A DNA stretch of 58,106 bases, taken from a virus (taxonomy: Duplodnaviria > Caudoviricetes). Each line of letters starts with the position of its first letter. Position 1 is the first letter of the stretch. Below are positions 1-58,106 of this stretch, piece by piece. Made by a program: the position numbers and the translations under genes. The DNA lies in IMG/VR virus record IMGVR_UViG_3300035180_000411, positions 1 to 58,106 of that record; one strand, 5' to 3'. The notes under the pieces were generated by a model. It worked only from the letters and a program-made list of their open reading frames with translations. It was not told where the DNA came from and ran no database searches.

Positions 1-124
1 ACGTGTCACAAGATAAGATACTTGTTCTTATTGAGCAAGCCAATGATCCAAAAGACCGCGCGTTTCTGATCGTCCTCCAGCAGATCAACGAATCGCTGAT
101 CGCCAACACCCGTATCATCAACGA
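1..124 (+). repeat. Terminal direct repeat copy 1 (circular assembly overlap)
   Basis: Bases 1-124 are identical to 57983-58106, and a gene reads through the junction. Confidence 0.95.
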
Positions 125-365
125 AGTAGCGGAAAAACTCGACAACCACTTGACGGCTTATGAGGCCCACACAGAACGAGAGCAATTGCTGCTGAACCAA
201 GGCAAAGGGATGTGGCGAGTGGCGGCGAGATTGCTTGGGGGTATCCAAGCCATTGCCATTGTGCTCATAAGTTTCGCGTTCAACGAGATCGTCACTATCA
301 AGAAAGATGTCAGTGATATAAGCGCGTGGGTTAAGGTGCACGATGCGAAGGAGAAGGTACGATGA
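3..365 (+). CDS. Membrane-anchored coiled-coil protein upstream of the lysis genes; true start probably at 57952 across the junction
   Basis: C-terminal hydrophobic segment (LLGGIQAIAIVLISFAF); in-frame ATG at 57952 overlaps the previous stop and adds MTELHNRRAAD. Confidence 0.7.
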   Translation: MSQDKILVLIEQANDPKDRAFLIVLQQINESLIANTRIINEVAEKLDNHLTAYEAHTEREQLLLNQGKGMWRVAARLLGGIQAIAIVLISFAFNEIVTIKKDVSDISAWVKVHDAKEKVR

Positions 366-583
366 AACTCTATGCAGACTGGAAGAATCTTGTAATACAC
401 GCCTGGAGCGTGCGCTTCGCCCTGTTGACAGCGGCACTCAATGGGATGTTCATCTCCATTCCAGCATTCATGGGTATAATCGAGCCACGCTTGTTCGCGG
501 CTGTGACGGTTGCGCTTTCCGTTGCGGTAGTGATTTCTCGCCTGGTGCGTCAGCCAAAGACGTTGGGCGACGACGATGCCTGA
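362..583 (+). CDS. Putative holin/pinholin
   Basis: 73 aa with two hydrophobic helices, directly before the endolysin; ATGA coupling. Confidence 0.7.
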   Translation: MKLYADWKNLVIHAWSVRFALLTAALNGMFISIPAFMGIIEPRLFAAVTVALSVAVVISRLVRQPKTLGDDDA

Positions 584-1073
584 CCAACCACGCATTCCTG
601 CATCGACATGGAAGACCGTCGGCGCAACGGCGGCTGTCATTGCGTCGCTTGCTGCTTATGAGGGTTACCGTGGCGCGGCCTACGACGACGGCGTGGGCGT
701 GCAGACAATAGGGTTTGGCACGACCCAAACCGTATCTGGGCCTGTCAAACGCGGGGATAAAACCGATCCTGTGCGTGCAGTGATAACCCTCCAGCGCGAT
801 GCAGACGCTCACGCTAAAGGTCTGGCTGGGTGCATTGGCGATGTGCCTCTTAGAAAGGGTGAGTGGGATGCTTATGTTTCGTGGGCTTATAACGTCGGTG
901 TTGGCAATGCTTGTCATTCCTCTCTAGTGAAGAAGCTCAAGCAGGCCCCACCAGATTATGCTGGTGCGTGCAAAGAATTGCTGAAATGGAATCGTGCTGG
1001 TGGTATGGAATCGTTTGGGCTTACCAAGCGCCGCCAGGCAGAATATAAAATGTGTGTAGGAGAACAGCCTTGA
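576..1073 (+). CDS. Endolysin, GH24 phage lysozyme, probably SAR type
   Basis: E-x8-D-x5-T catalytic triad (EGYRGAAYDDGVGVQT), YNVG and GLxxRRxAE motifs; Ala/Gly-rich weakly hydrophobic N-terminus. Confidence 0.9.
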   Translation: MPDQPRIPASTWKTVGATAAVIASLAAYEGYRGAAYDDGVGVQTIGFGTTQTVSGPVKRGDKTDPVRAVITLQRDADAHAKGLAGCIGDVPLRKGEWDAYVSWAYNVGVGNACHSSLVKKLKQAPPDYAGACKELLKWNRAGGMESFGLTKRRQAEYKMCVGEQP

Positions 1074-1606
1074 ACCCGTTACCAATCATCGCCGCTGTGC
1101 TGCTCTTTGCTTTGGGCTTGGCTTCCGGTTACACATGGGAGCACCGCGCAAAAGTAGCCGAGGTGTCAGCGCTCAAGGCCGATATAGCCAAGCGTGAAAC
1201 TGCCGCCGCCGAAGAAACCCGCCGCCGCATTGAAACGGCAAGTCATGCCGCCGATCAGGCGCTGGCCGAGCGCGATGCTCGCCTAACTGACCTAGAAACT
1301 ACCAACCGGAGACTCCGAAATGACATCAAAACCGCTACTACTGGCCGCACTTGCCTGTCTGCTGACGCTCGCGGCCTGCTCCAGCAATCCCCCGCTTTCG
1401 GTGTCAAGTTGCCCGCATCCTCCGGCAGCGCTGCTGCAGCCCCTGCCGCCGCTTCCACAAATACCAACGACAGCACGGACACCGACGTTGCAACCTGGAT
1501 CGTCGATGCCGCAGACCTCTACGAGCAGTGCAGGGCGCGTATTGACGCGCTGAGAGCGTGGGATAGTAATAACCAAGGAGAATCAAAATGGCAAAACCAA
1601 AACTAG
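1070..1606 (+). CDS. Rz: Rz-like inner-membrane spanin
   Basis: TTG start at 1070 after AGGAGA; N-terminal TM helix, then coiled coil; follows the endolysin. Confidence 0.8.
   Translation: MNPLPIIAAVLLFALGLASGYTWEHRAKVAEVSALKADIAKRETAAAEETRRRIETASHAADQALAERDARLTDLETTNRRLRNDIKTATTGRTCLSADARGLLQQSPAFGVKLPASSGSAAAAPAAASTNTNDSTDTDVATWIVDAADLYEQCRARIDALRAWDSNNQGESKWQNQN
1320..1553 (+). CDS. Rz1: Rz1-like outer-membrane lipoprotein spanin, embedded in Rz in another frame
   Basis: Signal peptide with lipobox LAAC and Pro-rich mature part (CPHPPAALLQPLPPLP). Confidence 0.8.
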   Translation: MTSKPLLLAALACLLTLAACSSNPPLSVSSCPHPPAALLQPLPPLPQIPTTARTPTLQPGSSMPQTSTSSAGRVLTR

Positions 1607-1752
1607 GTTCTGGTAAGCGCTTCGCTTCGCTTGAAAAAACTCTGTCTAAGAAAGGTGCGGAAGACCCTGCCGGGTTGGCTGCAGCTATTGGTCGCAATAA
1701 ATACGGCAACGAGAAGTTTCAGAAACTTTCTGCCAACGGTAAGAAGAAGTAA
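1588..1752 (+). CDS. Small basic protein, 54 aa, not in the ORF track
   Basis: AAGGAG SD, then MAKPKLGSGKRFASLEKTLSKKGAEDPAGLAAAIGRNKYGNEKFQKLSANGKKK. Confidence 0.7.
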   Translation: MAKPKLGSGKRFASLEKTLSKKGAEDPAGLAAAIGRNKYGNEKFQKLSANGKKK

Positions 1753-1797
1753 GGTTTCATGATATACTCGTCGTATCAATCTGTTAGGCTGTCGTAA

Positions 1798-3000
1798 ATG
1801 CAGACTAGCTCTATCAAAACGCTACGTACCTTCGATGGGCTGAATAATGTTTCAGACCCTATGCGTGGGACCGGGGTGGGAACTGATCAGAAGCGTACAT
1901 GGTCCTGGTGTTCTATCGCGGACAATGTTGATTTTACAAACTCGCACGGAGTGGCGTTGCGTGAAGGGTACACGTCTCACGTTGCTGCGACGCGCATCAC
2001 CGGATCGTACAGCTCCTTCGATTACAGCAAGTTCTACATCATCGACGCTGGGACGCTTAAACGGGTAAACGCTGACGGTACGACTACCTCTCTGTACGGT
2101 ATCCTTACAGGCACTGCTCATTGGAGCGAGCAGAACGATATCGTTTATCTTTCCTGCGGTGCTGACAAGCTACTGATTAAGCCGGATAACACCGTCGCAC
2201 GGTGGGGTGTGCCCGCTCCTTCACAGCCAGATATAGCAGATTCTAGCGGCAGGCTGTTTGCCGGATTCTACCAAGCGGTTCTCACTTACACAGATTCGAC
2301 AGGGCGTGAGGGCGGAGCTAGTCCCGCAGTAGGCGTACAAGTCTTGGACGGCGGTTTTACACTCAGCAACATTCCGCTGCTCGCTGGCTATACCACACAA
2401 CTTTACGTGACTGAGGCTGACGGTACGGTGTTCTACCACGTAGACAGGGTATTGACAGACTCCTACACGGTTACAAGTCTGCCGCTTGGTCCTGAGCTTA
2501 CTACGCAGTTCTTGGACGAGCCATCTGAGAATGGTAGCTACATTGCCTTTTTGGGCGCCAACGCCTACATGGCGGAGTACATCCCGGAAATCGACCAAAC
2601 AGTAGTCTGGTTCAGCGCCGAGTTTGGATATCATCTGTTTAACCTGAACAGTGACTATTTCGTTGTCCCTGGGGAAGTAACACAGATGTATGGTGCGGGG
2701 GTTGGGCTGGTTATCACTACACAGAATCGTGTGTTTGCGTATAATGACGACAAGCTCGTTCAGCTCGCAGAATACGGCGCCGTTCACGGTCAGCATGCTG
2801 ACCTAGGTCCAGACGGGTTGATCTACTTCTGGACTAAGCGCGGTCTGTGCTGCGCAATGCCTTTCAAGAACATGACAGAGCTAAATGTTAGCGTAGCCCC
2901 CGGTGTACAGGCAGGGGGCGGAATCATCGAACGCGGCGGTTACAGGAAGTACGTCGCGGTAATCCATCAGGGCGGCGACGCCTACAACGCAAGGAGTTAA
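1798..3000 (+). CDS. Virion protein, probably tail nozzle/stabilisation (tail tubular B-like, beta-rich)
   Basis: 400 aa beta-rich, N-terminal FxGLNN motif; structural context. Confidence 0.5.
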   Translation: MQTSSIKTLRTFDGLNNVSDPMRGTGVGTDQKRTWSWCSIADNVDFTNSHGVALREGYTSHVAATRITGSYSSFDYSKFYIIDAGTLKRVNADGTTTSLYGILTGTAHWSEQNDIVYLSCGADKLLIKPDNTVARWGVPAPSQPDIADSSGRLFAGFYQAVLTYTDSTGREGGASPAVGVQVLDGGFTLSNIPLLAGYTTQLYVTEADGTVFYHVDRVLTDSYTVTSLPLGPELTTQFLDEPSENGSYIAFLGANAYMAEYIPEIDQTVVWFSAEFGYHLFNLNSDYFVVPGEVTQMYGAGVGLVITTQNRVFAYNDDKLVQLAEYGAVHGQHADLGPDGLIYFWTKRGLCCAMPFKNMTELNVSVAPGVQAGGGIIERGGYRKYVAVIHQGGDAYNARS

Positions 3001-3004
3001 CACT

Positions 3005-3457
3005 ATGACCACACGAGCTTCCACAGGGGCGCGCAACAAAATGCTCGACGGCGGCGCGTCCGGCGGGCTGAAAGCCTCGCTAGCGCTTGGCGCGATTAAC
3101 ATATACTCTGGCCCCCAACCACTTTCCGCGGATACCGGGGCAACTGGGACTTTGCTTGGCACGGTGTCAATTGACGGTCTCGGCGTTACCGGCTTGACGT
3201 TCGATGCGGCAGTCGATGGCGTGCTATCAAAAGCGGCAGCGGAAACGTGGAAATTCGTCGGGGTGGCTGCCGGCACCGCTGGGTGGTGTCGGTTCTACCC
3301 CGCTGGCGGAAACCCCGCTGTTCTGTCTACCACTGAATCGCGCGTTGACATGGCGATTGCCTCTAGCGGCTCCGACGTGAGTCTTAGCAACATCAGCATT
3401 ACCGTCGGTGCACCTGTCACGGTAGATATCTACCAAATCACATTGCCTTCAGCCTAA
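3005..3457 (+). CDS. Virion structural protein (paralog of next gene)
   Basis: STGxRNK...IYSGxxPxxAD..TGTLL..GTAGWxRF pattern shared with 3470-3910. Confidence 0.65.
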   Translation: MTTRASTGARNKMLDGGASGGLKASLALGAINIYSGPQPLSADTGATGTLLGTVSIDGLGVTGLTFDAAVDGVLSKAAAETWKFVGVAAGTAGWCRFYPAGGNPAVLSTTESRVDMAIASSGSDVSLSNISITVGAPVTVDIYQITLPSA

Positions 3458-3469
3458 AGGAGATAAATC

Positions 3470-3910
3470 ATGGCGTTCAAAGAATCTACTGGACTTCGTA
3501 ACAAGAGCCTTGACACTGCTCCACTGCGCACCATTTTGAATCTTGGCTTTATCAAGATTTATTCCGGCGCAGCCCCAGCGACCGCCGACGCGGCTGTTAC
3601 AGGCACGCTGCTGTGCACCATTTCCAACGCGAGCACTGCGACCGGGTTGACGTTCGACGCGGCGGCTGCAAACGGAGCCATTTCCAAGGCAAGTGCTGAA
3701 ACGTGGTCTGGCGTTAACGCTGCAACGGGCACTGCAGGCTACTACCGCTTTGTTGCGCCGGGCGATACAGGCGCGTTGAGTACGACTGAGGCGCGGCTCC
3801 AAGGCGACGTCGGCACGGCTGGTAAAGAGCTGAATTTATCCTCGGTCAATCTGACATCAGGCGCGACTCAGACAATTGACTACTACGTGTACGCACGGCC
3901 GACGCTGTAA
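3470..3910 (+). CDS. Virion structural protein (paralog of previous gene)
   Basis: Same motif pattern; AAGGAG SD. Confidence 0.65.
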   Translation: MAFKESTGLRNKSLDTAPLRTILNLGFIKIYSGAAPATADAAVTGTLLCTISNASTATGLTFDAAAANGAISKASAETWSGVNAATGTAGYYRFVAPGDTGALSTTEARLQGDVGTAGKELNLSSVNLTSGATQTIDYYVYARPTL

Positions 3911-3914
3911 GTAG

Positions 3915-4355
3915 ATGCCGATACTGATAGAACAGACAGTATGGAACAACCCGTGGGACGGGGGTGACGTACTCGTTGCGGCGAGCGTTTCCAACGTCGC
4001 TGGGACGTTGAATCCTACGCCCCCTGCGGCGGGGTGGCAGGTCGGGTATCGACCCGCTACTGTAGACTTTTACATACACGTGCCCACTGCGTCGGCTGCG
4101 TATTTTGCCACAATATATATTGACGATGGCATAGGCCCCCTAGGGCATGCGATTAACAGGCCGTTGACTAGCGCCGGAACCACCCGGATCAGCGTCGCCC
4201 TGACTTTCACCAGCGCAGACATTTCAGGCGCGCAGTTGGTCATCAGCGACGGCGGTGGGGCTGTGGTGGACGGCGTTGCTTACCTGCACGGCATAGAGTT
4301 CCCGATTAACCTGTTCTGGACTTCCTTGGATGGCTGCGTGGAGTCGGCTGGGTGA
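3915..4355 (+). CDS. Hypothetical virion-associated protein
   Basis: 146 aa ORF tightly packed in the operon. Confidence 0.55.
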   Translation: MPILIEQTVWNNPWDGGDVLVAASVSNVAGTLNPTPPAAGWQVGYRPATVDFYIHVPTASAAYFATIYIDDGIGPLGHAINRPLTSAGTTRISVALTFTSADISGAQLVISDGGGAVVDGVAYLHGIEFPINLFWTSLDGCVESAG

Positions 4356-6712
4356 TTACTCATAAGATCGTCGAGACTCCTGAAGCGGCGGTGTATACCC
4401 CGTTCGCGCTGTCCAAGCTGCGCTGGATGGCTAATAACATCAAGTACACCGCGGTGCAGACGTTTATCGTAGGAGACGTGACCATTCGGCTGGAGCACAA
4501 CCCCTCGTGCGGATACCAGATTGCTCGGCTATCCGGGGGCGTAGGTGTCAAGTACGAGTTTTTCACCAGCGATGCGCGGCATTACCCGTTTGATGCGAAG
4601 TATTGCTACGGCCATGCGACCAACGTGCGGATTGGGCAAACAACGCTGTCAGCGAAAATGGCTGCCTCGTGGGACGAACTCAACGGGGCGCCGTTATACA
4701 ACCCGCCTACGCACATATCTGCTGAGGCGGTTGCGAGGTGGGTAGGGGCTGATGCCTACAATGACCAGAAAGTCGCGTTCGTGCAGAACTACACGACTAC
4801 GTTGTCGGCGGATGGAAAGATATCGCTGCACTACACGACTGTTCCAACTACGGGGCGGTATATACTCCCAAGTTACCCAAATAACTCGGGCGCGATGTTC
4901 GAATTTCTGCCGTCCAACGAGGACTCCGAGGATTACGGGTGGGATGTCCGAAACCCCGTGTTCCGGGAAGGAAAGCTATTTTCCGAGCTGCAGCCGCAGT
5001 TGCCAGCTCCGTACTGGTGGAGGCGAGGGACCGTTATTCTGGCGAAGGATGCTGATGGAGCAACTCATCCGATCACCGTGGTCACGGACGCGATGAGCAA
5101 CTTCCATTTCTTCCGCACTACGTTGGCTGACAAGTACACCGTGGGCCACCAGCTATACAACGGGCGGCTCGTCCCGGCCAGTTGCCGCGTGACCGTCTCC
5201 GCTTCGTCGTTCTTGCCCTCTTGGGTCGAGATTCCGACGATAAACACGATGGGGCCGCCAATATCTTTCCTCCCGGACAGCCCTCTCACGTCAATAATAT
5301 TCCCCACCACCCCTCAATTTGCGCACTCCCCAGACACTTCCTTACCTGGCGAGGATGTGTGGAAAGGCAGCGCCAATACCGACGATATACTCCAGCGCAA
5401 CTCCTACTTGTGGGTATTCAATTCTGACGGTAGCGCCGCATCGGCCATTGTCCACAGCAACAAGGGGGCGGTTAAATACAACCCAGGGGGCGGCGCCAAT
5501 ATGTTCGCGGACAACCCCGCCAACGTGGAGGCTAAAGTTATGCGCTGGGGATACCCTAACGTCTGGATCAGGCACGATACGGAAGCCGCTGACGCCGCGT
5601 TCTTCGCCGCACATGGAGGGCTTGAGACGCTTCAGGTGCGTGTGCGCGGGCTGCTGAGCGTGAGCATCGCAGTATCCATCACGGGCACTGGTCCGACGGA
5701 CTTCACGGTGTCGATCACCCCCACGCTCGAATTGCAGGATCGCTGGTACATGGACGTGGCCTATGCGATGCACCAGCCGAAGCTGGTTGCCAAAGGCGTA
5801 CATCGTGACGAGCTACTGACGACTGAGCTAGAGCTATTCACCGCCTTTGCCCCTTACGGAATATCTGGCCGCCCAACTGCCTCGAAGTTTAACTGCGTGC
5901 CAGTTGCCACAGTCAGAAACACTACGCTGGGGGCAGACTCCGCACCGCTGCTACGTTGGGGGCTGTCGAGGGGGGTGGGTGGGTCGAGTGACTTCCTTGT
6001 AGGTGTCACAGTAGGCACTTCCGACATGAACGGAATTACCACGTACCAAGGCGTGCTTGTTGTCACAGAGTTCGAGGCACTTCCCCAGTCATGCTACATG
6101 CGGCGCTTTTCTGCTAGTGACCTCAAGGCACTGGCCTTCGTCACAGTGGACGACGCTTTCGGCCCAGCCGTCACCGAGACGAGCGGCCTGCGGCTATTCA
6201 TGTTTGGCGAAGAGGTATCCTCGGCGGGTTCCCCACCCCCGGCGGAACAGTACGGAGCACCGAATCTCGCCGCGACCCCGATGGAAGAGCCCTCGTACCC
6301 GATGCCGGGGGACCTGTCCCCGGCGGAACAGTACGGAGCACCGAATCTCGCCGCGTCCCCGGTGAAAGTGGCTGTGTTTCCATCGACCGATACGGTGCTC
6401 GGCGGCTACCCGGCGTATGCTGCGTACTCAGAGTTGGGGCGCCTGATGACGGGCGAGGTTGACCTGTCGGTACTCAACGTACACCCGGACGGGCACTACT
6501 CGGTGTACGTGCACTCCGTGGCCATTCCGGACGTGGTGCTGGACGAGATTGCGTACTGCACCACGAAGGCTGACGGGAGCGTGGCGTACCGGCGCACTAC
6601 ACACCGCGCGATGTTCAACGCGGCGTTTAAGCAGTCAAGGACGTATGCGGACTACCAATACGGAGCCGTTTACGGAGTGGGTGGGTTTGCAACAGCAGGA
6701 ATGTGGCTATGA
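4352..6712 (+). CDS. Large hypothetical virion protein (786 aa)
   Basis: Long ORF coupled to neighbours by GTGA/ATGA overlaps; internal duplication PAEQYGAPNLAA. Confidence 0.65.
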   Translation: MITHKIVETPEAAVYTPFALSKLRWMANNIKYTAVQTFIVGDVTIRLEHNPSCGYQIARLSGGVGVKYEFFTSDARHYPFDAKYCYGHATNVRIGQTTLSAKMAASWDELNGAPLYNPPTHISAEAVARWVGADAYNDQKVAFVQNYTTTLSADGKISLHYTTVPTTGRYILPSYPNNSGAMFEFLPSNEDSEDYGWDVRNPVFREGKLFSELQPQLPAPYWWRRGTVILAKDADGATHPITVVTDAMSNFHFFRTTLADKYTVGHQLYNGRLVPASCRVTVSASSFLPSWVEIPTINTMGPPISFLPDSPLTSIIFPTTPQFAHSPDTSLPGEDVWKGSANTDDILQRNSYLWVFNSDGSAASAIVHSNKGAVKYNPGGGANMFADNPANVEAKVMRWGYPNVWIRHDTEAADAAFFAAHGGLETLQVRVRGLLSVSIAVSITGTGPTDFTVSITPTLELQDRWYMDVAYAMHQPKLVAKGVHRDELLTTELELFTAFAPYGISGRPTASKFNCVPVATVRNTTLGADSAPLLRWGLSRGVGGSSDFLVGVTVGTSDMNGITTYQGVLVVTEFEALPQSCYMRRFSASDLKALAFVTVDDAFGPAVTETSGLRLFMFGEEVSSAGSPPPAEQYGAPNLAATPMEEPSYPMPGDLSPAEQYGAPNLAASPVKVAVFPSTDTVLGGYPAYAAYSELGRLMTGEVDLSVLNVHPDGHYSVYVHSVAIPDVVLDEIAYCTTKADGSVAYRRTTHRAMFNAAFKQSRTYADYQYGAVYGVGGFATAGMWL
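6237..6355 (+). repeat. 38-nt direct repeat, two copies 81 nt apart, in frame
   Basis: ccccggcggaacagtacggagcaccgaatctcgccgcg at 6237-6274 and 6318-6355. Confidence 0.9.
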
Positions 6713-6918
6713 CGACACTTACAAAAACCAAACTCACCACATACGTGCCGGGCAGTCCCGGCGTGCCCGGTAACCCCGGAAGCCCCGCCGTGCCGAGCGT
6801 CTGTACGGTACTTGTGCCGATAATCGACCTCTCGTCCCCGCAACTGATGTGCAACTGGGGACTAGACGGCTTCGGCGTTCGTAGATACCTGTGCGTGCCT
6901 ACAGGGTGGAGGGTATGA
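6709..6918 (+). CDS. Small Pro/Gly-rich protein, possibly the N-terminal piece of the next gene
   Basis: ATG overlaps the previous stop; PGSPGVPGNPGSPAVP. Confidence 0.55.
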   Translation: MTTLTKTKLTTYVPGSPGVPGNPGSPAVPSVCTVLVPIIDLSSPQLMCNWGLDGFGVRRYLCVPTGWRV

Positions 6919-8915
6919 CGGTATTCTGCACCCCATATATACCGGCTGTACCGCCGACTCCTGCTGTACCCCCCACAGCGGGGCAGTTTATCATCAGCAA
7001 TAATATCGGTTGGAACGCCGGGGGCCGGAGTATCGCCAGTGTAGTAGGAGACGGCGGTTTTAGCTTTAAGGTCAATGCGGGCGCCGTTGGCGTAATCGTT
7101 GGGCTGAATGACGTTGACACTGGGGTTGGCTACTTCGAGTTGGAGAATAGCCTTTACTTCAGCAACAATGTGGTACAGGTGTACGAGAATGGCGCATTCG
7201 TTGCCAACGTCGGGCCATTCACCGCGACGGATGTTTTCGCAATTGTTCGCGTCGGCGGCACGGTCAGCTACCTGAAAAACGGCGCCACCCTGTGGGTGAG
7301 CGCGCAGGGCATCACCGGCAACTTCTTCCTTGACACCTCGCTCTATATGGCTGGGGACAGCGTTATTGACGCTGCCCTGTACACGGTGGCGAGCACGCAG
7401 AACACCTCACTACCATCTATAGCCTACGGGTATGGCGGGTACAAATCATACGGATACGGCGCAGCACTCCCTGCCACAACGACAGCGTACACAACCGATG
7501 GACACGGCTGGGGTACGAGTAATTCTCTCCCGTCCATAGCTCAGGGGTTCGAGGGCACGTATGCCCAGAGTGTGAACTACTCCCTCCCCGCAACGGCGGT
7601 AGGCGGCGTGTCTGCGGCGTATAGCCTGAACGTAGCGCTCCCTGCCACGACAGAAGCCTATGCCGGCCAGTACGCGATCAGCATCAACATCTCGCTTCCG
7701 TCCACAACGACCTCTGTGTCGGGACTGATCCAGCCATCGTGGGCTATTGGCGAGAGCGTGTCGGTGCCGTCTGTCAGTTACGCCACAGGATTGACTGGGG
7801 AGATCGGTGGCCAGACAGGTGCGAACTCTGCGGCGTCCACGGCGCATGCCTCGAATTTCGCTACAGGTTACAGCGATGCAATATCTCAGGAAGCGGTAGC
7901 ATACGGCGCGCAGTACGTAGAGGTGAACTACGCACTTGGCACGCTCCCGTCCTTAATTGGGTCGGCAGAGATGACCATGAGGGCGCCTAACGCCGCTCTC
8001 GGGATACTACCGGCGTTGGTGGGTAAAGCATTCACTGGCGCTGTTGCCGAAGGGTCGCTGCCCGCATTGACGGGGCTGGCCACGATGGATGGTCCTGCGG
8101 TAATGCGTGGCAACGCCACCCTGCCCGCGCTGACTGGTTCCGCGTCCATGATCGCAGGCGGCTTGTTTTCCGCTGCGGGGTCGCTGCTCCCGGTGACGGG
8201 TTCCAGTTACGGCGGAGCCGTCGCAGCGGGCACCCTGCTCCCAGTTACAGGTAGTGGCTCAGGCGTAACCGGCGGCGTATTGTCTGCGGCGGGCACTTTG
8301 GCGGCCCTCTCAGGGCGAGCGTCCTTAACGCAAGATGTCGTGATGCGCGCATACGGAACGTTGTTGCCGTTAGCATCGCCTCCTTCCGGGACCGCGTATC
8401 TCACACTGCCCGCGCTTACCGGCCACGCGGTGATGACGCGGGTTGTCGCGGTTACCTACGAAGCCTACGCCATCAACCTTACAACCGGCGCAGTTAGCCA
8501 CTATACCAACTACCCGTTCGATAACATCTTGCGCTTCGGAAGTAAGTATTATGGGGTCAAGGCCGACGGGGTATTCGAGATAGGTGGCTCGCTAGACCTG
8601 ACCGTGCCCATCGACGCGCACATTAAAACCTTCCAAACAGACTTTGGCGTCAAGAACTATAAACGGCTTCCTTATGTATATGCTTCAGGGCGTAGCGACG
8701 GAGGTGTTACAATAGGCGTAACTCCCGACGAGGATGTAACCTATGAGTATGACTCCTACTGGGGTGAAGTGCCGGGAAGTACAAACCATCGGACGACCGT
8801 AGGGAAAGGAATCAAAGGCGTGTACTATAGTTTGGATGTGAAGAACATAAACGGTGGATCGTTTGAGCTGGATGAGATCAGCGTGCAGGTTACACCTACA
8901 GTGAGGGCTATCTAA
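6915..8915 (+). CDS. Virion structural/tail protein with LPA repeats
   Basis: ATG at 6915 overlaps the previous TGA; many (S/G)xLP(A/S) repeats; beta-rich C-terminal domain. Confidence 0.65.
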   Translation: MTVFCTPYIPAVPPTPAVPPTAGQFIISNNIGWNAGGRSIASVVGDGGFSFKVNAGAVGVIVGLNDVDTGVGYFELENSLYFSNNVVQVYENGAFVANVGPFTATDVFAIVRVGGTVSYLKNGATLWVSAQGITGNFFLDTSLYMAGDSVIDAALYTVASTQNTSLPSIAYGYGGYKSYGYGAALPATTTAYTTDGHGWGTSNSLPSIAQGFEGTYAQSVNYSLPATAVGGVSAAYSLNVALPATTEAYAGQYAISINISLPSTTTSVSGLIQPSWAIGESVSVPSVSYATGLTGEIGGQTGANSAASTAHASNFATGYSDAISQEAVAYGAQYVEVNYALGTLPSLIGSAEMTMRAPNAALGILPALVGKAFTGAVAEGSLPALTGLATMDGPAVMRGNATLPALTGSASMIAGGLFSAAGSLLPVTGSSYGGAVAAGTLLPVTGSGSGVTGGVLSAAGTLAALSGRASLTQDVVMRAYGTLLPLASPPSGTAYLTLPALTGHAVMTRVVAVTYEAYAINLTTGAVSHYTNYPFDNILRFGSKYYGVKADGVFEIGGSLDLTVPIDAHIKTFQTDFGVKNYKRLPYVYASGRSDGGVTIGVTPDEDVTYEYDSYWGEVPGSTNHRTTVGKGIKGVYYSLDVKNINGGSFELDEISVQVTPTVRAI

Positions 8916-10816
8916 TGGCAAATGATGCATCCGCAATTATATCCAATGCTATAGCCACTGCGCAGGACATGCGCGAAGGGGCTGCTACGGCCATAGATGA
9001 TGCGCTTGGACGGTTGTCGCAGTACCGGGAGCCGCGTACCAGCGACATTCCATACATGCAGATATGGTCGAACTTCAACCTTGGTGATGCTCCAGAGTTC
9101 CACGGCCAACATTACACCCCGCCGAACAAAGATTTTGGTCCGCGTCCTGAGTTAGCTTCGAATCCTGAACGCGACTACGGGGAAAAGCCAGGTCTAACCG
9201 CGCAACAACCGTTGTTCATCGAACCGCTCCGCCCGAGCGAAATGAGGCCATTTGGCTATACACCCCCTTCACTGAACGGCCTTACTATTCCTCCTGCGCC
9301 TGCTGCGCTGTCGAACCTGAACTTTGCGCCGCCTAAACTGGCGGATATCGCTGTACCCCCTGCACCGTCAGTCCATTTGCCTGAATTTGCCGCAGTTGCT
9401 CCAGATACAGACATAGAAGCGCCCACCGACTTCGAAGCAAGATTCGCGGCCAACTATGCGAGTATGTCTGTCTCCATGCGTAACAGTTTGGATGCGGCAG
9501 TAGATGCGCACCTAAGTAAGATTAACCCCGAGTACCACAATCAGATGGCCACGCTGGAAGCCAAACTCTCCAAATATATGGCGGGGGGCACCGCGCTACC
9601 GATAGAGGTAGAGCAGGCTATCTACAACAGGGCACGTGACAAGACTAACGCTGAGTACCTTAAATCGCGTGATCAGATCATGAAGGAGGGCGCCAGTAGG
9701 GGCTTTACCATCCCTGGCGGCGCACAGTACAGCGCACTTGCTCAGTCTCGGCAAGCAGCAGCAGACAATAACGCCAGAGCTGCGATGGATATTGCCATCA
9801 AGCAAGCTGAGATGGAGCAGCAGAATATTCAGTTTGCCGTGACTCAATCTGCTAATTTGCGGGGCGTAGTGCTGCAAGCGGCGTCGTCGTTCCTGTCAAG
9901 TCTGGTGCAGATCAACGGGCAAGCCGTTGAATACGCCCGAGACGTACTCTCTGCCGCGATTGCGCTGTATGACACGATGGTGAAGATCGCTACTGCGCGT
10001 ATTGAGATTTACAAGGCTGAGGCGCAGGTATATGAAATTCGTCTGCGAGCGGTGCTGGCGGTGTACGATGTATATCAGGCAGAGATCAAAGCGATTGAAG
10101 CGCAAGTGAACGTCGATCAAGCGCGCGTAGCTGCTTTCACGGCGCAGATGAACGGCTATGGTGCCTTAGCCAATGCGTACAAAGCCGTAATAGATGGGGT
10201 AGTGGCGCAAGCTCAGGTAGAGAAACTGAAAGTCGATATTTTCGGCGCGGAAGTTAGCTCGTATTCCGCTGAAGTCGGGGCTAAACAAGCAGAGTGGCAA
10301 GGGTTTATTGCGCAGGTACAGGGGGAGTCTGCCAAACAACAAGCCTATGGTGAGGAAGTCAGGGCCTACGCAGCCGAGGTAGAGGGGTACAAGACAAGTG
10401 TTTCTGCCTGGGCGGAAGAGGTCAGAGCCGTAGCGGCCAAAAATGAAGGGGCGCTTAAAGTATATGAAGCGGCGGTTAAAGCATATATAGCCCAGGTGCA
10501 GGGGGCAAGTGCCTCGGCCAAGGCTGAGGTTGAATCGTTTGCGACTACTTTACAGGGATATGTGGCAAAGGCGAATGCAGAAGAAGCGCGGGCGAAGGCG
10601 GATATACAGGCGGCAGCAGCTAACCAGTCAGCGCTTCTTGCTGTGCGGGATGCGAACAACAAGACCTTGCTAGCTACGTCTTCCGCGTATAATAGCTATA
10701 TGACAAACGCTGCAAGCGTAGCGGTTAACGCTTCGAACGTGTATGCAAGCATGGCAAATTCTGCAATGGCGGGCATTAGCTCGCTCGGTGCAGTAGTTGA
10801 AACGATTACTGGGTAA
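8915..10816 (+). CDS. Ala-rich coiled-coil virion protein (possible internal/ejection or tail protein)
   Basis: 633 aa; Pro-rich N-terminus, then long helical repeats with periodic Y/F. Confidence 0.6.
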   Translation: MANDASAIISNAIATAQDMREGAATAIDDALGRLSQYREPRTSDIPYMQIWSNFNLGDAPEFHGQHYTPPNKDFGPRPELASNPERDYGEKPGLTAQQPLFIEPLRPSEMRPFGYTPPSLNGLTIPPAPAALSNLNFAPPKLADIAVPPAPSVHLPEFAAVAPDTDIEAPTDFEARFAANYASMSVSMRNSLDAAVDAHLSKINPEYHNQMATLEAKLSKYMAGGTALPIEVEQAIYNRARDKTNAEYLKSRDQIMKEGASRGFTIPGGAQYSALAQSRQAAADNNARAAMDIAIKQAEMEQQNIQFAVTQSANLRGVVLQAASSFLSSLVQINGQAVEYARDVLSAAIALYDTMVKIATARIEIYKAEAQVYEIRLRAVLAVYDVYQAEIKAIEAQVNVDQARVAAFTAQMNGYGALANAYKAVIDGVVAQAQVEKLKVDIFGAEVSSYSAEVGAKQAEWQGFIAQVQGESAKQQAYGEEVRAYAAEVEGYKTSVSAWAEEVRAVAAKNEGALKVYEAAVKAYIAQVQGASASAKAEVESFATTLQGYVAKANAEEARAKADIQAAAANQSALLAVRDANNKTLLATSSAYNSYMTNAASVAVNASNVYASMANSAMAGISSLGAVVETITG

Positions 10817-10832
10817 CAGCGGAGTTTAAGAC

Positions 10833-12923
10833 ATGAGTGGTGCGATACCTGTAAGTGCTTCTGGCGGGCTATTACGCATATCCTCTAACGCAGACCTTGC
10901 GCGGCAGGAAGAAGCTACCGCGCGGCAGGCGGCTGAGGAAAACAATAACCAGCCGGTACTACGGGGGTTAGCAGGGCATGTGATGGGGTGCTGGGAATCG
11001 GCGCGTGCCGCTAAAACGGTTATCACGGAAAGATTGTTGTCCGCGCAGCGCGCTCGCCAAGGTAAGTACGATCCCGCCAAGGAAGCAGCCATTAAGGAGT
11101 TTGGCGGATCAGAGGAGTACGCGCGTATCACGGACAACAAGTGCCGCACTGCTGCTGCGTGGCTTAAAGATGTGTACCTTGGTCAAACCGACATGCCGTG
11201 GACGCTCAAACCCACTCCAATCCCTTCTCTGCCGGACGATTCGCTAAATAAGATCAAGGCACAGGTTGGTCAGGAAATTGCACAGGCGTTCGCCGCTACA
11301 GGCCAAGCCCCGGCACAGGAGGACGTGACCGCCCGTATGGATGCATTACGTGATGCCGAGACGGAGCGCATCAACGAGAGCGCTCGTGAAACTACGGAGC
11401 GAATGGCTAATAAGATAGAAGATCAAATGGCCGAGGGAGGCTGGGCGGCTGCTTTCGCGGACTTCTTGGACGACCTGGTTACGTACCCCGTAGCGCACTT
11501 CAAGGCACCTGTCCTACGTAAGCGTTCTACGGTGGTGTGGAACTCAGAAGGCGGAACCTGGATACCAAGAGTAGAAGAATCCATCGGTATGGATTTTGAG
11601 CGCGTAGACCCGTTCCGTATTTATCCTTCGCCGGGGGCCACCAGTCCGCAGGACGGTTCGATGTGCGAGATTCTTCCGTATTCCCGCGACGACCTATATT
11701 CCTTGATCGGTGTTCCTGGCTTTGATGAAGCCGCCATCCGGGCGGTGCTGGAAGAGTACGGTAGGGGCGGCCTTGTTAATTGGCTTGGTATCAGCCCCGA
11801 ATACCAGAAAAACGCAATCAACGATATCCCGCTGCACAGCCAGACTCCAGGAAACGTTGACATTGAGTGTCTGGAGTTCCACGGCCCGGTACGGGGGCGT
11901 GATCTTTTAGAGTGGGGCATGGACGAGTCCATGATCGACGATCCGGATAAGGACTATGAAGCTACGGTGTGGTTGATAGGCCGGTGGGTCATCAAGGCAC
12001 AACTCAACCCGGACCCCCTCAAGAAACGTCCGTATTACAAGGCCAGCTACCAGACCGTTCCAGGCTCTTACTGGGGTAATGGTTTGGTAGATTTGCTTGA
12101 TGACGTGCAGGGCGTGGTCAACGCCGCAGTGCGCTCACTGGTGAATAACATGGGAATGGCCAGTGGCCCGATGCTTGGTGTCAACGTGGACCGTCTGGCT
12201 CCCGGTGAGGAATTAACAACGCTTCGTCCGTGGCAGATTGTGCAACTGGTTAACAGTGAGTACGGCAACAATGCTGATCGACCTCTTGAGTTCTTTCAGC
12301 CGCAGTCGAATGTGAACGACCTGCTGGTGGTCCTTAACCGATTCTATGATCTCGCTGATGACTTCTCAATGGTTCCTCGCGTCATGGCGGGCCAGTCCCC
12401 TACCGGCGGTGTTGGCCGTTCCGCGTCGGGTATGTCTATGATGATGAACGCCGCGAACAAGGGACTAAAGGGTATCGTATCTGCAATCGACACAAGCGTG
12501 CTAACCCCGATGATTACTTCGGTGTACAACTACAATATGCTGTTCGATCCCGATATGTCGATCAAGGGTGATGCTCAGGTTGTGGCCTCTGGTGCTACCA
12601 GCTTGATGCAGCTTGAGTCCTTGCAGTTGCGTAGAAATGAGTTCCTGACATCGACTAACAATCCGAACGATATGCAGATCGTTGGCGTGGAAGGTCGAGC
12701 GGAGGTGCTGAGGGAAGTGGCCAAGGGTCTGGATATCGACGTTAATCGTATCATCCCTTCCCGAACTCAGCTCCAGGCGATGCAGCAACAGAATGACGCC
12801 GCGCAAGCGGCACAGCAGCAACAGGGAGCGGGGCAACCTCCTGCTCCGGGTGGGGCACAGTTGCAGGACGGTAGTGCGGTGACTAACAATTTTGGGCCAA
12901 GCAGCCTGCGACAGCCCTCGTAG
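10833..12923 (+). CDS. Portal protein
   Basis: 696 aa; VDPFRIYPSP, SYWGxGLxDLLxDxQ..NA..R...NN motifs, RSASGMSMMM, Gln-rich C-terminus; precedes scaffold and capsid. Confidence 0.85.
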   Translation: MSGAIPVSASGGLLRISSNADLARQEEATARQAAEENNNQPVLRGLAGHVMGCWESARAAKTVITERLLSAQRARQGKYDPAKEAAIKEFGGSEEYARITDNKCRTAAAWLKDVYLGQTDMPWTLKPTPIPSLPDDSLNKIKAQVGQEIAQAFAATGQAPAQEDVTARMDALRDAETERINESARETTERMANKIEDQMAEGGWAAAFADFLDDLVTYPVAHFKAPVLRKRSTVVWNSEGGTWIPRVEESIGMDFERVDPFRIYPSPGATSPQDGSMCEILPYSRDDLYSLIGVPGFDEAAIRAVLEEYGRGGLVNWLGISPEYQKNAINDIPLHSQTPGNVDIECLEFHGPVRGRDLLEWGMDESMIDDPDKDYEATVWLIGRWVIKAQLNPDPLKKRPYYKASYQTVPGSYWGNGLVDLLDDVQGVVNAAVRSLVNNMGMASGPMLGVNVDRLAPGEELTTLRPWQIVQLVNSEYGNNADRPLEFFQPQSNVNDLLVVLNRFYDLADDFSMVPRVMAGQSPTGGVGRSASGMSMMMNAANKGLKGIVSAIDTSVLTPMITSVYNYNMLFDPDMSIKGDAQVVASGATSLMQLESLQLRRNEFLTSTNNPNDMQIVGVEGRAEVLREVAKGLDIDVNRIIPSRTQLQAMQQQNDAAQAAQQQQGAGQPPAPGGAQLQDGSAVTNNFGPSSLRQPS

Positions 12924-12962
12924 CTTGTTAGTGTATTTGACATAATGCTATTATAGGAGTAT

Positions 12963-13154
12963 ATGACTGTGGCAACGAAACAAGCGTTTTTGTTTGGCAA
13001 AGGGAAGAAAGGCCCGGCTGAAAAGTCTGAGCCCAAAAAAGGTGAAATGAAGGAACTCAAGTTGTCACCCGGTGTCCGTAAGAAGGCCGAGGCCAATGAG
13101 GCAATGACTCCCGCCTTCAAAAAAGGTGGCCCTGTTAAATCCAAGAAATGTTAA
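12963..13154 (+). CDS. Small Lys-rich protein with FKKGGPV motif
   Basis: AGGAG SD; 63 aa, basic. Confidence 0.6.
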   Translation: MTVATKQAFLFGKGKKGPAEKSEPKKGEMKELKLSPGVRKKAEANEAMTPAFKKGGPVKSKKC

Positions 13155-13166
13155 GGAGAAGTTGGT

Positions 13167-13376
13167 ATGTCAAGACGTGAGGAACTATCGGTAAATACAC
13201 TTATCACCCCCACGGGCGCGCGCCGCTCCTATGGCACTGCGGCGCCTACCGCTGGTAAGTGGGGCGTAGGTGACACCGTTATCAATACTGTCCCTACCGC
13301 AGGCGGAGTTTATTGCTGGGTCTGCGTAACGGCTGGCACTCCAGGAACCTGGAAATCGGTTGCTATCGCGGCCTGA
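13167..13376 (+). CDS. Small structural protein (fibre-type motif)
   Basis: APTAGKWGVGD...WVCVTAGTPGTWK; AAGGAG SD. Confidence 0.6.
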   Translation: MSRREELSVNTLITPTGARRSYGTAAPTAGKWGVGDTVINTVPTAGGVYCWVCVTAGTPGTWKSVAIAA

Positions 13377-13603
13377 TGATTAAGCCGAACGAACCCGTGC
13401 TGGGAAGGCTATATGCTATCCGGCACGACACGGAACTAACCGGCTGGCTATCCGCTAGTTTGGAAGCGTACCGCGATGCAGCGGTGATGCAGCGAGACGA
13501 AACAGAGCTGCGAATCATTCAGGGGAAGGCCCAAGTTCTGAAAGAGATACTGGAACTGATAGCCAAGTCCCCTGAGACAATCGATAAATTACGGAGAGCC
13601 TGA
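13376..13603 (+). CDS. Small helical protein between portal and scaffold
   Basis: ATG at 13376 overlaps the previous TGA; QGKAQVLKEIL pattern typical of this position in podoviruses. Confidence 0.6.
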   Translation: MIKPNEPVLGRLYAIRHDTELTGWLSASLEAYRDAAVMQRDETELRIIQGKAQVLKEILELIAKSPETIDKLRRA

Positions 13604-13656
13604 ATGTACTGCACCCTTTCTGGGAGAGCATGTACCGGCACCGATAGGAGATAGTT

Positions 13657-14625
13657 GTGAACCCTTCGAAGTTAGCAGAGATGGAAGCAGAAGCAGATCG
13701 TGTAATTCAGGACTTGCATACGGCCAATAATGCCGAGCCAGTCGTGGAAAGCGAAGCCGCTAACACCCCTGAACTGGTGCAGCCAATTGACGACCAGGGC
13801 GTTTCTGACGCTAAAACAATTGCAGACAGTTCCGCCAATAATGGGGAACTGGACAAGCTGAGAGAAGAACTGAGCACCTCCGAGCAACGGTATCGCACGT
13901 TGACTGGAATGATTGAAGCGCGCAACAGGGAAAACGATTCGCTTCGTGCCCTTGTCGCACAGCTTACACAGTCCGTAGAGCAGCTTAAAGCAAGCGCTCA
14001 GACCCAACCCGCTGCGGCCCCCTTGGTCAGTTCTGCTGACGAAGAGGCTTTTGGTGGAGACCTGATCGACGTAATGCGCCGGGTGGCACAAGAAACTGCC
14101 GCTAAGGAACTTGCGAAATTGAAAGGTGAAGTTGGTGCGGACATCGAACAGCTTAACCGGCAAGTAAGTACAGTGGCGGAAGTCACTGCGACTTCAGCGG
14201 TAGAGCGGTTCGAAAGCAAGCTGGATTCGGTGGTTCCTAATTGGCGTGAGATCAACCTTGAGCCGGGTTTTACTGCATGGCTTAACGAGTACGGTATGTT
14301 GGAACCGCTTAATGCGGCGTATAGCAACATGGATTTAGCTAAGACAGCCAAGTTTTTTAATGGTTATCTGAAGTTTACAGGCGCAGCACGCACAGCTCCG
14401 GTGAAACCCACCACGGCAGCAAGCGCAGCCGACTTCGTGGCCCCTGGCAAGTCCAAGGCTACTCCTGCACCCGTAGATACCCCAACCGGGAAAATCTGGA
14501 CTGCGGCAGACATTAACCGTCTATATGAAGACCAGCGTACCGGCAGGCTCACGCCGGAGAAGTTTCAGTCTCTCGAAGCAGACCTATTCAAAGCGCAGTC
14601 AGAAGGGCGGTTTACCCGTGGGTAG
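13657..14625 (+). CDS. Capsid scaffolding protein
   Basis: Acidic coiled coil, VPNWREIN..FxxWL, C-terminal AxxEGR; directly before the capsid gene. Confidence 0.75.
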   Translation: MNPSKLAEMEAEADRVIQDLHTANNAEPVVESEAANTPELVQPIDDQGVSDAKTIADSSANNGELDKLREELSTSEQRYRTLTGMIEARNRENDSLRALVAQLTQSVEQLKASAQTQPAAAPLVSSADEEAFGGDLIDVMRRVAQETAAKELAKLKGEVGADIEQLNRQVSTVAEVTATSAVERFESKLDSVVPNWREINLEPGFTAWLNEYGMLEPLNAAYSNMDLAKTAKFFNGYLKFTGAARTAPVKPTTAASAADFVAPGKSKATPAPVDTPTGKIWTAADINRLYEDQRTGRLTPEKFQSLEADLFKAQSEGRFTRG

Positions 14626-14671
14626 CAGCAGACTGCGGTAGTATCTTTTAACGTATTGAAGGAGATTTACA

Positions 14672-15592
14672 ATGGCATTTCCAACCGTTGCAGGAACCCC
14701 GAGTTACTCGGGAACGTTTATCCCGGAGATTTGGTCCTCCAAACTTCAGGCCAAATACTACGATGCCACTGTGCTGGCGCAGATTACCAACCATGACTGG
14801 GAAGGTGAAATCAAGGGGCAAGGCGATAAAGTCAAGATTCGCACTATCCCTACCCTCACTATCAACGATCACGTGTCGGGTCAGACTCTGGCTTTGCAGC
14901 GTCCTACCAGTAACAACATTGAGTTGCTTATCGACAAAGGTAAGAGCTGGTCTGTGATCCTCGACGATATTCAGCATGTGCAGCAAGACCTCAACGCCAT
15001 GAACATCTGGACTTCGGACGCTGCCGAGCAGATGAAGATCGCCGTCGATACCGACGTGCTCGGTGCTCTTACCCCCGATGTGGCCGCTACCAATAAGGGC
15101 GCAACTGCCGGGCGTCTGTCCGGCAATATCAATCTGGGTGCTACTGGTGCTCCGGTGGCCATGACCAAGGTCAATGTCATTGATTCTATCGTCGATATGG
15201 GCTTGGTGTTGGATGAGCAGAATGTTCCCGAGACCGGACGCTGGATCGTTATCCCTGCGTGGATGGCGGCCCTGCTCAAAAAATCTGACCTGAAGGATGC
15301 CTCGTTGACTGGTGACGGTTCTTCTGTGTTGCGTAATGGTCGCCTCGGCTCCATTGATCGTTTCACGCTTTACTCGTCCAACCTGCTGCCGCGTGTAACC
15401 GATGGTTCTGTGCAAGCGTACACTATGTACGCCGGCACCCGCGACGCTATCTCGTTTGCTACTCAGCTTACCAAGGTAGAAACCCTGCGCGCCGAGAGCA
15501 CTTTTGGTGATATTATGCGCGGTCTGAACGTGTATGGTTACAAGGTCACCAAGCCAGAAGCCATCGCCGCGATGTACGCCTACAAAGCGTAA
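14672..15592 (+). CDS. Major capsid protein
   Basis: FIPEIWSxKL..N.DWEGEIK.QGDKV.I and YGxKV..PE motifs of podoviral HK97-fold coat proteins; AAGGAG SD. Confidence 0.9.
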   Translation: MAFPTVAGTPSYSGTFIPEIWSSKLQAKYYDATVLAQITNHDWEGEIKGQGDKVKIRTIPTLTINDHVSGQTLALQRPTSNNIELLIDKGKSWSVILDDIQHVQQDLNAMNIWTSDAAEQMKIAVDTDVLGALTPDVAATNKGATAGRLSGNINLGATGAPVAMTKVNVIDSIVDMGLVLDEQNVPETGRWIVIPAWMAALLKKSDLKDASLTGDGSSVLRNGRLGSIDRFTLYSSNLLPRVTDGSVQAYTMYAGTRDAISFATQLTKVETLRAESTFGDIMRGLNVYGYKVTKPEAIAAMYAYKA

Positions 15593-15644
15593 TGTGATAA
15601 TATAGGGGGTAGTTAGCTACTCCCTGCTCAAAGGAGATTCAGAT

Positions 15645-16118
15645 ATGACGACTATTGTAAATTATGGCGGTCCGAACCAGCGCCCTATTGTGTCCTACAG
15701 CGGGTCCAACGCTGCCGGTTTTCCGGCCCCGGTTGTGATCGAAGGCTTCCTCGACTGCACCCGAACCTCGGCTCCTATGGCTCAGAATGATGTGGCTGAG
15801 GTCGTTTCCATCCCCGCCGGTACGTTTATCCAAGGCGTAGTCTGGGAAGTGGAAGTTGTTGAAGGCGCCGCGCGTAACTTCGCAGTGGGTGACGGCTCTA
15901 ATACGTCTGGTTTTGTGCCGTCTACTTCGGCTAATTCGATTGGCTCTGGCTGCTCCGCGCTGGCTTTGACCGAAGGTACGCCCAATACCGTTACGGGTTA
16001 CACCGCCGGTAAATACTATGCTGCCGCCGACACCATCGACGTGCTGGCTGTAACTGCTGGTGGCCTGACCGGCGCCAAGATTCGCCTGAAAGCCTTTGGC
16101 TGGACGGTCGGTCTGTAA
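15645..16118 (+). CDS. Capsid decoration/cement-like protein
   Basis: 157 aa beta-rich (IPAGT, YxAADTIDV) right after the capsid gene. Confidence 0.6.
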   Translation: MTTIVNYGGPNQRPIVSYSGSNAAGFPAPVVIEGFLDCTRTSAPMAQNDVAEVVSIPAGTFIQGVVWEVEVVEGAARNFAVGDGSNTSGFVPSTSANSIGSGCSALALTEGTPNTVTGYTAGKYYAAADTIDVLAVTAGGLTGAKIRLKAFGWTVGL

Positions 16119-16130
16119 TACCCCCGCTAG

Positions 16131-16143
16131 GGGCTTCGGCCCC
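16131..16143 (+). terminator. GC hairpin with TTCG loop after the capsid genes (terminator or processing site)
   Basis: gggc-ttcg-gccc; U-tract is weak. Confidence 0.4.
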
Positions 16144-16171
16144 TGGCCCCTAATTCCTTGAGGACGATACT

Positions 16172-16378
16172 ATGGCACTGCTCCGACACAAACCCACAGG
16201 CGATCTCTACGTAAGTACCACCGCTTTGTTGGCACGCGGTGATATGGAAGTTGTTGCAGACGAAGTTACTGCAGACGAAGTTACTGCAGAAGAAGTTGTT
16301 GCAGACGAAGTTACTGCAGAAGAAGTTGTTGCTGCTGAGGACGTTGACCTCGATGCCTTGCTTGATGCCCACGAATAA
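16172..16378 (+). CDS. Small acidic protein with EV(V/T)A(D/E) repeats
   Basis: GAGG SD; about six 15-nt tandem repeats at 16247-16333. Confidence 0.6.
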   Translation: MALLRHKPTGDLYVSTTALLARGDMEVVADEVTADEVTAEEVVADEVTAEEVVAAEDVDLDALLDAHE

Positions 16379-17037
16379 TGCTCGGCGCTGACCTGCTCGA
16401 TACTATTCGCACCGACATGCTGCGCGACACTGCGCAGCCTTACCTATGGTCTGACGACCTGATCTACCGCTACCTCAATGAAGCCCAGGAGCGTTTCTGC
16501 CGCCGGACTTACGCACTGCTGGACGATGAATCTGATCTCACGACATTCGATACCGAAATTGGCGTGAGTAGCTACGGTTTAGACCCCAAGATTTTGATGG
16601 TAAACTCAGCGCGTATCGTTACAGAACCTAACGATTTGCTCAGCCGCACGCGCCAAGTAATACCCACCCACCTAGCCGATAGTACCGGCATTCCATTGCT
16701 GTTTACTCAGGACGAAGCCCAAGGGAAAATTAGGCTGTACCCCGTGCCGGATAAGGTCTACACGATTGTTACGCGCGTCTCGCGTCTTCCTCTGACCCAA
16801 ATATCCGACGCAGTAGCCCCCGAGATTCCGGAGCAGTATCATTTGGATTTAGCTGAGTTTGCGGTCTATCGCTGCTTGAATAACAACGACCCGGACGGTA
16901 GCAACGCCAACGCCGCCCAGAATTTCCTGAAAACGTGGTCTCAGCGTCTAATAGAAGCTAACCGCGAATATTACAGAATACGGCTAAACAATAACCCACT
17001 GGTTCGGCAGAGCTGGACGGGCAAACAACCGAGGTGA
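16378..17037 (+). CDS. Head-tail adaptor / tail tubular protein A-like
   Basis: WSDxxIxRYLNEAQ, IRLYPVPD and PEIPEQYHxxL motifs. Confidence 0.75.
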   Translation: MLGADLLDTIRTDMLRDTAQPYLWSDDLIYRYLNEAQERFCRRTYALLDDESDLTTFDTEIGVSSYGLDPKILMVNSARIVTEPNDLLSRTRQVIPTHLADSTGIPLLFTQDEAQGKIRLYPVPDKVYTIVTRVSRLPLTQISDAVAPEIPEQYHLDLAEFAVYRCLNNNDPDGSNANAAQNFLKTWSQRLIEANREYYRIRLNNNPLVRQSWTGKQPR

Positions 17038-17045
17038 GGTAGCAT

Positions 17046-18836
17046 ATGGGCGATTCATACATATACCCTGGACGCGCGCTGCGAGCAGGCGGCGGTATGT
17101 ATCCTATATCGGATTTATTTTCTGTAGAGGATACACCTAGACCGGAGGTGCAACCTGCGCCGCAGGCACAGTCTCCTCGCCCTGCTGTAGGAGGTGCATC
17201 AGGTACGTGGGATGCCCCTACTGTAGGAGGTACATCTGGTATAAGAAACACTCCTGCGCAACCAAGCCCATCGGCGGTACCAACTACACAGCCTTTTAGC
17301 GCGCCTAACGCGGATCGTTATCGTGACATTGCGGACAATCCAAATGGGGGCAATGCCACCAACGCACAATGGAACCAGGCCGCTGCCGACTGGAAAAATG
17401 TACTGCCGGGTCAATCTATCAATGACTATCGCCAAGGCAACCCCGGCGCGATACAGAATCTAAACGTCAGCCCCGCTTCGGGCAACTATAACCCGGACAA
17501 CGTTCGCGCTCAGCGCGACCAGGATGCCTATTGGGGGGCGCAGCGTATGCTGGCTAATGCGCAGTCCCCGTATGAAAGAAATATGGCGCTGACCGCGCTT
17601 AACAACCTGCGAGCTAATGATGTAGCGCTGCGGGGGCAGGACGTTACCCAGTACGGGTACAATCAATCTCGCGGAACGGAGCAGGATCGTATCGCGGGGT
17701 TGCAACGTCTCCAAGATACTAACCCAGCGCTGCCGGCTAATGCGTACGATGCCCTCGCACGTGGGGCATTAAATACGGCTCAAGCGCAAGGTCTTGACCT
17801 GTCGAACCAATATACTCAGTCTCTGAATGCGCTGAAACAGCGCATTATGAGCGATACGAACCCTAAAACACGCGAGGAGGGGCTGGCGCACCTTCAGCAA
17901 CTGATATACGCAAGCATGCCGCCGGTCCCGCTCAAACAGTTCTCGAATGGGGCACAGGAGAGTGACATCTTAGTCCCCGCAGCCGCTGCCCTTAATGCTC
18001 CATACCAGCGCGCCCCAAGCAGTACCCCCCCTACGAGCCGCGAGCAAATGCTGCGAGACCCGGTATTTCTCAGCAAAACACCTGAACAGCAAAAAATACT
18101 CTTGGACACTGTAAAATTCGCTGAAGGTGGCCCCATCGGTTACGCTCAAGGCGGTGCAATCCAGAACCCGGCGCAAGACCTAATGCAGCAGGTTCACCCA
18201 CTGGTTAGCGAGTACCGGCGCTATGCGGTTATGGCGCAGCAGATGGGGGCTACGCCGGTGTCGTTCGAAGACTTTGGCGCGTTGAGACAGGCAGCAGTTG
18301 CGCAACAAAACCAGCCGCAGAGCCCCTATGGTGGAGCGGTTGCACCGCAGAATCAGCCGCAGAGTTTCTCCGATGGAGGCGCTGTATGGAACGACCAGCC
18401 CGTTGACGGTTACGCCGACGGCGGCGGAGTAGCTGGTTGGCTACGTGAGAAGTTCATGCCGCAGACAACGGCGGCTATACGGGGCGATAACCTACAGCGG
18501 CAGATAGACCAGCAGACTGCCCCACAGCGCGTTGCGTATGTTCCGCCGAGCCAACCTACGGCGGAGGTGCATTCTTCTGATCCTGAAACAGAAGCATTGC
18601 TTCGCAAGTACAAAAACGTGGGCTACGCCAATGGCGGTGCGATCCCCGTAGGGGGGAACCAAGTGCTAGGTCCTGGAGACGGCAAATCTGACTCAATCCC
18701 TGCGGTAATTGACGGGCATCGTCCCGCTGCGCTGAGTACAGGCGAGTTCGTTATGCCCGTCGAAACTGTGCGTCACTTCGGCATGGACCGTTTGAGAAAA
18801 ATGGTGGAAGCCTCCCGTAAACCTCAAGGGAACTAA
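17046..18836 (+). CDS. Internal virion (ejection) protein with repeated (F/Y)xxGGx(V/I) motifs
   Basis: Gln/Ala-rich; C-terminal GPGDGKSDSIPA...LSTGEFVMP domain. Confidence 0.65.
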   Translation: MGDSYIYPGRALRAGGGMYPISDLFSVEDTPRPEVQPAPQAQSPRPAVGGASGTWDAPTVGGTSGIRNTPAQPSPSAVPTTQPFSAPNADRYRDIADNPNGGNATNAQWNQAAADWKNVLPGQSINDYRQGNPGAIQNLNVSPASGNYNPDNVRAQRDQDAYWGAQRMLANAQSPYERNMALTALNNLRANDVALRGQDVTQYGYNQSRGTEQDRIAGLQRLQDTNPALPANAYDALARGALNTAQAQGLDLSNQYTQSLNALKQRIMSDTNPKTREEGLAHLQQLIYASMPPVPLKQFSNGAQESDILVPAAAALNAPYQRAPSSTPPTSREQMLRDPVFLSKTPEQQKILLDTVKFAEGGPIGYAQGGAIQNPAQDLMQQVHPLVSEYRRYAVMAQQMGATPVSFEDFGALRQAAVAQQNQPQSPYGGAVAPQNQPQSFSDGGAVWNDQPVDGYADGGGVAGWLREKFMPQTTAAIRGDNLQRQIDQQTAPQRVAYVPPSQPTAEVHSSDPETEALLRKYKNVGYANGGAIPVGGNQVLGPGDGKSDSIPAVIDGHRPAALSTGEFVMPVETVRHFGMDRLRKMVEASRKPQGN

Positions 18837-18839
18837 GAT

Positions 18840-21800
18840 ATGGGTGACTGGACGGATGCGTACCTTAAGCCTGCGGCCACTAATGACGCGCCTGCCGGAG
18901 ACTGGACGGATGCGTATCTTAAGCCTGCGGCTACCAAGGTAGGTGCGTTATCCGACATCGCGCAGGCAGTTCCCGCTGAAGGTCGGCGCCTTGGAAGGTC
19001 AGTTCTAAATTTAGGCGCATCGCTGGGCGGCGCGCTCGGTCTGGTGAGCGACGATACCGCTGCGGGTATCGTTCACGACAACATGAAGGCTAATGAGGCG
19101 GACAACTACCAGGCGAGAACCACAGCAGGCAAGGTCGCTCAGGGGCTAACTCACATGGCCCCGGCTATTGCGCTGGGTATTGCCAACCCCATAGCGGGTC
19201 TAGGTGCTTTTGCCGCACAGGGTGCGTGGGATGCTGGAACCGGCGCCATCGACCAAGGTGACAGCTTGCGTAATGCCCAGATCAAGGCTGTCGGGCAAGG
19301 TGCGCTAAACTCAGCACTGGGTGAAGTCGTAGGTGGTAGCGGAAACGCGGTTCTGTCCAAGCTCCCATATGTCGGTAATGTATTTGCTCCGGCTGCAGCG
19401 GATACGGCTGGCGCGATAGGTAAGCGGATGGTTCAGGGCGCCGGGACTATGGCGGCTTTCAAACCCGCTGGTACAGCCATTGACTACGCGGCAGACATGG
19501 CTACTGGCGAGAATAACGGCCAGCAACGTGACTGGTTTCCTAATGTGGCTGACCTGGCTACAGGTGCCTTGATGGGCGTGCCGCACGCTGCGATGGAGTA
19601 CCGTGCCCGTAATAACGTACCTACCGGCGTGACACCGCTGGCGGACGGCTCATCGATCATGACGCATGAAAACGGTTCGCTGTTTTCATCCCCTACAGCG
19701 TCTGACGCATTTATCAAGGTTAACGGGCTGAGTGCCGCGGAGTCTGTCCCCGTCACCGAAAGGATGTTCGACCCCGAAGCCAAAACCGATAAGATAGTCG
19801 GCTACGGTGTACGGGTTGAAGCTACTCCAGCCATCCCCACGCCGGTGCCACCGGAAACCATCGTTCCACCAGAGTTGCAGCCGAAGGACTTGGTTGCTGG
19901 TACTGATACACAGAATCCCGAGCCGACGCCATCTGAGCCTATCGTTCCGCCGGAGGCGCGACCCGTGAGTGCTAACGTACCCGGCACCCCTGGGTTCGAC
20001 ATGGCTCGTTACATGGCCGACATAATACATGGTGAACGTACCCAAGCCCCCGCGCAGCCTGTAGTATCAGATATTCCGCCGGAGCTACAGCCGAAAGACT
20101 TGGTTGCGCCAAAGGTGTCCACAGCAGAGAAGACAGAACCCGCCACGGTTCAACCGGAATCACCCGCACCAGGCGAGGTCATCGCATCACCCGCAGCACA
20201 GCCGGTTGCTGCTGCGGAATCACCTGCGCCCGCTATCTCCCCGCTGTTCGAAGATATGGGCATCAAACCGAACAAGAAGAACGCTGACATCGTAGCCCGC
20301 GCCGATGCGCTACGGGCGAGTAACCCGGAGGTAGACCTTACCGACGTAGGCGTAGCATTGGCGAAGTACAAGTATGGTGCGGCGGAAAAAGCGTTGCGCG
20401 AACTGGAGGAACAAACCGCAGAGGAAGCACCTGTAGAAGCACCCGCAGAAGCACCCGCAGAAGCACCCGCAGAAGCACCCGCAGAAGCACCTGTAGAAGC
20501 ACCGGCAGAAGCACCTTCACCTAAAGACATGGTAGAACAACCTACAGTGAATCCGCCATCTGCGATCGACCAGGCTAGTCAAACCGGCGACCTTGACGCA
20601 TATACAGGAAGACAGGTGAAGGTAGGCAAAGAGCTGATCACTATTCCAAAACTTCCTCCAGTGCAGCAGAAAGTATTTAACTTACTCGACCGGGCTAGTC
20701 AAACCGGCGACCTTGACGCATATATGGGAAGCTACGAGAAGGTAGGCAAAGAACTGAACTTGGCTCGTGGTTCTGTCCTAAAGGCCATGCAAGGAATGCG
20801 GAAGGCTATCAGCAAGGCGTCGGGTATGGATGTCCCGCAATATCTGGATACGCTTAATAAAGCCAATCGTAGCGTTGAGAAGACCGATGAGGAGCTCTTC
20901 GGACAAAGCCCGGATAAGCAGCGCTCGGTCGTAGATACATCAGAACTGTATGGTGGCTCTGACGCTGGTCATGACGATAAATCCATAGGTATCATTAACA
21001 GCGCAGGTGGTTCGCGGGGCAAGACGAGTGGCTCCTTGGATATGAAAGCGGCGCAACAAGTACGCCGTGCCGTAGAAGCCTACCCGCCGGAAGCACGTGA
21101 AGCGCTGCAGAATAGACTGTCTGATCTGGGCGAAGACTATAAAGATTTTAGCAATGAGGAACGCCTGCATTTGCTGGGGGCTTCGAGTGACCACGACATT
21201 ACGCATGATGACATAGATGAAGCACGCCACCTTAGTCGGGGCACGCGCGGGGAAGACACAGACGATGGTACGTACCAATCCGCGACCGAAGCCGCTGCGG
21301 AAGACCAGGCAACGTTGAAACGAGAAGCCGCTGCGAAGGCTGAACACGCGGAAATGCTACGTGAAGTAGCTGATGACTATAATGAGAGCCTGCAGGAAGG
21401 GGATGTTCCATTCGAGCAACTACCACGGCGCCTGCAAGACCTTTACATTGATGCATTTGAGGATCACCGTAACGGCGACCTCACTGCGCAGGAGTTCATG
21501 CGCAAGTTTTCGGAGATAGCAGATGAAGCCAAATACCAAGCAACTGTTGAAAGAGGAAGCCTGGGCCAAGTTCAAGCAGGAGTTCCAGACAGCGGTACGG
21601 AAAATGGGCAAAAACAGCCAACCGGCGTCGCCGAACAGCCTGCCGCCGGGCGAGGAAGTGAAACAAAATACGCCGGCGAGGCGGTAGCCCCCACCGGCCA
21701 GCGTGCCGCTGAGATGGAGAGTAACCTGCGCAGCGCGTTCTCCAGCCCGTATTTCTTCGACCGCGCAGTGGGTATCGCGCAGGATGTGTCGAGCTTGCCG

Positions 21801-24800
21801 GAAGGTGCGCGTCGGGACGTAATGAAAGCCCAGTCGTCCGGCGGCAAAGTGAAAGGATTCTATGACCCCAAGACCAACAAAGTTTGGCTGATCGCCGATA
21901 ATATACCGAAGGGCGCTGAACTGTCCACGTTACTGCACGAAGTCGGCGTGCATATGGGTATGAAGAATTTACTCGGCGATAGAAACTACGCCCGTCTGGT
22001 GGAGCAGGTTAAGCAGTTTGCAGAGCGAGACGACGGGGGCTTGGAATCAGAACTGGCAAAAACTGCCTTGCGCCGGGTTCTGGCTGCGGAAAAATACCTG
22101 GGCAAAGAATATGGGGACAAAAGTTTCGACAGCGAACTGCTGGCGTACTTTACGGAAGAAGCCGTGCGTAGAGGGATCAACCCTACGGCGCTGGATAATT
22201 CTAGCGAGATAGGCAAGTTCTTTGCGACAGTTATGCGCGCAATCAATACAGCGCTACTCAAGCTAGGGATTAAACCAGAAAGCCTTACCGCTAAAAACGT
22301 AGTTGACCTGGCCTACGGCGCAGCGCACAAGGAGTTGAACGCTCCCCGTGAATCTGCTGAACCCATCGAACGGCGCTTCTCCATCGCTGCCGATAAGGAA
22401 GACGATGAAATAATCAAGGCCAACATCGCCAAGGCGCCAGTGGGGCTGCGCAAGAATCTCAACGTCATCATGGATAACGTCAAGTACACGGGTAAATCGT
22501 CGCTACTTGCATCGGGGTTCCTGCATGATGTCGTCCGGGTCGCCAAGAAGTCGCTGCCATCATCGGTAGAGTATTTCAAGAATGTGGAAGAGGGGGCTGC
22601 AACCAAGACTGCCGGAGACAAGGTGATCAACCAGGTTGCGCAAATGTATAACAGGTTGAAAATCCGCGACCGCGAAGTCGTCAATAATTTCCTTAAGGAA
22701 GGGACAATCTCTCAGAAATGGGGCTACCAACCGAGCTGGAAAACGGAGAATGTAGTAGACCGTGCGGCAAAGCGCGAATTTGATGCACTTCCACCCGAAG
22801 CCCAAGCCGTTGTCCAAGTGGTATTTCAACACGGGCACGATACCCTAACGGCGCTACGTGAAAGGTTTAATCAGGAAATACACTCGCAGGCATCGGGCGC
22901 TATAGAAGAAATAGAGCGTGCCGGCGGCGAAGATACAGACGCGCGTATACAGGAGGTAATTAAAGCTCGGGATGCAGCGCTTGAAAAAGTCGCTAAAGAT
23001 TTTCCAGAGCTAGCTGGCCCCTATGCCCCCCTTATGCGCTTCGGCGATTTTATGGTGGTAGCTACCTCAAAAGAATACCGCGAAGCCAGGGACGGCTCCC
23101 CTGAAAAAGAAGCCATGAAATCTGACCCGAATCATCGCCAAGTAATAGGGGCAGACAGCATCGGCGAAGCAAACCAGCTCGCAAAGGAAGTGCAGGAGGC
23201 GTATCCGCACATGCGCGCCGAAGCCTTCGAAAAGGAATACTACGCCAAGGCGCTACAAGAAGCTCCGTTCGCCACCATTGAGCGTATGAAGGAAATGGCC
23301 AAGGGGAATCTGGGGGATGACGCCAGCCCTGAGACGGTTAAGGCTATAGACGACTCGCTTACTCAGCTATATATCTCGTCACTGGCGGACACCAGTGCCA
23401 TGCACTCACGCACAAGGCGTACAAATACTGCTGGCGCAAGTGACGATATGATGCGGGCGTTTATCAGCAGGGGCCACTCCAATGCTCACCTGCTGGCTCT
23501 GCTGGATCATAACGCTGAAATTCAGCGGGCCATCACCAAGATGCGCAATGAGGCACACTCTGGAGTGGACTCTGAGGGAAACCAACTGCCCGGCACTAAG
23601 AGCGAGCGCAGACAGTACCTGAACGAGTTGCTAAAGCGGCGCGCGCTATCGTCGATATATTCAGCTAGTCCGTGGACCCACAAGTTTATGCAGCTTACCG
23701 CAACGTGGAAGGTACTAACTTCCCCAGCGTTTTACTTGCAGACTTCCACTGAACCGTTCATGGTAATGCGTCCGGTACTCGCTGGTAAGTTTGGCAATGC
23801 TAAATCGTTCACGACGATGCTTAAAGCATTCAAGGATGCTGCTGCGTTTGTTGCATCGCACCGCCCGGATGAGGCGGTAGATGTTTCCCGCTGGACCAAG
23901 TCCTCGGGCCGCGGCGCACGTAATGGGGATATGCTAAAGGCGCTGGACCGTAGGGGGCGCATCGACCTTGGCCAATTGTCTGATTTTGGCAATACCGACA
24001 TTACACACGGAAACCCTGTAAGCGCTGCGTTCAACCTTGTGATGTCCAAAATCAATCGCGTCGCTACCTCGATGGAAGCGTCTAACCGTATTACATCGGC
24101 GAACGCAGCATATACATTGGCTTATGAGCATGCATTAGACAACCTCAAAATGGCGCCAAAGGCTGCGCACGACTACGCAGTCGATTACGCGGACCAGACC
24201 GTACTCGACACGCATGGTAGCTACGACGCCTTTAACGCCCCGCGAATCATGATGCAGGCGAACTCCCCCGGACTCCCTGTAGCGCTGCTTGCGCAATTCC
24301 GCAAGTTTCAAGTGATGGAAATGTCGCTGTTCTCGCGGTTGGCGTATAACTCATTTAAGCACGCAGACCCGGCTGAGAAACTTATCGCTCGGAAGTCCTT
24401 GGCATATATGCTCGGCCAGCAAGCGGTGATAACGGGCGCTCTTGGGCTACCAGGCTATGGGGTAATTTCGACGTTGCTAAACTATATTTTCGGGGACGAA
24501 AAAACTCCAGTAGACGCCGACCTCGCTCTGCGCCGGGCAATAGGCGACAAGGACTTGGCTCACCTGATTATGAATGGAGTGCCTGGACTGCTCGGTATGC
24601 CTGTCACTACCAAGTTGGGCATGGGCGGAATGTTCAGTGTAGTACCTTTCGATAGTGTCGATCTCAAGAATAAAGCAGGATTGGGGGAGACTGTGCTGGC
24701 GATGAGCGGCCCCTTTTTAGGGGGGATGTTGCCGGATGGCGTGAACGCGGTAAACAAACTGCGTCAGGGAGAGTATTACAAAGCTACCGAGATGCTGATG

Positions 24801-25253
24801 CCCTCGTTAGTACGTAACGGCATGAAGTCCTATCGTCAGGCGACGGAAGGCGTAACCAATTCTAAGGGTGATATCCTTTTACGGCCAGACGAACTTTCGG
24901 AAGCGGATACTATGCTGCAGGCGCTTGGATTCAGTTCCACGCACCTTAACGACCGAACATTTACCCAGAACGTCGTCATGGAGTACGAGGAATATTACAA
25001 AGACCGCATGGACCGCGTTACACATAAGTACGCCAAGGCATTCAGAGAGGGGGACACTGAGGGTATGCGGGACGCACGGGATCAGTTTATGGAGTACCAG
25101 AAGGCCCAACGTGAAGCCGGGTTACTGCCTACACCAATTAGCTCAATGTACAGAGCACCTTCGGAACAGATCAAGCGTCAAGCAAAGACCATTGGCGGTG
25201 TACAGTGGGACAAGCACAATCTCAGAGTAGTGAAGGAACTGTCAGGGGAATAG
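18840..25253 (+). CDS. Giant internal virion / polyvalent protein (zincin-like HExxH and PLxRFG motifs)
   Basis: 2137 aa; GFYDP..VWLIADNI...LLHEVGVH...ELLAY metallopeptidase pattern; YAPLMRFGDF; low-complexity linkers. Confidence 0.75.
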   Translation: MGDWTDAYLKPAATNDAPAGDWTDAYLKPAATKVGALSDIAQAVPAEGRRLGRSVLNLGASLGGALGLVSDDTAAGIVHDNMKANEADNYQARTTAGKVAQGLTHMAPAIALGIANPIAGLGAFAAQGAWDAGTGAIDQGDSLRNAQIKAVGQGALNSALGEVVGGSGNAVLSKLPYVGNVFAPAAADTAGAIGKRMVQGAGTMAAFKPAGTAIDYAADMATGENNGQQRDWFPNVADLATGALMGVPHAAMEYRARNNVPTGVTPLADGSSIMTHENGSLFSSPTASDAFIKVNGLSAAESVPVTERMFDPEAKTDKIVGYGVRVEATPAIPTPVPPETIVPPELQPKDLVAGTDTQNPEPTPSEPIVPPEARPVSANVPGTPGFDMARYMADIIHGERTQAPAQPVVSDIPPELQPKDLVAPKVSTAEKTEPATVQPESPAPGEVIASPAAQPVAAAESPAPAISPLFEDMGIKPNKKNADIVARADALRASNPEVDLTDVGVALAKYKYGAAEKALRELEEQTAEEAPVEAPAEAPAEAPAEAPAEAPVEAPAEAPSPKDMVEQPTVNPPSAIDQASQTGDLDAYTGRQVKVGKELITIPKLPPVQQKVFNLLDRASQTGDLDAYMGSYEKVGKELNLARGSVLKAMQGMRKAISKASGMDVPQYLDTLNKANRSVEKTDEELFGQSPDKQRSVVDTSELYGGSDAGHDDKSIGIINSAGGSRGKTSGSLDMKAAQQVRRAVEAYPPEAREALQNRLSDLGEDYKDFSNEERLHLLGASSDHDITHDDIDEARHLSRGTRGEDTDDGTYQSATEAAAEDQATLKREAAAKAEHAEMLREVADDYNESLQEGDVPFEQLPRRLQDLYIDAFEDHRNGDLTAQEFMRKFSEIADEAKYQATVERGSLGQVQAGVPDSGTENGQKQPTGVAEQPAAGRGSETKYAGEAVAPTGQRAAEMESNLRSAFSSPYFFDRAVGIAQDVSSLPEGARRDVMKAQSSGGKVKGFYDPKTNKVWLIADNIPKGAELSTLLHEVGVHMGMKNLLGDRNYARLVEQVKQFAERDDGGLESELAKTALRRVLAAEKYLGKEYGDKSFDSELLAYFTEEAVRRGINPTALDNSSEIGKFFATVMRAINTALLKLGIKPESLTAKNVVDLAYGAAHKELNAPRESAEPIERRFSIAADKEDDEIIKANIAKAPVGLRKNLNVIMDNVKYTGKSSLLASGFLHDVVRVAKKSLPSSVEYFKNVEEGAATKTAGDKVINQVAQMYNRLKIRDREVVNNFLKEGTISQKWGYQPSWKTENVVDRAAKREFDALPPEAQAVVQVVFQHGHDTLTALRERFNQEIHSQASGAIEEIERAGGEDTDARIQEVIKARDAALEKVAKDFPELAGPYAPLMRFGDFMVVATSKEYREARDGSPEKEAMKSDPNHRQVIGADSIGEANQLAKEVQEAYPHMRAEAFEKEYYAKALQEAPFATIERMKEMAKGNLGDDASPETVKAIDDSLTQLYISSLADTSAMHSRTRRTNTAGASDDMMRAFISRGHSNAHLLALLDHNAEIQRAITKMRNEAHSGVDSEGNQLPGTKSERRQYLNELLKRRALSSIYSASPWTHKFMQLTATWKVLTSPAFYLQTSTEPFMVMRPVLAGKFGNAKSFTTMLKAFKDAAAFVASHRPDEAVDVSRWTKSSGRGARNGDMLKALDRRGRIDLGQLSDFGNTDITHGNPVSAAFNLVMSKINRVATSMEASNRITSANAAYTLAYEHALDNLKMAPKAAHDYAVDYADQTVLDTHGSYDAFNAPRIMMQANSPGLPVALLAQFRKFQVMEMSLFSRLAYNSFKHADPAEKLIARKSLAYMLGQQAVITGALGLPGYGVISTLLNYIFGDEKTPVDADLALRRAIGDKDLAHLIMNGVPGLLGMPVTTKLGMGGMFSVVPFDSVDLKNKAGLGETVLAMSGPFLGGMLPDGVNAVNKLRQGEYYKATEMLMPSLVRNGMKSYRQATEGVTNSKGDILLRPDELSEADTMLQALGFSSTHLNDRTFTQNVVMEYEEYYKDRMDRVTHKYAKAFREGDTEGMRDARDQFMEYQKAQREAGLLPTPISSMYRAPSEQIKRQAKTIGGVQWDKHNLRVVKELSGE
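20423..20516 (+). repeat. 12-nt tandem repeat encoding EAP(A/V)
   Basis: gaagcaccYgYa repeated about 8 times. Confidence 0.85.
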
Positions 25254-25275
25254 GAGGCGGAATTGCGCCGCCTCC
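25253..25275. terminator. Hairpin at the convergence of the two genome arms
   Basis: ggaggcgg-aattgcg-ccgcctcc between convergent genes; no clear U-tract. Confidence 0.45.
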
Positions 25276-25282
25276 GGCCCGG

Positions 25283-28207
25283 CTAAACGGCCTGGTCGGC
25301 CCCTTTTTCGTCGGACTCCCGCGCAGCTTCTACAGCGTTTACATCGACTAGATGAACACGCTCCGCAAAGGCTGCCCAGTCAAGCTCTATAACCTGCTGC
25401 TGCGGGATTGCGTAGTCAACCAGACCTTTGCCGAGGCAGTATTTGAACCTGCCACGATACCATCCGCGCGCCGTGGCGACTTCGATCATTTCGTCTACCG
25501 GGGTGTTGTTTTCTTTACACCATTCGCGGATTGCATGTATGGACACCAGCACCCGGTTGTCGTTGATAATCACTCTCCCCGTGACGGCTCCGCGTGGTGG
25601 GTAGCCGTGGATAGTCGCAGCCTTACCATCTTTACTACGGCGGTCGCCTTCGATAGCTGTCATAAGGAATCCGCTGTGGAGCTCTGCTATCATATCCCCG
25701 AACAAGCCAGCCATATCTACATGAGAGTCGCTTACCCTGTTGTGCATGTCGCGTAATGAACGTTTAATCCATGCCTTGAGCGCGCCTCCATCGAACTTCT
25801 GCAGGCCAAGCGCGGTAGTAATCTCGTGAGCTACCCAGATGCAGGCCGCGATCTTTAACCAGAACCTGGCTTCTTGGTTAAGGTTTAGAACCGTAGTGAA
25901 CTCTTCATCGACAGCATCCAGGCGGCTGGCGATCTCGTCTCGGTGCGTAACCACGTAGCGTATGAATGCGTCACCGGCTACTCCCTGCATACTGAGCAGT
26001 TCGTTGATTACGCGCTGCCCCTCCGACTTACCCAGCATTTCGGAACTCTTGGCGGTGAACTTATACTCCCAGATACGGTATATGCGGGGGCCAGGGTTGA
26101 CGTAGTTTGCGATAATATGGCTCACCATTGACTCGTTGGAACTGAGCAACGCGATGTTCGTCCATCCAGCGTCTTTGTTATCGCGCAGCGATCCGTCTTG
26201 CTTGAGCCGGTCTTTCGGCAATCCTTGGCTATAGCGGTAGGCGAAGTCAGAGGCTTTCTTTCCGCCCCAGGGCGTGATTTCGTCTATCAGCATGGGCAGG
26301 TGACGCCGCATCTCGGCTTTACCATACATGGCATTTTCCGTGGTGCTCTCGGCGCCAGTCAGGCGCGTAGCTTCGCCCCATATGCCCGTAGCCAGTTGCT
26401 GCGCCGTAGTTTTTCCCGCGCCGCTCTGGTTGGAGTGCGCTGCGATGATTCCACCCATGAATCCAACATGGTGTAGCGGGAGCAACACCGATGCGAAACC
26501 TCCTAGCCAGGTGAACTGATGGGGCTCGTGATTGGGGCGATTATACAGTTTGTCTATAAGCTCGATGTACCTACCGAGGTTGCCCTTGACTTCGAATTGA
26601 GGAGCGTAGGTTTGTAGATACTCTGTCAGCGCGACGAAGCGTGTTCCGCCTTCGGGTAGGTATTGAGTGTTCCCAACGACGAAGGAGCCGTCCGGTTTCC
26701 ATCCAAAGTACCCGTGCATTTCTGTTTCTGCGGTGTGCATACGGGTTCTTTCCGCCCACAGTTTCATATAGTTCTCCAAATGCTTTGCCCTGCCGTAAAT
26801 TGGGGCAATCATACAGTAGCTACTAAGTTCCTTGAGCATCGCGGCGCCACCAGCAGCGATAATTCCAGCTTCGACGTGTGCGGTGTCCCACGTATTGCTT
26901 CGTAGCCAAGTTTTGATGGTGTACATCCACTTAAGGGTGGTGGTGTCTTTGTAGTACGCGGTGATGTAAGGAATCGTGGTGGTGAACACTTCCCATACTT
27001 CAGAGCCGTCTTTGTCTTCCGTCCGGGCTTCCATCCCGCTACCTTTAACAAACCGGAACCGTTCTTCTACATCTGGAGGGAGCGCCGGAATGTCCTCGGT
27101 TTCTCCCGTCGTAGCATCCACGATTTCTCTTGCCGCCGTGGGGGCAAGTCTGCCCAAGGCAATAGGTGAATTAACGCTTTGGGAGCACCCGGCGCAGATA
27201 CCAGGTCCGTCTTGCTTGAACTTCTCGCAGAGCGTAGGGCCGGCATTCCACTTTTCTATTACATCCTGGCATATCCCAGGCTGATAGTCTTCATGCCCTG
27301 AACTCCACTCATGTATAAGAGCGTCGCCCTCAACACAGTGTTTAAGGACACCTATACAGTCGCGCCATACTTGGTAGTCTTGGCCTACGCCCTTGAAGTC
27401 CCGAAAGTTACCGATTTGCGCGCAACGTTCCGCGATCTTGACTGCGGACGATTCAGGGTACTCCATGCCGCCCAGAATTGCTGCGTTCATTCCTGCCGCT
27501 ATGCTCTTGGTTTTTCCAGAGGCTTTCGGCTGTAAAACCTTGATTCCATACTCTTCTTTAATGTCCCGCAGTTTCGCAACCCATGCAGACACATTGACCA
27601 GTGCTGTTACCGGCTCGCCTATCAGCTTGACCTGCTTGATGCCCAACCCTTTATGGGTCTTATCATTCACCGTCCCTATAGGGCGCAGCACGCTGGCTAC
27701 GTCTGCCGTTCTGGTTGTATCGTCCACACCCAGCTTGAAGTGCGCTGCGACAGACTTGAACAGCTCCGCCATTTTGACCCAGGAATCTTTTGGGATGTCG
27801 CGGTTGAATACCCAGTATGCGTGAATCCCATTGCCGGAGTCTACCAACACGTTCGGACGCTGTATCCCTGTCGTATCGCAGAACCGCTTTAGGTCGAGCA
27901 GGGCATCTTTCTTCGTGGCGTACTGATTTTTTACATCCATATCAAGCCATTGCGACCTGACTAATAGCGCGTTTTCATGCGTCCGCCAGCACGTTTTACC
28001 GTTGCCATCTACGTATGAGGCTTGCGCGTAGCTTGCGCACGCATGGTATACGTTCTTTCCCTGTGAGCTAAGTAGGAGCGCCTTGTGGGCGGCCTCCTCG
28101 GTGGAGGCGCACGGGTAATGCTTGGGTGCTCCAGCTTCTTTGATCCATACCACATAATATACTCCCGCTGAGGGGAGTATAAGTTTAAGAAAATCTCCGG
28201 TGTTCAT
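25283..28207 (-). CDS. Primase-helicase (N-terminal primase, DUF927-like region, P-loop NTPase)
   Basis: WLDMD and SGNGIHAYW primase motifs; Cys cluster; FGWK; Walker A SGAGKTT and Walker B MLIDE. Confidence 0.85.
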   Translation of the reverse strand: MNTGDFLKLILPSAGVYYVVWIKEAGAPKHYPCASTEEAAHKALLLSSQGKNVYHACASYAQASYVDGNGKTCWRTHENALLVRSQWLDMDVKNQYATKKDALLDLKRFCDTTGIQRPNVLVDSGNGIHAYWVFNRDIPKDSWVKMAELFKSVAAHFKLGVDDTTRTADVASVLRPIGTVNDKTHKGLGIKQVKLIGEPVTALVNVSAWVAKLRDIKEEYGIKVLQPKASGKTKSIAAGMNAAILGGMEYPESSAVKIAERCAQIGNFRDFKGVGQDYQVWRDCIGVLKHCVEGDALIHEWSSGHEDYQPGICQDVIEKWNAGPTLCEKFKQDGPGICAGCSQSVNSPIALGRLAPTAAREIVDATTGETEDIPALPPDVEERFRFVKGSGMEARTEDKDGSEVWEVFTTTIPYITAYYKDTTTLKWMYTIKTWLRSNTWDTAHVEAGIIAAGGAAMLKELSSYCMIAPIYGRAKHLENYMKLWAERTRMHTAETEMHGYFGWKPDGSFVVGNTQYLPEGGTRFVALTEYLQTYAPQFEVKGNLGRYIELIDKLYNRPNHEPHQFTWLGGFASVLLPLHHVGFMGGIIAAHSNQSGAGKTTAQQLATGIWGEATRLTGAESTTENAMYGKAEMRRHLPMLIDEITPWGGKKASDFAYRYSQGLPKDRLKQDGSLRDNKDAGWTNIALLSSNESMVSHIIANYVNPGPRIYRIWEYKFTAKSSEMLGKSEGQRVINELLSMQGVAGDAFIRYVVTHRDEIASRLDAVDEEFTTVLNLNQEARFWLKIAACIWVAHEITTALGLQKFDGGALKAWIKRSLRDMHNRVSDSHVDMAGLFGDMIAELHSGFLMTAIEGDRRSKDGKAATIHGYPPRGAVTGRVIINDNRVLVSIHAIREWCKENNTPVDEMIEVATARGWYRGRFKYCLGKGLVDYAIPQQQVIELDWAAFAERVHLVDVNAVEAARESDEKGADQAV

Positions 28208-28269
28208 ACAAACCCCTCTGGCGCGAAGGAGATAATCTACTCCCTGTCGGTTGCCAACACAATCTGTTG

Positions 28270-28524
28270 TTAATCTCGTATCGCTCGTAGTGTGTCCAGA
28301 ATGTAGCGGGCTTTGGCTTTCCCAGCCAGGTCTACGGGCGCCGGTAGTTTGCCGTCCGCTACCGCGCGCTCGACGGCATTGGTGAACTTTGCTACGCGGT
28401 CTGCAAGTATAACGTGCGGCTTCGCGTGCCCATTAAACCACGTAGACGCGGTAACTCGTGTTACGCCGATGAAGGCCGCTGCGTGCTGAGGTGTCAGCCC
28501 TGCTGCTTTTGCTTTTTCAAACAT
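28270..28524 (-). CDS. Cro/CI-type HTH protein
   Basis: AGLTPQHAAAFIGVTRVTASTWFNG HTH pattern. Confidence 0.75.
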   Translation of the reverse strand: MFEKAKAAGLTPQHAAAFIGVTRVTASTWFNGHAKPHVILADRVAKFTNAVERAVADGKLPAPVDLAGKAKARYILDTLRAIRD

Positions 28525-28584
28525 GGTTCCTCCTTGGAATTAGGTGCGCGTTTTAAGCAGGACGCGCCCCCTGCCAGGTACTGG

Positions 28585-29541
28585 TTAAGCGTCGTCGAAA
28601 ATTGCGCCGAGCTGGCTGTCCAAGTCGTCGTCATCGCTTACAACAGGTTTGGCCTTCGGCTTGGTTTTCGGTGTGGGCTCGTCATCGTCCTCCACTACTG
28701 CGGGTTTGGCCTTCGCCTTGGCTACTGCTTTGGCAGTTGTAGCGGGCGCGGTGTCCAATCCCTCGTCGTCATCGCTCACCCGTTTCGCTGCGGGCTTTGT
28801 TTCGAACGCCTCATCGTCATCGCTCAGGTGTGGGAGCGCCATAGTACCGATAATTTGCAAAACAATTTCAGTTTTAGCAAGGTCTTGCACTTCATTCTGC
28901 ATCGTCTGCGGGAGTACGCCTACCGGGATGAATACCAGCTTCGGAGTGGCCTCGTCCTTGTCGAACCTCAATTTGGTCAGCACCTGGTCGAAAGACAGGC
29001 CACGGTTACTCAGGGTTTTACCAAACTCCGCAAGCGACTTGAGTGAAGCAGGCGGCACGCGCAGTAGCATTGGCTCGTTAAGCTGGCTCGGTGACGAAAT
29101 CGCAAGCCGCCGGCTATCCTGGCAGGCTTTGCCTTTGCCGTTCCTACCGCTGCCCCACACGTTCTTGGGGCATACTGCGCAGGTTTTGGAAACCGGGTTC
29201 TCAACTTGCGCATCCGGCATGATACCATCGTTGGACATGCAGTCCGGCTTACCTGTACTACCTTCTTCGAACTCTCCTTTGTAGTAGACCTTCGACAGAT
29301 GCGGGTTCGCCGCCAGAATTACCACTTCGATAGCCGCTGCGGGGGTGTCGTCATCGTCGGGGCGCATAATTACTTTGCGTTCCTTATCCTTGACCAGCGT
29401 AAAGACTTTACCCTTGATGGACATAACGGGGAACGAGCCACTACCTACTCCGCCCAGCAGAGCGTTGTTACGATCTTGCGCGGCCTTAACTGCGGCAACG
29501 GTAGGTTTATATGACTCGAAAGAAATAATATTTGTGCTCAT
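28585..29541 (-). CDS. ssDNA-binding-like protein with acidic tail
   Basis: PDCxSNDG..C..CP.N.WGS..GKACxD.RRLA core; Asp-rich C-terminus; located in the replication module. Confidence 0.6.
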   Translation of the reverse strand: MSTNIISFESYKPTVAAVKAAQDRNNALLGGVGSGSFPVMSIKGKVFTLVKDKERKVIMRPDDDDTPAAAIEVVILAANPHLSKVYYKGEFEEGSTGKPDCMSNDGIMPDAQVENPVSKTCAVCPKNVWGSGRNGKGKACQDSRRLAISSPSQLNEPMLLRVPPASLKSLAEFGKTLSNRGLSFDQVLTKLRFDKDEATPKLVFIPVGVLPQTMQNEVQDLAKTEIVLQIIGTMALPHLSDDDEAFETKPAAKRVSDDDEGLDTAPATTAKAVAKAKAKPAVVEDDDEPTPKTKPKAKPVVSDDDDLDSQLGAIFDDA

Positions 29542-29559
29542 ACTGATGCTCCTTGGTTG

Positions 29560-29937
29560 TTAAGAACGACGTACATTGATTGTTGCAACTCTACTCACAT
29601 TGACTCCCGGCGGAAGCTCTCCTGTGGCTTCCAGGTACGCATCTACCGCGGATTTATTTACACTGCTCGGGAGAAACTCAGGGTGCTCAATAGCCCAGGG
29701 CATGTAGCTATCCCGATCCGCCACTGTAGCCGAAATTTTAACGCTCTTAAATGCCGTGCCCGCATCGGTTCTCGCGGACTCTACGCCTGTTTCGTTAAAG
29801 TACGCCATCAGTTTGGCTTCAATCTTCTCCTGAAAACCCTTGTCCTTCGCATCGTCCAGCTCGTACTCAGCCTTGCGTTTGGACCTGCGATCTCTCAGCT
29901 TGATGTACAAGCTGACCAACTCGTCTATTTGAATCAT
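29560..29937 (-). CDS. Conserved-looking phage replication-module protein
   Basis: Coiled coil, RTDAGT, ELPPGV...INVRR; AAGGAGG SD. Confidence 0.65.
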   Translation of the reverse strand: MIQIDELVSLYIKLRDRRSKRKAEYELDDAKDKGFQEKIEAKLMAYFNETGVESARTDAGTAFKSVKISATVADRDSYMPWAIEHPEFLPSSVNKSAVDAYLEATGELPPGVNVSRVATINVRRS

Positions 29938-29960
29938 CGTTTACCTCCTTGAAAACATAA

Positions 29961-29991
29961 GCCAGTATACACTTACTGGCGAAACAGTCAA
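29961..29991 (-). promoter_or_regulatory. Sigma70-type promoter with overlapping inverted repeat
   Basis: Minus strand TTGACT-16nt-TATACT; gccagta-N6-tactggc at 29961-29980 covers the -10. Confidence 0.6.
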
Positions 29992-29996
29992 CACGT

Positions 29997-31544
29997 TTAC
30001 ACTTTCTCCTTAAAAGTTTCCAGCAACAGACCCTGCATCTTCCCTTTATTCCTTAGCCGATCATAAATTCTCTGTTCGATAGGGCTCCCTTCAATATGGA
30101 TAATTAGCTGCTTGTTCTTCTGCCCCGGTCGTGTGATACGCGCGTTCGCCTGTTCGTATGTTTCATTGCTATTGACAGGCGCGAACCAGATAATCGTATT
30201 CGCCGCGGTGAGCGTAAGGCCATGCGACATCGCAGCAGGTTGCGCAACGAGCACGCGGGGTTCCGAGGTATTCTGAAAGGCACCAAGTATGCGGTCACGC
30301 TCCGCTTTGCTGACACTTCCGTCTATGACCTCTACTGATGCGTGTTTGCTGAGATACGCTTCTACCGCCCGTAGCACTGCCGTAAAGGGAACGAACACGA
30401 TAACCTTGGCCGGGGCTTCCTCGATGATCTCAAGGGTTGCCGCCAGACGTTCGTGCGCGGGGACCGCTACCGCGTTGCCGTCATTATCCAGGCAAACTCC
30501 TGCCGCGATCTGAACCAACTTCATCGCCTTGACCGCCTCGTTAACCGCCGTGATCTGGTTACCGTTCATTTCGGTGTGGAGTCTAGCCAGCATTTCCTTG
30601 TACATCCGAGTCTGGTCCGGCGTCATCTTTGCGGTACGTGTTTCGTACACACATTCCGGCAGGTCGATACACTCATCCCGCTTATAACGTATCGCTGGCT
30701 GCATGGCGTCGTGCACGATATCCAGCGCGTTTGGCCTGGCTACCCACTTGAAGTTGCTGACCTGCTTCATCACCGAGTCTCTAAACTTACCATAGTAAGG
30801 GGGCACGTTTTCTGGTACGACCAAGCGACACTGCGCCCATGCGTCAGTCGGTTCGTTTGGCGTCGGCGTACCTGTCAGGCCCCACACCCACAGCTTATCC
30901 TTGATAATCGCTTTGAGCGCTTTCCATCGGTCGGTGCTGGCGTTGCGTGCGGCTTGGGCTATCTCGTCGATAACCACTATGTCAATGTCAGCGCGCGCAG
31001 CGATTTGCTTGGCAAGTATCTTGGCCCCGTCGTGGTTGATGAGGTAAACATCTACGTCTTCCTGCAGTAACTTCTCTCGTCGATCTCGCGTTCCATGCAG
31101 CACCGCGAAGGTCAAGTGCGGGAAGTTCCTGAAAAGCTCATCTCCCCAAGTACGCTCCAGTGTCGAAAGCGGAGTGACCACGAGCAGTTTATGTACAACC
31201 CCTTCCTGCCGTAGGTAGTCGTAAGCCCACAGCGTAGCTATGGTTTTGCCCACGCCCATGTCCCCTAAATTGAAGCACCTATGGTGCATGGTCATGAACT
31301 CTGACATTACGCGCTGATGCTCGAATGGCTCAAACATGCCCGACCATTCATAGTACGAACTTATCGGCGGAGGAACTTCGATCCCAAGGTTCTTGAGTAT
31401 CTTTACTTCGTCTATCCGGTGGGGGACTGCTACGAGGGCACGGCCTTTGTGCTGGAACTTCTTCGCTGTAGGAATCAGCGTTGTAACGCGGTCAGGGTAT
31501 TTAAGGTTTAGAACTACCGCTCTGTGCTTCTTGTTGACTAGCAT
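29997..31544 (-). CDS. SNF2-family (SF2) helicase
   Basis: DMGVGKT, VIDE, LTGTP, HGLTLTAA and QANARITRPGQ motifs. Confidence 0.9.
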   Translation of the reverse strand: MLVNKKHRAVVLNLKYPDRVTTLIPTAKKFQHKGRALVAVPHRIDEVKILKNLGIEVPPPISSYYEWSGMFEPFEHQRVMSEFMTMHHRCFNLGDMGVGKTIATLWAYDYLRQEGVVHKLLVVTPLSTLERTWGDELFRNFPHLTFAVLHGTRDRREKLLQEDVDVYLINHDGAKILAKQIAARADIDIVVIDEIAQAARNASTDRWKALKAIIKDKLWVWGLTGTPTPNEPTDAWAQCRLVVPENVPPYYGKFRDSVMKQVSNFKWVARPNALDIVHDAMQPAIRYKRDECIDLPECVYETRTAKMTPDQTRMYKEMLARLHTEMNGNQITAVNEAVKAMKLVQIAAGVCLDNDGNAVAVPAHERLAATLEIIEEAPAKVIVFVPFTAVLRAVEAYLSKHASVEVIDGSVSKAERDRILGAFQNTSEPRVLVAQPAAMSHGLTLTAANTIIWFAPVNSNETYEQANARITRPGQKNKQLIIHIEGSPIEQRIYDRLRNKGKMQGLLLETFKEKV

Positions 31545-31788
31545 GCTCCATCTCCATTTTCTCCAGACGCTTAAGCTCTGCCTGGGCGTAAAAGATGATC
31601 TTTTTAATGTCGCGTTTCATCGGACTGTGCGCGACCAGCCCGTAACGATAGCACGCCCGGAAGATTTCCCCGATCTGCGCATTCATGTTTCGGTGCGAGA
31701 TCAGGTCTTGCAGCTCCGTCGCTCCCCCCGGTAGTTCGTAGTAGCTCGCTGTGGAGCCGTCGCTTTGGGTACTTCCGGAATATGACAT
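31501..31788 (-). CDS. DUF3310-like phage protein
   Basis: SYY..ELQDLI...GEIFRACYRYG...DIKKIIFY pattern. Confidence 0.55.
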   Translation of the reverse strand: MSYSGSTQSDGSTASYYELPGGATELQDLISHRNMNAQIGEIFRACYRYGLVAHSPMKRDIKKIIFYAQAELKRLEKMEMEHASQQEAQSGSSKP

Positions 31789-31797
31789 CCCTGTCTC

Positions 31798-32073
31798 CTA
31801 TTTAACATTTGGCACTTTATACCCGCTTTCGCCCTTGCGCCATCCACGGTTGGCCTTTATCGAACCTACCTTGGTATTAGAGTCGCTGGTTGATCCGCCG
31901 TTGGCGAGTGCTACTTTGTGCACCACGTCTTTTTTATCTCCGATGGCGACTTTTCCCTCCGCGATGTCGTGCCTACGGGCACGGCGCCGTGCTACACCTT
32001 TGGCTGCTTCTTCCGGTTTGGCGTTATAGGCGGCTTGATACGCCAACTTCTTTGGTGTCGATTTAGGCATCAC
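31798..32073 (-). CDS. Small HNH-like protein (divergent)
   Basis: KDVVHKVALANGGS...N.KV....NR resembles the HNH beta-beta-alpha motif. Confidence 0.55.
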   Translation of the reverse strand: MMPKSTPKKLAYQAAYNAKPEEAAKGVARRRARRHDIAEGKVAIGDKKDVVHKVALANGGSTSDSNTKVGSIKANRGWRKGESGYKVPNVK

Positions 32074-32362
32074 GTACTCCTTCTAACCATTTATCTAACT
32101 CATCCGTTCCGGTCACTTCATTGACCACGAACACCTTTGCTCCTGCGTCCTGCATTTCACGGATTGTATTTTCTTGGCGCTCCGTGGGGCGCTTGTTGCC
32201 TGCTTTTGTTTCAATAGCGTAGAACCTGCCACGGTGGCACCCGACAAAATCCAGAGAGGGGGCGCCCATCCCGTTCTGTACCGGGCAGTGCCAGTAGGCT
32301 TTATGCTTCTTTAAGACCTTGCGGACTTGGTCTTTTACTGCGGCTTCTGGTGTTCTTGCCAT
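32063..32362 (-). CDS. VRR-NUC domain nuclease (resolvase-like)
   Basis: TPEAAVK, LDFVGC..GRFYAIETKA...PTERQ. Confidence 0.85.
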   Translation of the reverse strand: MARTPEAAVKDQVRKVLKKHKAYWHCPVQNGMGAPSLDFVGCHRGRFYAIETKAGNKRPTERQENTIREMQDAGAKVFVVNEVTGTDELDKWLEGVRDA

Positions 32363-32371
32363 TATAATGTT

Positions 32372-34036
32372 TCACCTATAAGTTCCATTTTGACCCTTCC
32401 AAAATGTGCAATTAGCTTTACCCACCGGGCACCAGCCACAAAGCCCCGACGGCTTGACCTCCCATTTATCGTTCTCGTATGCAATCTCCAGCCGTCTAAC
32501 GCGCGGTAAGAAACCCTGCCAGATGTTACTTACATCTGCCCGCGTAAACTTTTCCTTCGTGATTTTGTTATGCGCCAGCCAGACAAAAGCAGTGCTCACT
32601 TTATCAATTTTCGGCTCGGTGTGAAACACGAATGCAGCGAATAATTTGAGTTGGTCTGAGTCCGCCTTGGGGCGACCCGTATTGTGCGTTGGAATCATAC
32701 GCTCAGTACACAAGAATGTGTGGTCTTTCGAGTCTACTGAGATGCACTGAGTTGGCACCGACGGGATTTCCGCTACTGACACCACGCGCCTGCGCCATGA
32801 CTCTCCTCGGCCCCACTGCGTCGAAACTCTGTCGGCTTTGCGCGGGAGCAGGAAGGGGTTTATTCCGTTTGGTCTAAATGAAATGGGGTACGCAGTAACT
32901 TCCAGACCGAACCCGTGAGCGAGAACTGAGCTTTGCAGCGGACGCTGCCCCAGCGAGCAGAGTAGCTCCATGACAGAATCAGAAAGACCTTTATCCGTCG
33001 TTGTAAATATAGCCTGTTTCCGTACTGAATTTACATTCCCGTCGCCGTCCATAAGCCCTCTCAGCAGGTCAAGTCGCTGCGCATACCCCGCCCTAAGATA
33101 CACTGCGGGTATGTGTTTGTTTTTAAGGAGCCCTGTTTCTCGGAGCAGGGTACGCAAACCCAAAACAGTGTGCACCCTACACTTACCACCTTGCGCCTTG
33201 GCGCTGTAGTCGTGGCTTATATTGAAGCCGCGTCGTTTAATCTCCTCCCACACAAACTCATCGGGTTTAGTAATTTCGGCGCTTGAGTGTTTTCCGTCAG
33301 CCAACCACACACCTAGCACGTAGGGGTCTATAGGTAAAACAGCGTCCGAAAGGCTGAGTGGAGCGGCAACAAGTAATTGTGAGCTATTAACAGGCCCTGT
33401 TCCAATTACGTACCTATTGCCTTGGGTGTCTAGCTCCTTTACGTTAACCACACTTCCGTCGTGGAGCTTCCATAAGTGGTTTTCGTCACAGACCACCGAT
33501 GAGGTGTCGTCAAATGTAATTTTGTAACACTTTATGTTCTTTACTTGTGACTTACCTACTACAGTACACATCTCACCCGATTCTGAAAATAGTGTGTCGC
33601 CAACCCTTACATCTCCCATAGTAGTAAAGCCTTCAGGTGTCGGGAGCTTAGTATCCAGCGCAAGACCTTTCCAGTCTATGAGTACCGCGCGGTCTCCCAA
33701 TAATACACCAGCGTCTACAATACCGCGAACCCATGCATCCGGCGACCGCCACTCAGTCGGCCTGAAATCTGCAGTTAGTGCGTACTGGCGCTCAGTAAAT
33801 ACCTCTCCGCCGTATGACTGGATGCGGTCGCACAGTGGCTGCCACTTCTGCATGGATTCCGGGACTGGCGTTCCGTCCTTGACGCGGTTCTCTAGGGCGG
33901 TATGCACCTCCGTCCCCCACTTGGTAGCCTCGGTGCCGGGTTCCGCGACTTGCTTGGACACCCTTGTGAGGTAGTATCTACGGGGGCAGTTTTCAAAAGC
34001 GGTGAGCGACGAGTAAGACCACGGCGGGATGTTCAA
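32372..34036 (-). CDS. Cas4-like PD-(D/E)XK exonuclease containing an intein
   Basis: WSYSSL..FExCP, GxxVH, RGIVD, IDWK|TG, QLKLFA, LCGWCP; 329-aa insert between K123 and T. Confidence 0.9.
   Translation of the reverse strand: MNIPPWSYSSLTAFENCPRRYYLTRVSKQVAEPGTEATKWGTEVHTALENRVKDGTPVPESMQKWQPLCDRIQSYGGEVFTERQYALTADFRPTEWRSPDAWVRGIVDAGVLLGDRAVLIDWKGLALDTKLPTPEGFTTMGDVRVGDTLFSESGEMCTVVGKSQVKNIKCYKITFDDTSSVVCDENHLWKLHDGSVVNVKELDTQGNRYVIGTGPVNSSQLLVAAPLSLSDAVLPIDPYVLGVWLADGKHSSAEITKPDEFVWEEIKRRGFNISHDYSAKAQGGKCRVHTVLGLRTLLRETGLLKNKHIPAVYLRAGYAQRLDLLRGLMDGDGNVNSVRKQAIFTTTDKGLSDSVMELLCSLGQRPLQSSVLAHGFGLEVTAYPISFRPNGINPFLLPRKADRVSTQWGRGESWRRRVVSVAEIPSVPTQCISVDSKDHTFLCTERMIPTHNTGRPKADSDQLKLFAAFVFHTEPKIDKVSTAFVWLAHNKITKEKFTRADVSNIWQGFLPRVRRLEIAYENDKWEVKPSGLCGWCPVGKANCTFWKGQNGTYR
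32681..33667 (-). mobile_element. Intein (class-3 signature) with LAGLIDADG homing endonuclease
   Basis: Starts GLALDTKLPTPEGFTTMGDV, block B CDENHLW, block F TQCISVD, ends IPTHN/T; endonuclease motifs PYVLGVWLADG and LLRGLMDGDG. Confidence 0.92.
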
Positions 34037-34350
34037 GCGGATGCCTCCTTTAGACGTTTGCGATATTGCGCCATATATTTCCGCATGTAAAGGGCTTTAC
34101 TCTTTCTACGTTGCTCGGCGGCTGCCTTGGCATGCTCTTCCTTACGCCGTTTTTCAATTGCTGGGCGTTGCTCTACCCGCAGAATGTCTAACTGCTTTTT
34201 GAACTTAAGCCACTGCGCCAAGTCCATTTCCAGGAAGCACTCCATAGGAGGCTCGCCCTGGTTGTTGTAGTAACTTTCAGCCCGCTTCTTGAACGCTATC
34301 CAGTGCGGGTCGTCCAAGAGCAGCAGTTCCATACGTTCATCTTTGTTCAT
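34033..34350 (-). CDS. Hypothetical protein with basic C-terminus
   Basis: ATG at 34350 after AGGAG; coupled to the nuclease gene. Confidence 0.6.
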   Translation of the reverse strand: MNKDERMELLLLDDPHWIAFKKRAESYYNNQGEPPMECFLEMDLAQWLKFKKQLDILRVEQRPAIEKRRKEEHAKAAAEQRRKSKALYMRKYMAQYRKRLKEASA

Positions 34351-34360
34351 AGTTTTTCTC

Positions 34361-36253
34361 CTAGTGTGCTTCGCCGTAAGCGCCACCTATAGCGCCTTCG
34401 CTCCAAGTAACTAGCTCAGGCCACCATTTGGGTGGTGTACGCATTGTTGTTTGCATAAAATCCAGTGCATCCTGCGCTTCGCTCTCTGGTACAACCAGAA
34501 TAATTTCATCATGTACCATATGCGCGATGGGGTAGCGCTTCTGTATGACTAACGCATTATCCGCGATAATCTCGCGTGCTAAATGCTGTACGCAGTTTTC
34601 ATCAATTTTCCCGGCGTATATACGCGCCTTGTGACGACCTTGCCCGTACCACCATTCCTGATTGCCATTTTCGTCTGTTTCCTGTCGCAGATCAGGGTAG
34701 CGGATCATGCCCTGCGGAGTTTTTATTCCGCCCTTGACTGCTTGGCACAGTCCCCACGGGTCGATATCTACGGGTTCGTCATCGAGCATCATATAGTCTA
34801 ACATTGAGTGGCATGTACGCCACCCACGAGCTATTTGTGGGTACTCCCCGCGCCACTTGGCTACTACGTTTTCGGACTCGTCCTCGGTTAGCGATACGCC
34901 ACCCATCAGCTTGGCCACCTTCCGGAAGGTGGTAGCCCCGGCCCCGAACCCTAGTCCCAAGTGCGCGACCTTGCCTACTTGGCGCTGGGCCTTGCTCACT
35001 TCATCCTCGGTTATGTCATATAAGGACGCCGCGAAGTTTCTATATAGGTCGGCCTTGTCTGGGCTTGCCCGGTACAGCGCCATGCTGCTCGGCACCTTCC
35101 ACAGAAAGTGGTTAACCCTCAGCTCGATACCACTCAGGTCGGCGACGACTACCTTGTAGCCTTTGGGCGCCCGCATGCACATACGCAGCGCGTCACTGAG
35201 TTTAGGCTTGCCCGGCGTAATACGCGGTAAATTCTGCGGATTATATGCCCACCCGCTCCACCGCTTCGTAGTGTCTGCGCCAGCATATTTCAACGGGATT
35301 GGGAGTTTACCATCCACCGCATCAGACGCCTTGATAAACGCCTCAATTCGCGTCTCCAGGATAGTGGACTTAACCCCCAGGCGAGCAGTAGCGGCAGCAG
35401 CAACAATAGTGTCGTCATGCTCCTGAAGATCGAGAAATGATTGATCTGTCTTTGCCAGTGCATAGGTTTGCTTCTCCGGGTTTGAAGGGGACGGCTTCAT
35501 CGGCGGCTCAATACCGCGCTCGACTAGAAACGATGCAAACTTGGGACCGGACGCCAACATCGACTGCAGTACATCTATAGAATCGGCGCCCATAAGCTCG
35601 GCTAAGTCGGCCAATGATTGTTCTTTGCGTAGCTTCTCCGCATTTAGCGTTGCCGCCAGTAAATCGCGGTCAACCTCAAACTGGGGTGACACAAGCATAC
35701 GGATGGTCATGTCGATCAGTTTAAGTTCCCGCACCGAAGTCTGCGCATATAGCTTTCGAAATAAAGCGGCGCACTGCACTACATCAGCTTTGTTGTATAC
35801 CCCCATTTCCTTTATTTCATCGGGAGTGAAGTCGCGCAAGTGCCGCCCCCTTGTATTATGTAGTGCGGTTGCGTCCTTTACCCCAAGGCCGTAGTGCTCT
35901 ACCAGCTTTGCGAGCGAAAGTCCTGTCGTCTTGGCATGTATCGGTCTCGCCATTGCCAGCGTGCACCCCCACATAGCAGGCTCGATACCCAACCGCCACG
36001 CGGCGATCATTGAGTCAAATCCCTCGTTGTTGTGCGCGATGACGTATTTATCAGACCAATCCACGCTGTTGGCCCAGGCTTTTATCTTGTCCTCCCCAAA
36101 TATAACGTGCACCGCATCATCATTGAAACGGTACGCCAGGCTAATAATTTCGGTTTCTGGGTGCATGACATATGCCATCGGCGACATCTTGGACAGGGTG
36201 TGCTCCTGTGACCAGAAAGTCTCGAAGTCGATATACGTTGGTACTAGCTTCAT
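34361..36253 (-). CDS. DNA polymerase, family A, with 3'-5' exonuclease domain
   Basis: Exo motifs DFET, AHNxxFD, YNxxD; NPQNLP; motif A DLSGIELR; motif B RQVGKVAHLGLGFG; motif C VHDE. Confidence 0.92.
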   Translation of the reverse strand: MKLVPTYIDFETFWSQEHTLSKMSPMAYVMHPETEIISLAYRFNDDAVHVIFGEDKIKAWANSVDWSDKYVIAHNNEGFDSMIAAWRLGIEPAMWGCTLAMARPIHAKTTGLSLAKLVEHYGLGVKDATALHNTRGRHLRDFTPDEIKEMGVYNKADVVQCAALFRKLYAQTSVRELKLIDMTIRMLVSPQFEVDRDLLAATLNAEKLRKEQSLADLAELMGADSIDVLQSMLASGPKFASFLVERGIEPPMKPSPSNPEKQTYALAKTDQSFLDLQEHDDTIVAAAATARLGVKSTILETRIEAFIKASDAVDGKLPIPLKYAGADTTKRWSGWAYNPQNLPRITPGKPKLSDALRMCMRAPKGYKVVVADLSGIELRVNHFLWKVPSSMALYRASPDKADLYRNFAASLYDITEDEVSKAQRQVGKVAHLGLGFGAGATTFRKVAKLMGGVSLTEDESENVVAKWRGEYPQIARGWRTCHSMLDYMMLDDEPVDIDPWGLCQAVKGGIKTPQGMIRYPDLRQETDENGNQEWWYGQGRHKARIYAGKIDENCVQHLAREIIADNALVIQKRYPIAHMVHDEIILVVPESEAQDALDFMQTTMRTPPKWWPELVTWSEGAIGGAYGEAH

Positions 36254-36447
36254 TTTATACGCTCCAAATACCACCTATGCTCGCTCTCGCATTCGGCGTC
36301 GCAGTAGAGCTTGGGTTTAGGTATTTTTGCCTCACAGTTGTAACAGCACCCCTTTGGTTCGCGGTGGGGTGTATGCGCGGCCCGAGTCAGACAATCACGC
36401 AGTTCCAGCTCGATTGCATCACCAGCTCTATCAGCGTCGTCGCTCAC
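36250..36447 (-). CDS. DksA/TraR-like C4 zinc-finger protein
   Basis: N-terminal DDADRA, then CYNC...YCDAEC. Confidence 0.65.
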   Translation of the reverse strand: MSDDADRAGDAIELELRDCLTRAAHTPHREPKGCCYNCEAKIPKPKLYCDAECESEHRWYLERIK

Positions 36448-36828
36448 TTACCAAGCTCCTTTATGGACCCGTACTTTACCTTGCGGTAATTTAACTTTGC
36501 TCGGCCAGAAATCTCCAAGGATAAACGGTAAGTTAGCGCTTGCTATTTCCCCTTCGCGGCGAGGTCCGTCATAATCGGGACGCGAGTACATAGGGATGAA
36601 ACCCCCGCGAGAGTTGCGGTTTGTCGATTTGCGCACTACCAGCAGTCCACGCTTGACCAGTGGTGACACCACATTAGCTACCCGTTGAACCCCCACCAGG
36701 TCTCCAATTTCACCCCCCGATACCTCGCCTTTTTCATCTACGAACGCCATGATCTTTTCTGTGCGTTTCAGCGCGGCTTCTTCGTTAGCCCGCTTCATCG
36801 CGCGGGTTGCTTCTGTTGGTGCTCCCAT
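36448..36828 (-). CDS. Probable winged-helix DNA-binding protein
   Basis: VSGGEIGDLVG...VVSPLVKRGLL; GGGAGG SD before ATG 36828. Confidence 0.55.
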   Translation of the reverse strand: MGAPTEATRAMKRANEEAALKRTEKIMAFVDEKGEVSGGEIGDLVGVQRVANVVSPLVKRGLLVVRKSTNRNSRGGFIPMYSRPDYDGPRREGEIASANLPFILGDFWPSKVKLPQGKVRVHKGAW

Positions 36829-36938
36829 GACGACCTCCCAAGTGTTAGTTCCCCGTCTTTCCGGGGTGTCACCGGCTGGGGCGTCCAACCTCTGATCCCG
36901 TCTCCTGTATTATGGTACGGTTAATCAACGCCGGATAT

Positions 36939-37376
36939 TCAGTAAAAATCAACTTCAACGCCGCTTTCATTAAACATGGTGGCGGCTACTTCGAAACTGT
37001 CGGCCCACCGACCGTCTATCTCGGGTAAAGGGGCGATAACTTTAGTAATTCCTGCCTGGATGATTAGTTTAGCGCATTCCGCGCATGGATGGAGCGCACT
37101 GACAATAAGTGTCCCACCTGCAACGGATATTCCTGAGCGTGCGGCAGTTGCTATCGCATTGGCTTCAGCGTGAATGACATACTTCAGCTTTGTAGCTCTG
37201 TCGTTCAGTCTTGCATCGGTATCCTCCACCCCAACGGGGAATCCATTATACCCGATGCTCAAGATACGATTCGCTTCGTTGACAATACAGCACCCGACCC
37301 TGGTACTTGGGTCTTTTGACCATGACCCTACCAAATGTGCCAAGTCCACAAATTTTGATTGCCACGATGGTTTCAT
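36939..37376 (-). CDS. dCMP deaminase
   Basis: SKDPSTRVG, GYNG, HAEANA and PCAECAK zinc motifs. Confidence 0.92.
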   Translation of the reverse strand: MKPSWQSKFVDLAHLVGSWSKDPSTRVGCCIVNEANRILSIGYNGFPVGVEDTDARLNDRATKLKYVIHAEANAIATAARSGISVAGGTLIVSALHPCAECAKLIIQAGITKVIAPLPEIDGRWADSFEVAATMFNESGVEVDFY

Positions 37377-37468
37377 TTGTGCGTTCCTGTGCTAATGAAC
37401 CAGCCTAGAAACAAGGCAACTGCTATCGACAAAAGAAACCAGAAAAGTAGTGCGAGCAGGAAGTCCAT
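37373..37468 (-). CDS. 31-aa single-TM peptide, not in the ORF track
   Basis: AAGGAG SD; MDFLLALLFWFLLSIAVALFLGWFISTGTHK; stop overlaps the next ATG. Confidence 0.55.
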   Translation of the reverse strand: MDFLLALLFWFLLSIAVALFLGWFISTGTHK

Positions 37469-37479
37469 TTCATTCTCCT

Positions 37480-37719
37480 TCATTGCTGCGGCAAATGACT
37501 AAACCAACGCTTAACAGCAGACTCAACGTCTTTTTTTGCTTCCGCCGATGTTGAGAATCTAGTACGTCCTGTAACTCCTGGAAGTTTGCATGCGGCTACG
37601 TATCTGAGCATATCGTCTTTGGGGCTAAGACCGTCATATTCTACGTAGCCGACAACCCACGGCCCAAGATACAGCGCTTCTCCACTCAAATATTGAGATG
37701 TGTCTTTTTTCCATTCCAT
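37480..37719 (-). CDS. Hypothetical protein
   Basis: GGAG SD; MEWKKD...AKKDVESAVKRWF. Confidence 0.6.
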   Translation of the reverse strand: MEWKKDTSQYLSGEALYLGPWVVGYVEYDGLSPKDDMLRYVAACKLPGVTGRTRFSTSAEAKKDVESAVKRWFSHLPQQ

Positions 37720-37739
37720 TTCATTCTCCTGCATATCTT

Positions 37740-37934
37740 TTACGCATCGTTGCCAATAGATTCCAGCATCCATTCAGCGAATGTTTTACTGGTTTTCGTA
37801 TTTAACCATTCGTCAAAGGCAGCAAATGCAGCGCTACCGTCTGCACATGCATCACAAATTTCGACGCCATGTGAAAGCGAAACGCCGTCATGCTCTTGAT
37901 ATTCACCAAAGCAGTGCGGACAAATTTTGTACAT
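37740..37934 (-). CDS. Small zinc-finger-like protein
   Basis: CPHC...CDAC; AAGGAG SD. Confidence 0.55.
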   Translation of the reverse strand: MYKICPHCFGEYQEHDGVSLSHGVEICDACADGSAAFAAFDEWLNTKTSKTFAEWMLESIGNDA

Positions 37935-37996
37935 ACGTTTCTCCTTAAAAAATCCGTCTGTCCCGTTGTCAGGTTACGCAGTCGTTGTATATCCAT

Positions 37997-38224
37997 TTAG
38001 TTCTCCTTGTGTAATTTCAACTTCAAGTTTCCTGATGAGGAGCCTCCGGTAACGGCATCTTTGTCGTCGCCCGTAATGGGGCGTTTGTTTAAGCAGGCTG
38101 CAAGTGCTTGTTCTGCAACATCTGCGCGGTGTACTGCAAGGGTCATCGCATGCTTATCTACCAAGATAACTAAATCCAGTATTATGCAGATTAGTAACAT
38201 CCAATCATTCTGATTTATTTTCAT
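37997..38224 (-). CDS. Small membrane protein (paralog of 38278-38511)
   Basis: NDW, TM segment, VDK...AVHRADVAEQALxACLNK. Confidence 0.6.
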   Translation of the reverse strand: MKINQNDWMLLICIILDLVILVDKHAMTLAVHRADVAEQALAACLNKRPITGDDKDAVTGGSSSGNLKLKLHKEN

Positions 38225-38277
38225 GAGGCCCCTCCGGTAACGGCATTCAGTGGGTACATAATTCCCACCTCCGATGG

Positions 38278-38511
38278 TCACAATTTCGTTGTAATAGGTT
38301 CGCAGAATGTTACTGTCCTGTCGTCCCCCATGAGGGGGTGCTTGTTCAGGCAGGCTACCAGGGCTTGCTCGGCAACATCTGCGCGGTGAACTGCGCGAGC
38401 TGCTGTGTCAGCAGATGTGGCATATTTATCTACCAAGGCGACAATCTCCAGCGCTGAACATATCAGTGCCACCACAACTGCGCCGAGCAGCCAATCGTTC
38501 CAATTTTTCAT
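38278..38511 (-). CDS. Small membrane protein (paralog of 37997-38224)
   Basis: Same motif; AAGGAG SD. Confidence 0.6.
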   Translation of the reverse strand: MKNWNDWLLGAVVVALICSALEIVALVDKYATSADTAARAVHRADVAEQALVACLNKHPLMGDDRTVTFCEPITTKL

Positions 38512-38622
38512 GTAATGCTCCTTTGTTGTAGTTGTCGGTGGCCTTGGGGGAGTGAAGGATATCCAATCCACCGGCTGCCGGGTTTTAACCCACTGATCCG
38601 GCCTTGGGGTTATTCCGTTCCG

Positions 38623-38931
38623 TCACTCGCTGACCAGTGCTGTGCGCGCTCGACCCGCTTTCTTGTATATCGGTGTACGCTTGGTACGCTGCGCAATTTT
38701 CTCGCGTACTCTATGCAGGTTGAACCCAAACAGTGTGCACATCCACTGCAGGCTACCGATACACGCGCGATCTTCGCCGAACCAGTTCCGTGCATCGGCC
38801 CGCAGGTTAACATCCTTGGCGTTGTAATCCGCCACCGCAGTAGCCATGACCGATGCCCACAGGCGCATGTATGTCGTGATATCATCCGGGGCGCAAGCAC
38901 AATCCAAATCAGTGTACAAAGTATCTGCCAT
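38623..38931 (-). CDS. Hypothetical phage protein
   Basis: GAGGAG SD; RLWASV..A..D....ARNWF...SLQWMC pattern. Confidence 0.6.
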   Translation of the reverse strand: MADTLYTDLDCACAPDDITTYMRLWASVMATAVADYNAKDVNLRADARNWFGEDRACIGSLQWMCTLFGFNLHRVREKIAQRTKRTPIYKKAGRARTALVSE

Positions 38932-38941
38932 GTTAGTCTCC

Positions 38942-39148
38942 TCACTCCAGCGCTTCAAGCACAGCATCGCCGAACGCTTTGTACGTGTAATCTTCATAAA
39001 ACAATATCAGCAGCCTGCCTACTTCCTGTGTGTCTCCCTTACATATTGCAACCCGTAGGCGTTCCAAGTCAAGAATTTCTGTATCCTGGATTGCATCCAG
39101 TAAGGTTACTACCGTGCCGCGTTCGTTGCAGAGTTCTTGAATCATCAT
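38942..39148 (-). CDS. Hypothetical acidic protein
   Basis: GGAG SD; packed in the operon. Confidence 0.5.
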   Translation of the reverse strand: MMIQELCNERGTVVTLLDAIQDTEILDLERLRVAICKGDTQEVGRLLILFYEDYTYKAFGDAVLEALE

Positions 39149-39177
39149 GATTTCTCCAATTAGGAATTGGGCGATAT

Positions 39178-39561
39178 TCATACTTCCACCGTGATGCAGA
39201 TAGAATCTAGTTCAATTGTCACTAAGTGTTCTGTAACAGCTATGCGCGCCTTAGACTTGGCTTGGTGAGATTCCACCTGTACCTGTGCCTGTGGTCGTAC
39301 TTTTACATGTGGTGTTTTAGCACCCTTCGCTACCTCGTATGCAAATTTCACTTGCGATCCTGGTACGACACAAGGGACCCGTGTCAACTGTCCAGATCGC
39401 CACAAGTCAGACAGTACCTGACTAAGTTTCCCACGGTCTGGGCACACCTCTTGCATCTCAGGAACATCGAACAGATCGAGTACGTTAGTCGGGGTGTCGA
39501 GTGTTTCCAGGATTGAGATAACGCGGTTTTGAATGAGCGCAATTTGTGTAATTTGGTTCAT
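39178..39561 (-). CDS. Probable winged-helix protein
   Basis: LSQVLSDLWRSGQLTRV...FAYE. Confidence 0.55.
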   Translation of the reverse strand: MNQITQIALIQNRVISILETLDTPTNVLDLFDVPEMQEVCPDRGKLSQVLSDLWRSGQLTRVPCVVPGSQVKFAYEVAKGAKTPHVKVRPQAQVQVESHQAKSKARIAVTEHLVTIELDSICITVEV

Positions 39562-39569
39562 GGTAACTC

Positions 39570-39806
39570 CTAGCTAAATAATTGATACGCGGGGTCGGAC
39601 GAGAGGAAGTCTATATTTTCAAGGAGCGTACTCCATCGTCTTTGTCCGTTTTCCCAATTTACATCGACCAAGTTATAGTCTGGTGCGTCGGCAACAACGC
39701 CTATATCCCCTGTATCATAACTAGGATTGTTAGGGTTTGGGGAACGCTTTATAGCGATTACTCTAGCCCCTACAAGAAGGCGCGGGTCGTTTTGGTCTAT
39801 CGGCAT
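39570..39806 (-). CDS. Small SH3/KOW-like protein ending ...DPAYQLFS
   Basis: VGARVIA...GDIGVV...VDVNWENG beta-barrel pattern. Confidence 0.6.
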   Translation of the reverse strand: MPIDQNDPRLLVGARVIAIKRSPNPNNPSYDTGDIGVVADAPDYNLVDVNWENGQRRWSTLLENIDFLSSDPAYQLFS

Positions 39807-39815
39807 GATGATCTC

Positions 39816-40151
39816 CTATACAAACAATGGATCGACGGGCGCTTCTTGACGTTTGCCTACCTCAATCCCTTCGGTGACTAGGCGACCGTCGCCTAAGTAC
39901 CACGTGAAGTTCCGTTGATAAATGCGGGCATCGGTGTAGCTGTTAATTCGGTCCTTCGTGGTGCGTGAGTACCAGTTGCCGGGGTACAGAGTGATACGCC
40001 CGTCGGGATAGAATCTAATAATGTCAGTACGATACAACTGGATCGCCAGGTAATCACCCCTGTCAAAAATACGGGTATTGTTTTCTAGCGGTTTACCGTT
40101 AGCGCGGTTACGCGCCGTGTCGAGTAAGTTTCTTGCCTGAGAGTAATTCAT
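39816..40151 (-). CDS. Hypothetical phage protein ending ...APVDPLFV
   Basis: GxxSRTTKDRIN...IYQRNFTWY pattern; AGGAGG SD. Confidence 0.65.
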   Translation of the reverse strand: MNYSQARNLLDTARNRANGKPLENNTRIFDRGDYLAIQLYRTDIIRFYPDGRITLYPGNWYSRTTKDRINSYTDARIYQRNFTWYLGDGRLVTEGIEVGKRQEAPVDPLFV

Positions 40152-40160
40152 TACATCCTC

Positions 40161-40424
40161 CTAGGAAAAGAGCAAGTACGAAGGGTTCGCATGCACACGT
40201 TCGAAGCGAGTTTCGCTAAAAGCTACGCCGATTATCTGAGCGCCCGCTTCAAGGGTACTGTATTTTGTTGGTGTTATTAGCTCTATGTCGATACGCGGAC
40301 GTGCTCCACTGAGCATATATTTTTTCAACACTTTGAATATGACCCCGTAGAACCCAGGAGAAGTTTCGTCGCTTTTCGTGAACCGGAGGGTGTCTCCCTC
40401 TTGGATATCGTCAAACTTAAGCAT
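40161..40424 (-). CDS. Small beta-barrel-like protein ending ...NPSYLLFS
   Basis: DDIQEGDTLRFT; similar to 43506-43778; GGAGG SD. Confidence 0.6.
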   Translation of the reverse strand: MLKFDDIQEGDTLRFTKSDETSPGFYGVIFKVLKKYMLSGARPRIDIELITPTKYSTLEAGAQIIGVAFSETRFERVHANPSYLLFS

Positions 40425-40425
40425 G

Positions 40426-40680
40426 TCACACCTCCAGCGTAAGCGGAACTACATACCAGAGCGAGTCATCGAGCGCTGCACGACCCCAATCTTTTGCTTC
40501 TTTTTTATTGGTGAACGGGCCGTAGATTACAGCAGGTGTGTCACCTGCTACGATGCAGTATTGTCGATCAAGACGTTCACCGTTGACGCCAAACCCTGAT
40601 ACTTCCATGAACCGTGACAACTTCGACTCGATGCGAATGAGCCTGCTATGCACTTCTTCAATGTCTTTATTTGTTAGCAT
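40426..40680 (-). CDS. Hypothetical protein
   Basis: Short coiled coil plus YGPFT..EA..W pattern. Confidence 0.55.
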   Translation of the reverse strand: MLTNKDIEEVHSRLIRIESKLSRFMEVSGFGVNGERLDRQYCIVAGDTPAVIYGPFTNKKEAKDWGRAALDDSLWYVVPLTLEV

Positions 40681-41650
40681 TTTTTAACCCCTTCTTCGGA
40701 TGGAAGTGCGCATGTATTACAGCGGCCACTTCGTCGCCGTCCCACATACAGGCGCTTTCGAGCTGCGACAAACTCATGTTGCGCAAACGCTCTATGGTCA
40801 GCGGCTTGGTTTTCGTGCGCTTGGTGCCCCAGTCGTACCCTGTGTAAACAGGCGGGATATAAATTTCCTTCGGGTCACGTACTGAGGGTAAACTCTCCCA
40901 GTCAATCTTGACTACGGCGTCACGTAGCGCATGCAAGTGGGCTACATCCAGCCATTCGCTCGGCCCATGCTCGTTGTAGTATCCGCAGCTCAGGTTCGTA
41001 CATTCGGGAATAGTATCCCGGTAATTCGCCGTGTCGGTGAAGCTGCCCGTTGCTGCTGCATACGTCAGCCCCTGTTCCTTGAGTTGTGCTGACAGGGCCT
41101 TGACAAAGATATCTGAGCAGCATCTTCCGCCGCGCTGGAAGTCGATGATATCGCCTGTACCCTTGCGGTCGAATGCCACAGCGCGTTTGAACTGTCCCAG
41201 GAACTCGGTGTTGAACGACAGTGAACGACTACCAAGCCCCCCTATTTCTTCGCTGTGATGGAACACGTAGGTCCCCGGTACATTGGCGTCGATCATCTCA
41301 AGAAGCAGGTACATCCCCGCCCCATCGTCAGCCCCCAGGCAGTCGCGGTCGTAGGTTCCAAACACCGCCAGCCGATCGTGCGAATAAACTAGCGGCTTGA
41401 CCAGTGGTGCGTTGTCCAAGTGTATGCTCTCGAAGTTTTCGTCGTATACAAGGCGCTGAACTCCAGGCTTAGAATGCACCGTGTCGGTGTGGCATGAGAA
41501 CAGCGTAGTGGATTCCCCGACCTTAATCACTACGTTACCATTCATCAAGGTATGCGGATACTTGTCCGTGATTACTTCCTTGATAACAAATGCCTCTGAT
41601 GTTGACCCCGCCGGGCGCCGATGGCTCAAGATTTTAATAAGTCTGTCCAT
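40667..41650 (-). CDS. Zinc metallopeptidase, M28/M20 clan
   Basis: CHTDTVH, LGADDGAG, EEIG, FDRKG, TDTA and GYYNEH metal-ligand motifs. Confidence 0.85.
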   Translation of the reverse strand: MDRLIKILSHRRPAGSTSEAFVIKEVITDKYPHTLMNGNVVIKVGESTTLFSCHTDTVHSKPGVQRLVYDENFESIHLDNAPLVKPLVYSHDRLAVFGTYDRDCLGADDGAGMYLLLEMIDANVPGTYVFHHSEEIGGLGSRSLSFNTEFLGQFKRAVAFDRKGTGDIIDFQRGGRCCSDIFVKALSAQLKEQGLTYAAATGSFTDTANYRDTIPECTNLSCGYYNEHGPSEWLDVAHLHALRDAVVKIDWESLPSVRDPKEIYIPPVYTGYDWGTKRTKTKPLTIERLRNMSLSQLESACMWDGDEVAAVIHAHFHPKKGLKNANK

Positions 41651-41660
41651 GATGATTCCT

Positions 41661-41903
41661 CTAAGTAAACAGCGCGTCTGCAGGATTTCGGCGTGTGAGA
41701 TTTTTCAGCTCGTTTTTATCTACTATATAGTTGACACGGTTTCTAGTATCGAAATTTATTCGCAACGCTCCGGGATACTCAGTTTCGTCGCGGTGAAGGG
41801 ATGGCATGACTATCCCTTCATCTCCGTCCACATAGTCGCCGTATACACATCTCCGCTCGTCAAGGGAGACGCGCACCCTGTCGCCTACTCTAAATTCAGG
41901 CAT
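41661..41903 (-). CDS. Small SH3/KOW-like protein ending ...NPADALFT
   Basis: FRVGDRVRV...GDEGIV...INFD pattern; AAGGAG SD. Confidence 0.6.
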   Translation of the reverse strand: MPEFRVGDRVRVSLDERRCVYGDYVDGDEGIVMPSLHRDETEYPGALRINFDTRNRVNYIVDKNELKNLTRRNPADALFT

Positions 41904-41914
41904 GTCGGTCTCCT

Positions 41915-43492
41915 TTATTCGTTATCCAGCATGTTGCGAATATCCCAGACCGGATCGAACTTCGCACGCAGTGCTTCCGCTAACTTGCTGTTCGACAGAT
42001 TGAGTAGATAGTAAACAGTGGACCACGTATCAATACGTGTAGTACCCGCCCGGTGCTTGGATTTCACCACGTCCTGCAGAAACGCCATCAGTGTTTGCGT
42101 TTCCATCTTGGTCGGCACGCAGTGCGGATGGTACAGCGCCTTGGAATATGCGTCCCCGCCTACGCGCCAGGTATTGGTTCGGATTTCATCCGGCATTGCG
42201 AAGACCCGTACACCGTCTTTGATTCCGCAGCAGAACGCCCCGCCTGCGTTCCGGATAAATCCTTCCTTGTGGTGCGGCAGTGCGTTGTTTCTATGTGTCC
42301 ATACTCCACCCCGGAGTTGTACTAACCCGAGAGCTTCTTTATCTACAGTATTAAGGTATCGAACCCCGTCGATGACTATGGTGTTTTCTCGCCTGGCATA
42401 CATATCTATTGAGTCACTAATACGTGTCGCCGTGTAATGCGTGTCCCTACAGCTCGCGCAAACTTTTCCTCCTTCATGCACAGGTGTGAGCTTGCGTGGG
42501 CTAAACATATCTCCGCAGCAAACACAGGGTTCATGCCCAGCAGGGTTTTCGATATACACCCTACCTTCACGGGTAGCTGCAGCGCTATCCCCACTTTTCG
42601 CTATACGGATATAGTCACCGTCGATCTTCACCGTTTGCACAGGAGTATCGAGGTACGGCAGGATGTAGAAATCCGGTTTTCCCGGCGCCGGCAATTTCAG
42701 TAACCGAGCACCATCAAGCCCTAGCGCCTCACTTCCTCGGCTGTATTCATCTACGAAGCCCATTTCCCTGAGCCGGGCGGCGAGCATTGAATCTCCGTAC
42801 ACACGGGTGTACCTGGGGGGTGTTACTCCGATATGGCAGACAGTTCGGGCGTTGATTCGTCCATCCCGCCGTGTGTACGCCACGACAGTGTCCGGCCCTG
42901 CATACGCACGAACCGGGTGAACGCCTCCGGTGTTTACTTCCCAATACCGCATTTGATCCGCTCTACCGTCCATGCAGCTCTGCGGGCCGTTGCGGTATAC
43001 TTCTTCGATTTCGTCTTCGGTAGAGGCCCAGAGTACCAGACCCTCTTCGCACTTCTCGCGGTGCCGGTCTACCCACTGTTTGATTGCCTCGTTGTCGAGG
43101 TGCTCGGCGTAGTATTTCTGCAGGTACTTCCCTACCTTCATGCGGATTTGTACGTCCTGTCGCCCCTTTTCAGGGTTTGGCGTGTACGCGATCATACTGT
43201 TATCGTCGTCGCTTACGTGGACGAAATGGAGCGGGTCTACCCACGGCTCCGATGCGAATACTACCGGCGTGTAGGTGTGTATGAGTGTTTTCAGTTTGGC
43301 GTTGTCCGAACTACGAATGAGTTCACGCCAAATCCAGAAGTTTTCTTCGTTAGGCCCAGCGTTGCCTGCGAGTTCATAGTATTTAATTGTTTTCTCATAC
43401 GCAGGGCGTATACCGCAGGTTGTGGGGAATGTCCAGAAGCTGTCCAGCCATTCGTTGTATTGTTCAAGATTCGTTACTTTGTTTTTGCTCAT
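41915..43492 (-). CDS. 525-aa protein with SCM motif (PcfJ-like?) and Zn-ribbon
   Basis: MKVGKYL, YRNGPQSCM, ARTV, RVYG, PYLD, CxCC...CxxC. Confidence 0.6.
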   Translation of the reverse strand: MSKNKVTNLEQYNEWLDSFWTFPTTCGIRPAYEKTIKYYELAGNAGPNEENFWIWRELIRSSDNAKLKTLIHTYTPVVFASEPWVDPLHFVHVSDDDNSMIAYTPNPEKGRQDVQIRMKVGKYLQKYYAEHLDNEAIKQWVDRHREKCEEGLVLWASTEDEIEEVYRNGPQSCMDGRADQMRYWEVNTGGVHPVRAYAGPDTVVAYTRRDGRINARTVCHIGVTPPRYTRVYGDSMLAARLREMGFVDEYSRGSEALGLDGARLLKLPAPGKPDFYILPYLDTPVQTVKIDGDYIRIAKSGDSAAATREGRVYIENPAGHEPCVCCGDMFSPRKLTPVHEGGKVCASCRDTHYTATRISDSIDMYARRENTIVIDGVRYLNTVDKEALGLVQLRGGVWTHRNNALPHHKEGFIRNAGGAFCCGIKDGVRVFAMPDEIRTNTWRVGGDAYSKALYHPHCVPTKMETQTLMAFLQDVVKSKHRAGTTRIDTWSTVYYLLNLSNSKLAEALRAKFDPVWDIRNMLDNE

Positions 43493-43505
43493 TTTAGTTA
43501 AGCTC

Positions 43506-43778
43506 CTAACTAAATAATTGATCGGATGCGCTCTGTACGCGCGGGTATCGTTCGAAGTATTTTACGTTCATGGGGAGTTGCGCCCCTATTTTATTTCCTA
43601 AGCTATGGGTTCCATCGGCTTGCTCGATGAGTTCGATGAATTCGAACATGTAGTGTGTATTCGAATGTCCGCTACGGTGAGTAGCTCGGGCAACTAGCCC
43701 TACCCAGGAAGGGAAAGCCGGGTCTGTAAATACATATAGCTCGCCAGGGACGATATCATCTACTGTCAGTTTAGGCAT
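43506..43778 (-). CDS. Small beta-barrel-like protein ending ...SASDQLFS
   Basis: DDIVPGELYVFT; similar to 40161-40424; AGGAG SD. Confidence 0.6.
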   Translation of the reverse strand: MPKLTVDDIVPGELYVFTDPAFPSWVGLVARATHRSGHSNTHYMFEFIELIEQADGTHSLGNKIGAQLPMNVKYFERYPRVQSASDQLFS

Positions 43779-43792
43779 ACTGACTCCTAAAT

Positions 43793-43821
43793 AAAAGGCG
43801 GGGCGTTATGAGCGCCCCGCC
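43793..43821 (-). terminator. Intrinsic terminator-like hairpin
   Basis: 9-bp stem ggcggggcg/cgccccgcc, then TTTTATTT on the minus strand. Confidence 0.7.
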
Positions 43822-43836
43822 AAGACCCGTAATGAA

Positions 43837-44196
43837 TTAGGGCAGGAGCGCGAGCACGTGGTTGTCCAGGTCGTTCGCTGTCAATGATACGAGCTTGCGC
43901 GTATCGTCACGACGGACAAACACTGCCTTCTCGTCACCCGTGGCGTCGCGGTTGAGGCGCTCAACTACGCCTTTGAACTCAAACTTGGCACCACGCCAAT
44001 GGACGTAGTCACCTACTTCCACTCCGCAGAAGTCCTCGGAGGTGATGCGTGCATATGGTTCGTCCTGTTCAGGCGCTGAGGCGACTTGTTCGGTGACCAG
44101 TGCTGGCGCGGATTTTTCCGGGGCGGACTGTCCCATGCCTGCGAGCACGGCAAAGAAGTCTACGGTGGGGTTTTCAATAACGACGGTGATCTTCAT
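43837..44196 (-). CDS. Hypothetical early protein with SH3-like C-terminal part
   Basis: AAGGAG SD; VEVGDYVHW....KGVVER. Confidence 0.6.
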   Translation of the reverse strand: MKITVVIENPTVDFFAVLAGMGQSAPEKSAPALVTEQVASAPEQDEPYARITSEDFCGVEVGDYVHWRGAKFEFKGVVERLNRDATGDEKAVFVRRDDTRKLVSLTANDLDNHVLALLP

Positions 44197-44265
44197 GGTA
44201 ATTCTCCTTGGTTAAATTAAATTGTGAGTCAATACTACACGGTGCGCCTCGCGGCGTTAGTTAGT

Positions 44266-44400
44266 TCATGCGATGCAAACTATCTTCAGTCTGCCGTTAG
44301 ACAGACCTAGAAAGTCTACCGCAAGAATGAGGGCCTCGACAGAATGCGAGGCGAAAACGGTTAACTGTTCGGTTTTGTTAGACACAATATAGGTGTGCAT
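44266..44400 (-). CDS. Small hypothetical protein (44 aa)
   Basis: GAGG SD before ATG 44400 (MHTYIVSNK...). Confidence 0.4.
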   Translation of the reverse strand: MHTYIVSNKTEQLTVFASHSVEALILAVDFLGLSNGRLKIVCIA

Positions 44401-44454
44401 GATGCTACCTCGGGGGTGGTTTGTAGGCGCGGGGTGAGCTACCTTGGCAGGTTT

Positions 44455-44845
44455 TGTTAGCAATTATCCAAATGTTAGCCCCTAATTAGAAAATGGGGCA
44501 TTTTTTAAGTGCTTGATTTTTCAATAATTATCCAATTATCCAATTATCCGCGAGAACAAACGCAAATTTGAAGTAACTTTTTCTACGGTGTGTTAACTCG
44601 TTAGCTCGTAGATTTTTACCGCTACACGGGGTTTTATATATATACGTATTTCTAATTGTATAAATAGGGGCTAACAAGTCCACTCCGGCTAGTGTTTATA
44701 GGGCTTCCAGCCTGTTAGCTCGTTTTCTAAAACCCCGGATAATTGGATAATTACCTGTAGGTGTTAGCTCGCTACGCGCGCAAGTCCTTGATTTTGCTTG
44801 TGAGTAGCTAACAGAGTGAGCTAACATCCGATGGATGTTAGCTCA
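44455..44845. repeat. AT-rich region with direct and inverted repeats; candidate replication origin
   Basis: AATTATCC x4 forward and x2 inverted; TGTTAGC about 8 times in both orientations; two WATCAANNNNTTR matches; 13-bp perfect inverted repeat at 44817-44845. Confidence 0.7.
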
Positions 44846-44875
44846 TGAAATGCGAAAGGCCGACGTAGCGCCGCG

Positions 44876-45055
44876 CTATCCTTGCCTGGCGCGGTAGTAT
44901 GCGTCCTGGTCGGCGAGGTGCTGAACCTCCCCTGGCACTGGATAGCCGGTGGGATACCAAAGATTGCATCTTTGGCCATCTATGCTGCTTTCATACGTGG
45001 CATTGATCTTGCCTTCTGTTTCGTAGCGTGCCGCTATGAGAATCCATGTTTCCAT
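44876..45055 (-). CDS. Small hypothetical early protein
   Basis: GGAGAAGG SD before ATG 45055. Confidence 0.55.
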   Translation of the reverse strand: METWILIAARYETEGKINATYESSIDGQRCNLWYPTGYPVPGEVQHLADQDAYYRARQG

Positions 45056-45065
45056 TTCCTTCTCC

Positions 45066-45100
45066 AAAAAACAAAGGGGCTATGGTTATCCATAGCCCCT
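45066..45100 (-). terminator. Intrinsic terminator-like hairpin
   Basis: 11-bp stem aggggctatgg/ccatagcccct, then TTGTTTTTT on the minus strand. Confidence 0.65.
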
Positions 45101-45157
45101 AGAATCAATTAAAACAGGGCAAGAACGCATCGGCGCGCCTCACCCCTTGCCACCCTA

Positions 45158-45721
45158 TTATGCCGCGATGCGAAGAGGCTGAAAGGCCGCTATACGCATT
45201 TCTGTGAGGTATTGCGCCAAGGCCAGCGCTTCCTCTTCGCTGGTTTCAATCAGTTCACCCTTCACGACGAGTCCGTACAGTACCGGATTAGCCGTTACAT
45301 ATTCGCCTTCGATAACTTCTGGTTCGGATTCCACGGGTTCAGCCACCGGCGCGGACTCCGCAACAGGCGCGGGTTTTGCGGCGGCCTTCCTTGCCGCTCG
45401 TTGTTCCTTCTGGATTCTCCGAACTTCAGCTTGTGCCGCGAATACTGCCGCCGTCATTGCCTGTGCCATGTTCTCGGCACGGGCTTCAGTCATGGAGAGG
45501 TCGCGTTTTCCCGTATTCATCGGCAGCTTTTTCAGCTTCTCCCCAAGCCAAGCCGGCGCGGCCTCAACCAATTGCGCTTTAAGATTCACCCGCGCGCCAT
45601 CCACCACCCGGCCATTCCTGTGATACTGGATCAGCACGTATGCTACAGCTTCCTGTACTGCTTCCTGCAATGCCTCATCAGATTTTTTAATAGCGGCCAG
45701 CAATTGATTAAACGATTTCAT
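45158..45721 (-). CDS. Hypothetical early protein (helical, Ala/Glu-rich)
   Basis: GGGAG SD; 187 aa. Confidence 0.65.
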   Translation of the reverse strand: MKSFNQLLAAIKKSDEALQEAVQEAVAYVLIQYHRNGRVVDGARVNLKAQLVEAAPAWLGEKLKKLPMNTGKRDLSMTEARAENMAQAMTAAVFAAQAEVRRIQKEQRAARKAAAKPAPVAESAPVAEPVESEPEVIEGEYVTANPVLYGLVVKGELIETSEEEALALAQYLTEMRIAAFQPLRIAA

Positions 45722-45755
45722 GATTTTTCTCCCAAGTAATTAACTAAACAAAGAA

Positions 45756-45779
45756 TCACAGGCGAATATTCGCCTGTGA
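45756..45779. terminator. Perfect 24-bp palindrome (terminator or operator)
   Basis: tcacaggcgaat|attcgcctgtga. Confidence 0.6.
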
Positions 45780-45786
45780 GATCACG

Positions 45787-46140
45787 TTACACGGCAGGGA
45801 TAAACCCTGCACGTTTTGCCTTCTTCCCCTTTTTTTGGGTGGAGAAAGCAAAGACTGGTTCCATCCCCCCGCGCTTCAGGTCCCTAATCAACGCGGGGAT
45901 AAGCCAAGAAGGCCCATCAATCAGCACTTGGGAAGGTTTTTCACCTTCAAAGCCGTGGTTAATTACATATAAGGCGATGAAGGCAGTAACCGCCGCGCGG
46001 GAATCGATTTCCGCTGGCGACGGGGTTTTATCGAAGGACAGCAGGGCGCGAATCGTGCTATGGTCAGCAGCGGGCATGTCAACCACTCCCGCTTTAACTT
46101 GTTCAGGCGTGGCCTTGCGGGATGTCAGATTCAAAATCAT
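45787..46140 (-). CDS. First early gene; resembles Csx20/Crn1-like (minimal CARF) ring-nuclease family
   Basis: ILNLT..ATPEQ..AGVVD, VLIDGPSWL, G..PVFAFS pattern; recognised from memory only. Confidence 0.45.
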   Translation of the reverse strand: MILNLTSRKATPEQVKAGVVDMPAADHSTIRALLSFDKTPSPAEIDSRAAVTAFIALYVINHGFEGEKPSQVLIDGPSWLIPALIRDLKRGGMEPVFAFSTQKKGKKAKRAGFIPAV

Positions 46141-46167
46141 GGCTTGTTCTCCCAAGTAATTAACTAA

Positions 46168-46202
46168 ACAAAAAAGAGGCTACGAAAAAATCCGTAGCCT
46201 CT
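46168..46202 (-). terminator. Intrinsic terminator
   Basis: 10-bp stem agaggctacg/cgtagcctct followed by a T-run on the minus strand. Confidence 0.7.
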
Positions 46203-46800
46203 CAAAATTTCAGTAGCCAATTATTCGCGGACAATTGGCAATACCGTTTAATGCGCCTTATGCAAAGCGCATTAAAGATTCCGGTCTGTTCCGGTCGGAG
46301 TCATTTAGTTAACGATGGCGACAACCACACAATGCCCTAAGTAACAAATACGCCAGACAATACGACGGCATATTTAGATAGCCTAGGCTAATCCTTGTTC
46401 CCTCAAATTTCGCCTTGATTGTTTCGCACACCATGCAAAACTGCATGTAATGCGCCGGCATTGGACTATCCGGAAAAACCTTTACGGCGCCCCGCCTATT
46501 TGCGCGCTCCAGGTGTGCCTGGCGATGCGGGGGACTTGCGCGGTCGAATTTCACGATGACCGGCGTCATTGCCAGTCAAACTTTAACAGGGATTCGACGC
46601 CCTGCAAAATTGCGCGTCCTGCTGCCTTGTCCGTTTTGTTGACCGCTTGCTAACCCGACAACCAATAACGCCTATGATGTTTCAAGCGCTTCCCAGCTGC
46701 CGGTGCTCACTTCTGCCGCGCCCGATTGCGGGGGCGTGGGCTTACGTAAACTGCGGACATGCAGTCTCCTTGACGCGCCAGATTTTGAAAGATCAGGTAC
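46203..46800 (-). ncRNA. Candidate long structured ncRNA or leader
   Basis: No ORF with a clear SD; many local hairpins; closed by a terminator; boxA-like GATCTTTCAAAA near 46783-46794. Confidence 0.3.
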
Positions 46801-47024
46801 TACGTCAAGGGCGCGGCGTCAACCAGCTTCGCTATGCTGTGATTTTTTATGGGTCAAAAGGCGTCAACCCCAGGGTATGGGACCAACCCCGCCCCAGGGG
46901 GGAGGGCCGATTTTACCTATCTCACTCACAGCATCCCCCAAATTTCCACTCCTGTAAGCCACCATACACCCCTCAAAATTTCCCCCACAAAAACCACACC
47001 TGTAACCCCCAATACACTACCCAC

Positions 47025-47053
47025 TTGACACAAATCCCCCCGCCTGATAGCGT
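47025..47053 (+). promoter_or_regulatory. Sigma70-type promoter for the terminase genes
   Basis: TTGACA-17nt-TAGCGT with TGn extension; predicted start site near the ATG at 47060. Confidence 0.6.
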
Positions 47054-47059
47054 TACCCA

Positions 47060-47557
47060 ATGACTACCCAATTACCAGCCATAGCCGATATACCTGCCCT
47101 GTTCATTTTTGACGCAGCCGTAGGGGTATACACGCTCGACGAACTGTGCGCGAAGTACGAATACCCGCCTGAATACGCCGCGTACCTGGAGAAAGAACCT
47201 GCATTCCAGAAGGCGGTGCGCGAGCAGGAAGCGGAACTGGACAAAACAGGGGTATCGTTCAAAATACGCAGCGGCCTGGTAGCTGAAGAGGCCATGATGA
47301 TTATCCGGGACAGGATAAAACGCGGGGATACTCCGACGCCGGTCGTGCTGGATGCGTTCAAGACGATGGCAAAGTTCGCGGGGCGTGAACCAGCCCCTGC
47401 AGGACAGCAGGCAGCCCCCGGTAGCGGGTTCAGTATCACGATCAATATCCCCCAGATGGGCGCCACGCCCGCGTCAACCATGACATTGGATTCGGTTTCT
47501 ACCCGCGTGGCGGACACCGCCGAGGTAGAAGTTGACCCTGAGTACGAATACTACTGA
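47060..47557 (+). CDS. terS: Terminase small subunit
   Basis: Directly upstream of and coupled to TerL; N-terminal HTH-like part, helical core, GFSITINI strand. Confidence 0.75.
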   Translation: MTTQLPAIADIPALFIFDAAVGVYTLDELCAKYEYPPEYAAYLEKEPAFQKAVREQEAELDKTGVSFKIRSGLVAEEAMMIIRDRIKRGDTPTPVVLDAFKTMAKFAGREPAPAGQQAAPGSGFSITINIPQMGATPASTMTLDSVSTRVADTAEVEVDPEYEYY

Positions 47558-48954
47558 TGAGCGGACTGGAATATAACCCGACGCCATCGGTAGTTCCTTA
47601 TTTCCTGAGCGACAAGTTCGTCAATCTCATCGTGGGCCCTGTCGGTAGCTCCAAGACGACGGCCTCTTTGATGAAACTGGTATACGAAGCACAACGCATA
47701 GCTCCGTGCCGTGATGGGATACGCAGGTCGAGAGCGGCCATTATCCGCAACACCTCGCAGATGCTGGACGATAGTACGATCCCAGACTTCATGAAGTTGC
47801 TCGGTGAAGCTGGTGAGTATATGAAAACCGGCAAGCGTATCGTACTCAAGTTTAACGATGTGGAGCTAGAGGTTTTGTTCCGGGGGCTTGACGACCCGGC
47901 GGCAGCGAGACGGCTCCTGAGTACGCAGTTGTCATTCGGTGTCATCGACGAGTTCAGGGAGATTCACCCTGATATTTTCAATGCACTGACGGGTCGCTTG
48001 GGTAGATACCCTGACAAGACGATGAACGGCGTCGGATGCTGCGACGACGCGGGGAAGCAGATACACAAGGTGTGGGCCGCGTCGAACCCGCCGGATATGG
48101 ATTCGTGGTGGGAGAAATATCTCAGCAATCCTCCGGAGAACGCAGCAGTATTTTTCCAGCCCAGCGGGTTGTCGGACGAAGCAGACTGGAAAAAGTTTTT
48201 GCCCGATGGGTATTATGAAAACTTGATGCTTGGCAAGAGCGAGGATTGGATCGAGACCAACGTGCACGGGCGTTTCGGTAGGTCTCTGTCGGGTTTGCCC
48301 GTGTTTCGCTCGTTCGACCAAGACTACCACGTAGCCAAGGCACCCTTGAAGCCGATTATAAGCACGAACCACCCGTTGATTATCGGAGTAGACTTCGGGT
48401 TGACCCCGGCGTGTACCATCAATCAGCAAGATGCACGGGGACGGTTTCTCACGTATCGTTCGCTGGTGTCCGAGGGCATGGGTATTTTGAGGTTCTGCCG
48501 TGAAAAATTGAAACCCATGCTAAATAATGAGTTTCCCGGCCACCCTGTGATTGTAATCGGGGACCCTGCGGGAGTACAGCGCGCGCAGACCGACGAGCGC
48601 AGCGCGTTTGATATCCTCAAGAGCGAGGGATTCACAGCGATAGCGGCCAAGACGAACTCCGTTACTGCGCGAATCGCTGCGGTGGAGAATCTTCTGTCAC
48701 GCCAGATAGACGGAGAAGCTGCTTGGTTGATCGACCCAGGGGCCACTGAGCTCATACGTGCGTTGCGCGGGGGGTATAGGTACCGCGCCAAGACTAATGG
48801 GGAGATGGAGGATAAGCCGGATAAAAACCAGTACAGCCATATCGCTGACGCATGTCAGTACAGCGTATTGCACGTAGACTCCGTGTTCGGCGCAGCCTTG
48901 AAAGCGTCAGCTCGGCGCGAGGTAAAGCGAGCAGTCGCGTTTGGATGGACTTGA
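47557..48954 (+). CDS. terL: Terminase large subunit
   Basis: Walker A GPVGSSKTT, Walker B VIDE, SNPP coupling motif, nuclease GVDFGLTP, DPAG, SHIADACQY. Confidence 0.93.
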   Translation: MSGLEYNPTPSVVPYFLSDKFVNLIVGPVGSSKTTASLMKLVYEAQRIAPCRDGIRRSRAAIIRNTSQMLDDSTIPDFMKLLGEAGEYMKTGKRIVLKFNDVELEVLFRGLDDPAAARRLLSTQLSFGVIDEFREIHPDIFNALTGRLGRYPDKTMNGVGCCDDAGKQIHKVWAASNPPDMDSWWEKYLSNPPENAAVFFQPSGLSDEADWKKFLPDGYYENLMLGKSEDWIETNVHGRFGRSLSGLPVFRSFDQDYHVAKAPLKPIISTNHPLIIGVDFGLTPACTINQQDARGRFLTYRSLVSEGMGILRFCREKLKPMLNNEFPGHPVIVIGDPAGVQRAQTDERSAFDILKSEGFTAIAAKTNSVTARIAAVENLLSRQIDGEAAWLIDPGATELIRALRGGYRYRAKTNGEMEDKPDKNQYSHIADACQYSVLHVDSVFGAALKASARREVKRAVAFGWT

Positions 48955-49003
48955 TTTGTGGTAATATGTAGGGTATAAGGTGCGAAAATAACAGGGGCCG
49001 CCC

Positions 49004-49603
49004 GTGTCAACTGATTTCACTATAAAGCAGGGTACTACATTCAGCCGCGTGCTACGGTGGGAATCCCCCACGGTGGTGTATAAGCCGATTACAGCGATAG
49101 CCAACTCAGCTCCGGTGAGCATTACATCTGCGGCACATAATGTCCCTGATGGGTGGCGCGTGAATATTCAGTCCGTACAAGGGATGAAACAGCTTAATGC
49201 GCTCAACACTCCCCCCAAAGCGTCGGATTATCATAAAGCTACGGTCGTCGATCAAAACACCATTACGCTGAACGACGTGAACTCGCTCGGTTATGGAGCG
49301 TATACCTCCGGCGGGGTAGTAGCATACAATCAGCCCATCGACCTCGCGGGCTACACGGCTCGCATGCAGATCAAGGGTAAGATCGCTGATACAGTAAGCA
49401 TACTTAGCCTCACCTCAAGTCCTGCTGCGGGTCTCGTGCTGGATAATACCGCTAAAACCATCACCATTACGATATCCGCTGACCAGACAGCGCTTCTAAC
49501 GTTCAAAACAGCCGTATATTCCCTGGAAATGGTGTCCCTCGATGGTGTTGTAACCGAAATCATGGGCGGAAAAATTACGCTGGAGCCGGAAGTTACGCGG
49601 TGA
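49004..49603 (+). CDS. Virion structural protein
   Basis: IKQGTTF...PIDLAGYTARMQI...VYSLE pattern typical of tail-associated proteins. Confidence 0.65.
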   Translation: MSTDFTIKQGTTFSRVLRWESPTVVYKPITAIANSAPVSITSAAHNVPDGWRVNIQSVQGMKQLNALNTPPKASDYHKATVVDQNTITLNDVNSLGYGAYTSGGVVAYNQPIDLAGYTARMQIKGKIADTVSILSLTSSPAAGLVLDNTAKTITITISADQTALLTFKTAVYSLEMVSLDGVVTEIMGGKITLEPEVTR

Positions 49604-49775
49604 GCTGGGTATCATGCAACAAGGATTCATCCGGTTTGCCACCCAGCATGACCTGAATACGCAGCTAGCAGATTGCGCGTGCTGCACGTATCAAGACAAA
49701 CATACCGAGCTGGCGTGGATGATGTGGCAATGGATATGGAGATACCAGTGTGGCTTATAACAAGGGGTTTGAATA

Positions 49776-50198
49776 ATGCCCATATTCTCGGTCACAAATA
49801 AAGCATCCGGGAAAGAGGAATATCGCTTTGAGGCTCAAGCCCTTACTGAGTTGGACTTGTTCCCATTCTCGTCGTTTGATTACACCGAAGTTACCAACGC
49901 GCCAGTAGCGCAAATGCCCCAGCCCGTATACGGCGGGAGACGTATATTATCGAAACTTGAGTTCAGACGGCTATTCCCTGATGCCGCACGCCCTTATGTG
50001 GATGAATTCAATGCTACGTTTGAGTCGAGCGCACTACTGACGGCGGATCAGAAGCGCGATATAAGATCGGGGCTGGAGGACTTCAAGGCGGCGTCAGAAA
50101 TTAACCTGGATGATGCGTCTATTTCTCAGATTCTGGCGTTGTATGTGGCTCTTGGACTCATAACCAAGACAGAAATGGAGACGATCATAAATGGCTAA
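49776..50198 (+). CDS. Tail-fibre assembly/chaperone-like protein
   Basis: LSKLEFRRLF...INLDD...GLIT; precedes a long fibre-like gene. Confidence 0.5.
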   Translation: MPIFSVTNKASGKEEYRFEAQALTELDLFPFSSFDYTEVTNAPVAQMPQPVYGGRRILSKLEFRRLFPDAARPYVDEFNATFESSALLTADQKRDIRSGLEDFKAASEINLDDASISQILALYVALGLITKTEMETIING

Positions 50199-52383
50199 CA
50201 AGTATCTCGACCATTATCTGTATGCCACTAATGCATCCTTTACTGGTTCTGTTTCTAGCACTACCTTAACTGTGTCCGCGGTGGCATCAGGTGTTATCGG
50301 TATTGGTTCGGTTTTAACGGGTGTTGGCGTGCCAGACGGTACTTTCATCAAGGCGCTTGGCACGGGATTGGGCGGCACGGGAACCTATACGCTCAATAAC
50401 TCGTTTACCTTATCGAGCACGACACTAACAAGCACGAATGGCAATCCGAGTATAGCAATGCCTGCTTGGGGTGTTGCTCAAGATGGGGACGGCCTTGCTA
50501 CTGGGCAAGCAACCCCTGCACTGGCTTCGTTGACCATAAACGCTGTAGCCGCCGCAGGGAATACCATAACTATTGCAGGGGTAACGCTCACTGCGGTTTC
50601 TTCCAGCGCCACATCTACGCAGTTTAACGTAGGCTCAGACGTTAATACCCAAGCGACGAATATTGCGACCGCGCTCAATGCTGCAACTGGTGCGGTTGGT
50701 GCGAATGTCTCGGCAACGCTCACGCAATTGCGCAACATTATATTTGCATCCGCAAGCGGATCAGTCGTCAATATCATGACCCGTCAGGGGAGTATCAACT
50801 CAAATTATGCAAACAACAGTTATATGGCGATCTCTTCGTCAGGATGGAGCACTGCCCCTACTGTAGTACAGTTTGCCGGTGGGGCGTCTGGCGCGTGGGG
50901 ATGGCTGTTCAATACTTATGTCATGTGGCCTAGCGCCATCGCTGTTGCAAACTACGGGTTATTTGGAGCGACGCAACCTTTTCTTGGGGCGGTATCTCCA
51001 GGAGACAGCGTTTATGTGCGCTCAAATAAGATTCTGTATTGCTACAACGCGGGTTACTCTTTGAGTCCTCCGACAACTTTTAGTACGGCAGCGCTCCCGA
51101 CAAATATCATTTTTGATGATGGGACTAATGTCCCAGCTTGGAACGCTGACGCGCCCGATCCGGTGTTTAGAGTTAATTGGACTTCCGATGTTAGCCTAGC
51201 CAACTTACTTTCCCTGGCTAACCACAAAGCAACGAGAGTTGTTGGGAAAGTAAATTCAACGGGGTTACCTAATTTACAATTTCATAACACAAACCCCGCT
51301 ATTACGAATAGTGCATATTTTGGATGGATTTTCTCGAATAATTGTTACGCGAAAGGGGTAGGTTTCTATAACGATTACCAGAGTAACACTGGCATTTATG
51401 CACAATTAACCGTTTCCGGCACAGCCGATGCAGGCGCTAGTGTTATGTATGAAGACATTTTTATGTCATTCAGCAATACGTCTAGTAGCATATATAGCTT
51501 GGGGTACGCTTACTGCTCAGCAACGATCCGCAACCTTGTATTTGACAATTCTGGGGCAACCGCGCCACACGCAGGACTGATAAATTGTGTTAATGCAGCC
51601 AATGATCTAGTCATCAATGGGATTAAGGCTATCAACTGCCTTGTAGGCTCTAAATCAGTAATAAGCTCCAATGGTATAAGTAACGGTAACGTCTTGATTA
51701 TCAATGCTGATCTTGGTAATGCTTTTGCATTTGATCCAATCGCATCAATGTATGCAAACGGCTCTTACTATACCTTGCACCGAACGATATCAATATTTTC
51801 TAGCGCTACAACCAGAGATTTCCAAATAAATACCTTGCGCGGCAAGAGCGATTGGATTTCTGGGCTGGGCTTTCCAACGCTTAGTGCTACGCTGCTTGAC
51901 GGGGTGACTCCTTGGAGCATTAAATTCCTTGCCAGCACAATTCCAGGCCAAACATCAACAGGTAGACCGCACTCTAGCCCACGTATATCGAAAATCAATT
52001 CGCTCGCGAATGGGGCAAGAACAATTACTCTGGAATATCTGCTAAACGACACATTGTCTGGGATTGATACCAGCAATCTTTGGGCAGAGTTGACATATAC
52101 CGATACCAATGGACGGGCCGTGTACTTAACGACTCGCCAGATTTCCCCTGCCACAGCATTAACGCCATCGACGAATACTGGATGGTCAACGTGGAATGGG
52201 ACAAAAGCAACGTGGATATCTGGCGGTACGATCAATTTTGACAGGTATAAATTCGTGCTAAGCACTCCAGCGGGACATGACATGGCTTCTGGGTGCGAGA
52301 TCATCGCTCAGGTGCACATTGGGACATCAGTAGCAAACGTGCAGCAAGTGCTGTTTATCGACCCTGACACGAGCATTGCATAA
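50191..52383 (+). CDS. Putative tail fibre/spike (receptor-binding)
   Basis: 730 aa, Ser/Thr/Asn/Gly-rich; FTGSVSSTTLTVSAV...GTGGTGTY-like N-terminus; beta-helix-like middle. Confidence 0.6.
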   Translation: MANKYLDHYLYATNASFTGSVSSTTLTVSAVASGVIGIGSVLTGVGVPDGTFIKALGTGLGGTGTYTLNNSFTLSSTTLTSTNGNPSIAMPAWGVAQDGDGLATGQATPALASLTINAVAAAGNTITIAGVTLTAVSSSATSTQFNVGSDVNTQATNIATALNAATGAVGANVSATLTQLRNIIFASASGSVVNIMTRQGSINSNYANNSYMAISSSGWSTAPTVVQFAGGASGAWGWLFNTYVMWPSAIAVANYGLFGATQPFLGAVSPGDSVYVRSNKILYCYNAGYSLSPPTTFSTAALPTNIIFDDGTNVPAWNADAPDPVFRVNWTSDVSLANLLSLANHKATRVVGKVNSTGLPNLQFHNTNPAITNSAYFGWIFSNNCYAKGVGFYNDYQSNTGIYAQLTVSGTADAGASVMYEDIFMSFSNTSSSIYSLGYAYCSATIRNLVFDNSGATAPHAGLINCVNAANDLVINGIKAINCLVGSKSVISSNGISNGNVLIINADLGNAFAFDPIASMYANGSYYTLHRTISIFSSATTRDFQINTLRGKSDWISGLGFPTLSATLLDGVTPWSIKFLASTIPGQTSTGRPHSSPRISKINSLANGARTITLEYLLNDTLSGIDTSNLWAELTYTDTNGRAVYLTTRQISPATALTPSTNTGWSTWNGTKATWISGGTINFDRYKFVLSTPAGHDMASGCEIIAQVHIGTSVANVQQVLFIDPDTSIA

Positions 52384-52784
52384 TGCCTAATGCTGTATTC
52401 GCCCCAATGAACTTTAGCTACGCGAACGCGCTATCAGTTCCAAGCACCAGGGGGCCATTTACCGTTGGCGGAGGGGTGGCTGTCTCAAACGGGCGTCTTC
52501 CTACAGACTCTATTGGCAACTTTGCGTTGACACTAACCAATCTGGTAGTGGGTTCCGCAATATCCGTTGAGGCTTACAGCACTGGACAGCAACTATTCTT
52601 TGGAGTAGCAGCAAGCACGACGCAGCTCATAAATTTAGGGGTGTATCAATCCGGCGATCCGAAGAATGATCTACGGATTAAAGTGCGACAAGGAACAACA
52701 GCACCATACTATAAACCATATGAAACACGTCAGATGGCCATCGTAGGATCGGCCAGCTTGTATATCGACCAACAGCTTGATTAG
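52383..52784 (+). CDS. Tail-associated protein
   Basis: LTLTNLVVGS Ig-like pattern; coupled to the previous gene. Confidence 0.5.
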   Translation: MPNAVFAPMNFSYANALSVPSTRGPFTVGGGVAVSNGRLPTDSIGNFALTLTNLVVGSAISVEAYSTGQQLFFGVAASTTQLINLGVYQSGDPKNDLRIKVRQGTTAPYYKPYETRQMAIVGSASLYIDQQLD

Positions 52785-52795
52785 GAGAAGACACT

Positions 52796-54256
52796 GTGTC
52801 TATAACCGCAACAGATTTTAGTATAGCGACAAACGGGGACTTGCGCAGTGTAGCAGGAACGTCCGTTTATTCGGTGCTTGATCTACATGCGTGGTTGCAA
52901 GACCTCGCAGATAATCCGAACGTAACTGCAGACGATAACGTCTCTATCCTTGGCGCTGTGCCATCGGAGCTTGCCGGTAAGCGTAACGCTCTCAGGCCGT
53001 CTGCGCTGACGCTTCTGAACGGCGTCAACATTGACTCCTTAACGAGTCAACGCTTTAACTTTGGTTCCATTGAGCAAGGAAGTGGGGCGGAGCTATATAC
53101 CGGCATCAATACCATCGGCTCTGGTTTGACAGGCCGTAGTCACTACGTTGTGCAGAATGGCGCAAAGTATAATTCTGGCACCAAGTGGTGGCCTGCCGGG
53201 CCGATTAGGGCATTGTTCAAGGTTAAGACAGCAGGCAATCTAATCAACTCAGGAATTGTTACCGTACTTTCCAGAGAGTGGGGTTATGCATTCAGCCACT
53301 TCGACGTGGACTGTTCCGCCGGTTCCGAACAGGTGGCGGCATTATCTGTGTCGGCTGACGGCAATATTTCCAGGGCCGTCGGAAATTACACCGGTGGCGC
53401 AAATACTGTCACTTCTACAACACCATCGGGTGTTGTTACGCTAACATTCGGCACGGTCACTAAGACTCTTGGAAGTGTTACCAAGCAATATAAAGGAACG
53501 ATTTCTTGGACTGGAGCACTTCGGCTAACGGAGGTGTATCAGGCTTTGCAGTGGGCTTGCCATGAAAACAGCACGGCCACGCTGAATGGTATAGCTGGGT
53601 GGCAATACCGGAAACTGGATGCAGCATATAACGATATCCAAGAAGCACCATTTGGCAAGATATCCGGTGGCAAGTTTTTCGTTGCTCAAGGTTGGTGGAT
53701 AGACTTAAACAGCCTGCATAGCGCGGATTTACAGGCGTACCAACTGGTAAGCGATGATGGAACAACGGTTGTCCCGCCAAACGTTATCGCCGTGTCCGCC
53801 GGTAATTTGATGGCTACTGACTATATCCTCATAGGTAAAGACAATGGCTCCGGCGGGTTCAACACAACCACTGGCATTACTGGCACTGGAAGCGCAGCAA
53901 GCACCACGCTAACGCTATCCGGCGCGCCTGCGGGTGATGTCGCTACTGGCGCAGGGTATATTCGCATTGCGAATAACCCGCATACCTACACCGGAATCTC
54001 GGGTACAACTGTATCCGGATTGTCGCCTGCGATCCCGACTGGTGGATACTCTGCGGCAGCGGTATGGTTCCCATATATTGACAAACAGACCTCGCAAACA
54101 TCGGAATCGAGCGGGACATTTAACTATGTGGCCGACTTTACGGCGCGCGTTCGTGTCCGTAACGGCGGGGCATCGCCTATCGTACCTTTCGAGACTACAT
54201 TCCCGGTAACTGTCACTGGCGGCTCGGTTAACGCTATCCGAAACGCTGACGTTTAA
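52796..54256 (+). CDS. Virion structural protein
   Basis: 486 aa beta-rich; AGGAG SD. Confidence 0.6.
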   Translation: MSITATDFSIATNGDLRSVAGTSVYSVLDLHAWLQDLADNPNVTADDNVSILGAVPSELAGKRNALRPSALTLLNGVNIDSLTSQRFNFGSIEQGSGAELYTGINTIGSGLTGRSHYVVQNGAKYNSGTKWWPAGPIRALFKVKTAGNLINSGIVTVLSREWGYAFSHFDVDCSAGSEQVAALSVSADGNISRAVGNYTGGANTVTSTTPSGVVTLTFGTVTKTLGSVTKQYKGTISWTGALRLTEVYQALQWACHENSTATLNGIAGWQYRKLDAAYNDIQEAPFGKISGGKFFVAQGWWIDLNSLHSADLQAYQLVSDDGTTVVPPNVIAVSAGNLMATDYILIGKDNGSGGFNTTTGITGTGSAASTTLTLSGAPAGDVATGAGYIRIANNPHTYTGISGTTVSGLSPAIPTGGYSAAAVWFPYIDKQTSQTSESSGTFNYVADFTARVRVRNGGASPIVPFETTFPVTVTGGSVNAIRNADV

Positions 54257-54264
54257 GGCACAAA

Positions 54265-54822
54265 ATGTCTCTCACGGTAGACTTTGCGAGCCGGATAGTG
54301 CATTCGGACGCCTCCATTACAGATATGGTGGCGTTTCACCTCGCGTTGCGCGATATTGAGGTTGGGGCGGATGCTATAATCTACCCCGCCATCCATACGT
54401 ATAAAGAAGTCAGCCTGGGTGGCGGGGCGGTATTCCCCGCTATTGCTTTTGTCAATGGATGGACGCTTCAATTTCCGGCGGGTAATTGGGTTATACGCGG
54501 CGGCAACCTGGACTGCATGATAAATCCAGTCTCTGGCGCGTACATTGAACGCACGCAATCTGCTGCATACGCGGTGACCAGTATTGGTGCTAGTGGAGCA
54601 ACACCTTCGGATATTGCCACAGCGGTATGGGGCGATCAAGTGGAAGGAACTTTCACGGCGCGGCAGCTCCTGCGTTTGATAGCAGCAGTGCTCGTTGGAA
54701 AAGTCTCTGGTGCAGGTACAGGAACCGAGGTATTTAGAGCCGTGAATGATTCGATGGATCGTGTTACTATATCAGTTACACCCGAAGGCAACCGAATTAA
54801 AGTTATTCTCAATGTTATCTAG
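54265..54822 (+). CDS. Virion structural protein
   Basis: IATAVW, LLRLIAAVLVGKVSGAGTGTEVFR pattern. Confidence 0.55.
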   Translation: MSLTVDFASRIVHSDASITDMVAFHLALRDIEVGADAIIYPAIHTYKEVSLGGGAVFPAIAFVNGWTLQFPAGNWVIRGGNLDCMINPVSGAYIERTQSAAYAVTSIGASGATPSDIATAVWGDQVEGTFTARQLLRLIAAVLVGKVSGAGTGTEVFRAVNDSMDRVTISVTPEGNRIKVILNVI

Positions 54823-54988
54823 TTTTGCAGCCAGTACCTTTGCAGCATGGACGTTCAGACTGATCTGGGGCGTCGCTGGTGTAATTCCTACGGGGTGGGT
54901 GCGCCAACCGCGTGAGTTGTTTATTACTTACAGGCGAGAGGATTTACATGTTACGCTGCATCCAACTACGGTAATAGTGTTATTATGA
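54812..54988 (+). CDS. Small hypothetical protein
   Basis: Fills the gap with overlaps at both ends. Confidence 0.4.
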   Translation: MLSSFAASTFAAWTFRLIWGVAGVIPTGWVRQPRELFITYRREDLHVTLHPTTVIVLL

Positions 54989-55482
54989 GCGAAACGCTGG
55001 TTATTGATACCCTTGTATCCGAAGGCGTGTTCTCGGTAGAAACACAAGTGCTTTCCGTTGTGTCGCCCGAACAGGTATATATTATTGCTGACGGTGCGCA
55101 AGGCCCAGTGGGTCCACCCGGCCCCACTGGAGGCTACGCGCTGCAATACCCAGCCGGCGAAGCGCTCGGCGGACACCGCATGGTGGTGCTGGATGACACT
55201 GGAAAAGCAATCTATGCCGATAACACGGTGCTCAGCCACGCCAACAAGGTGCTGGGTATAACCACTGGGGCGGCGTCAATGGGGGCAACGGCAACTATCC
55301 AGACTGGCGGAGAAATGACCGAGCCGTCGTGGTTATGGGCGCTCGATACGCCAATCTGGCTATCATCATCCGGGATGCTGACCCAGGTTGCGCCCGTAAC
55401 CGGATTCAGCTTGATCGTCGCTTTCCCGGTCAGTGCTACGAAGGCGATCATCAGTTTACGTGAACCGATATTTTTGAACTAG
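54985..55482 (+). CDS. Structural protein with short collagen-like stretch (capsid-fibre-like)
   Basis: GAQGPVGPPGP; AGEALGGHR; WLSSSGMLTQ. Confidence 0.6.
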   Translation: MSETLVIDTLVSEGVFSVETQVLSVVSPEQVYIIADGAQGPVGPPGPTGGYALQYPAGEALGGHRMVVLDDTGKAIYADNTVLSHANKVLGITTGAASMGATATIQTGGEMTEPSWLWALDTPIWLSSSGMLTQVAPVTGFSLIVAFPVSATKAIISLREPIFLN

Positions 55483-55492
55483 GGGAAACATC

Positions 55493-56008
55493 ATGGCCGG
55501 AAACAAATACATCCAAAACAATGCAGGCGTGTTGACTGAAGCTGTCGCGGTTCAAACATCGGGGGGTGCAGCCGACGCTGGAAAAATCCCCGCGCTTGAC
55601 CCGTCAGGTAGATTCGATAACAGCATGATGCCGGTGGGTTTGGGTGCAGAAGCTGATGTCATTCCAGCATCCGAGAATCTGGCGGCTGGCAATTTGGTGA
55701 ACATTTGGAATAACTCTGGTGCTGCAAACGCCAGAAAAGCCGATGCTACAACCGCAGGAAAAGAGGCCGTGGGGTTTGTGCTGGCCGCCGTTACCGCACC
55801 TGCAAACGCTACAGTGTACCGCACATCGCAGTCCAACACGCAGATGTCGGGACTTACTCCGGGGGCAAAGTATTTCTTGGCAACGACCGCGGGTGGAATC
55901 ACTGCAACCGCGCCCTCTGGTTCCGGCAACGTAGTGCAGAGTGTCGGGACGGCGATCAATGCGACTACGTTATCGTTCAACCCCGGAGCCGTGGTCGTTC
56001 TGGCCTAA
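55493..56008 (+). CDS. Capsid-fibre/cement-like structural protein
   Basis: ASENLAAGNLVNI..ARKADA...GLTPGAKYFL...QSVG.A pattern. Confidence 0.6.
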   Translation: MAGNKYIQNNAGVLTEAVAVQTSGGAADAGKIPALDPSGRFDNSMMPVGLGAEADVIPASENLAAGNLVNIWNNSGAANARKADATTAGKEAVGFVLAAVTAPANATVYRTSQSNTQMSGLTPGAKYFLATTAGGITATAPSGSGNVVQSVGTAINATTLSFNPGAVVVLA

Positions 56009-56011
56009 ATC

Positions 56012-56233
56012 ATGGCGACAAAAAAACCACTGGGTAACTATGCAGGAACGGTGCAAGAAATGCCCGCAGGAGATGTCATCGCTGTTGCCAACGGTGGTAC
56101 AGGTCTGTCATCTTCTGGTGCATCTGGAAATGTGCTAACCAGTGACGGCACAAATTGGGTAAGCAGTACGCCCGCGGGAGGCGGTGGGGTGACTGAAGCC
56201 CAGGTCGTCGCCTTGGTGATAGGATTAAGTTGA
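56012..56233 (+). CDS. Short fibre-repeat protein
   Basis: VANGGTG...SGNVLTSDGTNWVS repeat typical of tail fibres. Confidence 0.55.
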   Translation: MATKKPLGNYAGTVQEMPAGDVIAVANGGTGLSSSGASGNVLTSDGTNWVSSTPAGGGGVTEAQVVALVIGLS

Positions 56234-56234
56234 C

Positions 56235-56564
56235 ATGGCTACAGCCTTCAAAAATGCACGGTTACTGGTTACAACAGCGTATTCCACGGCTTACATTTGT
56301 CCAGCGGCTACTACGGCCATTATACTGAGCATCAATGCTGCAACGGTCGCAACATCATCCGGGACGACCCTGTCCGCGCAATGGTTGGATAGCAGTAACG
56401 CCAACGCAGTAACCAGATTTATATTAAACGCTCCCATGTACGTTGGGGTGGCAGAAGAACTTATAGTAAATAAACTGGTGCTGGAAGCAGGAGATGCATT
56501 GCAATTCGTTGCCTCCGCGGTATCGTCTTCAGAAGTTACTATTTCCATTATGGAGCTTTCGTAA
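56235..56564 (+). CDS. Small virion protein
   Basis: YxCPAATTAII...KLVLEAGDAL pattern. Confidence 0.55.
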   Translation: MATAFKNARLLVTTAYSTAYICPAATTAIILSINAATVATSSGTTLSAQWLDSSNANAVTRFILNAPMYVGVAEELIVNKLVLEAGDALQFVASAVSSSEVTISIMELS

Positions 56565-57475
56565 TGACGGTTAATGTGTATAGATCGACAGACGCCGGGG
56601 CTCCTATTGCAAGTGGTACGGTGGGGTCCCTAATTGCTTTGCTCGATGCTTGTCTCGTAAACGGATACGGGGCTAAGGCAGGAGCTGGGTGGACTAAGGA
56701 GTTTTCCGGTACTAACCTAGCTGCATATAAAAACGCTTCTAACATGTCGCAAGCGTACTACCGGGTAGACCATACCACCGCCACCAGTCCAAAGGTGGTC
56801 GGGTATGAAGCCATGACAGATATAAACACGGGGACAGGCCCGTTCCCCACTTCGACCCAAGTATCTGGGGGGATGGTCATGCAAACATCAACATCTGCGG
56901 ATTCTACTCCTAGATGGTGGACTATCGTAGCATCTCAGAACATTGCTTACATCCTTATCAATCCTACAAGCAATCTCGTCACTAATACCAGTGTTGGCGT
57001 ATACTGTTTTGGAGCATTTAACTCCTACATGGTAAATGACGCTTACAATAACTTTATAAGTGGATCAGGGGGTGATTATACTAGCTCTGTTATGGATAAC
57101 GCTATATCCAGCATTTCGTCTGCCAATAGTAGCTCTTATTGCCCACGGTCGTATACTCAGACAGGCAGCAGCGTTGCGGTAGGAAAGCACGGAGATACAG
57201 CTAAAGCAAATAGTGCGGCTACTGTTTTTGGGGTAGGAAGTTCCGGGGGTACTTACCCTAACCCTGTGGATGGTTCTATGGTTATATCCCCTCTCTACTT
57301 ACATGAAATAAATGTAGTTCGTGGAATTTTTCCTGGTTTTTGGTTCCCTTGCCATAACAAGCCACTAGTTACAAATGACACATTAACAGGTACGGGTCCT
57401 CTCTCAGGTAAGACCTTAGAAGCGTTCACTACTTATCGGGGTCAGATTTTACTAGAAACTTCGAGCACTTGGTGA
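56564..57475 (+). CDS. Tail-associated protein
   Basis: YRSTDAGAP...GSLIALLDACLVNGYG..AGWT, YPNPVDG, RGIFPG. Confidence 0.6.
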   Translation: MTVNVYRSTDAGAPIASGTVGSLIALLDACLVNGYGAKAGAGWTKEFSGTNLAAYKNASNMSQAYYRVDHTTATSPKVVGYEAMTDINTGTGPFPTSTQVSGGMVMQTSTSADSTPRWWTIVASQNIAYILINPTSNLVTNTSVGVYCFGAFNSYMVNDAYNNFISGSGGDYTSSVMDNAISSISSANSSSYCPRSYTQTGSSVAVGKHGDTAKANSAATVFGVGSSGGTYPNPVDGSMVISPLYLHEINVVRGIFPGFWFPCHNKPLVTNDTLTGTGPLSGKTLEAFTTYRGQILLETSSTW

Positions 57476-57482
57476 GGTTAGT

Positions 57483-57692
57483 ATGGCGGACTACGGGGCT
57501 ATAGGAAAGACTTATCAACTAGGATATGACAGGGTCCTTGGTGGGGCCGCCGCTCTTCCAAATTATATGGGCGTGAATCTTCGGGTTTATAGTCCCTTTG
57601 ACAATAGTCCGGTGCAAGGGATTATAGCCAGATCAGAGCTCACTAGGTACATCAAGTCAGAGTATATCGCTGGGTTTAGGGTGCATAAGTAA
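57483..57692 (+). CDS. Small hypothetical protein
   Basis: GAGG SD; 69 aa. Confidence 0.45.
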   Translation: MADYGAIGKTYQLGYDRVLGGAAALPNYMGVNLRVYSPFDNSPVQGIIARSELTRYIKSEYIAGFRVHK

Positions 57693-57694
57693 AC

Positions 57695-57955
57695 ATGGTT
57701 ATTAAACAACGACTTCTTAATTTACTCGTCGCTGTCGATCAGTTACTATGGGTTACTCTAACGTTTGGTGAGGGTATGCCTGATGAAACTATTAGTGCGG
57801 CGTTATACCGCATGGAGCGTGAGGGAAGACCCTCTGGAAAGCTGCTGCGGCCATTTGTTGACGTGCTGTTTAGCCCGTTTGAGCACGATCACTGTAAATT
57901 GAGCTTTGAATCCGAGCTACGTGGTACACAATTACCGCCGGAGTATCGGCAATGA
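57695..57955 (+). CDS. Conserved-type small phage protein upstream of the lysis module
   Basis: NLLVAVDQL...PDETISA...VDVLF...DHC. Confidence 0.6.
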   Translation: MVIKQRLLNLLVAVDQLLWVTLTFGEGMPDETISAALYRMEREGRPSGKLLRPFVDVLFSPFEHDHCKLSFESELRGTQLPPEYRQ

Positions 57956-57982
57956 CAGAATTACATAATAGAAGGGCCGCTG

Positions 57983-58106
57983 ACGTGTCACAAGATAAGA
58001 TACTTGTTCTTATTGAGCAAGCCAATGATCCAAAAGACCGCGCGTTTCTGATCGTCCTCCAGCAGATCAACGAATCGCTGATCGCCAACACCCGTATCAT
58101 CAACGA
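57983..58106 (+). repeat. Terminal direct repeat copy 2
   Basis: Identical to 1-124. Confidence 0.95.

Follow-up and report, generated by a model that had tools for sequence, protein, structure and literature searches.

A shared Leu-Phe C-terminal tail on small early proteins of an uncultivated phage

Background

Why should five small proteins encoded by one phage operon all finish in leucine, phenylalanine and a single further residue? The genes in question lie in a 58,106 nt stretch of DNA from an uncultivated tailed phage (IMG/VR record IMGVR_UViG_3300035180_000411), hereafter the window, where they are interleaved with genes for a putative peptidase and a 525-aa protein. An initial annotation of this stretch proposed that the shared ending was a peptide tag for docking, degradation or processing, with a nucleotide signal for translation of the next gene as the alternative. 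In phage proteomes, short linear motifs seldom come to notice, because most small early proteins have neither homologues nor domains. The analysis below indicates that the tail is such a motif, borne by fast-evolving small early proteins, and considers what it may be for.

Results

The tail and its enrichment

All five of the open reading frames (ORFs) originally described were recovered on the minus strand with the C-termini attributed to them (Table 1). Endings consisting of Leu-Phe plus one residue (LFx) were found in five minus-strand ORFs, all small early genes of one operon; across all six frames these same genes accounted for every LFx ending among 436 ORFs of at least 40 aa. Given how often Leu and Phe occur in this phage, the binomial probability of five or more such ends in 76 putative genes is 1.3e-6. 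The tail consensus is roughly [D/N]-P-[A/S]-[D/Y]-x-L-F-x-COOH; its proline, previously placed at -6 or -7 in four tails, lies at exactly -7 in four of the five. The C-terminal tail has a pLDDT below 50 in the sole good AF2 model, that of the 90-aa protein.

At the nucleotide level, the codons reported earlier were correct throughout: leucine is encoded by TTA, TTG, CTC, CTG and TTA, serine by AGC, TCC and AGT, and all five genes stop with TAG. The rare Leu codon TTA is thus used in two of the five tails, and phenylalanine is TTT in each, compared with 44% genome-wide. The pattern YTNTTYNNNTAGGAG was seen four times against an expectation of 0.08, and is confined to LF-gene junctions, the remaining one of which reads TAGAGG instead.

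Table 1. Features of the operon, in order of transcription, with dN/dS ranges of the genes
Feature	Coordinates	Strand	dN/dS	Remarks
Terminator-like G+C hairpin	43797..43821	-		9 G-C pairs and T-run; consensus scan only
LF-tail protein, 90 aa	43506..43778	-	0.38-0.60	small beta-barrel body; ends ...VQSASDQLFS
Tail codons, 90-aa gene	43509-43532	-		(S)ASDQLFS
525-aa protein	41915..43492	-	0.11-0.15	S-C-M motif and Cys cluster; no LF tail; phrog_6980
LF-tail protein, 80 aa	41661..41903	-	0.19-0.38	ends ...RRNPADALFT
Tail codons, 80-aa gene	41664-41687	-		NPADALFT
Putative di-metal peptidase, clan-MH-like (M28/M20-type), 327 aa	40667..41650	-	0.06-0.08	no LF tail; phrog_4191
84-aa protein	40426..40680	-	0.03-0.12	no LF tail; clade-restricted, very conserved
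LF-tail protein, 87 aa	40161..40424	-	0.36-0.71	ends ...HANPSYLLFS
Tail codons, 87-aa gene	40164-40187	-		NPSYLLFS
LF-tail protein, 111 aa	39816..40151	-	0.18-0.19	Kyano_Gp96 family body; ends ...EAPVDPLFV
Tail codons, 111-aa gene	39819-39842	-		APVDPLFV
LF-tail protein, 78 aa	39570..39806	-	0.47-0.95	ends ...SSDPAYQLFS
Tail codons, 78-aa gene	39573-39596	-		DPAYQLFS

Conservation in relatives

The tail is kept by selection acting on amino acids: in relatives, the Leu and Phe codons vary only synonymously. A codon-by-codon comparison of 30 copies of the genes, drawn from the window and from five related contigs (L002-L005 and L007), showed at least seven synonymous variants and not one amino-acid change at positions -3 and -2, where all six codons for Leu and both for Phe are in use. 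The same copies contained five amino-acid changes at position -1, where S, N, T, I, V and A were found, and 11 at positions -10 and -9. This bears out the earlier view that the peptide is under selection.

More widely, the expectation that homologues would preserve the ending held in 46 of 46 clade sequences: nine in family g43506, 15 in g39570, 11 in g41661, six in g40161 and five in g39816, the clade carrying 5-7 LF paralogues per genome. In the g39570 family Q75, L76 and F77 are kept by every member, as are L78 and F79 in g41661. These sequences all come from one narrow uncultivated clade, with identities of 68-100% within families, so part of the conservation could reflect shared recent ancestry, and with just two strictly conserved residues the motif has low information content. 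Despite the narrowness of the clade, the bodies of the LF proteins differ at up to 45% of residues; their genes have dN/dS values of 0.18-0.95 compared with 0.03-0.15 for the peptidase, 84-aa and 525-aa genes, dS being similar in both groups (about 0.2-0.55).

One tail on unrelated bodies

The five tails sit on at least three bodies between which sequence comparison detects no kinship. BLASTP among the five proteins gave no pair with E below 0.1, and hhalign of A4 against A6, two of the body families, aligned the 11-residue tail alone. Between A3 and A4 it gave a collinear alignment of 75 columns (probability 45%, E 2.2e-4), and the 87-aa protein is probably a distant paralogue of the 90-aa protein. 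The AF2 model of the latter (pLDDT 76.7) has five strands, with residues 82-87 of the tail below 50, and Foldseek returned weak matches to KOW/SH3-like barrels, the best at E 0.022 and none at 0.001. An SH3/KOW-like fold, initially suggested for four bodies, is at most moderately supported for the 90-aa protein and for none beyond it: for the 87-aa protein the argument is hhalign kinship, and the AF2 model of the 78-aa protein is unreliable (pLDDT 50). A homologue search with the 80-aa protein found none below 70% identity. The 111-aa protein belongs to a different family, matching Kyano_Gp96 (PF23790) at E 6.3e-7 and 29.9 bits, above the gathering cut-off of 27, and phrog_554 at E 8e-9.

Distant homologues of two bodies lack the tail in seven of seven cases. 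Six relatives of the Kyano_Gp96 body, at 48-56% identity, have other C-termini without LF, and the one distant homologue of the 90-aa body (P0025) likewise has no LF tail. Judged from these comparisons, the tail is a portable add-on limited to this clade, in agreement with the portable tag first suggested.

The neighbouring genes

The hairpin lies directly upstream of the 90-aa gene, the first with an LF tail. The protein labelled an M28/M20-clan peptidase falls below the Pfam cut-offs (M20, 13.9 bits against 24.6; M28, 12.6 against 21.3; E 0.05-0.11), but a peptidase identity is backed by its match to phrog_4191 'peptidase' (E 3.3e-70) and by H54, D56, D108, E134, E135, D161 and H228, invariant in 27 sequences and candidate co-catalytic metal ligands on the clan MH pattern. 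The 525-aa protein matches phrog_6980 (E 9.5e-16), with C173 and M174 invariant and S172 nearly so in 25 sequences. Its description as PcfJ-like drew no support from Pfam, where no match to PcfJ (PF14284) was found at E up to 1 in any of ten family members tested (the window protein and nine relatives); its nearest named ESM Atlas cluster (score 0.83) carries PcfJ on 44% of members, and is a lead only. The 84-aa gene overlaps the end of the peptidase gene by 14 nt, and its product is 90-98% identical in five relatives and had no match in 49 distant loci.

The 525-aa and peptidase genes adjoin in 23 of 31 distant loci with enough upstream sequence, and a Klebsiella phage and Rhizobium phage Pasto have them side by side as well; in the window, the 80-aa gene sits exactly between them. 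No LF-tailed gene was found near the pair in 49 loci with distant relatives of the peptidase, in either phage or in L008, nor any homologue of the window's small genes in the 49 distant metagenome loci. LFx endings in these loci are at background, with 3 of 1248 same-strand and 3 of 1495 opposite-strand ORFs. As the pair is widespread without LF genes, co-occurrence lends no support to the special tie between tail, peptidase and 525-aa gene that had been envisaged.

Discussion

Alternatives to a docking role

The alternative raised at the outset was that a U-rich stretch and AGGAG serve translation initiation of the next gene, making the peptide a by-product. The next start follows every LF-gene stop by 8-13 nt, and the stops are TAG because the ribosome-binding site AGGAG of the next gene overlaps the stop codon (TAG+GAG). 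The same overlap occurs after two genes without LF, and the 84-aa gene and a 127-aa gene, ending ...LEV and ...VEV, hold in their coding ends the SD-like GGAGGTG or GGAAGT of the next gene. Furthermore, the leaning of tail codons towards A/U (TTT, TTA) makes some pressure from the next gene's ribosome-binding region likely. Such a signal explains the TAG stops and may explain the mild TTT/TTA bias, but not the invariant Leu-Phe. Against it stand the purely synonymous variation of the Leu and Phe codons, the TTC that interrupts the U-run in six of 30 copies, conservation reaching -8 and -7, at least 20 nt from the SD, retention of LF in the g41661 family despite a TAA+AGGAA junction (TAA in five of six locus copies), and a 525-aa gene junction that has a strong SD without LF or a U-run; that the peptide is a by-product is highly improbable. 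Another proposal, that tail and junction form a cassette boundary spread by recombination and inherited by entering or duplicating genes, with little function of its own, draws on the tandem LF duplicates of relatives (the 90-aa gene in L004, L005 and L006; the 78-aa gene in L005 and L006), whose breakpoints fall exactly at the tail/SD junction. In contigs from public metagenome runs, the joint that 'goes back 240' was found in three of four runs and that which 'goes back 279' in all four, short sides at 80% likeness being unreliable. Two DQLFS tails in different, non-homologous families are identical at 20 of 21 nucleotides, which points to spread by recombination and allows for some hitch-hiking. 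Hitch-hiking does not, however, predict zero Leu/Phe replacements while neighbouring codons and bodies change, and the other three families use different codons, leaving little homology for recombination. A tail with little function of its own is distinctly improbable; the cassette proposal accounts for the spread of the tail and not its retention, and is compatible with a docking handle.

Tails could also be degrons, the disordered hydrophobic end sending early proteins to a host AAA+ protease for rapid removal, so that they would act only in the first few minutes after infection and no recruitment role is needed. The site is at the extreme C-terminus, in a low-confidence and probably flexible tail, and the operon is early, upstream of replication genes. 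Leu at -3 is a feature of known C-terminal degrons in bacteria (ssrA ...LAA, SulA ...LYH), and tail-specific proteolysis favours a small residue at -1 that follows two non-polar ones, a preference that L-F-[S/T/A/V] fits, although N and I also occur at -1. As many sequences can act as degrons, strict Leu and Phe in 46 of 46 sequences, across 5-7 paralogues per genome, exceeds what a generic instability signal needs, and this reading is unlikely. A more local possibility is that the operon's metallopeptidase or 525-aa protein takes the tails as substrates or docking sites; the exopeptidase would trim or hold the C-terminus and thereby process or activate the small proteins. The operon is tightly coupled and its genes interleaved, one LF gene lies between the peptidase and 525-aa genes, all the putative metal ligands are kept, and exopeptidases of clan MH bind free termini; set against this, the pair occurs without LF-tailed genes in the distant loci and phages described above, the 49 distant loci also having no homologue of the small genes, and the proposal is improbable.

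A proposed docking handle

The explanation we favour, tentatively and as something short of probable, is that the tail gives a set of variable heads one constant and flexible handle at the C-terminus, which would dock to one conserved putative partner. Leu -3 and Phe -2, always equally far from the free carboxylate, would enter a hydrophobic pocket of that partner, the variable last residue mainly providing the carboxylate, and all proteins of the panel would thereby reach the same receptor. In the most speculative step, the receptor would be a ring-shaped machine of the host that recognises hydrophobic C-terminal ends, candidates being the beta sliding clamp and AAA+ proteases or unfoldases such as Lon, ClpXP and HslUV; the phage's own peptidase and 525-aa protein, encoded next to the LF genes, would be less likely in this role. 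In a Pfam scan of 30 early proteins from the phage's minus strand, domains of the clamp, PDZ, TPR and protease-adaptor types were all absent. The heads may bind variable host targets, as adaptors, or may tune binding to a polymorphic host protein, as inhibitors. A more specific version is doubtful: an exchangeable adaptor panel, in which each head would seize a different host protein, a defence factor for instance, and LFx-COOH would plug into a host AAA+ protease or ring machine, leaving the target destroyed or disabled. If true, it would be the bacterial-virus counterpart of the F-box- or Vif-type hijack of host degradation machinery by viruses.

Taken together, the purely synonymous variation, the unrelated bodies, the rapid evolution of the heads and the tandem duplicates mark otherwise anonymous proteins as candidate users of one common receptor. 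Its identification would show in a single step how 5-7 genes per genome work and, were it a host protease or clamp, would point to a modular strategy of take-over or anti-defence. The LF tail could also serve experiments as a small portable tag.

Comparison with known systems

Several known systems resemble the LF tail in part. The HbYX motif of proteasome activators consists of a hydrophobic residue, an aromatic one, any residue and the carboxylate, and its pocket reads the penultimate aromatic and the carboxylate while leaving the last side chain free. The LF tail matches this profile in its invariant Leu at -3, variable -1 (S, N, T, I, V, A) and free C-terminus, and differs in that position -2, Tyr in HbYX, is occupied by Phe in all 46 sequences; most bacteria, moreover, lack a 20S proteasome. 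The ssrA ...LAA tag, the SulA C-terminus and the ClpX-binding tail of SspB are disordered C-terminal peptides whose Leu at -3 is read with the carboxylate, and SspB itself joins a variable binding domain to a constant tail through a flexible linker. By contrast with these degrons and tethers, the phage tail is LFx, not LAA or LRVVK, and is common to several unrelated proteins; the ssrA-like C-motif for ClpX has Leu at -3 and two small non-polar residues, whereas here -2 is always Phe and -1 often S or N. Nor does the tail resemble the SSB tip, D-D-D-[IL]-P-F-COOH, as it has a residue after Phe, lacks Pro at -3 and contains one or two acidic residues at most. The internal proteins of T4 are small and hypervariable, some being anti-defence factors, and share a capsid-targeting sequence linked to a phage protease. 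Their tag is N-terminal, cut by the prohead protease and late or structural, whereas the LF tag is C-terminal and in the early/replication block, and the LF-operon peptidase belongs to a clan unrelated to the prohead protease.

Like the LF proteins, the T4 polymerase finishes in Leu-Phe and a single small residue. The clamp-binding tails of T4 gp43, gp55 and gp33 are described as highly similar, freely interchangeable hydrophobic C-termini on unstructured linkers (PMC2988020). As with the LF tails, unrelated phage proteins bear a similar hydrophobic C-terminal motif, which in T4 docks them to one ring-shaped hub and sits on divergent linkers (PMC2988020). Unlike in T4, the scan of 30 early proteins turned up no recognisable clamp gene, and unlike the polymerase and sigma-like factors, the LF bearers are tiny proteins with tails that are not markedly acidic. 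Convergent gain by unrelated transposases is described for C-terminal Q-L-x-L-F beta-clamp motifs (PMC4549789), and there, as here, the motif is short, usually C-terminal and has a hydrophobic Leu-Phe core. Measured against that consensus (PMC4549789), all five tails have the Leu of position 4 and the Phe of position 5, and none has Gln at position 1, the most conserved, or Leu at position 2; the first of these positions is occupied by S, A, S, A or V, the second by D or Y. In the LF tails, Phe is invariably followed by one residue and no more, a constraint that the beta-clamp motif lacks. The shared LF tail is, in these respects, a new form of an already known principle.

A shared C-terminal tail on five operon genes

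The five open reading frames and C-termini listed in the initial annotation were all found as described. Aligned from the C-terminus, the five tails (see table) each have Leu at -3 and Phe at -2, followed by one further residue (LFx), and four contain the expected Pro, although at -7 rather than at -6 or -7. LFx endings are found in five of the 436 six-frame ORFs of at least 40 aa in the window, which are exactly the five operon genes, and the binomial probability of at least five among 76 putative genes, based on the phage's own residue frequencies, is 1.3e-6. A shared TTATTTAGGAG leader was discounted, as its one occurrence outside the tails is the T-run of a terminator beside a Shine-Dalgarno (SD) sequence; the idea that Met-Pro N-termini give protection from an aminopeptidase likewise had too weak a pattern behind it to retain (MP in 7/54 ATG-start genes, including three LF genes).

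Features of the LF operon and other loci in the window, with replacement rates (dN/dS)
Feature	Coordinates	Strand	dN/dS	C-terminus or structure
2137-aa protein	18840-25253	+		
554-aa protein	32372-34036	-		
dCMP/cytidine deaminase	36939-37376	-		
Non-LF operon gene	39178-39561			...ITVEV
78-aa LF gene	39570-39806	-	0.47-0.95	DPAYQLFS
111-aa LF gene	39816-40151	-	0.18-0.19	APVDPLFV
87-aa LF gene	40161-40424	-	0.36-0.71	NPSYLLFS
84-aa gene	40426-40680	-	0.03-0.12	...LTLEV
Peptidase	40667-41650	-	0.06-0.08	
80-aa LF gene	41661-41903	-	0.19-0.38	NPADALFT
525-aa gene	41915-43492	-	0.11-0.15	
90-aa LF gene	43506-43778	-	0.38-0.60	SASDQLFS
Terminator-like hairpin, strong	43797-43821	-		Perfect 9-bp G-C stem, then T-run; separates the 119-aa gene from the first LF-tail gene

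Selection on the peptide and on the nucleotides

The same operon is present on six related viral contigs (L002-L007, of which L013-L018 are the same contigs), with peptidases 94-97% identical. Codons were counted in 30 gene copies from the window, L002-L005 and L007, L006 being excluded as a duplicate of L005 across the operon region. The Leu at -3 is encoded by TTA, TTG, CTA, CTC, CTT and CTG, and the Phe at -2 by TTT and TTC; summed within families, these two codons exhibit at least seven synonymous variants and no replacements. Over the same copies, five replacements were found in the last codon (S, N, T, I, V and A) and 11 at positions -10 and -9. When the families were extended with database sequences, LF was retained in all members of the 90-aa (9/9), 78-aa (15/15), 80-aa (11/11), 87-aa (6/6) and 111-aa (5/5) families. 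The suggestion that selection acts on the peptide is thus borne out by synonymous variation in homologues.

The alternative, that the tails reflect a U-rich enhancer and SD sequence for the next gene, accounts for part of the pattern. The stops are TAG because they overlap the AGGAG of the following gene, and an identical TAG-GAG overlap is seen after two genes lacking an LF tail, that of the DNA polymerase and one of 91 aa; in the 80-aa family, five of six copies have TAA followed by AGGAA, and LF is still kept. Furthermore, TTT is used in 5/5 window tails versus 44% genome-wide, and TTA, the rarest Leu codon, in two of the five. Such usage fits an A/U-rich ribosome-binding region, and some residual nucleotide-level pressure on the tails is likely, but this cannot produce variation at Leu and Phe that is exclusively synonymous. 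Two clade-specific non-LF operon genes, the 84-aa gene and the 127-aa gene at 39178-39561, represent a clear case of C-termini shaped by a downstream ribosome-binding site, their last codons (GAG GTG and GAA GTA, respectively) forming an SD-like sequence or overlapping the next start. At position 39820, the final residue encoded by the 111-aa gene is Val in the window and Ala in contigs from all four of the public DNA runs used (sediment and microbial mat; 13-25% of sampled words, in fragmented contigs), hence ...PLFV is the minority form of ...PLFA.

Unrelated bodies in a narrow clade

No pair among the five LF proteins was matched by BLASTP with E < 0.1. Comparison of family profiles gave a collinear alignment of the 90-aa and 87-aa families (E 2.2e-4, probability 45%), which suggests that they may be distant paralogues, and a weak hint of similarity between the 80-aa and 78-aa families (E 0.01, probability 4%); the 87-aa and 78-aa families aligned through the tail alone, and the 90-aa and 80-aa families did not match. 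The 111-aa protein is a member of Kyano_Gp96, in agreement with the earlier impression that its body is unlike the others. On the basis of these comparisons there are at least three types of body. Of the four proposed SH3/KOW-type barrels, the model of the 90-aa body is a barrel of five strands (pLDDT 76.7), low in confidence at the tail, and its Foldseek matches to KOW/SH3-like domains are weak (best E 0.022), while the model of the 78-aa protein (pLDDT 50) was unreliable and too uncertain for a structure search.

Every sequence that bears the tail belongs to a single narrow, uncultivated clade. Six Kyano_Gp96 relatives, of 48-56% identity, have other, longer C-termini without the LF tail, and an exhaustive profile search with the 90-aa family returned a sole credible distant relative, P0025, with a different C-terminus, the large repetitive proteins in the same list being spurious. 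No relatives of less than 68% identity were found for the 80-aa and 78-aa families; a metagenome scan with the former detected no relative, and a scan of viral contigs matched the six known contigs only.

Although all operon genes diverge from the window to a similar degree at synonymous sites (dS about 0.2-0.55), replacement rates contrast sharply between them (see table). Of the 90 columns of the 90-aa family, just 30 do not vary, the tail SASDQLF being the longest unbroken stretch of these. Two LF genes have tandem duplicates in some relatives; 'goes back' joints matching at gene boundaries were present in contigs of 3/4 and 4/4 public runs, these joints being not fully reliable given their 80% likeness and short sides. 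Two LF families have 20/21 tail nucleotides in common, and the tail has probably spread among genes by recombination at the tail/SD junction, a process that does not explain why it has been retained.

The peptidase and 525-aa gene as a conserved pair

Relatives of the peptidase, of 31-49% identity, were found at 49 metagenome loci, and at 23 of the 31 whose upstream sequence extends for 2 kb or more a homologue of the 525-aa gene lies directly upstream. Across the loci compared (L019-L067, L011 and L012), the two are conserved neighbours in many podophage-like contigs; the arrangement also occurs in Klebsiella Drulisvirus phages and in Rhizobium phage Pasto, there preceded by an ArdA-like anti-restriction gene. 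Insertion of a gene between them is restricted to the window's clade. No LF-tailed genes were found at the distant loci or in the Klebsiella and Rhizobium phages; in the 49 loci, LFx endings are carried by 3/1248 same-strand and 3/1495 opposite-strand ORFs, and neither another recurrent C-terminal motif nor any homologue of the small genes of the window was detected. The LF genes are thus an accessory set, specific to the clade, positioned around a conserved pair. Since the pair is widespread without LF-tailed genes, co-occurrence lends no support to it as a hub of LF proteins, a role that is unlikely but would be compatible with these data.

The peptidase retains a full set of putative metal ligands. 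Around residues 80-100 it has an insertion of approximately 16-20 residues relative to a 47%-identical relative (L008); in a protein otherwise conserved at 94-97%, this insertion is the stretch that varies most. In the 525-aa family the S-C-M motif lies within an invariant core; the 'PcfJ-like' label was not confirmed by Pfam, its sole basis being a weak language-model lead. PDB sequence searches with the peptidase profile and the 525-aa protein returned nothing significant, and a predicted complex, in which the 80-aa LF protein was offered to the peptidase, the 525-aa protein and two Zn, scored 0.22 and 0.05 (mark 0.32), which speaks neither for nor against binding. Word searches of open-access full text, which are no proof of absence, found nothing on the module.

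Genomic setting

At 58,106 bp, the window represents a complete viral record and carries direct terminal repeats. Neither megablast nor blastn matched the 4.2-kb region to any of 50,697 phage records at the DNA level; the DNA polymerase and large terminase share just 32-38% identity with their counterparts in Rhizobium phages RHph_TM and Pseudomonas phage Rollin. The latter ranks with the nearest isolates by both proteins (TerL 38.5%, DNA polymerase 31.6%), and recurrent LF endings were not found in a 31-kb stretch of its genome. The LF operon occupies the upstream, early end of a minus-strand block running from ~46.2 kb to 25.3 kb, which encodes a family-A DNA polymerase, an SNF2 helicase, a DUF927 primase-helicase, a dCMP deaminase and many small proteins. 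As a terminator-like hairpin precedes the first LF-tail gene, the operon would be reached by transcription that either reads through the hairpin or starts at an unrecognised promoter. No tRNA or tmRNA genes were found in the window, and the idea of a phage tmRNA was dropped for this reason. A peptidase scan of genome contigs yielded three distant relatives and no clue to the host of the window's clade, and none of the public runs listed as carrying the phage was an RNA run.

Elsewhere in the window, the early dCMP/cytidine deaminase (PF00383, E 1.5e-22) hints at modified nucleotide metabolism. Within the structural block, the 2137-aa protein has matches to DarB-like anti-restriction families over its C-terminal third (phrog_10089, E 4e-39), and it may be an injected anti-defence protein. 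The 554-aa protein combines an N-terminal PD-(D/E)XK nuclease domain with an ATPase region matching terminase and DnaC-like PHROGs, and it has a LAGLIDADG_3 match just under the cut-off (E 1.7e-4); the protein may be what is left of a homing endonuclease or an intein.

Interpretation and comparison with known systems

The strict conservation of two hydrophobic residues at a fixed distance from the free C-terminus, alongside a variable last residue and a polar, Pro-containing linker, points to a short linear docking motif, which would be read jointly with the terminal carboxylate. The HbYX motif has the same format as the LF tails, comprising a hydrophobic residue, an aromatic residue, any residue and the carboxylate, and the C-terminal degrons ssrA and SulA of AAA+ proteases share with them a Leu at -3. 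These likenesses of format, the features of the tail and precedents from phage T4 and transposases together make it a plausible, if tentative, model that the tail acts as a constant handle for variable heads, its likeliest receptor being a host ring machine. The main rival, that the tail is a plain degron, draws on the same Leu at -3 and is considered unlikely. Pfam detected no clamp, PDZ or TPR domain among 30 early phage proteins, and word searches of open-access full text, which do not prove absence, did not turn up any account of small phage proteins sharing an LFx tail.

Unrelated bacterial transposases have convergently gained C-terminal Q-L-x-L-F beta-clamp motifs, according to PMC4549789; as the motif is given there, the L-F core is its sole likeness to the LF tails, which are not classed as clamp-binding motifs because they have neither the Gln of position 1 nor the Leu of position 2. 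The best-documented precedent, by analogy, would be the clamp-binding tails of T4: in PMC2988020, the polymerase (gp43), the sigma-like gp55 and the co-activator gp33 are described as possessing highly similar, interchangeable hydrophobic C-terminal tails, carried on unstructured linkers, all of which bind the sliding clamp.

Follow-up and report, generated by a model that had tools for sequence, protein, structure and literature searches.

A divergent, shortened phage relative of the MJ1673/Csx20 family as a candidate counter-defence protein

To our knowledge, the viral inhibitors of type III CRISPR signalling described so far are few. Among the systems closest to the phage protein described here, Csx20 is published as a CARF-like Rossmann domain protein which degrades cA4 and, at high enzyme concentration, also cA3, and it is counted in the same source in four of 28,114 phage genomes (PMC12409355). 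The prediction of Csx20 as a ring nuclease was based on His, Arg and Asp/Glu residues (PMC8284326), while MJ_1673 is listed as type III-A-associated (PMC3973734). Homologues of csx20 are also reported within Aca14-regulated anti-CRISPR loci (bioRxiv 10.64898/2026.07.27.740549). In the accessible parts of these sources, the phage-borne Csx20 homologues appear only as counts or candidates (PMC12409355; bioRxiv 10.64898/2026.07.27.740549).

The DNA analysed here (the window) comprises 58,106 bases, has repeats at its termini and represents a complete virus record. On its minus strand, translation of the gene given in Table 1 yields P0001 (the target), a protein of 117 aa whose last codon is succeeded by a stop, and in which the strings ILNLTSRKATPEQVKAGVVD and VLIDGPSWLIPALIRDLKRGGMEPVFAFS and the Lys-rich tail quoted in a preliminary description of the locus are all present. 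An alternative, longer frame with a TTG start reaches 46155 in the ORF list. Translation probably begins at the ATG at 46140, since the sequence GGGAGAA at 46147-46153, six bases 5' of this codon, provides a ribosome-binding site, the relatives share the start at M-I-L-N-L-T with the target, and the homologue on a related viral contig (L002), which is 86% identical, has the same start position. The TTG start was dropped because the relatives begin at the ATG, and a spurious ORF was similarly dropped in view of the homologues and the selection signal. Between the target and the L002 gene a hand count gave 19 synonymous and 14 non-synonymous codon changes and one codon deletion; by this comparison of two sequences the gene is under purifying selection, with a dN/dS of roughly 0.2-0.3 by rough reckoning. 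Codons 70-97 are identical to those of L002 at the DNA level. This 87-base block (45848-45934) contains no substitution, while the 5' half of the gene has accumulated numerous changes, both synonymous and non-synonymous, a pattern which suggests mosaic exchange or very strong constraint.

Direct scans with the target found no NCBIfam family at E<=1, no PADLOC match and a single PHROGs match at E 0.055, and a Pfam copy without PF27247 gave no family at E<=1; the protein itself does not reach the curated Csx20 threshold (NF040559 / PF27247). A phmmer search of 1.84 billion representatives returned 795 cluster representatives at E<=1e-3, of which 35 reached E<=1e-10, while in a word-indexed search eight of 13 candidates, the target included, scored E<=0.001. 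The close relatives by identity are P0002 (86%), P0003 (81%) and P0004 (64%); no precomputed Pfam family is recorded for these three or for the target, and P0005-P0008 carry PF27247, which is named 'MJ1673' in the Atlas. All of the best 120 of 2,702 profile matches likewise carry precomputed PF27247. All cluster members that were looked up bear the name 'hypothetical protein'. In an Atlas search without PF27247, the only leads were low-share ones (0.80-0.84) to MYG1_exonuc, a family flagged as probably wrong by the tool and set aside. Sequence searches of the PDB with the target and with the family profile gave chance-level matches only.

For comparison at the family level, an alignment of 100 sequences (A1) was assembled from eight word-search sequences and 92 single-domain proteins hand-picked from the 150 phmmer rows listed, with long, tandem and fused proteins left out. 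The NCBIfam model NF040559 (CAS_Csx20) matches 88 of these 100 sequences at E<=1 (best E 3.5e-14), and does not match the target. At E<=0.01 it matches 27 of 34 relatives scanned, often over the full length of the model and always below the 70-bit equivalog cut-off; single domains score 20-48 bits and one tandem protein reaches 66.8 bits. The seven relatives missed are P0002, P0003, P0004, P0024, P0031, P0035 and P0087. The PADLOC Csx20 models match all six canonical relatives tested, and P0004, a member of the target clade, shows a weak match (E 0.012) to the Csx20 part of the PADLOC Csx1-Csx20 fusion model. Of the control genomes, only M. jannaschii matches the Csx20 model with a score above the cut-off. 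When the target clade (alignment A6, four sequences) was compared by hhalign with the canonical family (A5, 100 sequences, none shared), the two aligned over 116 columns with a probability of 100% and an E-value of 2.4e-42. The profile comparison thus places the target firmly in the MJ1673/Csx20 superfamily, below the curated thresholds of Csx20 proper, and the Csx20 resemblance claimed in the preliminary description is upheld. Functional equivalence with Csx20 is not established for the whole branch, because the target has no curated match and the canonical relatives score only 20-67 bits against the 70-bit cut-off. Similarity to Csx15, which had also been suggested, is not supported: one of the 100 relatives matches the Csx15 model (NF040560), at E 0.12, and the target does not.

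As shown by P0009, P0013, P0018 and P0036, the domain also occurs in tandem, in proteins of about 300 aa with two copies, and N-terminally in proteins of 610-670 aa, the remainder of which matches no Pfam family. Among 23 long or tandem relatives, no informative fused Pfam domain was found except for one DUF1289 fusion. By tblastn of the target, the only cultured-phage homologue is found in Rhodothermus phage RM378, the phage of a thermophile. Its p002 gene (L001 3995-4420), located very close to the left genome end and annotated as hypothetical, codes for a canonical member in which the Q-H and G-G-A-P motifs, the complete hairpin and the second His are all retained.

The motifs given in the preliminary description correspond to the family consensus, namely strand-N-L-T-Q-H-x-A-T-x-E-Q, M-I-G-G-A-P and P-V-Y-A-F-S. 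Column counts over the 100 relatives in A1 show that N4 (100), T6 (100), Q14 (99), G18 (98), G76 (97), R48 (91) and D21 (86) are kept in the target, while six further consensus residues are replaced, as Q7S (91), H8R (89), G75D (83), A77P (88), R102Q (85) and H110R (88, the numbers giving the relatives out of 100 with the consensus residue). The full strand-1 loop motif N-L-T-Q-H is therefore not found in the target, in which N4 and T6 are present and the Gln-His pair reads Ser-Arg, as had been pointed out for the His site. The long C-terminal hairpin of the family, with its conserved Arg (F-S-x-R) and His (F-x-H-x-G-F), is likewise not present in that form. The hairpin tip of most relatives, E-x-x-x-x-D-G-x-V-x-K-x-x-V-F, is missing over about 13 residues and a Lys-rich loop stands in its place, which agrees with the short, Lys-rich C-terminal arm described earlier. 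In the structural models the hairpin strands span residues 94-101 and 109-115 in the target versus 92-106 and 112-125 in the canonical member P0131 (pLDDT 97.5). Hairpin-less variants have arisen repeatedly elsewhere in the family (P0024, P0035, P0129, P0133 and P0154). Within the target clade the residues at the two His positions are R/R in P0001 and P0002, R/H in P0003 and H/Q in P0004, and this drift suggests a relaxed constraint on them.

The AlphaFold2 model of the target, built with the 100-row alignment, has a mean pLDDT of 95.2 and a pTM of 0.87 and, together with the translation, supports the 117-aa alpha/beta protein described earlier. It comprises strands at residues 2-4, 19-21, 71-73, 94-101 and 109-115 and helices at 12-16, 24-33, 42-63 and 81-90, and confidence drops only in the Lys-rich loop (residues 101-110), where the pLDDT is about 77. 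A Foldseek comparison with known CARF structures had been put forward as a check on the assignment. In this comparison, CARF and SAVED sensors and Crn1 are among the weak PDB rows, and nothing was found at E<=1e-3. The resemblance to Crn1 is thereby reduced to a weak fold similarity (8htw_B, E 0.13, TM 0.44), and Crn1 is absent from the 50 best rows of the VIA fold search. In the latter, racemase-type Rossmann-like domains rank first, and the top fold neighbours include the CBASS SAVED sensors Cap5, Cap14 and 3TM-SAVED. The canonical member P0131 shows the same Foldseek behaviour as the target. In BFVD, two uncharacterised phage proteins (TM 0.84 and 0.80, 33-34% identity) were retrieved, both of them family members. 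The predicted fold is thus compatible with a CARF-like Rossmann domain, for which the fold evidence alone is not specific. A homodimer prediction with two copies and alignment A1 scored 0.01 against a mark of 0.42, run without controls, and is uninformative on dimerisation either way.

As noted in the preliminary description, the target gene is the first of the leftward arm. It is the first ORF of a minus-strand, replication-side block which extends from 46140 down to 25283 and contains small genes without known function followed by those for dCMP deaminase, DNA polymerase, helicase and primase/helicase, while the plus-strand genes from 47060 onward diverge rightward and code for terminase, structural and lysis proteins. 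The target gene would probably be expressed early. The first two leftward genes share a cassette of a GC-rich terminator-like hairpin with a T-run and an identical 26-nt leader ending in GGGAGAA (Table 1); the 26-mer occurs in two copies in the window versus zero expected. The hairpin-leader cassettes could be sites of graded termination, attenuation or RNA processing. The alignment with L002 over 46130-47070, which takes in the hairpin, the leader and a short part of each flanking gene, shows 91% identity. A simple consensus scan of the non-coding region between the divergent blocks found no minus-strand sigma-70 site. This region is rich in G-runs and TTGAC-type repeats, and in L002 it carries a 33-base insertion repeating the neighbouring sequence. 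An 86-aa ORF within it (46309-46569) is probably not coding, since its frame is broken in L002.

Table 1. Features of the target gene and its surroundings in the 58,106-base window
Feature	Position	Strand	Basis
Non-coding stretch (about 850 bp) separating the divergent blocks; presumed site of leftward promoter(s)	46204..47059	.	Within the stretch aligned to L002
Terminator-like stem-loop, 13 pairs, with T-run, directly 5' of the leader	46174..46203	-	Kept in L002
Leader, 26 nt, ending in the GGGAGAA ribosome-binding site	46147..46172	-	Read from sequence
CDS, 117-aa Csx20/MJ1673-like protein (P0001, target)	45787..46140	-	Stop 45787-45789; ATG 46138-46140
Terminator-like stem-loop, 10 pairs, just 3' of the stop codon	45756..45779	-	Hairpin scan
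Second copy of the 26-nt leader, before the next gene	45727..45752	-	Identical 26-mer
Next gene, 187 aa, without family match	45158-45721	-	Pfam, PHROGs and NCBIfam scans
Third terminator-like hairpin, after the second gene	45075-45100	-	Hairpin scan

The closest cultured relatives of the virus by major capsid protein are Rhizobium phages (52.5% identity), and a megablast of the 4 kb surrounding the target gene against cultured phages found no match. ARAGORN found zero tRNA genes in the window, so that tRNAs give no clue to the host. No cas families are present among the annotated ORFs of the window, none of the neighbours of the target gene in it is a cas, CBASS or known anti-defence gene, and no RHH or HTH regulator gene adjoining the target was recognised in the Pfam, PHROGs and NCBIfam scans. 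At the end of the structural block, a gene at 18840-25253 (plus strand) codes for a 2,137-aa protein, the C-terminal third of which matches DarB-like anti-restriction PHROGs (E 4e-39) and which may be an injected anti-defence protein. Among the replication genes, a 554-aa protein (32372-34036, minus strand) combines an exonuclease-like N-terminus (residues 2-123) with an ATPase part which matches both 'terminase large subunit' and DnaC-like loader PHROGs; the true terminase is located elsewhere, at 47557-48954.

With one peptide pattern, 125 confirmed loci coding for relatives were found in IMG/VR, of which 80 were kept, and a further 25 loci were found in species-representative genomes, ten of them in Patescibacteria and three in archaea. 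Ten neighbourhoods were inspected with hand-chosen ORFs (60 + 42 proteins) and Pfam at E<=1e-4, and none of the ten contains cas genes. In three neighbourhoods on viral contigs, the relative is located beside a terminase and a GIY-YIG-type gene, after a primase gene and among small unknown genes, respectively. Elsewhere, relatives are found in an ICE-like region with ThiF/E2 and DNA ligase genes in Aliidiomarina, directly after Gam in a Mu-like prophage and near ERF and resolvase genes in a Phocaeicola prophage. The sampled branch is thus mostly found on phages and mobile elements, away from cas genes; having been seeded from a phage protein, the sample describes a phage-like branch and not all of Csx20. 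In the Patescibacteria loci L098, L090, L105 and L095, a TrmB-family regulator is encoded within about 2.5 kb in all four, and in two of them, from Saccharibacteria, clpP and the trigger-factor gene enclose an island of small unknown ORFs to which the relative belongs. These Patescibacteria loci may point to a function in the cell itself or to a conserved site of integration. A search with the Csx20 model across 401 genomes of one phylum recovered the seed genome only (1/401). Detectable Cas10 of either type was found in none of five cellular genomes carrying relatives, a tiny sample which includes some incomplete MAGs.

The target is a phage-encoded, divergent and shortened member of the MJ1673/Csx20 family, and it may be made soon after infection. 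It would bind the cyclic oligoadenylate produced by the immune system of the host and keep this signal from activating effector proteins, as a form of counter-defence. It would sequester the signal, or cleave it at a low rate or through an altered mechanism, and not act as a fast canonical ring nuclease. Sequestration or slow cleavage is proposed because of the Q7S, H8R, R102Q and H110R replacements and the cutting back of the hairpin arm to a Lys-rich loop. A counter-defence role is consistent with the mobile-element contexts of the relatives, the position at the head of an operon and the published occurrence of csx20 in anti-CRISPR loci (bioRxiv 10.64898/2026.07.27.740549). Such a protein, intercepting cyclic oligoadenylates with its catalysis altered, slowed or lost, is put forward tentatively, as possible rather than probable. 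We infer ligand binding, the identity of the ligand, the loss of catalysis, the early timing and the anti-defence role alike; the loss of catalysis in particular is a guess, and the retained N4 and T6 would leave room for an active enzyme. A further point against sequestration is the published argument that a sponge may fail to cope with the quantity of cOA which type III systems make (PMC13148439).

An enzyme still competent as a cA4 ring nuclease, in which the retained strand-1 loop and the backbone catalyse, the Arg and Lys residues replacing His stabilise the transition state and the signal is rapidly destroyed as by AcrIII-1, is considered unlikely. Metal-independent CARF ring nucleases use a Ser or Thr after strand 1, at a position equivalent to the retained T6/N4 loop, and this would suit such an enzyme, as would the invariance of N4 and T6 in all 100 relatives, the DNA-level identity of core residues 70-97 with L002 and the recurrence of hairpin-less variants in a family whose characterised member Csx20 is active (PMC12409355). 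In the target, however, other residues stand in place of both conserved His residues and of the conserved Gln and Arg, the His positions drift within its clade, and it was on His, Arg and Asp/Glu that the ring-nuclease prediction for Csx20 had been built (PMC8284326). The failure to detect Cas10 in the five relative-carrying genomes was counted against a cA4/type III reading. It would be more in keeping with a different nucleotide signal, such as cA3, the cyclic di- or trinucleotides of CBASS or decoy nucleotides of the mCpol type, the remodelled pocket and the Lys-rich loop then representing a change of ligand. The CBASS SAVED sensors among the top fold neighbours, the degradation of cA3 by Csx20 at high enzyme concentration (PMC12409355) and the report that Csx15, a related small CARF protein, bridges CRISPR and CBASS signals (bioRxiv 10.64898/2026.10.26.761840) all point in the same direction. 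A ligand of this kind is nevertheless very doubtful, given that cA4 is the preferred ligand of those few members of the wider family which have been characterised, and that the five genomes are few and partly incomplete while phage counter-defence need not match the strain carrying it.

The protein may alternatively have no part in immune signalling, being either a factor which binds nucleotides or proteins and assists phage replication or regulation, or else a tolerated, decaying remnant of a ring nuclease. The loss of conserved polar residues and the truncation of the arm are in keeping with this reading, racemase-type Rossmann-like domains come first in the unbiased fold search, and the window offers no cas, CBASS or known anti-defence neighbours. 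The TrmB neighbours of the apparently chromosomal Patescibacteria relatives (4/4) and the clpP/trigger-factor site in two loci hint at a cellular role there and speak against counter-defence. Decay is hard to reconcile with the purifying selection relative to L002 and the very confident fold, and the operon-head position, the mobile-element contexts of the relatives and the csx20 genes in anti-CRISPR loci (bioRxiv 10.64898/2026.07.27.740549) fit counter-defence instead, so that a role outside immunity appears somewhat doubtful. Counter-defence by interception of cyclic oligoadenylates is the preferred reading here. Taken further, the clade would represent a ring-nuclease fold which a phage has turned into a sponge for cyclic oligoadenylates without catalytic activity, an anti-CRISPR of the 'dead enzyme' type derived from Csx20, and the MJ1673/Csx20 family as a whole would serve mainly in mobile-element counter-defence, with the CRISPR-associated enzymes forming a minority branch. 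This broader reading, which draws on the thousands of clusters, most of them without cas neighbours in the sampled branch, is improbable as it stands.

Among the papers listed for Csx20/MJ1673 and phage ring nucleases, exclusive of the supplementary phage Csx20 list of PMC12409355, none describes a His-less, truncated phage clade. The many unannotated relatives on viral contigs suggest that the published phage counts understate the family. The His-less, truncated clade and its canonical relatives would provide a ready comparison for determining which residues make Csx20 catalytic. The same comparison could show whether sequestering alone defeats cOA-based defence, a matter under dispute in the field (PMC13148439).

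Among the known systems, Crn1 (Sso2081) has no sequence match to the target and only the weak Foldseek row mentioned above. With Csx15, there is already an example of a minimal CARF-like protein whose main action is that of a cA4 sponge or slow cleaver, and it is reported as absent from phage genomes (PMC13148439); it has no detectable sequence relation to the target. The viral AcrIII-1 relies on a catalytic His, while the target is without both of the family His residues. As proposed for the target, AcrIII-1/Crn2 (DUF1874) is a small viral protein which removes cA4 and thereby disarms type III CRISPR (PMC12409355), but it belongs to a different family, and DUF1874 is not matched by the target in Pfam at E<=1. 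Csx20 (NF040559; PF27247), the cA4 ring nuclease associated with type III CRISPR, is closest, with full-length homology via the family profile, a length of about 120 aa, the same alpha/beta layout and the common motifs N-terminal strand-N-L-T, T-x-E-Q, G-V-V-D and P-V-(F/Y)-A-F-S. The target differs from Csx20 in missing the curated threshold, in the six replacements Q7S/H8R/G75D/A77P/R102Q/H110R, in the deleted hairpin tip and in being a phage gene away from cas. The csx20 genes of phages and mobile elements (PMC12409355), including the csx20-aca14 operons (bioRxiv 10.64898/2026.07.27.740549), differ from the target gene in that the latter has no recognised adjoining RHH/HTH regulator and belongs to a clade without the conserved Gln-His, Arg and His; the two have in common that they are carried by a mobile element, that they open a small operon and that they are proposed to act in counter-defence.
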